Translations under genes and position numbers: made by a program
Shown here: piece by piece, positions 1 to 64,000 of the stretch
Numbering within the stretch: position 1 is the first letter of the stretch
Layout: each line of letters begins with the position of its first letter
Origin: Selaginella moellendorffii
Taxonomy: Eukaryota; Plantae; Lycopodiophyta
Reading direction: 5' to 3'
NCBI RefSeq assembly: GCF_000143415.4
Contig: NW_003314271.1
Location: 2,152,806 to 2,216,805 of the forward strand
Length of the DNA stretch: 64,000 nt
Notes under the pieces: generated by a model
What the model was told of the DNA's origin: nothing
Database searches by the model: none
The model's input: the letters and a program-made list of their open reading frames with translations, nothing else

Positions 1-1317
1 GTGAAGGCGAAGTGCTTGGAAATTGGGAAACATCTCCATTCTCAGGCTGCGAGAAGGGAATTGGACTCGGAGCTTTTCGTGGCTAGCAGCTTGATAGATA
101 TGTACTCCAAGTGTGGGAGCGTTGGGGAGGCTTGGAAGGCTTTCAGCGGTATCAAGAGGCACGACGTGGTTTCGTGGACGACAATGATTCTGGGATACGC
201 AGAGAATGGCGATGGGAAAAGAGCTTTGGAGCTCTTCGAGCTGATGCAAGCTAGAGGGTGCTCACCAAACACCCAGACTTATCTTGCGGCGCTGCTGGCT
301 TGTACAACTATAGTCTCCAGCACAGAAAAACGAAGTGATGCCGAGATGAAGCTCCTCAAATTTGAGTGTCTGGAGAAAGCTATGGGGATCCACTCTCGAG
401 CACTCCAAACCGATATCTTTGTGGAGAATGGGCTCCTGGATCTTTACGCCAAGTGTGGAAACATGCTCGACGCCCGGAAAGTCTTTGACATGATGAAGTG
501 TCACAACGTGGTTTCCTGGAGTGCTCTCATCCATGGCTATGCACAAGACGAGCATGAAAGCGAGCTGGCTTTTGGGATGTTTGCGGCAATGAAGGACTCG
601 GGTGGCTGCTTGCCGGATGCTCAAGTTTACGTCGCTGTGCTTGTGGCATGTAGTAATGCGGCAGGCTTCGACACAGGGAAAACTCTCCACGCAGAAATTT
701 GCAAGCAGGGACACGAAAGCAACGAGTTTGTAGGGAATTCTCTGGTGGATTTCTACGGTAGGAACGGCCGTGTCGACAAAGCTGAGCAGGTCTTTGATTC
801 GATGCCAAACAAGGACTTGGTGTCGTGGAGTTCACTGCTAGCAGGATTTAGTCGCCTGGGAGATGCTACCAGAGTTTTCCAGCTCTTCTCGGAGATGCGT
901 GAAGCAGGAGTTCAAGCAAACGCTGTGACTTTCCAATCGGTGTTGTCGGCATGCAGCCACGCTGGGCTTGTCGAAAAAGGGAAGAAGTGCTTCAAAAGCA
1001 TGGATCTGGAATACGGGGTCAAGCCAGGGATAGAACACTACCAGTGCATGATCGACTTGCTGGGGCGTGCGAGCCATCTGGAAGAAGCTCTGGCTATGGT
1101 GAAAGGCATGCCTTACGAAGCGAATGTGATCACCTGGACGACGGTGCTGGGTGCCTGCGAGAAGTGGAAGAATGTGGAGATTGGCCGAGCGGCGTTTAAC
1201 TCGCTGCTGGAGCTGGACGAGCAGCGTGGTGCTGCTTACGCTTTGATGGCCAACTTGTATGAGCGCTGGAATGTTGGAGAGAAGCAGCGCGAGACTGGAA
1301 GAGATCTACAAAGCTGA
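1..1317 (+). CDS. Pentatricopeptide repeat protein, PLS/E class (5' end outside window)
   Basis: Intronless ORF with repeated PLS-PPR motifs (SLIDMYSKCG, DVVSWTTMI, VLSACSHAGLVEKG, HYQCMIDLLGRA) and an E-domain-like end (WTTVLGAC...AAYALMANLY); no DYW. Confidence 0.9.
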   Translation: MKAKCLEIGKHLHSQAARRELDSELFVASSLIDMYSKCGSVGEAWKAFSGIKRHDVVSWTTMILGYAENGDGKRALELFELMQARGCSPNTQTYLAALLACTTIVSSTEKRSDAEMKLLKFECLEKAMGIHSRALQTDIFVENGLLDLYAKCGNMLDARKVFDMMKCHNVVSWSALIHGYAQDEHESELAFGMFAAMKDSGGCLPDAQVYVAVLVACSNAAGFDTGKTLHAEICKQGHESNEFVGNSLVDFYGRNGRVDKAEQVFDSMPNKDLVSWSSLLAGFSRLGDATRVFQLFSEMREAGVQANAVTFQSVLSACSHAGLVEKGKKCFKSMDLEYGVKPGIEHYQCMIDLLGRASHLEEALAMVKGMPYEANVITWTTVLGACEKWKNVEIGRAAFNSLLELDEQRGAAYALMANLYERWNVGEKQRETGRDLQS

Positions 1318-1610
1318 CGTGAAGGTGAGTAACTCTTTTCCTCGTCTCTTTCATGCAGTTGTTCTAAGCTTTGCTGCTTCCTCCAGACTTGATTGATCCA
1401 TGGAAAAGGTACCAAGTTCTTCGTTTTGTCTAAGTATCAGAGCTCATACTTCTCTTGCAGATGCGCATAAAGAATGAAAGAATGCGTTGCGTGACGTGCT
1501 GAGAGAGACTACCACGGCCGATATAATTCCTCCAATCCCGCCTATATGATCGGTACTGGAAATTCGAAGAACCAAACGGAGGTAAAGCTCGTGTCTTTGT
1601 TTATAATTCC

Positions 1611-1612
<2 letters not shown>

Positions 1613-1642
<30 letters not shown>
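1613..1642. repeat. (GT)n microsatellite
   Basis: About 15 GT units read directly. Confidence 0.95.
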
Positions 1643-1645
<3 letters not shown>

Positions 1646-2223
1646 TCTCTTTTTTTTTGATGGATTTAGGCGTGGCATCCCATACGTATGTGTGTCCTCT
1701 TCGTCTAACGTGCTATTGTTTTTTTCTTGCCAGCCAAAAGTCTACAATTGCTCAAACACTGTTCCAAATTTATACACCTTGCATCTTAGGATGCATAGCA
1801 CATATTTGCGTATGATAGTTTTTCTATTAGTTGTGAATATGCCTGTTTTATTTTTGTCACTAAATTTGAATTTGATCAAGACGATTGGTTAGAATGTATG
1901 TGTTAGAAGAATTTGCCAGGATGTCTTTTCGAAAGTTACGTGTAGTTTGGAAAGTTGAGCAAATAAGATCTCCTTTGCTTGAATTTTCAACGAATCTCTC
2001 CTGGAATCTTTCCTTTCCAAAGAGAGTTTTGTCTTTGATTTTTTACCCTGTGTTGTTAGCTTGCCACCATTGGTAGAAAATTAAGGCCAAACTAGCCGTA
2101 CAGATCCAACGCGATAAAATTATTAAGATTTACCTTAGTTAGGGGATTTTATTAAGCATAATGTATGATGTTTAGGCATCCATGTATGTGTTAGCCGCAC
2201 ACATAGTAGTCGGGGAGAGGCTT

Positions 2224-2242
2224 TGGGCCAAGGCTAGGGTTT
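2224..2242 (+). promoter_or_regulatory. Site II (TGGGCC) plus telo-box (TAGGGTTT) upstream of LARP1
   Basis: TGGGCC at 2224-2229 and TAGGGTTT at 2235-2242. The pairing is typical of plant translation-related gene promoters. Confidence 0.45.
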
Positions 2243-2644
2243 GGTGTATCGAACGCAGTGGCTCAATCGGGGGATGGCGAGCTCCAGGGCGTCGTCGCAG
2301 GTGAGCGCCTCCACTTGCTGGCAGCGATGGCGGATTCGTGAGCTCACCGGCGGCTCTCTCAGCTGCTTTTGCCCTTTTTTCGACGCTTCCAATCTGCATT
2401 CGCTCGAATCGGTCCCCTTGCGCGCCGGGGAGAAGGAGGTAGCTTGATCTTCCCCCTTGTTCTTGGATTTCTTCCTCTCTCTCTTTCTCTCGCGATATTT
2501 CTCCACCCCCAAGCTTTGATTCGTCCCCGCCCTCCCTCTTGCGCTCGCCTTTTTCCTTTCCCCTGAGAAATCTCCCTCGATCTGGCTCTGGAGCCGCGCC
2601 TCCAATGTGAGGGGGTGCCAAGGCCCGAGACGAAGAAGAATTTG

Positions 2645-5600
2645 ATGGCGGCGGCCGTGGAAGCGTCCGCTGGCTCTTCGGCTGAATCAGCAAAGATGGT
2701 GGAGTCTGGGGGCAAGGGTTCGTCCAAAGCGCCGCCAGGGCTTAGCATTAGCACCCCAAAGGGCGCATGGTCTCAGGTGGTCCGCGGGAGCCATCCAAGC
2801 AACATGGAGGGCGAGAACACGAGCGGCGCCGCCGCCGCCACCGTCACTAGTCCTCAGGGTGGCCAGGAATCGCCGGGCACTGGGGTGGAAGCTAGCAGCG
2901 CTGCCACCACCCCGACCAAGCCTGTGAAGCAAGCGTGGAAGAAGCCTACGAGTCCCAAGGATTCTCCCGCAGGGCCAGTTATGGGAGCTGTTTCTTGGCC
3001 AGCGCTGGGCGATACCGCGGAGCAGAAGTCATCTCTGGCTGCTACTCCAGAGGCTCAAAGCGATTACCAGGTAGTGTTTCCTTGTTTCCTTCGTATTTTT
3101 ATTGAGCTAGCTACGGTAGTGCCTGGTTGAGCTGATTCGGTTTTCTCGCTTGCATGGCAGCTCCCAACATCGCCTACCGTTACCGCTGCTGCCGCCGACG
3201 CGAGCAAGCTGAAGGGAAAGAAGCTTGCAGCTCAATCGACGCCTTTGAACTCCGAAACGAATTCTTTCGTTCCGAGTGTGGAGCGGGCTTCGAAGTTTAA
3301 TACGGAGTATTCGAAGCCCAGTGCTGGAGGAGGAGGAGGTCTTGGGACCGAGAGAGTTACTCCTAGAACTTTTCATCAGCAAGGAAACAGTGGAAGCTAT
3401 CAGGGGAATCGGCGGAACCCAAGGGAACCCAGACCGAACAACAACTGGAATCCTCAACGAAACAACTATGGATATAATCGTCTGGGTCCGAGGCATTATC
3501 CGCCTCCTCAAGCTACCTACGTGAATGTGAATCCTGGATTTCCTCCTACAGGTTTGAAGCTCTCACTTTGTTTTCGCATCTCTGAGGTGGTGTTCTGTTC
3601 TTTCACGCAGGAGCGATGTATTATCTTTCGCCAACCGCTGCAAATCCCATGCACGGTCCTGGATTTTATGCCGCTCCAACTCCACTTGTACCCGTCCCCG
3701 ACCATGCGTCTCTCAGACAAATGCTGGTCAAACAGATCGAATACTACTTTAGGTGCTCAGGACTTATCTCTCTTTCCGTAAACCAACTTTTCGCCTTTCT
3801 TTGCAGTGTTGAGAACTTGTGCCGTGACATATTTCTTCGCTCGAATATGGATCATCAAGGCTTTATACCAGTTTCAACGATCGCATCTTTCAATAGAGTG
3901 AGTTTGTTTTTCGTGCTACGGGATCAAAGCTAACTTTGATGATGCTCAGGTGCGGTCCTTGACGTCGGACACGAGCATTATTCTGGATGCTCTACGGAAT
4001 TCCGCGGTGGTCGAAGTCCAGGTACGTGCTATCCGCTGCATTCAAGTCTCTGACTATGTTGCGTCAGGGGGATAGACTTCGGAAGAGACACGATGGAGCG
4101 TCCTGGGCGCTCCCTGCAGACAATTCGCATATGGTACCCACTCGATATGTGTACGAAGCCGTGGCAACTGGAGCGGAAGAACACACATTTCAGGGCGTGA
4201 GAAACGGCGACATTGAACAGATCCCAAACCACGCCCCGAAACCGAAGGCTGGTGGTCTAACAAACGCGTTTGCAGGCAGTAGCTCTGCTAACAACATGGA
4301 TCAGACCTTCAAGATGGACGAGGAGTTTGACCACTCGGATACGTACAGGTAGTACTTCTTTTTTATAAACTTGTTTATGCCCAGTTTGATATTCAGCCAC
4401 GATGACGGCGAGGAAGATGATTCGGATGTGAAAGATCACGATGTTCAACGATTATTTATTGTGACTCAGGTAGGCATTTGTTTATGTCCGTTGTTGTATG
4501 ATTGTTTTTTTTTAAATTCTCGTTCACAGAAAGGCAAGAACATCAGAAGTTCTGAGAGCGGACAGTGGAAGGAAGGACTTCCAGATGATTTAGCTGAACT
4601 TATTAATGACGGGCTGTACTACTACGAACAGGTCTGTTGTTCATTTCCATGTGTGTGTTGTAATCTCCTGGAGATTGGAATTCAGAAGCTATCGAAGGAG
4701 GAAGCAAGTGTAGGATCAATTCCCACAGCGGAGGCGAATGGCAAATTGCGAACGAGCTCGCGTCCTGGTCGGCAGCGATTGTTTCCTTCGAAGGATCGAA
4801 AGCACTATGCAGAGAGTCCTCCGAGTGATTCTGTTGGGTTCTTTTTCGGTACGACACCAGCAGACGTTCAAAGGTTCGATTATTTTTATTTCTGTACTTT
4901 TCATGTCAGCTGAGGCGTTTAACTCGTGGGCTTCAGTGTCTCGGCGTCGATTGCTACTTTGTCCGCTGCTAGCCCACCTGTGGGGTCGATACCGAAGCCT
5001 TTTCCACGTTTCCAACATCCGAGTCATGCTCTGCTTGAGGACAATGGCTTCAAGCAGCAAAAGTAAGTGTCTTGCAGTTAGCTTATCTATCTTAATCTAC
5101 AATTCCAGGTACATCAAGTTTTTCAAGCGTTGCATGGCGGACCGCAAGCGAGTCGGCATGGGTTGCAGTGAGGTAAGGCACCTGTTTCTATGATTTTGCG
5201 TTCATCACAATGCCCGTGTGGTGGCTGTAGGAAATGAACACCCTCTTCAGATTTTGGTGCTATTTTCTGCGCACGAATTTCAATCGTGTAATGTACAAAC
5301 ATTTTCGTAGTTTGGCTGAGGAAGAGTTTCAAGCAGGCTTTAGTTACGGCATGGAGTGCCTTTTCAGATTCTACAGGTTCGATGCTCGTTCTCAAGTTTC
5401 TGAACTAAAAGCTTTGTGATTTCAGTTATGGGCTGGAGCAGAAGTTCAAGCAAGACCTGTACGAAGATTTTGAGCAGCTGACGCTGCAGACTTACAAGCA
5501 GGGTAGCCTTTACGGCCTCGAGAAATACTGGTAAATACGATTTGAGTGTAGAGAAGCGAGTTTTGATGGATCAAATGTGCAGGGCTTTCCATTTCTATCG

Positions 5601-5787
5601 CGAGAAGAGCAGTAAGAACGCCAGCTCCGGAGTCGAAACGTTGAGCAAGCATCCGGAGCTAGAGCGGCTGTTGAGCACCGAGTTTCGGACGCTGGAAGAT
5701 TTCCAGCGAGCAAAGGGTGTGGCGGTGCCTCCTCCGGCACCGTCGGTGGAGAAGTATGGAGTGGTGGCCAACGCGAATGGCTGGTAA
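2645..5787 (+). CDS. LARP1: La-related protein 1 (La motif + DM15 repeats), multi-exon
   Basis: N-terminal [11 protein letters not shown] motif. La motif [43 protein letters not shown]15 region [13 protein letters not shown]...[10 protein letters not shown]...YGLEKYW/AFHFY. Exons joined by short GT-AG introns. Confidence 0.9.
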
Positions 5788-6304
5788 GCAAAACGAAGGT
5801 CCATCTCCTCTTTGGAAGAGCTCAAATCAAGAGAGAAGCAGCAATCCATCACCAGGCAGAGAAAAGATCGATCGTCTTCGTCTTCGTCATTGGAGTTCGT
5901 CTGATTCTCTGGAATAAAATCGCGGCGGCGAAGAAGAAGAAAGAACAAAGAAGAAAGAAATTTGGTGGTGGCTTTGTGTTTTTTGGGGAGGTGACAGTGC
6001 TTGTTTTAGGCGAAAGTTTGTGAGGACGATTTCACTACTCGGCAAAAAGAAAAAAAAAAGAAAACAAAAAAAGAAGAAAAATCGATGAAAAAGAAGGGCT
6101 TAAAGAAAATTAAAGTGGGTTTGCGTAATTTCCGAAAAGCCAAGTGAATGTAGGGCTGTTTAGGGTTTATTGTAGAGAGTGCGCGATTGGCGATGGCGAT
6201 GGCGATGGCGCGGCGGAGGATCTGACTGAGGTAAGCGCCGCGGAGGAGGAGAGGAGCTTAGATCGGTGCCAGGGATTAGATGTGGGGTGGGCGCGGCAGC
6301 AGAC

Positions 6305-7535
6305 ATGTACAAGGACCGCGGGCGCCCTCCAGCAATAGCAGCGGCGTCGGCGGCGGCAGTAGCAGGGAGTAGCAGGAGCTATGGCAAGCTGGAGCCCTTC
6401 ACAGAGGATGTGTCTTCTCAGTCGCAATCCACTTCCAAGGGCGGTGGAGTGGGAGGCGTCGGCGGCGGTGGAGCTAATGGGCAGGAGAATCCTTCTACTT
6501 CTTCCGGCCGCCGCCATGTAAAGTCGGAAGGATTCGACAAGAGCAAGTTTCCAGACGAGGGTGAGTGCTGCTGCTTCTCCTCTTTTTTGGTTGCTCATTC
6601 GTTTTTCTTTCTTGCTCTTGCATTGTTGTTTCCTTTGAATCTGAGTCTCATTCTTTTTTCTTTCTTGCTCTTGCATTGTGGTTTTCACTTTCTTTTTGTC
6701 TTTGCTTTGCTTCTAGAGGAGGATTTCGAGACCGATAGCGAGGAAGCCGACGCCAGCGTCTCGGAGGAAGAGGATGTGTCGTGGATCTCTTGGTTTTGCG
6801 GGCTCAAAGGGAACGAGTTCTTTTGCGAGGTGGACGAAGAGTACATACAGGATGATTTTAACCTGAGTGGCCTCTGCGCCCAAGTTCCTTACTATGACTA
6901 CGCGCTGGACCTCATTCTAGACGTCGAGTCTCCAAACGGTGAGCCGCTGTTTGTCTAAGAGAGCTCTAAACACTGTGTTTGTCTTCCTGCAGAAGACATT
7001 CTCACCGAAGAGCAAAACGAAATGGTGGAGTCGGCTGCCGAGATGCTCTACGGGCTGATCCATGTCCGCTACATTCTGACGAGCAAAGGAATGGCTGCTA
7101 TGGTATGTGCTACCTTTCTCGTTACTTAGTTCTCAGTGTTTTCTCCCTTTGCCTTCCCGCAGCTTGAAAAGTACAAGAAAGCAGATTTTGGACGCTGTCC
7201 GCGGTTCCATTGCTCCGGACAGCAGTGCCTCCCAGTCGGACAGTCCGACATCCCCAGGAACGGGACCGTCAAGATGTATTGTCCGAAATGCGAGGATCTT
7301 TACTACCCGCGATCAAAGTACCAAGGCAGTAAGTGGACTTGCTCGATATCTAGTGTTTCCATGAACTAAGGCCTTGATTTTTATTGTTTCTCCTCAAGAC
7401 ATTGATGGAGCATATTTTGGAACTACGTTTGCTCATCTCCTGTTGATGACCAACGCCTATCTCAAGCCCGCCAAGCCAGTTCAAAGCTATGTACCCCGGA
7501 TATATGGCTTTAAAATCCACAAGAGCGCAAGGTAG
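6305..7535 (+). CDS. CKB: Casein kinase II regulatory subunit beta, multi-exon
   Basis: [32 protein letters not shown], zinc-ribbon FGRCPRFHC...[19 protein letters not shown], and a plant-type N-terminal extension starting MYKDRG. Confidence 0.95.
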
Positions 7536-8134
7536 CGACAACCTCTATGCGTGTGAGTTTGCCGCTCCAAGCCAATCCATTCTTCTTTCCAGTGCTTTCA
7601 TATATCTCCTGCATATTTTTTTGTTCTCTCTTCCAGGTATATGTAGAGTATTGCGCGACGATCCATGATCATGAATTTGATTATATTTTCTGGGAGAAGT
7701 CATTCCGTTTCATGAGAAATTTAGCTGGAGATGTAAACTAATTCAAGAACTTGTCCCGTTGACAGGAAAACTTGGAAGAAGAAAGAAAACTGGCTCATCA
7801 ATGGTGAGCTTCGCTTAAGAATCTATTACCGAGCCTGGGAGTCCCGGACCTGGAGGGCGGCTAGGCTCGGTGTGTCCTCCAATTTTTTGTGTGGTAGTCC
7901 ATGCACAAAGATTATTTGGTCAAGTTGTGTGTGAGCTCTTCTTATTTGTACTTCTCTTTTTCTCTTTTTTCTGTGGCTTGGCGAGGATGGCTCTTGTTTT
8001 CTTGAGGAAGTAAGCCATTTGAATTCTTCTTTCACTTGGTTCTTATTTAAATCCTCCTCCTTTCCTTCTGCAGGCTTCTGTGAGCTTCGATCGAAGTTCT
8101 TTTGCCTGTTTCTCGTTCCCCCCTTACACGGCCG

Positions 8135-10269
<2,135 letters not shown>

Positions 10270-10371
10270 TGTATCCAAAATTGAACCGCTACTTGACCGG
10301 GTAGCAAATATTGTTCCCAAGGTTCTTGGTTCTTATCTTATTATACGAAGCTAAGGAATGTTATTACAGCT

Positions 10372-11823
10372 TCAAACTCTGGAGCTCACAATCTCCCAGA
10401 CGAATTTCTCGAGATTTTGCAGGGAGACACCGCCAGGTACCGTGACTGCCCGTTTCATCTTGCCGCTGAGCTCTTCAACTCTTCGCCGTGCTTCCCTGCC
10501 TTGGTCTTCCTTCATAGCCAGACGTATCACCCTCTCCACCTCTTCTCTACGAACCTTTCCTTGGGTCTTGTCAAATCCAAATCCAACTCTCCAGTTCTCC
10601 ACAACGAGCCTCCGGTTTAGATTCTGATCGAACAGACAAGGCCAGCATAGAATCACCTTACCGCTCGAGACACCCTCTATAGTCGAGTTCCATCCACAGT
10701 GAGAAAGGAAGGCTCCCACCGACGAGTGCGAGAGAACCCGAGCTTGCGGAGCCCAAGACGTGACGAATCCTTGCTCCCTATTCTTGTCGCCAAAGCTCTC
10801 GTAGAACTCGTTGGTCTTTTCATCCTTGCTCGGCCTCGTCACCCACAGGAACTTTTGCTTGCTCGCGACAAGCCCCTCGCCAAACTCGACGAGTTCTTCG
10901 ATCGAGAGCTCGGCGACGCTGCCAAACGCGATGTAGAGGACGGATTTGTCCGGCTGCTGGTCGAGCCAGCCGAGGCACTTTGGATCAAAGCTCGTGAACC
11001 CGGTGTCCTCTGGACGATCGCCAAGGAGGAACAGCGGACCAACCGGCAGGAACTTGTCGCCACCTATGGCTTGTTTCATGGCCCCCGTGAGCTCCGGCTC
11101 GAGTTCCTCGCAGGACGAAACGAGGGTCCATCGGGCTCTGACGAAAGCATCGGCATTGCTATTGATCGTATACTCCTGCCAAGGTCGATTGTTCCAAAAG
11201 TGCCAAGGTATGTCGGACCTTCGCAGCTTGACTGGTTTCTCCAAGACTGGATAGTCCTCGTCTTCGGCAAGCTCTGTACGGAAGAGAATGGATTGGAAGA
11301 AACTAGGACTTTGATCTAGAGCTAGCTTACCCTGATCTTCCATTGGAACAACTCCGGTCGATACCAGCTGAGCCATGTTGGATTCAAACCAGCTCCAAGT
11401 GACGCACCCAGTGAACAAGATCGCTCCTGAAATGCCGAGCTTGCTCGCAACATCAATCGCCCAGCTTAGTTGATAGTCGCAAACCAGGCAATCCACAAAC
11501 TGGAGCTCCTCCAAGAATCTCTTCAAGGGCTCTGGAAACTTCTCCTTCCAGTGCTCGTGAATGGGAGTAATATCGAACCTTTTCGACGCGGGGGGACGCT
11601 CGGGGTGGACGTACGGGGTGCCCTGGACTTCCACCAGAGTTATGTCCGTGCCTGGTGGTGGCCAGGATTTCTTGCGAAGAATCGAGTCGAGGGAGCTGAG
11701 GAGCGCGAAAGTGATGGAGAATTTGTGGACTTTGGAGAGGAAAGCACAAAGATGCATCATCGGAGTGACGTGACCTTCACCCGTGAGTGCCAGCGCCACA
11801 AGGTGAGGCTTCCTGGCCAACAT
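10372..11823 (-). CDS. UDP-glycosyltransferase (family 1), probably one 57-nt intron at 11274-11330
   Basis: N-terminal GEGHVTPMM and PSPG box WAPQARVLSHSSVGAFLSHCGWNSTIEGVSSGKVILCWPCLFDQ. Start placed at ATG 11823 (MLARKPH). Confidence 0.92.
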   Translation of the reverse strand: MLARKPHLVALALTGEGHVTPMMHLCAFLSKVHKFSITFALLSSLDSILRKKSWPPPGTDITLVEVQGTPYVHPERPPASKRFDITPIHEHWKEKFPEPLKRFLEELQFVDCLVCDYQLSWAIDVASKLGISGAILFTGCVTWSWFESNMAQLVSTGVVPMEDQGKLALDQSPSFFQSILFRTELAEDEDYPVLEKPVKLRRSDIPWHFWNNRPWQEYTINSNADAFVRARWTLVSSCEELEPELTGAMKQAIGGDKFLPVGPLFLLGDRPEDTGFTSFDPKCLGWLDQQPDKSVLYIAFGSVAELSIEELVEFGEGLVASKQKFLWVTRPSKDEKTNEFYESFGDKNREQGFVTSWAPQARVLSHSSVGAFLSHCGWNSTIEGVSSGKVILCWPCLFDQNLNRRLVVENWRVGFGFDKTQGKVRREEVERVIRLAMKEDQGREARRRVEELSGKMKRAVTVPGGVSLQNLEKFVWEIVSSRV

Positions 11824-12419
11824 TTTTCTCTCCTCCTCTTCTTCCTTTCCAATAGCTACAATGATTTTGGTTTCTTGAGCTCTGTTCTTCGTTTGTCTCT
11901 TCCATGTTTGGTGTATTCTCAGAGACACCCGATAATACTGAATATATATTTTCGTGGTGGGTATAGTCCAGCAGTTGGGAAGTATCTCCCAGTCTTTAAT
12001 AAAAAAAAGGATATTCCAAGTATAAGCGCAGACAAATTTCAGTTTATTTGCATGATCATTAATGTTTATTCAAAATCAAATTCACATTAGGGATGTTACA
12101 CAGGCCAAACGGTGTCCGCCACCTCCTTGTACAAAAATCACGTCGGCTTTGGCCTCTTTCAAATGTATTCACAGTACTTGTTCCATTGCTGTCGTCTCGG
12201 ATTCGTGCGTTGTTCGTTAGAAATCGTAGTACGTCTGTCCCCTGGATTGGATCATCCACAGTTTGCGAGATCATCTCGTTCGTCTCGTTGGCCGGCAGGA
12301 GTTTTCGACCTTCAAGGCGCATCGAAGCGCCCTTGACTGGATCAAAGCTGATTGATGATCATGGTGGAACGAAGAGTTGGGATGGAATGGAGATTTGTGG
12401 TTGATGGATTGCTCGTTCT

Positions 12420-15181
12420 TCATTCCCTGGGACGGGCCGACCACAGAGAGCTCAAGGCTCGGAGCCTTGCAAAGTAGTCGCCCATCGCCAAAAGTCCCCT
12501 GGCGGCTTGTCTCGTGGTGAGAATCCTGTGCATTTGCTGGAGCGTTTGCTGGCGAAGGTTGTCAGCCTGAGTCATGTCCAGTAGAAACAAAGAAAAAAAA
12601 CGAATCAAAACAAGGACATTGATATCGAATCCAAAAAGCACCAACGAAAAAAACGAACAAAGAAGAAAGAAAAAGAAAAACAATAATGCCCCATAGAAAA
12701 AGCTGTGGAAAACTAAGGCAAAACTTTCATTATGGAGAGCAAGACCAAGAAAAACTGCTGGAAAAGAGAAAAGAAGAAGAAAGAGTTTGGCTTTACCTGA
12801 CGAACAAAGTTTTCCAGAGTGCCGAGCTTCCCCATGGCCATAGCCATCTGTCCCATGTAGTTTGCGACGTTGGACGAGGCCCCCAGCGATCCCGAGGCCA
12901 GAGTGTCGGAGAGGGACTGCTGGAGAGCCTCCATTCCCTGCGACAAAGCGTCCTCGGCCTGCTGCGAGGATTGCTGGAGGTTGCAAATTCCCATCAGCTG
13001 CTGCTCGGTGAGGGGCTCCAGCTGTGGAATCAAGATCTAACAGAAAAAAACATTTTTTTTTTCATCTTCTCGTCAGCCAACTTAAAGTCAGACTCGATCG
13101 ATACGATACAGCTTACCTTGAGAAGCTCCGAGGGTCTGAATCCTCCCATCCACATGAAGCAGCGCTCGGCGGGAGACTTCCACATCCCGGAGACGAGGTG
13201 GAAGACGTCGGCCTTGGCCGCGACGCTCTTCATCCGGAAGATCTCGTCGTAGTGCGCCAGGCCGTTGTCCACCAAAACTCTCAGCTCGTTGTCCGCGACG
13301 TGAGACTGGAGAGCGCTCCGGAGCTCGCATAGCTGCCTGTGTTGCTCTTCCAGCCACCGTGCGTAGTCCATGTCAAAGGCAGCGGCACCTAAAAAAACGC
13401 TCGAGTCATTCATTCAATCAAATGGTTTTCCAGTTTTCTCTGGTTGGTTTTTCTTGATACCTGGATTTAATGGTGCATTAGCTCCGGCGAGGTGCTCTCC
13501 GTAGCCCCCAGCGCCGACGTAGAAGCCCTGCTAAAGAAACGGAAGAAAACGAGAGAAAGTTAGTGTCTTGTTTGGAACTCAAACACTAGAACGAAACTCA
13601 AGGGATTTAAGAAACCTGTTGACGAGCGCGCTGAAGCTCTTGCTCGAGCTGGTTTAGTTTCATCCGGCTCGATTCAAGCTGCTGAACGTATGCCTGTTTA
13701 TAAGTTTCTAGTTAGTAATATGTTCTTTAAAGAAAAGAAAATGGTACCTTCTTTCGTAGTCGACTCTTGCGAGCGGCCTCTCGATTCTGGGCCAGCCTCC
13801 GCAGTGCCTGGAAGATTTTCTTTCCTACAGTTATTCCAAGAAGAAGAAAGGAGAATTCAAACCTTTGCATCCAGATTTTTATGCTCGCGGCGATGGTGGT
13901 GGTTTGATCCTGCTGCCCCTGCTGCTTGCTGCTGGTTTTGTTCTGACTACACCAACAACAAAACACTGTAAGAAACACAAGAGAAAAGGTTGCAATTTGC
14001 GAAAACCGAGAAAGAACTTTCACCCTTTTTTGCTGTACTACCTTGATAACATTAGTTTCCATGTCCGTGGAGGTGTCGGTCCTGGGGCTGTTGTTGTCCG
14101 TGGTTCTCGAATCCCCCCAATTGTCCAAGCGGCTAGTTGGCGACTCAAAGCCAGGTTGAATGCCGCCTCGTCCCGAGGACGTGTATTGCGAGAACCGAGA
14201 GTCTGTGCTCGCCGCAGACGGTGAGGTGACTTGCGACGAGCCTGGGTGCTGCTGCTGGATTGTAATGGTGGTGGTGAGAAATTTGCAGAGAGATCAAAGC
14301 GGAGTTAGCAAAAGTTTGTGCTTGTTTGAGTTCTAGGAATCACACACTCACACACACGCGCGCACACACCTTGTTGTTTGGAGGGGTGTTGTCGAAGCGC
14401 ACAGGACCGGCGGGAAGAATGTTCAACGTGTTTCTTGCTTGGGCGATCGCGCCTGGCGTCACGGAAAGGAGGAGAAAACAAAGAGAAATGTTGAGAGGCA
14501 TTTAATCGCGGAGGAATTGCTTCGTCAATCATGAGGAGAAAGGCTGCTCTGGAGAGAGAGAGAGATATGGGAAGAACTTTTCAAACTCTCATGTAGTATA
14601 AATCCACTAACGGGGTCAGGAAACGGAACTATGGAACTTAAAGGAGATGGAAGGATTTCTTTTCTCTTTTCTTTTTCGAAAGTTCTGTAGAACTTACTTC
14701 GTCTTTCGAAGCTGTGCTCGCTGCCACCGTCGATCCCGAAGCTCAGAGGCTGCTCCAGCTCTCCCAGATCGTAAGCGCCGCTCTGATCTCTCAGAGGATC
14801 CGCCACGAACGATCCTCTACGCTCACATAGAAAAGAAAAGAAGGAAACCATTAAACCATTAGTAGTGTTTCGCCATAGCCAAGAAGAAGCAAACAAGCAA
14901 CTTTAGGCAAAGCTAGCTACGGAGAGAGAGAGAGAAAGAGAACGAGAAAACGAAAACGAATGATCGGAATGCGATGCAAAGAAAAAACAAGCAAGAATCC
15001 ATGACCCTCTTGCAAGGAAGAACTAGAACAAGGAGAGACAAGCAACTGTAGAAACGATTTACATATAATGCGGAGGAGCAGCGACTGAAAGGCCTTGCAT
15101 GCCCTGGTGATGATCGCTTGCGAGCGAGCCAGGCAAGTGGAGCAAAGGCACGGCCTCCACTTCTCGATTCGCAGCTGCCAT
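12420..15181 (-). CDS. TGA: TGA-class bZIP transcription factor (bZIP + DOG1 domain), multi-exon
   Basis: YDLGELEQ N-terminal motif, LRRLAQNREAARKSRLRKK basic region, FDMDYARWLEEQ...SGMWKSPAERCFMWMGGFRPSELLK, and QADNLRQQTLQQMHRILTTRQAAR...LRALSSLW. First exon 15181-15063 splices in frame to 14816. Confidence 0.92.
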
Positions 15182-15621
15182 TCAATCCTGGGAACTTTGC
15201 TCTTGCTGGTGCTGGTGTTGCCGCGGCCTCATTCTCCGTTCCAAATCCCTGTGTGACTCTACAAATCCTTCCTTTCCAAGGTTCCAATCTCAAGCTAATG
15301 CTTCTGGAGAGCTCTAGACCCACACCCAAAATCTGAGAAACGAGCTTTCCACCACTCGCGGTTTCTCCTTTCCTGTCGCTGTAAGTAAATCTACACGGAA
15401 GATTTCTATAGCCTGGAGAAGATTTACAGGAAGAGATCGACACGAGCTAGTTGATCGATCGAAACCGATCGATTCATCGATTCACGAGTCGAAAGAGTCG
15501 ATGAACTCGAGAAGAAAGAGCAAGTGGATTGAAAGCGCTAGTGAGCGCCCGCTATAGACCGAGGAAGAAGAAGGAGAAGAGTGGTCAAAGACTGTGTGAT
15601 ACATTCATTATAATGCCTTGG

Positions 15622-15790
15622 GATGGCCATGCATGGCCATCGATGCCCATTCCCATACCATTATGACCTCATGATAGCCGACGCATGGCATGCATACGTG
15701 GAGGGTTTGAATACGCCATCACGTTTGACTCGCCGCCACATCGCGCGGAGGTGGGCCACGTCACGTGTCAGTTATCTGCCACGTGGCCAT
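15622..15790. promoter_or_regulatory. Cluster of RY (CATGCA) and G-box/ABRE (CACGTG, CACGTC) motifs upstream of the TGA gene
   Basis: 20-bp palindrome GATGGCCATGCATGGCCATC (15622-15641), and GCCACGTCACGTGTC and GCCACGTGGC near 15755-15790. Confidence 0.5.
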
Positions 15791-18245
15791 CCGCGCGCCC
15801 TAGGTCTAGGCTTCCACCTAACACAAGGGCGACCTGGTCAAAGCAGGATTACTTAAGCCGGAATCCCAGTGCCTTGCGGTGTCGTTATCAAGGTAGGGAG
15901 AATCTTCGCTTCCTCGGGGGAAATTTCTATCTTAAAAAGAAAAAATGTATTAGATTGATCAGAGTGTTTGATCTTTCGAAGCATTGTTGTTGGGATTTTA
16001 ATGTCTTAAAAAATTAAGATTTCTTCTCTCCAAAATCATAGGGATTGACATTGTAAAACCAGAGGTATCACTTTCCCGGAACAAGTCTTGTTATTCGATT
16101 TTAGCGAGTCGCACGGGCTTCTAGACACATCACTTGACAAAAAAAAGGAGAGATGGAATTGAGATAGGGCAAGAAAGAGAGGTTTTTCTCCTTGCCAACC
16201 TTCCAAGGCCTAACTTTGTTCCCCAACTATAGACGCACTACATGATCAAATCAATATCAAATGGGAAATTTTGTGTACTAGAAAAGATCGTTTCTTATAC
16301 AATTTCAATGTGTGACCCCACGTCACCTTGTCCTATTCTTCGTGCTTCTTATATTTGGAAGATTCACACACGGGGCATTTGCTCCTTAGGCCCTAGGTTA
16401 GCAATTTGTATAGGTAGTATGATGACGTCACCTGACACGTCGGCGGGCAAAAAGTTGCGATTGATTGATCGTGAGTAAGCCAGGGAATGAACGGATAGAG
16501 AGTGTAGCAAAGGTTGGAGGAAAAGTGGCATCAATCATAGGGAATACAAGGTTTGGTGGCATTCAATGCAAACCCTAATGCTGAAAATTGTGGCCACAGA
16601 AATAATGGATGCTTGCCTGTGTCGAAAACGGAAGGACAAGGATAAGAAAGCAGCGCGATGAAAAACTTTTATAAAAAGTAAAATAAAAAGAAGAGATCTT
16701 CGACAAAAGCAAGCAAGCCACGACAAAGAATGTGGGCACTGGAGAGGAAGGATTGTTTCGAGGGGAAAGAAACCCTTTGAGGTGATCCATCCAATCCAAA
16801 GTGCCATCAGTCACAAACAATCTAGAAACCCTGATATTTCTTGCATGGCATTTCTTGAATGAAATCACACTCACACACACACATATCTAATCTATCTATA
16901 TCTGTTTGGGGATTGCACAAGCCTAACCACCAAAGTGGGGATTAAAATCTAGAAGCTGGCGGCCGATCAGATTCTCCGCCATTCAGAATCCCACGCCGCC
17001 GAGGTAGATTTTAGGGTTCCAGGCAAAAATTTAAAAAAAAACCAGCATAGCCTTGTCGGCCAGATTGTCGACGCTCTCGTCAACCAAGTGTTGTTGTTAG
17101 GGCTCGGGTTGCCACCGCCGTACAAGATGCTTCCGTGCAACGTCATGCTGGGATCATAATGACGTAGCAGCACAAGATCAACAAAAGTGCGTGTTGCATG
17201 CATGCATGGGCATGCATAGTCATTCATGTGCATGGCATCGCAATTCAAAGTTTTTTGTTTAAATTTGGTGTTTGAGCCACTCTCAATCAAGTCAACTCAG
17301 CGGGAAAAAACAAAGATAAATAATACCCCAAAAAATGTTAAAAGGTTATTAAACAAACATAAGAGTTTATCTTTCCTTTCCACAGCTAACAATGTCTAAG
17401 TTAATGACACATATTCCCAAAAAAAAGAGCTTACAATTAGAAAAACAAAGGAGATGGTCCCGCTGCTCGTCTTCATGCACGTCTCATACTAAGAGGACAA
17501 ACGGGTCAAGTTGAAGATGCGATTGGGGGCCCAAGAGAAACTTAAAATGTTGGGGGCTCTAAGTAAGAATCTCTCTTCCTTTGTGGCCAAGAAAGCCAAG
17601 ATCGAAGAAAACAAGCAAAAGAGATCATGGAAGGGTTGGGTTTTCTTGCTCCTTGGATGGAATTTGGGGGCAAACTCCTCAGAAAATCAAATAGAATCAA
17701 ATCCGGATCAAGCCACCTAAACAGTTGTGTTTTAGTTGTGTTGTAGTTATGCAGTCTCCTGTTTGGAGAACAAGTTGGAGATAGCAAAATGTTAGCTACA
17801 GTTTTGTGTCAATAAGATAAACTTCCATGCCTTGACAGCAAAAATGAAAAACCTATTTTTTTATAAGGAAAAAATATATAAAAATCAATTTAACCAACGA
17901 ACACTGTTCTCCCAGACCTCGACGAGGAAAAGGCGTTCAATTCGTGGTAAACGAGTTCCCTCCCTATTTGCGGTAGTTTACACGACCAAAGTAAAATAAG
18001 TGTCTTTTAACACGAGTCTTAAAGGCGGCCTCCACAACGCATTCTTGGACGAGGCAGAGGCCGCGGTAGCGAGGCGATTTCTCTCGCCGAGGCAAATCCT
18101 TTCCTGTGGTGTCGAGGCTCCAGGATGTGAGGATTTAATGGCCCGCGATCTTTCAATCCATGCAATTCGAGTCGCAGGTAGCTCAGCATCACGTCACTTG
18201 CAAGGGATAGAAAGATCGAATAGATAGATAGTCGATCGATCAAGG

Positions 18246-18581
18246 ATGGAGGGGTATCTTCCAACGGCGTTAGCTTGCATCGATCCATGCCAGTGCGAGA
18301 AGAAGCGCTATCACTCTAATTGTAGCTGCGGCCTCCACAAATCCCCTACCTGGAAGAGCGTGACCAGCCCACACAAGGAGGCGCGGTGCTCCAGCGCCAG
18401 CGCCGCCAAGGAGACGATCAGGAGGAGCGCTTCCATGTCTTGCATCCCAGCGGCGAGCCTTCCGGTGGATCCGGCTCCCAGGCTTTGCAAGCGCAGGACC
18501 TTCGCGGGCTTGAGGACAAATGCTGGATCTTTCCAGGATTTGGCCCGGATGGATGTGGAACTGGCGGAGTGTTTCGACTGA
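18246..18581 (+). CDS. Hypothetical small protein (111 aa, Cys-rich N-terminus)
   Basis: GC-rich ATG-initiated ORF within AT-rich flanks. No family recognised. Confidence 0.35.
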   Translation: MEGYLPTALACIDPCQCEKKRYHSNCSCGLHKSPTWKSVTSPHKEARCSSASAAKETIRRSASMSCIPAASLPVDPAPRLCKRRTFAGLRTNAGSFQDLARMDVELAECFD

Positions 18582-18957
18582 TCCAGATGGTGGAGAGATT
18601 TTTGATTGATCGAGACGGTCAGGCTTGCAAGCAGGGAGCTTGATCGATTTTTCCATTCTTTTTCCCGGAGGTGGTAGATGTTAGAGAAATGATCGCAAGA
18701 GGATCATACCAAGGGCACCGCTTTGACCCTTGACAGTCTCTCGAATATTCTTTCTAGGGTGTAGAAATGTATTTTCTTCTTGGAATATACAATTATTTTC
18801 TAAGAAAAACTGTTTTATTCGATTTTGGCTTGCTGTTAAGCAAATAAATATCTTTTTAAAGTTTTGCGGCAGGATTAATAACCACGAACCCTTACTTTTT
18901 ATTTGATCAAACGGAAAGCTACCATTGAAAATTGGATAAAATCTTTTACACAGTAGC

Positions 18958-20436
18958 TCAATTTTCTGATTCTGCAATCTCTTCCATGGTTTTCGTCTCT
19001 TGCTCTAGCATTTTGTCCAGCCTCTCACGATACAGTGCCAAATCCTGGAAACAAAATTGACAATTACCAACTTCCATCGGAGAAAATGAGAAGCAGAATT
19101 ACTTACTGGAGTAAATGCGTATGGACCAGTGGAATCGGGGCTTATGGGACTTCCACGCCGCAAAAATTTGCCGTCCTTGAACACGTAGAGCATTGGGACT
19201 CCAGTCGAAAGCTCAAGTTCAATCACCTTGAGTAAAAAACATGCCTGAGAATTTTCTAGCCAAACGGATTAAAACTTTCTACCTCTTGTGGTGTAAGGCT
19301 GTCGAGATACATGATGATCGATCGTAGAGAATTTCCATGCGCAGCGATCAAAACGTTCTTGCCACTGGAAAGCTGTGGTTCGATCTGCGAGAGAGAAAAG
19401 AAAAAAGATTGAATTTTTTGCTGGGAAAGTTTTAGGAATACCTCTCTGCAAAAATAGTCCACGGCTCTCTCAGCGCACATAGCCAAACTCTCTCCGTTTG
19501 GAGGAGGAACGTCGTAGCTTCGTCTCCATTCCTGGACCTTTTGGACGCCATACTTCTCGGCGGTCTCTTTCTTGTTTAGTCCCTGGAGCTCGCCATACCT
19601 GGACGCTTTGCTTCAATGAGAACTATCGGCTTGAAAAAAGAGACAAGTACTCACATTCTTTCGTTGAGCTCCCAGGCAGTAAAAACTGGGATCGTTTCGT
19701 TCTTCGTCTTCGAGCTGAATACGGTGCTCCAGGAATTTGCTCGGCTGCTTTCGTTGTGCAAAATCACGGGCACCTAAAACAAAAGAAAAGAAATATTTTT
19801 TGAGAAAAGAGAAAAACAAAAAACAAAACTCAAGAACTCTTTTTTTTTTTTTTTTACCTTCTTCATGCGGTGCTGAGTCATGGCAAGCATGGCGGTCATT
19901 TGAGCTCGAATCAAAGCGGACGTAAAGATCACATCAACTGGCAAATTCGAAATTCTCTTGCCTGCTTCAATTGCCTCTTCGACACCTTCACGAGAAAGTG
20001 GAACGTCTACACATCCCGTGAAAAGATTCTTCTGGTTCCACAGCGATTCACCATGTCGGATGAGGATCAATGCAGATTCGCCTGACCACAACACACACCG
20101 TAAGTTAAGTCGGAAGATTTGTTGTTTAAGACCTCCATGAACAGTGAACTGGAAAAATATCTAGAAAAAAAAGAGAGCAAAAGTTGTCGTCTTACTTGTC
20201 GATGTTGGAGACGAGGGAGTGTCGTCAGCTATGGTTGGAGTGGAAGACACAGCTCGAATTTGGAGGAAGAACTTTGCGTTCTTCTTCTTGAGGTTGAGAG
20301 CCATAGCCTTTGGAGGATTTCTGCTGAGAAAGCTCACTCTACTGGTGCTTCCAAGGCTCCATGACGATCTCCCAGCAAGTAGTTCCTCCGAGGACCAGCA
20401 CACGGATCTAGCACCGATGGAAGTCGCCGAGGCCAT
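18958..20436 (-). CDS. 2,3-bisphosphoglycerate-dependent phosphoglycerate mutase-like protein (histidine phosphatase), with transit-peptide-like N-terminus, multi-exon
   Basis: LILIRHGESLWNQKNLFTGCVDVPL, PPNGESLAMCAERAV, VLIAAHGNSLRSII, ELSTGVPMLY. Ser/Arg-rich N-terminus. Confidence 0.9.
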
Positions 20437-21049
20437 AGCTCTCTAGAATTTGGAGACAAGCACCACAAGTTTGTAAGAACTTGGATCACGCGAAACACAC
20501 CCACATTAATCGAGCAAAGCATGCACAGGCCGAAAGCCCAGAAAAAAATTCGAAGAACACAGACCGAAGAAAAAAAAAACAAATTTGGGCGAATTCCTCA
20601 AAGAAAAGCTACCTGGACTTGCCGAGCGATCCCTCCCAGATCTGCGAACGCGAATCCAAAATCTCGCCCCCAAGGCGAGGAGAGATCTCTCAAATGTAGA
20701 GCGCACGCGCGCGGCAGCCTTTGTGGAAGAACGGTAGGTGAGAGAAAGAGCGTTGAACGAGGTAGAGCGCACACACTAGACACGCTAAATGTGCGAGGAA
20801 AAGGAAGAAGCGACCATAGATTTCACTTGGAAGCCTCCGCCCACGCTTGAGCGGCCCTCGTTCAACAAAACCATGCAAACAGGAAGAACCCTAGTGTAAA
20901 AAAGGAAGATTCTCGCGTCGGTAAATTCTTTTCAAACGCCAGCCGTGGATCTCCGAGGTTAAATTTGAGTTATATTGGACGGGCAGGATTGAAAAGCTGG
21001 GGGTATATAATTGTAGGGCTTGAGGAGATTTTAGGGCGAGAAAGGAGCG

Positions 21050-22297
21050 ATGGAGGTCGGCGTGGAGCTATGGCGCACGCGCAGGCTTCTCGGCGATCTG
21101 AGCGAGATGCAAGGTAACGGGACGAGCATGATCACGCTCATGGTGCCGCCCCGAGATCAAGTGGCTAGGGTCCAGAAGCTCTTGGTGGAGGAGATGGGGG
21201 CGGCGGCGAACATCAAGAGCCGGACCAATCGCCAGTCGGTCCAGGGCGCCATCAAATCGGCCCAGCAGCGGCTGAAGCTCTACTCCAAGGTGCCGCCCAG
21301 GGGCCTGGCGATCTTCGTGGGGACGATTGCTCTAGGGGGCAACAAGGACAGGATGATTGCCGTGAGCTTTGAGCCCGCCAAGCCCTTGAGCCGGTTTGCG
21401 TATCTCTGCGACAAGAGATTCCACACGGAGCTCTTGGACTTCCTGCTCGAGGAGTCCGAGACCAAGTATGGATTCATCGTCATGGACGGTAACGGGACCT
21501 TGTTTGGGACGCTCAGTGGGGCTTGACGGTTAATCCTCGACAAGTCCAGCGTGGACTTGCCGAAGAAGCACGGCCGGGGAGGGCAGTCGGCCTTGCGATT
21601 CGATAGACTAAGAACCGGGTGCCGCCATAACTATCTCGTCCAGGCATCCGAAGCTGCCGTGAAGCACTTCATCGATCCCAGCAGCAGCCAGGCCAACGTT
21701 GCGGGATTGATCCTCGCGGGGAGCGCCGATCTCAAGACGGAGCTGGAGCCCTTGCTGGATCCCCGGCTGAGGGCCAAAGTTCTCAAGGTGGTGACTATAT
21801 CCCATGGAGGAGAACGGGGGTTTAACCAGGCGATCGAGCTCTCGGAGGATGTTCTAGCCAGCGTGAAGTTCGTCCAGGAGAAGAAGCTGCTGGGGGAGTT
21901 CTTCGAGGAGATCGGAGTCTGCTCCAACAAGCACGTATCGGGGATCAGGGACACGCTCCAGGCGTTGGAAATGGGAGCGGTGAAGAGCTTGATTGTTTAC
22001 GAGGATTTGGAAACGAGGAGGTATGTCTACGACGATCCTCAGACCGGGAACAAGGTGACCAAGGTTTTGAGCAAGGAGGAAGCGAAGGAGGAGGTTCCAA
22101 GGAACAGAGAGGTGGAAGATAAGGCTCTGGTGGAGTGGCTTGCGGAGGAGTACAAAGGGTTTGGGTGCGAGCTACACATAATCACGAATCACACGGAGGA
22201 AGGGTCTAGCTTTTGCTCGGGATATGGAGGGATTGGAGGGATTCTTCGCTATCCACTGGACTTTGCGGCCATGAACGAGGAAGGAGACGAAGCGTAA
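21050..22297 (+). CDS. eRF1: Eukaryotic peptide chain release factor 1, intronless, with one in-frame TGA at 21524-21526 (readthrough candidate or young pseudogene)
   Basis: ORFs 21050-21526 and 21551-22297 are in the same frame. GTS, NIKS, YLCDKRF, KKHGRGGQSALRF and GGIGGILRY motifs are all present. The junction reads TLSGA*RLILDKSSVDLPKKH, collinear with canonical [21 protein letters not shown]. Confidence 0.9.
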
Positions 22298-22564
22298 GCC
22301 TTAAGCTATGTGTTAAGTATTTCATTGTCATTGTCTCATTGTTAGTCTCATTGTCATTGTCATTGTCTCTCTTAATATGAATCCATACATTTTTCCAAGT
22401 CTTTCAGCATGTTTTTGCTAGAAGCTTATCACCTAAAGTTTGAGCAATAGACTAAATTGACAAGAAATTTAGAGCACTAGAGAGATCTTTCACTGGATTT
22501 CTTCAAGTGGCAAGAACTACAGCAATGAATGTCTACATTGAAAGCACGAAAACTTACAAACTTT

Positions 22565-23496
22565 TTAGCCACCAAAAACTCTTGAGGCAGACGATTTGGC
22601 CATGGAGGATATGAAGGTGAGGCCCGAGGAGCCACCTGGGAAGTAGGATATGACATAGTAGAGCAAAGCCAGAAGCTGCAAATACGCAAAAAGAAAAGAA
22701 GCAAACTTGATTTTTCGAAGTAGCTCGGGCTTACCTGAACTACAGAGAAAAGAACTGAGAACAAGTAGCTGTGCAACACCATCGACGCGTAGATCGTCGC
22801 CACAATGCTTCCAACGAAGGCCGCAGTGAAAGGCAACCTCTGCAAATCCAAAAAAGAAAGAAAGAACGAAAGCGTGAGACCACCAATCCATGGAACAAAT
22901 CTAAGAACTTCTCACCTCCTGCGAGATCATGTGGGCAAACTGCGCGCGAGGACCTTTCAGCGCGAAGAAGGATCCCATGACGAGCAGACATCCGATCGTG
23001 AAGCACGACGCAAACTTTTGAGGCACGAGAACGATCACCGGCAAGAACATAGTGAAGGAGATGAAGAGGAAGAAGACCCCGGATCCCAGCAGCAGAGCAA
23101 AGTATGTGATCGCCTTTCCAGAAGGAATGCCGCTCGTCGCCGATTGTACGCTTCCAGGAAGCTCTCTCACGCCCTTAGACAACCTGGGATCGTCAACAAA
23201 GAAAACATGAAACTAAACAAAGAATTGTGTGCGAGCATAGCACGGATCGGGCTCTAGAAACCAGGATCTGGAGAGGAAACGAGATCTTACGTGCTGAATG
23301 CGCCGGAGATTGTGTTGTTGGCGGATTTGAAGAGCGCGCCGGCTTCCACATCCAGACCCCCGGCCTCCTGGCGCGATACCTCCGCGTAGGAATTCCACTG
23401 CGATAGAAGGCTAGGAGCTCCATCGCCAGCAGCTGCATCGCCGCTGGGGCCACCATTGAACCAGCCCTGGAGCATCGCCTTGCCACTCCCCCACAT
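22565..23496 (-). CDS. Got1/Sft2-like vesicle transport protein, multi-exon
   Basis: SLLSQWNSYA, VLVPQKFASCFTIG, LKGPRAQFAHM, RLPFTAAFVGS, LLYYVISYFPGG; four hydrophobic segments. Confidence 0.85.
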
Positions 23497-24914
23497 CCAA
23501 AAGAAACCCTAGTGCTGGCATCAAATGCGAATATTCTAGTTTTTGAAGTTAGTATATCCACATTTAACTTTACAAATTAGCTGTTGTAACTTAAAGCTTT
23601 TAATCCGGTCTTGAATTTACTAGAAAAAAATTTTAATTAAACTTTCACATTTAGAAAATATTTATAAATTAAACATTGTGAGTGGTTGGGATATTTATCT
23701 TTTGTTAAGCATTTTTAAAGTGGAAGTTACTCTTTCTTAAACTTAAATAAACTCACCACTTAATTACTTGATTCAGCATGCACATGAAGCTAAAAATCTA
23801 CTATAATTTAAGCATTTTAGTCAAAGTTTAAATTTTATAGAATCTTTAATTTTTAAATTTTTTCTCATTAATTCAGTCAAATAAAAACTTATATTGATTT
23901 ATAGTTATAAAAGTCATAAATCCCAATCAATAAGTAAAATATGAGAATGAAAATATATTTATATTTATTAAAATCAATTTTGAGCACTTAAAGTATATAG
24001 CTAAAGTTAAATTTCTATTGGTTTTATTTTATATTCTGAAACTATATAAAATTTGTAGTCAACTCTTTTTAGAAGGGATAAATTACTATAAACAACTAAA
24101 CTTTCTTTCATAACTTTCAAAAAAAAAAAAGATATTCATCACACTAAAAATGATAAGGGAGGAAAAAGAACTTTAAACTTCATTTCTTTAATGCAAGATT
24201 CTGAATGTTTGTTTTCATAATCCATGTCTTATATATATTCTCTAAAATTCATTAGTGCCTTTTGTATAATCATCGGGCATCGTCCATTCATAAAAATCCT
24301 CACCATATGCTTCTTTGGAAGGATTTTACAAAGCAGCAACGTGATTAAGAGTAGATCTTTAATAAAGGAGTCAATGAAAATCTCATTAATTGTTCAGCAT
24401 CTTTCCACACTATCATAAAGTTATTGTGTTCAAAATTGATAACTAATAATGCACCATCTTTGCATGCTTTATGCCTTGAGAAAAAAAAAAGAGGAATTTC
24501 CACTAACTTCTAATTTTTATATTTTTTAAAAAAGGTAATACTTAAAGAAAAAATATTGCAAAACTAAAAGAAAAAACTTAAACTAAAATCACTCCACATT
24601 CCATACTGTAATGCTTTTTGTCATGAAGAGCTCTTCTTTGTATAGTCATTAGATCATATTTTATATTTTATTATTGATATAATAAAATATTGATGTATTA
24701 AAGGTGAGCACTAGGACAAGGAAAAGGAGAATAGCCATTGGGATATTCTTCTGTGATTTAAGCATCCAAGATATTCATTATAATACAAAGCAAAGATGAC
24801 GATTTACAAGCTAGTTTTCGGAGAAAGATCTTCACTACAAAATAAAGTGTAATAAAGTTTGTTCCATTATAAAACAAGGGTTTAATATACACTCAATATC
24901 ACCTATGAGCATTA

Positions 24915-25284
24915 ACTCCCTACTACACATTTGAAAGCCCCCACAACCCCAGCCCGTGTTTAGTGGACACAGTAAGCTATTATGTAACAATAGTAAGGGA
25001 CTAGATTCAATATCATAGGGGTTTCCAACACTAGCAAGTATAAGCTAACAACATAAATTTCTTATCACTATATCAAATATATTTGATTTAATAACAATTT
25101 AAGATTTCTTTTGTTAGTGCTCTTTTGGTTTGAATGCATATATGCTAACCAATTTCTCAACTAACTTAGTGGAGATTATAAAGAAAACCAGTAGTACCGA
25201 CCTACTATCATGACAGTAAGGAAAGAATGTCTATAAGGACTATCTGATAAATTTCTTTTGATACCTGAAATCACATTTATGACA
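24915..25284 (-). mobile_element. Decayed LTR of the same family as the element at 42296-49595
   Basis: Collinear with 42825-43429 (e.g. CCAACACTAGCAAG, TTTCTCAACTA, GATACCTGAA.TCACATT..GACA) with many transitions and an internal deletion. Confidence 0.75.
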
Positions 25285-25301
25285 TTAAGCCATAAACTAT
25301 T

Positions 25302-25591
25302 TATGCTTTATTTCGTTAAAGTGGGACTTTTCATTATCCCACTTATGGTGTGTGGCCACATGCCATTTTTATAACAACAATAAAAAATTGAAGTTTTAAC
25401 TTTATAATTTATAAATTAAAAACTTTTCATATGATTTTGTGTTATAATATTGTGAAATATAAAAAAATAAATTAAAAAACTGATAGAAATATTAATAAAT
25501 ATTAATTAAGTACTAGGAAATGGCATGTGGACACATGCTAATTAATGTCCCACTTTACTGAATAAGTCCCACTTTAACGAAATAAAGCATA
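25302..25591. mobile_element. MITE with ~28-bp terminal inverted repeats
   Basis: TATGCTTTATTTCGTTAAAGTGGGACTT ... AAGTCCCACTTTAACGAAATAAAGCATA. Subterminal IR CACATGCCATTT/AAATGGCATGTG, AT-rich core. The terminal TA could be the TSD. Confidence 0.85.
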
Positions 25592-25829
25592 TTTACACAA
25601 GTCCATCTTTCATTCTAATGCAATTTAGAATGACATAGGGCTATTCATTAATCTATTCTTTTTTTTTATTGCATCTTAGAATGATATAATGCCACAAGAA
25701 AGTGCAGGTTAATAATACAAGTTTCTTAGACTAGGCTGAGTATGCTTAGCATAAAACACATAGGGATTCCTACCTTATATTTATCCATAACCAATTTTTT
25801 GACTATTTTAAGTGGGAACTAATTATATT

Positions 25830-26250
25830 GATCTTCTACTGTCATAACAATAAGGAGAGAGTGTCTATAAAGACTAACCAATAAATATTTTTTGATACCC
25901 AAAGTCACATTCACAACACTCTCCCCTCCTTGGGGAAGATTAACATCCTCATCAATACATACCCTAGTCTAGCAAACAACTTCAAAAGTTAATGGAAATC
26001 ATACTTTGTGGGAAACACAATGACTTGCATGAGTGGGAAACTACTTATGTCTAAAGATGCTAAGACTCAAACACCCTCCACAATAAGGAAATGACTAATA
26101 GAATTAACCACCCTTGTTACTTTGAATACCACATGGCTTATAAAGGGATGATATAGTTCTACTTGCTTGGATATATAGAGAGAACCAAAGGCCCAACTCT
26201 TTTGAGCACAAATCAAAATTTAGATAACTATTATAAATCACCACAGCTAA
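25830..26250 (-). mobile_element. Decayed LTR end + PPT + adjacent internal sequence of the 42296-49595 family
   Basis: AAGTCACATTCACAACACTCTCCCCTCCTTGGGGAAGAT matches 43413-43450, and similarity continues to the counterpart of ~43790. Confidence 0.75.
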
Positions 26251-26322
26251 TAGCACTATTAAACAAAATTTAGCACAATTTCAACATAGGTAGGAGACAA
26301 GTGTTCAACCCTTATCCCCCAT

Positions 26323-26476
26323 GTGGCTGCCATACTAATGGGAGGGGGCTAAGGGGTGGACACTTGTCTCCCACCTAAGGTCAAACAGGAGGGGTAGGGC
26401 CCACCTCATTGGCCTTGGGCTCCCCCGGGAGACAAGTGTCCACCCCTTAACCCCCTCCCACCAGCATGGCAGCCAC
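26323..26476. repeat. GC-rich inverted repeat (50-bp arms, 54-nt loop)
   Basis: Arms 26323-26372 and 26427-26476 are 46/50 reverse-complementary. Confidence 0.85.
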
Positions 26477-27573
26477 CTTGAGGTCAAGGGTATGCAGCCT
26501 AGGCTAGCTCCCTACCCACCATAGAGGCTCAACCCAATGCCACTCCAGGCACCAAAGCCCAGCCCACACCATTGCATCCAAGGCCCAAACAAGCCCACTA
26601 CACCATTATACATTGTGACATGACCTCACCAAAATGTAGGATTTATTTTGCTTTCTTGTGCTAACCTCTTACCCATGAAGAGGAGATCTTCAATTCAGCA
26701 AGGATTACATAGAGAAAAGCATCTGCAAATATATAAAAAAAGTATTTTTAAAAAATAATTATTAGAAAACAGTACTTCAATCCTCATCCTTTATATAAAA
26801 CCAAATAATTGACATGGTTACACGCATAGGCAAGGGGCTCAACAATGGTTTATGGTTTTTCTTAGTCAATCCTTGATGATACCTTAGCTCAATTTGAATC
26901 CCAGAGTGTTTATCATAGTAATTTTTATGGTTTGATATTCTTATTCTTTAACTTGTTTCATTTTCAGGTTGTTTAACATAAATTTTTATATGGGGCTCAA
27001 GTGAAGCAACTATTAATGACATAGCTCTTTTCAAAAAATGTTTTTGCTTCATAATTTAAGTGGATCATTACAAGAATAATTGATCCAAATATACTTTAAT
27101 ATTTAATGAATAAGGTTAAAAATGGTGAAAGTTGATTATACTCAAAATGATAAATTAGAATCGTGAATCTTGATTGTATAAGGTCTTAAATAGTTACCAT
27201 AATAGAGTTTTGTAAATCTTGTGTATTGTGATTAATTTTCTCCAGAAATGTTGAAAACCCTTTTGATAACATCATAAGAAATTATTTTCCAAGCATTCAA
27301 AAATCTTTAGTAACTTTTTTTATTTTTTAAAAAATAAGTTTATAAATTTGAGGTTAAACCAAATAGATAACTAAAAACTCATGTGGGAGAACCCACTAAT
27401 ATGAGGAATTGAAATTTTATTTATATCAAATCTAAACTATAAATGAGTTTTTAATTAAAACTGATAGTAACTAGCCTTAAACCCAGCTTAGATGGATTAT
27501 GATGGTTCAAGTTGTCCTCCTGATCATGAAGTTCCCGCTAGTGTAGTTCTTACTAGATTGTAATTAAGAAGAT

Positions 27574-40066: not shown

Positions 40067-41672
40067 ATCAACCTCAGTAGAAACTTTAATTTCAAACTTA
40101 ATAATCTAAGCTTTAAATATTATTTAAATGAATTTAATTTCAGTTCTTTATAGTACATAATGAAGTTGAAGATTAATCAACTTTTTCCTTATCTACATAG
40201 AAGCATAAATTTATATTTAAAAAATTATATTACACAATAACTATATTACTAGTTTTTATCTAACTACTAAATTTATTGTAGTAAAAAATACCATCTTCCT
40301 ATTCTTGTAAAGATTATTAAATTAAAAGGTGTAAGTGCATGGAATATAGACATAGAATATAGAAATAGAATATAGAAATGTGTGTATTAATTAGCCCAAA
40401 AACTTTAGCTTATATATATGAGCGAGTGGTTCAGATTGAAATCAATCTAATAGCTACTAAAATCTCATTACATTAATATTAATATATGGCATTGTAGTTA
40501 TACACTTTGACCTCACATCATCCCTTCCTTTTGGAACAATGGAAGACCGTTAGGGTTCTTTCGTGGATGGGCTGAGATCTAGAGGAATATTAAAAGGAGG
40601 CATTGGTGGATCTGTAAATGGTGCTAGTTGTTCTTGATCCCTTTGTATGAAGTGTTTCAGTCATTGCACATACACAATTTTTAAAGATTGGCCTACTGGA
40701 CGTTATGCCAAACTTCATAAACTTGTAATCCAACTTACTGCTACAATTGATATAGTCCTTTCCATTGAGCAAGGAGCCCTTTAGATAAACCATATACCAT
40801 AAAATTGAAAAAATAAACTAACACTAAGTCATCCACTTTGTATTCCATAGATGGACAATGATGGGAGTTGTAATGCCGTTGTTGTCCCACTTGTATGCGG
40901 CCTAAGTGTTCAATAGACTTTGCTCAGATAAGTGGAAGAATGCTCGTCAAATACTGATCTTACAATATAGCATTGATAGTTTATAGCAATTGTAAAGGTA
41001 AACTAAAATTTGTTGGCAGTATTGGATCATGACTATATAAGAGTTTATATAATGAAGTATTAATAGAACTTTGCACCTCTATGACATATGCATATAAAAG
41101 AGATACCAAATAACCATCCCAATCCAAATGCTAAAAATTTACATACTTTGTGACCATCCTTTTGAAGGTCTGAACAAGTCATTCCACTAAACCATTTGAC
41201 TATGGATATTCGTGAAAGTGTGGCATATCCCCAATTGAGATGTCAAAACATGAAATGCCTCAGCTATAAATGCAAGACCATTATCTCAAAGAATCTACTC
41301 CGGACAAGAATGCTAAAACACCACTCAATTAAGGGGGAAGTATCCAACAGCAACTGTAGATGTGCTAGCAAGAGCACCAACTTCCATCCAACGAGTCAAG
41401 TAGTTAGAAGCAATAATGACATACTCATTGCCAGCAGTTGATCATAAAAAAACCTCTATCAAATCAAATGCCACCAACTCAAATGGACAAGAAATTAAAA
41501 TTAATTTCAATTGTCCTTTCGTAATATGAGGGGGAGTATTATGAGTTTGGCACTAAACGCATCTACACATATACTAGATGATATCACGTTATATCTCCAG
41601 TCAATAGAAAGACTTGTCTAGCTTCTCGGTCACATGACAATATGTTTGCCTAGAATAGAAGAGTCATGGTAG

Positions 41673-41866
41673 TGTAAGCAACCAAAGGGAACGACTCGAA
41701 AGACGATCCATGGAGTTCAAATATATAAGGAAAGGGCCCATAAATAAGAGTGCACCCCGTTTTCCAATCGGTTAAGGGTCTTAGGATACTTAGAGTTAAG
41801 CGTTCTTGGGTTTGAATAATACTGGCCTGGGTGACCTCCCGGGAAGTCCAAATTTAGGAGCTTACA
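41673..41866 (+). mobile_element. Cassandra-like (5S rRNA-containing) solo LTR, TSD GGTAG
   Basis: TGTAAGC...GCTTACA termini; GGTAG on both sides (41668-41672, 41867-41871); 5S-like GTTAAGCGTTCTTGGG...GGGTGACCTCCCGGGAAGTCC; close paralog of 39872-40066. Confidence 0.85.
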
Positions 41867-42295
41867 GGTAGGTGTGGAAAAATTGTGGAATAAAATCGAA
41901 GGCACCACTAATTGTAAATGATTATTAGGATTCATCCCCATAAAATAAAGAAGACCATCTTTAAGGCAATATTAAAAATGTAAATTGGCAAATCATCAGC
42001 AAATAAATTCTTAAACCTATCATGAAACTTTCAAATCTACGACTCAATCTTTTGAGCCTTATGAATCTTGTTAAGAGAAGGTAAATCTTGTTCTGCATCT
42101 TGTGCATACTGAATATCAAGTATAGCAACTACCAATAGTACGGAATCCTCATCTAAAAAATTGATAAATGTTGGAATAATAGACTTATAAAAAACATAAG
42201 TAAAGAGCAAAGAAGGAAGAAGAGCTCGAGAAAGGGCATCAGGATCAACCATAAAACTCCTCGAGTGATAAACAACATCAAAATTATATATCTAA

Positions 42296-45200
42296 TGTAG
42301 CGCACGTGGTTTTGACCTTTTATCTTATGGTGATTTACCATAGGATAACACCACGAAGCGGAACCTAAACCCTCTTTGTGCCACGTGACAGATGCCACAT
42401 GTCACATGCCACGTGTCCACAGGAACCCAAGGTTCAAGGCCTTGGGCCACTGAACAAACAAACGGTGCCAAACTCCCAAGCATGGAGCCAATGAGTGATG
42501 GAACCGAACCACGGAGCAACTCCCGAGCATACAGCCCAAAGAGCGAAGGGACAGGGGCCCGGAGCGACTTGGAATAGTCCTGGAGTAACCAGCATCCCAA
42601 TGCCAAGACTAGCACGCAAAACGGAGCCAAACGGAGTCTGGCGCTATTTCAGCATACCGGTGATCTAACGTGAGGATATGGGTACTCCACCAGCTAGCAT
42701 GGAATGGAACTTGGGCTTAGACCCAAGCTGGACGTAGAACAAGGACAGGCACGCAAGCAGGAGCTAGACTATGCCTTAGGTTGGTCGGCCATGCCCGACC
42801 TACCCACTATCCCTACTATACATTTGAAACCCCCCACAGCCCCCCCCTTTGAGGAACACACGCTTTGGGCTTTCACCCCAAGCCTCCCTTAGTATCAGGA
42901 GTTAGTCTCTGAGACAAGCTTGAAACTTACTAAATATGGAATGTCCTTAGAATGCGAATTTGGACACGGGACGAACACCATTGTGTTCAGGCCGATCTCT
43001 ACATTCCGTAGATATGCCAAATGAGCAAATCTAGACACTTTCCATAAATAGCATTTGGGACCAAAATGAGACTAACACAAAGGGCATGATAGCGAGGGTG
43101 TTTGGCAGACACGGTAAGCTATCATCTAGCGATATTGAGGGACCAAGCTCAATATCGCGGGGGTTCCCAACACTAGCAAGTGCAAGCCAACATCATGAGT
43201 TTCTCATCACCGTGTCAAGTCTGCTTGACTAAATGACAACTTAGGATTTCCTTCCTTAGTGCCCTTCCGGTCTAAGTGCACATGTGATGACCAGTTTCTC
43301 AACTAGCTTAAGCGGAAACTGATAACGAGCCCAGCAATACCGACCTCCTGCCATCGTGGCAGTAAGAAAGAATATCCGAAAGGACTAGCCGACAGGTAAC
43401 TTTCGATACCTGAAGTCACATTCGCGACACTCTCCCCCCCTTGGGGAAGATCGACGTCCTCGTCGATGCATACTCCAGTCTAGAATACCGCCAAGGAAAC
43501 AACTCCAGAAAAAGTTCACGGTACTCACACTATGTGAGAAATGCACCAACTTAAATGAGTTAGGAGGCAACCTCTTTGTCTAACGCGGATGCGCTACCAA
43601 CTCAGACACCTTCCGGCCATCGCCGACAAGGAAATGACCAACGGAATCAACCACCCTTGCTACTCTGGTGTCACCCAGCTACAAAAGTGTGATACGCCCT
43701 GCCCGCAGGGACATAGAGAGAGAAGCCAGAGGCCCCAACCCTCCTGAGCAAAGAAACCAAACCCGTCGGTAAGGTTTAGATAGACTACTGTAAACAGGCA
43801 GTTAGAGTTGTTTACACGGTCACGCCCTTTCAACGAAATAAGGAACATCGACAAAGAGGCAGGTTATGTGACCAGTCGACAGTAGCTACCCCATGACTGG
43901 AGATTTCATCATGCACACGAAGTGCCGAAGCCAGTCTGCCTATACTGGCCCAAACACAAAGATCAATGGATGGACAATATCAAAGTCAGAGACAATGATA
44001 TCTGAGAAGCTTAATTACTAGTGATTATATCTTAGATTAGAACACAAAAGTATTCCAAGTAAGTTATCATCCGATAAACTAGTATTATAGTATAGGAACC
44101 ACCAAGATCATTATAATTGGTAAACATAGAAATCACCATCCAACAAAATTCAATAGCAAGTAGATCATCAAGGAAACTCAATGATAAAACTGAACTACCG
44201 AAAATGGCAGATAGCATGCCAAACAACTCACAAAACACAACTCAAAGAATACAAGATAGCATGCCAAACTATCACAAAACACAACTCAAAGAATACAAAG
44301 TATCATTGACTAACAAGCACAATGCTCACGAATGTATCACCCGAAGGAAATAACATCTTAATCTATGAGAACTAACTCGAGCAATAATCAACAGAACAAA
44401 ATGAATGTTGCAAAGCAAACAAACGCTTGTTCATATTAACCATTACACTAGCCAATCCGAATAGATCCCAGCCAACAACACTAAGGAACTCAAGTTGCCT
44501 AAGCAAGTGTTAGCAACATCCTACTGATGTCTCAAGCCCAAGAGACCAATCCAGAGCAAACCACAAAGAATATGTGGTATTGCAAAAAGCCATAATCTAT
44601 CAAAGAGAACAACTAACCATCATGAAAGATCATCAATCATTCCATCAATAAAGAGATGCATAATCATCGTCTAAGAAGGAATCCACCATCCCGAAGAACG
44701 GCAAACCATTCTATATCAACAATAATCAAGCAAAACTTTTTGACATGGATAATCAATTATCCTAGATGATAGTCAATCATCACCAATGATTGCTAGATGC
44801 AAATACTAACTTCAACATCAAAGCTAAAGAGCCAAAAATGCCTTCCCCCAACAACTCCAGACAAATAGAACAATGAGCATGAAAACTCAAAGAACCAAAA
44901 GCTCGAAGAAGCTTATAGCTAAGTCTTGTCTAACAATGATCACAAGTCTTGCATGAACCAACTTCAATGTTAAAGAAGAAATCATGGTGCAACCCACAAT
45001 ATCCTCCTCAATATATCCATAAGCCAAACTTTATAATGTAAAGCTGATGAAGAGCATTTCTGCATCAATCCAAAAGCTAAGCATAGCAAAGTTATGCTCA
45101 ACAAGTGATCACCAAACAATCCTCCATGAATCCATCTATAGCAAGACGTAATTCATTTCATAGCAAGCACAAGAAGAATCATCAATGATTGATATATTTC

Positions 45201-48200
45201 AACTAAAATCCCATAAGGATTCAACATTCTAATATCAATCACTAACTCTTCCTCTTGTAGGGTTAGCATAGTCCACGACTGAATCACTTTTCAAGGACAA
45301 GCTTAAAGCTCAACCCTTACTAAACAAACTCATCAAGAACACAACTAACTCAACTTGCCACTCAGTTCATTTGAACATCAACACAGTTGCTAACTAGCAA
45401 ATGCATGAATGCCAACAACACAAGCTAAAGCCAAATCATCAACACTTTTCATCAAGACTAATGAAACTCAATATCAATCCTAAGGAAAGACATTTCATTT
45501 CACTCAAGTCTCAATATCAACAATATCAATGACAAGGCATCACTTCAATGCCATCAACACCAAGACAAAGCTAGAAGAAAGCAAGAGTGAATCACCACTC
45601 GGAGCTTTCCAGCAACCAAGCTAACCAAAGTCGAAAATACTATACTTAGTATCCGAGACCAATCCTTTAGCAAAACTCAGTGACAGATAACACATCATCA
45701 AGGAGTGAATCACCACATCCAAGACTCAATGAAATCCAACACTATAGACCAAACGTAACTAAATGATATTGACAAAGGAATTGACATGCCAACATGGAAA
45801 AACCATGCTAGCCTAATGACACGATCCTCTGCAACACCATCCGGTAAAGCAAGCCCATCACTGCTAAATCATCATCGAGCAAAGCAAGTGTCAACGGTCC
45901 TTGACGAAGTCTACAAGTAATCACTAGTCACAAAGCAACTAACAATCACTCCTCAACTTGCCTTCACAAGACCCAAACACCAACTCTTGTCATCAAGTTA
46001 TATACTTGCCCAATATGAACGTGATACCCCAGGTACGAGATAAAAGTTCATAGACAAGCACAAATTAAATGACCACTCAAATCCAACTCAACCGCAATAA
46101 GCTCACTAAAACATTTAGCCACTAGCTCTGAGCATGCTTTGAAGAGGCTAGCTATGCAATCAACACTCAGTCGAAACTAAAGTGAAGACCATAAGATGGA
46201 TTCATATCAGTACACAACCTCCTCATAGACAAAGCTATAGTATGGGTACCAACATCTCAACCTCAAACAATTAAGTTGGACATCACCATCCTCAGCCAAG
46301 GTGCAGGGCTACCAAGACTAAGTCAAGATCAGTGAGAGCTCACTACTTTCATAGAGTCTTAGCGAAATGCAAAGTGCAACCTGCCACCGAGCATAATGCT
46401 ACAAAAGAAAGGCACAAGAATCACCCTTCTTAGAAAAGTGCAACGACCACTTTTTTACACTAACTCCAGACTCTATCCAACTCAATTGCCAAAAGTCAAC
46501 ATCCCTTTCGGGTCACATCATACAAACTATATACTAAGGTCTAAGTTAACCAAGGTTAACTCAAACCCCTTCACTAGTTTGTACTGGCTTACGAAAAATG
46601 GAATGGTTTTCGTGCAAAGTGATCAATAGATCAGCCATTGGAAAAGTCTAAGAAAATTTGTGGAAAATTTTCCATCCTAGAGAAAGAATGACTCTCAATC
46701 CAGAATTGCAAACTTTCAAGACTCAACCAACTTCCTCCTACTAACAACTCCACATAAGTTCACCTCAACACAAATTCTCATGATCCAAAAATATGCTTAA
46801 GCATCGAACATCTTTGCCCATCTAACCGATATCCAACACCGACATCCGCAAAGTGCAAAATGAATATCTAGAGCTTGATCAAGAAGACCATATCTTCGGA
46901 TATCCACATTGCACTAACACTCTTCTTCAACCACCTTCAAGATCCAATGTGAAGCCAAAACACTAACAAGAAAAATGACATGGAAAATCAAGCTCTAAGG
47001 AAAATCCCTCATCATTCGAATCAACAATGCCACTTCCACTAACACAAGTGTTAGCGATGTCAATGCCCCAACTACCCATCTTCTCCATCCAACAATCTAC
47101 TCTAAGTGTTAACAGATCAACCAACAAGCCATAGCAAGTGAAAACAATTGCTATAACCCTTTTCCAACACCTAATGGGCAACTCAAGGAAACAAGGTACC
47201 AACTTAAGCTTAGCATAATGGACCACCATTGAGAATCTAGTCAAAGCTACTACAATGCTACTTCGTGCAAGTAGACTAGCTTCACTATCAACCACTTTGG
47301 GGTTGATCATCGTTTAACCAAGCAACTTTGTAAACACATTGCTCATTATCACATGGATATGATATAAATCACAATGACTTGATCATCAATCAAGCAACAC
47401 TATGAGCAATGCCCATGTCACTACTGCAAAGGTTTATGTGAATATCAAGTGCTAACTCGATTCGACAAAATGCAACATAAATGCCACACCCCATGGATAG
47501 AGATTTACAACACCAACACCACTAACTTTTGTTCACAACACGGACAAGCACATGCCACTCTCTATCCGACCAATCTCAAAACTAATCCAACACCAAGCTA
47601 CTCAAAGAGCAATAGCAAGGTTCCCTAGAAAAGAATCGAGCATTGCAACCCAAGTCTTCTAATTGCAAGCTTAGACAAAAATGGTTTAACGCTTCACCAC
47701 TATCCATCCCACAACTCACCATTGTAAGACCACCATCTCCAACATGCATCAAGATAGGGACTTTTGATTGCATGATATGAACACAAGTAATGAGTTAACA
47801 CCTCGTTGCGAATCATCTCTCCGAGAAAAGAAAATGATTTACGTGTTTGATCCTTTGTCCTTGACGACTCTCTTTTCGGTCTAATCTTTGACCAAACCTC
47901 AAGCTTGCTTTCACACTGCCTTCAGTTCAATTGAAGAAAAGTTTATGAGAGAGCATGGCAATGACTACTTGAACCAATAGACTAATCCCTACAGTCTTGA
48001 TTGATCCACTTATAATCATGCCTAGGAAGAATCCACTAGTGCCGTGCTAAACAGCTACGGACCAGCCTATTTGCCACTCATAACAAACCCAGGGAGTTTG
48101 CTTTCACCCATGGTACAAGGAACAACTCATAGAATCAACAGAACCATCGATAGGCTAACATTAATCCTGCCAACTCAAAGTGTATTCTTGAGTTGCTAAT

Positions 48201-49595
48201 GTGCCTCTCTCACGAGCCCAAGCATAAACTCGTGCAAATGGAACATCTCACAAACCATCCTATGAGCCCAAATACAAGCTCACATCATAAGGTACAAAAA
48301 GGTAACAAAAACCTATCCCAAGGAACCAATGCGAAGTCTTTGCACCAAAACGTGTACCCACTCGGATCATCATTTTCATCTCTGCGTATGCAACGAGACT
48401 AGTTGCCCAATCTCATTGGATAGTTCTCGCCGAGACTCTCGCTTTGATACCAAATGTAGCGCACGTGGTTTTGACCCTTTATCTTATGGTGATTTACCAT
48501 AGGATAACACCACGAAGCGGAACCTAAACCCTCTTTGTGCCACATGGCAGATGCCACGTGTCACATGCCATGTGTCGACAGGAACCCAAGGTTCAAGGCC
48601 TTGGGCCACTGAACAAACGAACGGTGCCAAACTCCCAAGCATGGAGCCAAGGAGTGATGGAACCGAACCACGGAGCAACTCCCGAGCATACAGCCCAAAG
48701 AGCAAAGGGACAGGGGCCCGGAGCGACTTGGAACAGTCTTGGAGCAACCAGCATCCCAATGCCAAGACCAGCACGCAAAACGGAGCCAAACGGAGTCTGG
48801 TGCTATTTCAGCATACCGGTGATCTAACGTGAGGATATGGGTACTCCACCAGCTAGCATGGAATGGAACTTGGGCTTAGACCCAAGCCGGACGTAGAACA
48901 AGGACAGGCACGCAAGCAAGAGCTAGACTATGCCTTAGGTTGGTCGGCCATGCCCGACCTACCCACTATCCCTACTATACATTTGGAACCCCCCACAGCC
49001 CCCCCCCCCCCCCCTTGAGGAACACACGCTTTGGGCTTTCACCCCAAGCCTCCCTTAGTATCAGGAGTTAGTCTCTGGGACAAGCTTGAAACTTACTAAA
49101 TATGGAATGTCCTTAGAATGCGAATTTGGACACGGGACGAACACCATTGTGTTCAGGCCGATCTCTACATTCTGTAGATATGCCAAATGAGCAAATCTAG
49201 ACACTTTCCATAAATAGCATTTGGGACCAAAATGAGACTAACACAAAGGGCATGATAGCGAGGGTGTTTGGCAGACACGGTAAGCTATCATCTAGCGATA
49301 TTGAGGGACCAAGCTCAATATCGCGGGGGTTCCCAACACTAGCAAGTGCAAACCAACATCATGAGTTTCTCATCACCGTGTCAAGTCTGCTTGACTAAAT
49401 GACAACTTAGGATTTCCTTCCTTAGTGCCCTTCCGGTCTAAGTGCACATGTGATGACCAGTTTCTCAACTAGCTTAGGCAGAGACTGATAACGAGCCCAG
49501 CAATACCGACCTCCTGCCATCGTGGCAGTAAGAAAGAATATCCGAAAGGACTAGCCGACAGGTAACTTTCGATACCTGAAGTCATATTCGCGACA
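42296..49595 (-). mobile_element. LTR retrotransposon with intact ends but non-coding interior (non-autonomous), TSD TCTAA
   Basis: LTRs 42296-43429 and 48455-49595 (TG...CA, ~98% identical by eye). TCTAA on both flanks. PBS TGGTATCAAAGC (tRNA-iMet-like) on the minus strand beside 48455; PPT beside 43429. No long ORF inside. Confidence 0.95.
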
Positions 49596-52500
49596 TCTAA
49601 AGCTTTAAAACCTATTGAATAATATAACTAACTAAATTCTTTTTTTTCAATAATGAAGTAAGTATAGTATGATCTCTTTTTAGTAATGTCTAAGAACTAT
49701 ATAGGTATGCATGAAGTTTCTTGAAACCCTAAACTACTGCTAAACACTCCTTCTCTATCATGGAGTAATTTATCTCCGTTAGTTATAATGTATGGTTGAT
49801 ATATACAATGGGATAACACTAATCAAACACACTTAAGCTCTCTTGCATCAACACAACTCCAAGACCAATATTAAAAGCATTCACGTGTAAAATGAAAAGT
49901 CAAGTGTAGTCAGGATATGCCAAAACTGGAAGAGTTATCAATAGCTCTTTAAGATCTGTCAATGCCCAATCACAATCCACAGACCAAATAAAAGATGATG
50001 TTGACAACTTCAACAACAATTGCAAAGGTGCAATGTGATTAGAAAAATAATCAACAAAATGACTAAGATATTGCACCTTGCCCAAGAAGCATTGCACATC
50101 ATTCACACACTTTTAAGTAGGGAACTTTAGAATAGCCATAAGTTTATCAGGATCAATTTGTAATCCCTTATGAGAACTACAATACCCAAGATAACTCTTA
50201 TCGTTGGACTCAATCACATATTTTGACTACTTTAACTTTAAATCAACTTCTTGTAACCAATCTAACACTTTACAAACATCATGGATGTGTTCCTCCCACA
50301 TCTTGTCCAAGTGGATCAAGACTATGCTTACTGGCAAACAGCCAAATGAACTAAACGGACGTAAACATGTTCAAACATGAAGACTTTTGATACGAAAAGA
50401 GATACTAGTTTGTATAATTCAAGCATAAAGAAAAAGAAACCCTAAATATATGTAAAAGAAATAAATTTGAAACACTAAAACTTGATATTTAAATTTCAAA
50501 CACACGAACGGTAGCTTGGTGAGCCATTGCATTAGCAATTGCCTCCCGCATGCGGAAAGAAATGTAAAAGATTGTAAAAAATTCTGGTTTAACTTGGAAT
50601 ATTCATTTAACTTGGCAACCCTTTGCAAATGGAATGTGAATGCATATGCAAATGCCTATTTACGAATGAGGTTTTTACAAATTAAATGTGTTTTCTAGTA
50701 AGTATGATCAAGATATCATTGATGAAGTTAGCAGTCACTTCTAACATGTCGTAAAGAACCTCGTCCATTATTCATTAGAAAGGTGCTAAAGCATTGTTCA
50801 AACTAAATGGCATCACCAAGAACTTGTACAAACCAAATGGTGTACAAAAAGCAATCTTATGAATATCTTCCTCTATTATTGACACTTACTAATATTTAGA
50901 AACAAGATTTAACTTGGTGAACCAATGACTTCTCTCTAGAGAATCCAAGAGATCAGAAATATGAGGAAGAAGGTACACATTTAGGATCATCATTTCATTT
51001 AACGGATGAAAGTTGATGTAAAAATGAATACTCCTATTAGGCTTCATCACAAAATGAGGTTCACATGCCTATACATCTCGCAACTTGCAAATAACACCCT
51101 TTTTCAACATCTTTTTTACATTTGTATATAAAATCTTGAGTTTTTTGGTAACCAACGATGAATAGAAACTTTGATTGGACAAGCATCCCCAGTTGGAATA
51201 GAATGGCATATTGCAATCTTGGCCCCAAATGATAGGTCAAATTCAAAATGATCAACATACTCCATAAGCCAATTAACTGTTGCAATACAAAGACTATCAG
51301 AAGGATCAAAAGAGGGAATAAAAGAATAAGATAGAAATATAGGAAGAAGTAATGGAGAAATTAAAGTGATGGAAACAAAGGTAAAAGTAAAAGGACAAAG
51401 AGGAACAAAAGTGAAAAGAATGAAAAAAATATAAAAAAGTATAAAACAAGGGGAAGAAGCCTCAAAGTTATATTTAACATGATTGAGCTACAATCAATTT
51501 ATATCAAGGATGAGGTTAAAAGCTTGATTTGGCACCAATGACTGTAGCTTAAGTTCTAGATTGCCCACAAGCACAACTAGGTTCACGTCACCCCATGCAT
51601 ATACATGTGTATAGCTGTTGCCATATATAATAAAAACTGGCTTTGCCACATGACACAAATGTAGACAGCAAGATATGACAACAAGCTGAGTAATAAAAGA
51701 TAAACTCAAGCCTGTATCAACCAATATAGAGAGAAAAATAAAAAACCTTTTATTATAAAAACAAATTTAAAAAGTAAATACCATATAAACTAGTGCCAAG
51801 TGAACCCCTTGATAATACTCCCGAAAAAGATGGAACGGTCACTAATTTATTCTCGCAAGGACTATCCATTATTCGTGTGACTCCTTGTTTCCTGAAAGCA
51901 TTTTAGTGTTTAGACCTTCTACTCTAGCAGCACCAATAGAATGTTGTTGACGCCAAGGTCTTCACCCAGAAAATGGAGGTCACCAATTTAGAAAATGCCA
52001 ACAATGCAGATAAGTGTGACTAACTTCATCACAGGACCACCTCTCATAAAAAGTCGAGATAAAGGATATATAACGAGAAGTGAAAGAGGCAACATCTCAT
52101 AATGTTATATTAATCGAAGAGCATCATTAAGGGTGGTTGGAGTAAATGCATGCATAAATCCTACAAAATCTTAATAAAGTGTTAGCCATAATATTCCAAC
52201 TTGATCTATTCTGACATATTAAGTTCCACACAAAGCAAAAGGCTTCGGAAACGAATACTAAATTGCATCACAAACTCAAATGACCCTTAATAAAGATGAT
52301 GCAATTGTTGAAAAGCATTATCACAATTGTTACTATATCCAAATATACATTTGAAAATATTTGGGAGAACGCTTCAATCCTCATGAGTCGCTGCACTTAA
52401 ACCATTATACCATTATAGTGTTGTTCTTTAGAGACATGTGGGAAATTCACCCAAATGCCAAATATCATCCCAAGATTGATATATGGCAATCACTATGAAG

Positions 52501-53772
52501 TGATCGAACCAATGGTATATATTATCCCTAGGATTCCCACTAAAGAACTCTAGCCGAACTCAAAGATTAGCAATAAAAGTAGGAGGAGCTGTACCATATG
52601 GCATGAATGCCACCATCAATTGAGTTTGATTGTTCAATTGCAATTGTATAGCATTAAACAATTACATCAACTATTATTCTAGAGTCAAAGGAAGAGGAGG
52701 TTATGACTCTACTATGAAGATGAACAAAAGTAAAAAAACTAAAAGAGAAGAAGAAAAAAAGCTATAAGAAAAGGGAGATTTAGATAATGCAAAAAGGTAG
52801 ATTTAAACTAAAATCCGAAATCTTAACACTTCTCAAGGATGATCAATATTGCCCCTCATCTCCACTAATATGAATGTATGGAATATGGAAATGAAATACA
52901 AAAATGTGCATATCAATTTGCTCAAAAACTTTAGATTATATACAAAAGTGAGAGGTCCGAATTGAAATTATGACAGCTACCAAAATCCCATTATTCTAAT
53001 ATTAGTATATGGCATCGTAGTTGTACACTTAGACCTCACATTGGAATATTTTAGAAATGATTAGAATTATATGTTATATTTATTTTAAAAACCTTTATCT
53101 CAAATATTTTTGCTCTTAACAGTATACATTATTTAACATGCAAATCACTTTTAATAGTACCAATTAAACATTATAATTCTATATTTGGTTGATGCTTAAC
53201 ACTAACTAACATACTAGCATATTCATTTATAAGATCCATTTACCATTTACAAACATAATTTCAAGCAAAGAAAAACTGATGGCATAAAAATTTCAATGCT
53301 GCTACGGCACACCATGGCACCCTAGTGCCTAGATAAAGTAGACGTTGAAAGCTTTAATCTATCCACACCCTTGCTTCAAGCGAAAATTGCTCACAGCTGC
53401 AGGCCTCATAACCTTTATAAAGAGTAATGTACTGTGAATCTATGGGTGGTGTTTTGTATTTTCCTTCGGTCTTCGAATGGACGGCTGCGTGGCGCCAGAT
53501 GGACAGAACAGCCTCCACGTCATTGGTACATATTGCTTTTCTTCCTTTTGTAAAATCATTTTTCTCGTGCGAGCCGGAGAGTCCATAGCGAGCGTTTCCA
53601 CGTATCGTTCTCACCCTAGTCTAGGTCTTCTCTTTCTCGCGGAGCTTTTGGCGCTCGCCAAGCGGCGCCGCGGGGCGAGGGTATCGTGATTCGCAGCAAG
53701 AATGCGCCTCTAGCGAGCAGCCGGCGATCGATCGATCGATTTCGGGTCCGGCCGGGCGCGGGAGAAGCGATT

Positions 53773-56056
<2,284 letters not shown>

Positions 56057-56295
56057 AGAGTTTGTAGTGAAGGTGAATGGTGCTGGTCTGTATAACTTCT
56101 TTTTCTTTCTGTCGTTATATATACGGCTGAGATTCTAGCAGATTGCGCGGGTGAGATTGGCGCTGATGTGGCGCTTATCCAGACGAGAGAAAGGTGTCGC
56201 TGGCCAGTGTGCGCTTGCCACGCGTCGGGGCCAATCTCTCTGGAAGAAGTTCTACTCTCCAAAGTTTTTTGAGTTTGTCGCAGAACTATAGTGCC

Positions 56296-56934
56296 ATGGC
56301 CGCTGCTACTACCAGTGCTGCTGCCACATTGTCCACTCCAGTCGCTGGCCTAGGTGGATCTTCACTCAAAGCAGTGAAGAGATCTTCATCCTCGAGAGTT
56401 CATCTTACTTCAGGTACTGCTCGTCTCTTGAGTTGTAAGCACTGAGCTTTTCTTTGATGTGTAGCATTCGTCCACAATGCCAATGCCTCCGCGAATGCTC
56501 TTCGACTGAAGCCCTGCATGTCTCGTGTTACATGGTAAGAAGTTTGTGATTTCTCGTAGAACACTTATCCTCTTCCTTGGGACAGCTTTCGTGGAGACTG
56601 GTTGCGTACCGATCTCTCAGTGATTGGATTTGGATTGATCGGGTGGCTAGCACCATCGAGCATCCCTGCCATCAACGGCGATAGCCTGACTGGCCTGTTT
56701 TTCGGTAGCATTGGTCCCGAGCTTGCTCACTGGCCTACAGGCCCAGCTCTAACCTCGCCATTCTGGTAAGTAAAGAACTTTTTCTTTTCTCCTTTTTTCC
56801 TTTGTTGCGCAAATGTATGAATTTGCTTCGTTTGCTTACCCAGGTTGTGGATGATCTTGTGGCATCTGGGACTATTCATCACGCTCACTTTCGGCCAGAT
56901 TGGATTCAAGGGAAGAGCCGATGGCTACTGGTAA
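56296..56934 (+). CDS. psaO: Photosystem I subunit O precursor, multi-exon
   Basis: Transit peptide followed by WLRTDLSVIGFGLIGWLAPSSIPAINGDSLTGLFF...FWLWMILWHLGLFITLTFGQIGFKGR. Confidence 0.95.

Positions 56935-64000: not shown

Follow-up and report, generated by a model that had tools for sequence, protein, structure and literature searches.

The locus described here raises the question of which protein, if any, is made from a plant eRF1 gene that carries a stop codon within its own reading frame. The gene is an intronless eRF1 paralogue in the nuclear DNA of Selaginella moellendorffii. It occupies positions 21050-22297 on the plus strand of the 64-kb stretch of DNA that was analyzed as a whole (referred to as the window), and all features of the gene mentioned below are on the same strand. 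Translation of the open reading frame from the ATG at 21050 to the TAA at 22295-22297 yields 415 positions with one internal stop and no frameshift; this agrees with the initial annotation of the DNA, which had counted one stop in 415 codons. The internal stop is a UGA at 21524-21526, and it is aligned with an invariant Thr in canonical eRF1 proteins (GN-T-RE). It is followed immediately by CGG (21527-21529), an Arg codon that is aligned with an invariant Arg; together the two codons form UGA-CGG, a readthrough context of type II in the classes of Beier & Grimm. Our best reading of the locus is a programmed readthrough of the UGA in a live, expressed and very divergent eRF1 paralogue. We assign a probability of roughly 60% to this reading.

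The UGA divides the frame into two parts, which contain different functional domains of the protein. The first part (21050-21523) has 158 codons and encodes the N domain of eRF1, which recognizes the stop codon, and extends ~20 residues into the M domain. The second part (21527-22297) has 256 codons plus the TAA and encodes the remaining M domain with the GGQ and the C domain, which binds eRF3. A search against Pfam found eRF1_1 (PF03463, E = 2e-18) upstream of the UGA, and eRF1_2 (PF03464, E = 4e-25) and eRF1_3 (PF03465, E = 8e-26) downstream of it. The part after the UGA also matches the eRF1 chain of PDB entry 8ip8 in a comparison with solved structures (E = 2e-86). The motifs GTS (NGTS, 21119-21127), NIKS (21209-21220) and YxCxxxF (YLCDKRF, 21401-21421) are all located upstream of the UGA, while the catalytic GGQ (GRGGQS, 21578-21586) is downstream. 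The gene therefore has the eRF1_1/eRF1_2/eRF1_3 architecture, the decoding motifs and the catalytic GGQ of the eRF1 family. Each motif that the initial annotation had listed as retained could be located by its coordinates. The claim that a truncated product would essentially be the N domain without the GGQ agrees with these coordinates, since the 158 codons cover eRF1_1 and ~20 residues of the M domain, and the GGQ comes after the UGA. The GIGGILRY region is kept in the paralogue, yet 24% of the invariant residues are changed, and peptide release with eRF3 at stop codons is a putative function. Inspection of the frame found no in-frame ATG between the UGA and codon ~306; a separate start for the part after the UGA is therefore implausible.

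The assembly contains both haplotypes, and the allelic locus (L001, GL377594.1) has an identical TGA, CGG and hairpin (described below). Additional sequences were obtained from Logan contigs of four public runs from four studies, which were aligned over positions 20300-23300. Three of these runs (X1, X2 and X14) are RNA-like and one (X16) is DNA. The contigs of X16, which comes from another study, match across the TGA without any difference; elsewhere in the gene they contain two variants that are absent from both assembled haplotypes (21921 G>T and 22096 T>C), one of them synonymous and one nonsynonymous. The RNA type of X1, X2 and X14 was a guess from the tool; these runs do behave as RNA, because they have CT..AC joints (i.e., minus-strand GT..AG introns) in both neighbor genes, which do not occur in X16, and zero depth over the intergenic positions 20906-21006. 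Their contigs span the region from 21022 or 21046 to 21627 or 21825, with no variant at the TGA and no joint. Furthermore, in each of 18 RNA-like runs from eight studies 65% or more of the words of the stretch are present. The fact that RNA-like contigs, which can hide minor spliced or edited forms, run through the site indicates that the eRF1 paralogue is transcribed with the TGA in place and without splicing. Of the points raised in the initial annotation, the TGA was hence confirmed in the other haplotype, and the gene is transcribed.

The initial annotation had considered a sequencing error to be equally possible. This view is not tenable. An identical TGA is present in two independently assembled haplotypes, in the independent DNA run and in the RNA-like contigs, i.e., in four runs of four studies; an error of sequencing or assembly, or a rare or heterozygous allele of the sequenced plant, is therefore hardly credible. 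RNA editing of the UGA was also rejected, because the RNA-like contigs carry the TGA (a minor edited fraction could be missed by contigs). With regard to a variant genetic code or selenocysteine, no tRNA genes were found within the 64-kb window, and other genes of the genome as well as the paralogue's own TAA stop look standard. Land plants are not known to have the Sec machinery.

The public gene models deal with the UGA in two ways. Both JGI models (SELMODRAFT_440399 and SELMODRAFT_416122) skip it by means of an 84-nt intron at 21466-21549 and predict a protein of 387 aa, while another public annotation contains only the 158-aa fragment. Removal of the UGA by splicing is suggested by the canonical GT..AG ends of this interval, which keeps the reading frame and is of a plausible size. 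However, a joint was absent in three of three RNA-like runs, whereas the introns of the neighbor genes were seen. The splicing event would also delete core strands of the M domain, since the 28 codons that are skipped encode the invariant eRF1 block GFI.MDGNG.LFGTLSG. Also, the SNP-free pattern and the synonymous pattern between the haplotypes both fit coding sequence. Because there is no junction in the RNA-like contigs and the interval codes for an invariant block, we interpret the JGI intron as an annotation artefact; splicing is a very improbable explanation for the locus. Taken together, these data show that the UGA is genuine, that it is fixed in every haplotype seen, and that it is retained in the unspliced transcript. 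With one UGA, no splice event and no early ATG downstream, production of a full-length factor needs recoding at the internal UGA.

The ends of the transcript can be estimated from the same contigs. A TATA-like box (TATATAA) is present in the sequence at 21004-21010, upstream of the paralogue, and the contigs begin at 21022 (X14) or 21046 (X1 and X2). This points to a very short 5' leader, which stays an estimate because the end of a contig is no proof of where transcription starts. The 3' UTR comprises at least positions 22298-22428, since the contigs of X2 and X14 extend to 22428. It contains a short repeat of the CATTGT type at about 22322-22370, and it borders on the 3' end of a Got1-like gene in convergent orientation, an annotation that was taken from the allelic locus. 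Nearby open reading frames are ordinary land-plant genes; they encode PPR proteins with an E motif, a UDP-glycosyltransferase and a CK2 beta subunit.

Next we consider the phylogenetic relationship between the paralogue and other eRF1 proteins. A maximum-likelihood tree placed the paralogue within the land-plant eRF1 clade (support 100/100), without resolving its place inside this clade. This position excludes a giant-virus origin of the gene. The terminal branch of the paralogue has a length of 4.5 substitutions per site versus a median of 0.04. The protein is 55-59% identical to the canonical streptophyte eRF1s in the set and 57-59% identical to those of land plants; the canonical land-plant eRF1s, including that of Selaginella (P0107), are 83-91% identical among themselves. 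The copy is hence as divergent as the initial annotation had stated, with at most 59% identity to canonical eRF1. From 241 columns that are invariant between Klebsormidium and angiosperms, 76% are kept in the paralogue, as opposed to 35% of the variable columns. The proportion of invariant columns kept is similar upstream (72%) and downstream (79%) of the UGA. The position in the land-plant clade and the different retention of invariant and variable columns suggest that the gene is a plant-derived eRF1 paralogue, whose evolution has been roughly 100-fold faster than that of its parent, albeit under a constraint of the eRF1 shape. The long branch and the replacement of 24% of the invariant residues would fit a long period of relaxed constraint. 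The lack of introns is uninformative on an origin as a processed retrocopy, because the coding sequence of the canonical Selaginella eRF1 is also a single exon.

The top protein matches of the paralogue are SELMODRAFT proteins. A word-index protein search for orthologues or truncated N-domain open reading frames in other species returned only the two S. moellendorffii alleles with more than 60% identity; this blank does not mean absence, as the protein collection was also devoid of the Logan-derived proteins of this same gene.

The constraint on the frame was analyzed by comparing the two assembled haplotypes, which differ at 13 of the 1248 coding positions. Eleven of these differences are synonymous, and two are conservative nonsynonymous replacements (I288V and D357E). 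All four differences upstream of the UGA are synonymous. Downstream, seven of nine are synonymous, where 2.8 were expected (p = 0.0047), and the remaining two are the conservative ones. With pS = 0.039 and pN = 0.002, the ratio pN/pS is 0.054 overall and 0.084 downstream of the UGA. In 20,000 simulations with the observed mutation spectrum the mean number of synonymous differences was 3.9, and not one simulation reached 11. The flanking DNA differs between the haplotypes by about 2.1-2.3%, and the coding pS is at least as high. This analysis shows purifying selection on the frame downstream of the UGA, with the caveat that the polymorphism may be older than the stop. The check on downstream selection that had been suggested by the initial annotation was thereby answered in favor of a constrained frame.

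The haplotype comparison can be related to the long-term evolution of the gene. Between the paralogue and the canonical Selaginella eRF1, dN is 0.35 and dS is about 1.0, the latter being close to saturation. A McDonald-Kreitman-type test on these data gave p values from 0.0007 (uncorrected) to 0.008-0.009 (0.008 with Jukes-Cantor counts). Constraint is hence significantly stronger now than the long-term average, which is the opposite of what decay predicts. The two haplotypes are identical over the 194 nt from 21434 to 21627; the first difference to either side of the UGA lies 91 nt upstream (21433) and 102 nt downstream (21628), respectively. The TGA could be younger than the haplotype differences, if it has spread between the haplotypes by recombination or by a short gene conversion.

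The sequence that follows the UGA resembles known readthrough signals. The type II readthrough motif is UGA-CGG or UGA-CUA, often with a 3' stem that starts 7-12 nt past the stop (Firth et al. 2011, PMC3159437). The Selaginella gene has UGA-CGG and, after a spacer of 10 nt, a 3' stem that is compact rather than extended. The hairpin TCG-a-CAAGTCCA-gcg-TGGACTTG-c-CGA is located at 21537-21563. It consists of an outer helix of 3 bp, which starts 10 nt from the UGA, a 1x1 mismatch, a stem of 8 Watson-Crick bp, which starts 14 nt from the UGA, and a GCG triloop. The coordinates of the hairpin, the CGG and the spacing of ~10 nt had been given correctly in the initial annotation. A 41-nt window with the hairpin has a folding energy of -15.0 kcal/mol (z = -3.9), and 0 of 200 shuffled sequences were equally stable. 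Only 1.3% of the synonymous recodings of the hairpin peptide fold as stably. A larger fold of 101 nt around the UGA was not significant (z = -0.9), and an Rfam scan of positions 20900-22500 gave no match. For an estimate of chance occurrence we used 3070 codons from seven coding regions. A 41-nt window of equal stability occurs downstream of 2.2% of these codons, and a perfect stem of at least 8 bp starts 6-16 nt past about 0.1-0.2% of them; CGG or CTA account for 1.6-2.9% of the codons. These data show that the UGA-CGG context together with the hairpin is unlikely to be the result of chance.

The resemblance to the viral signals is partial. In the viral type II signals the stem is usually 10-12 bp or longer, and the loop that it encloses has about 100-150 nt (Firth et al. 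2011, PMC3159437); in contrast to these extended structures, the Selaginella hairpin is a compact element of 8+3 bp with a triloop. Tobravirus-like sites conserve an A at -1 and a G at +9 according to the consensus xxA-stop-CGx-xxx-xxG, while the Selaginella site (GCU-UGA-CGG-UUA-AUC) has U and C at these positions. The initial annotation, which had recognized a viral-type signal, was hence right about the UGA-CGG and the 3' stem, both of which are present; at -1 and +9 the conserved A and G are missing.

The same place in the canonical Selaginella eRF1 gene has 5 Watson-Crick pairs, 2 GU pairs and 1 mismatch. Part of the stem pairing is latent in any eRF1 gene because of the sequence that codes for KFTVDL. 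Three changes, TTC>TCC, GAT>GAC and CTG>TTG, convert this arrangement into 8 of 8 Watson-Crick pairs in the paralogue. The stem is therefore fully Watson-Crick, as originally claimed, although all three changes and not only the TCC contribute to it. GAT>GAC and CTG>TTG are synonymous, while TTC>TCC puts a Ser in place of a conserved hydrophobic residue. Of 21 canonical streptophyte eRF1s, 17 have Phe at this site and the other four Val or Tyr; the site is therefore strongly conserved as hydrophobic without being invariant. The Ser had been given correctly in the initial annotation, which called the replaced Phe normally conserved.

An alternative interpretation of these data is a recent unitary pseudogene, in which a nonsense mutation of a functional, fast-evolving eRF1 paralogue has drifted to fixation while the gene is still transcribed. 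The polymorphism would then be mostly older than the stop, and the CGG and the hairpin would be coincidental. The paralogue is indeed extremely divergent, with many invariant residues replaced; no orthologues are known from the word-index protein search, and one public annotation gives a protein of 158 aa. The identity of both haplotypes over 194 nt around the UGA also makes a recent origin with a short conversion tract possible. However, this interpretation requires that three things coincide: that the stop is a UGA, that the next codon is of type II (about 2-3%) and that a hairpin is present at the right spacing (about 0.1-2% of codons). The joint chance is about 1e-4 to 3e-4. It is also difficult to reconcile with the pN/pS, which should approach 1 after a loss of constraint and which is only 0.05 overall and 0.08 downstream. 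Multiple lesions or a lack of transcription would be further signs of a pseudogene; there is no second lesion in the 415 codons of any haplotype, and the single stop is the same in all of them. The RNA-like contigs span the gene, and the mRNA was assembled in full length from many RNA-like runs, even though a stop with ~900 nt downstream should be a target for nonsense-mediated decay (NMD). A pseudogene is thus an unlikely explanation, albeit one that deserves to be taken seriously.

The 158-residue N-domain fragment may also be the functional product itself, e.g., a modulator that binds stop codons; the downstream part would then be a relic and any readthrough incidental. The decoding motifs in the fragment are all intact, the four haplotype differences upstream of the UGA are all synonymous, and termination would be the majority outcome at any leaky stop. 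This interpretation leaves without explanation the purifying selection downstream of the UGA (7 versus 2, p = 0.005) and the fact that 79% of the invariant residues and the GGQ are kept there. Furthermore, the fragment includes 20 residues of the M domain, so that its end falls within a conserved block of beta-structure. We regard a functional fragment as improbable. With an error rejected, and a pseudogene made less plausible by the haplotype counts and the unspliced transcription, readthrough is the best-supported reading. The initial annotation had left readthrough, a young pseudogene and an error side by side as equally possible. Its proposal of readthrough is now favored, the pseudogene has lost weight, and the error is eliminated. 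Because the UGA is real, present in both haplotypes and transcribed unspliced, and because the downstream sequence is constrained, the ribosome probably reads through the UGA.

The readthrough reading implies the following mechanism. The UGA would be in a leaky context, in which the CGG weakens recognition by eRF1. While the UGA occupies the A site, the hairpin would have its base at +14, where the mRNA enters the ribosome. Most ribosomes would terminate at the UGA and release the 158-residue N-domain fragment. Termination at this position would leave an open reading frame of 771 nt plus at least 130 nt of UTR, i.e., an effective 3' UTR of about 900 nt, and would expose the mRNA to NMD. Plant NMD is triggered by 350-400 nt downstream of a stop (Nyiko et al. 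2017, PMC5397192); NMD is expected after termination at the UGA because the ~900 nt are well above this value. Some ribosomes would insert a near-cognate amino acid and complete an N-M-C protein with the GGQ. The plant UGA suppressors are reportedly tRNA-Trp, tRNA-Cys and tRNA-Arg(U*CG), a list that is attributed to Beier & Grimm 2001. Readthrough would at the same time shield the mRNA from NMD.

Since readthrough competes with eRF1, more full-length protein should be made under inefficient termination at UGA and less under efficient termination. In any case the level of readthrough would be set by the canonical eRF1 (P0107). Our inferences are the occurrence of readthrough, its level, its coupling to NMD and any feedback on termination. 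The long form could be an active release factor that closes an autoregulatory loop; alternatively it could serve as a backup or as a modulator. In a more specific scenario, which we offer tentatively and with considerable doubt, a land plant keeps a second, fast-evolved eRF1, whose synthesis depends on readthrough of the UGA inside its own gene. This protein would be a sensor or a backup; when termination capacity drops, it would be produced and its mRNA would be stabilized against NMD.

A full-text search of the papers that were accessible found no account of a cellular eukaryote whose nuclear eRF1 gene has an internal stop that is read through. Recoding of release factors as a means to sense termination is known from bacteria (the prfB frameshift), in giant viruses (readthrough plus frameshift) and in seed plants (readthrough of the natural stop plus NMD). 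If our interpretation is correct, the Selaginella gene would be a fourth, independently evolved solution and a cellular eukaryotic counterpart of the autoregulation in prfB and in Mimivirus. It would also be a natural case, in a plant cellular gene, of the type II signal of viruses with its UGA-CGG and hairpin, and it would provide a compact cassette (~60 nt) to probe the interplay of eRF1 dosage, mRNA structure and NMD in plants. The analysis further corrects the public gene models: those of 387 aa contain an invented intron, and the other one gives a fragment of 158 aa.

The closest precedents, the class-I release factor genes R726 of Mimivirus and mg280 of Megavirus, combine readthrough of an in-frame UGA-C with a frameshift, for which autoregulation was proposed (Jeudy et al. 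2012, PMC3521657). Like the Selaginella gene they encode a factor of the eRF1/aRF1 type with an in-frame UGA that is followed by C, and a short product ends at the readthrough stop. Unlike the Selaginella gene they are viral, need a +1 frameshift in addition and have their stops in the 5' region. The Selaginella gene has a single UGA at the boundary between the N and M domains, followed by CGG and a hairpin, and it is a land-plant nuclear gene that groups inside land-plant eRF1. Readthrough inside a class-I release factor's coding region was unreported in any other lineage at the time of the viral study (Jeudy et al. 2012, PMC3521657). In bacterial prfB, which encodes RF2, an early internal UGA permits synthesis of the full-length protein only when its recognition is inefficient, and this results in negative feedback (PMC3521657, PMC5397192). 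The prfB mechanism differs in that it uses a +1 frameshift with a Shine-Dalgarno stimulator, in that RF2 belongs to an unrelated protein family and in that the prfB product demonstrably recognizes its own UGA.

In the eRF1-1 gene of seed plants the natural stop is leaky (context CAATCA), and an intron in the 3' UTR triggers NMD (PMC5397192). There, as is proposed here, a leaky stop and sensitivity to NMD tie eRF1 activity to expression, and the coding region is intronless in both cases. The functional eRF1-1 protein, however, is made by normal termination and its readthrough product is inactive; in Selaginella the leaky stop is internal, and NMD would be caused by the long downstream region rather than by a 3' UTR intron. 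It is in the internal recoding of release factors that plants were set against bacteria and viruses by Nyiko et al. 2017 (PMC5397192). Because the leaky stop is internal, the functional Selaginella protein would come from rare recoding, and the gene would thus follow the bacterial and viral logic.

The public annotation of the eRF1-like gene hides its internal stop. Both JGI models, SELMODRAFT_440399 and SELMODRAFT_416122 (387 aa each), contain an in-frame 84-nt GT..AG intron, annotated at 21466-21549 of the window and at 3417-3500 of L001, the allelic locus on the second assembled haplotype. We rejected this intron as invented; it masks the in-frame TGA. A different annotation of the same gene, P0241, consists of the 158-aa N-terminal product alone. 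Since the 387-aa models depend on an invented intron and the 158-aa entry is a fragment, this gene is wrongly represented in UniProt and NCBI either way.

The 5' neighbour of the eRF1-like gene, identified by homology with L001, is a His_Phos_1 (phosphoglycerate-mutase-like) gene on the minus strand, in the region 20300-21046. Its 5' exon is spliced (20613 to about 20900), with an intron at 20443-20612. Only ~130-150 bp separate its 5' end from the start of the eRF1-like gene, so that the promoter region between the two is probably bidirectional. In X16, a DNA run from a separate study, insertions of 7 nt and 4 nt occur right behind the TATA-like box (21011-21012). These are an allelic difference at the eRF1-like gene, inside its putative core promoter, and they could affect its transcription start.

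Just past the TAA, the 3' UTR carries an imperfect short tandem repeat of CATTGT / CATTGTCT (22322-22370). A Got1-like gene lies convergently on the minus strand (22428-23183; introns 22676-22734 and 22840-22915). The RNA-like contigs run continuously from this 3' UTR into the Got1-like gene; hence the 3' ends of both genes abut or overlap. At 22429-22495, 67 nt are replaced by about 24 different letters in the other allele.

The canonical S. moellendorffii eRF1 (P0107), encoded at 2501-3814 of its locus L002, has NIKN at the motif that is NIKS in nearly all eRF1s, and its stop context is UAG-GAA-UUU. Its 3' region (3812-3935) contains a GT..AG intron-like interval at about 3881-3931, ~66 nt past the stop. 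This placement in the 3' UTR is an NMD-type geometry, resembling that of seed-plant eRF1-1.
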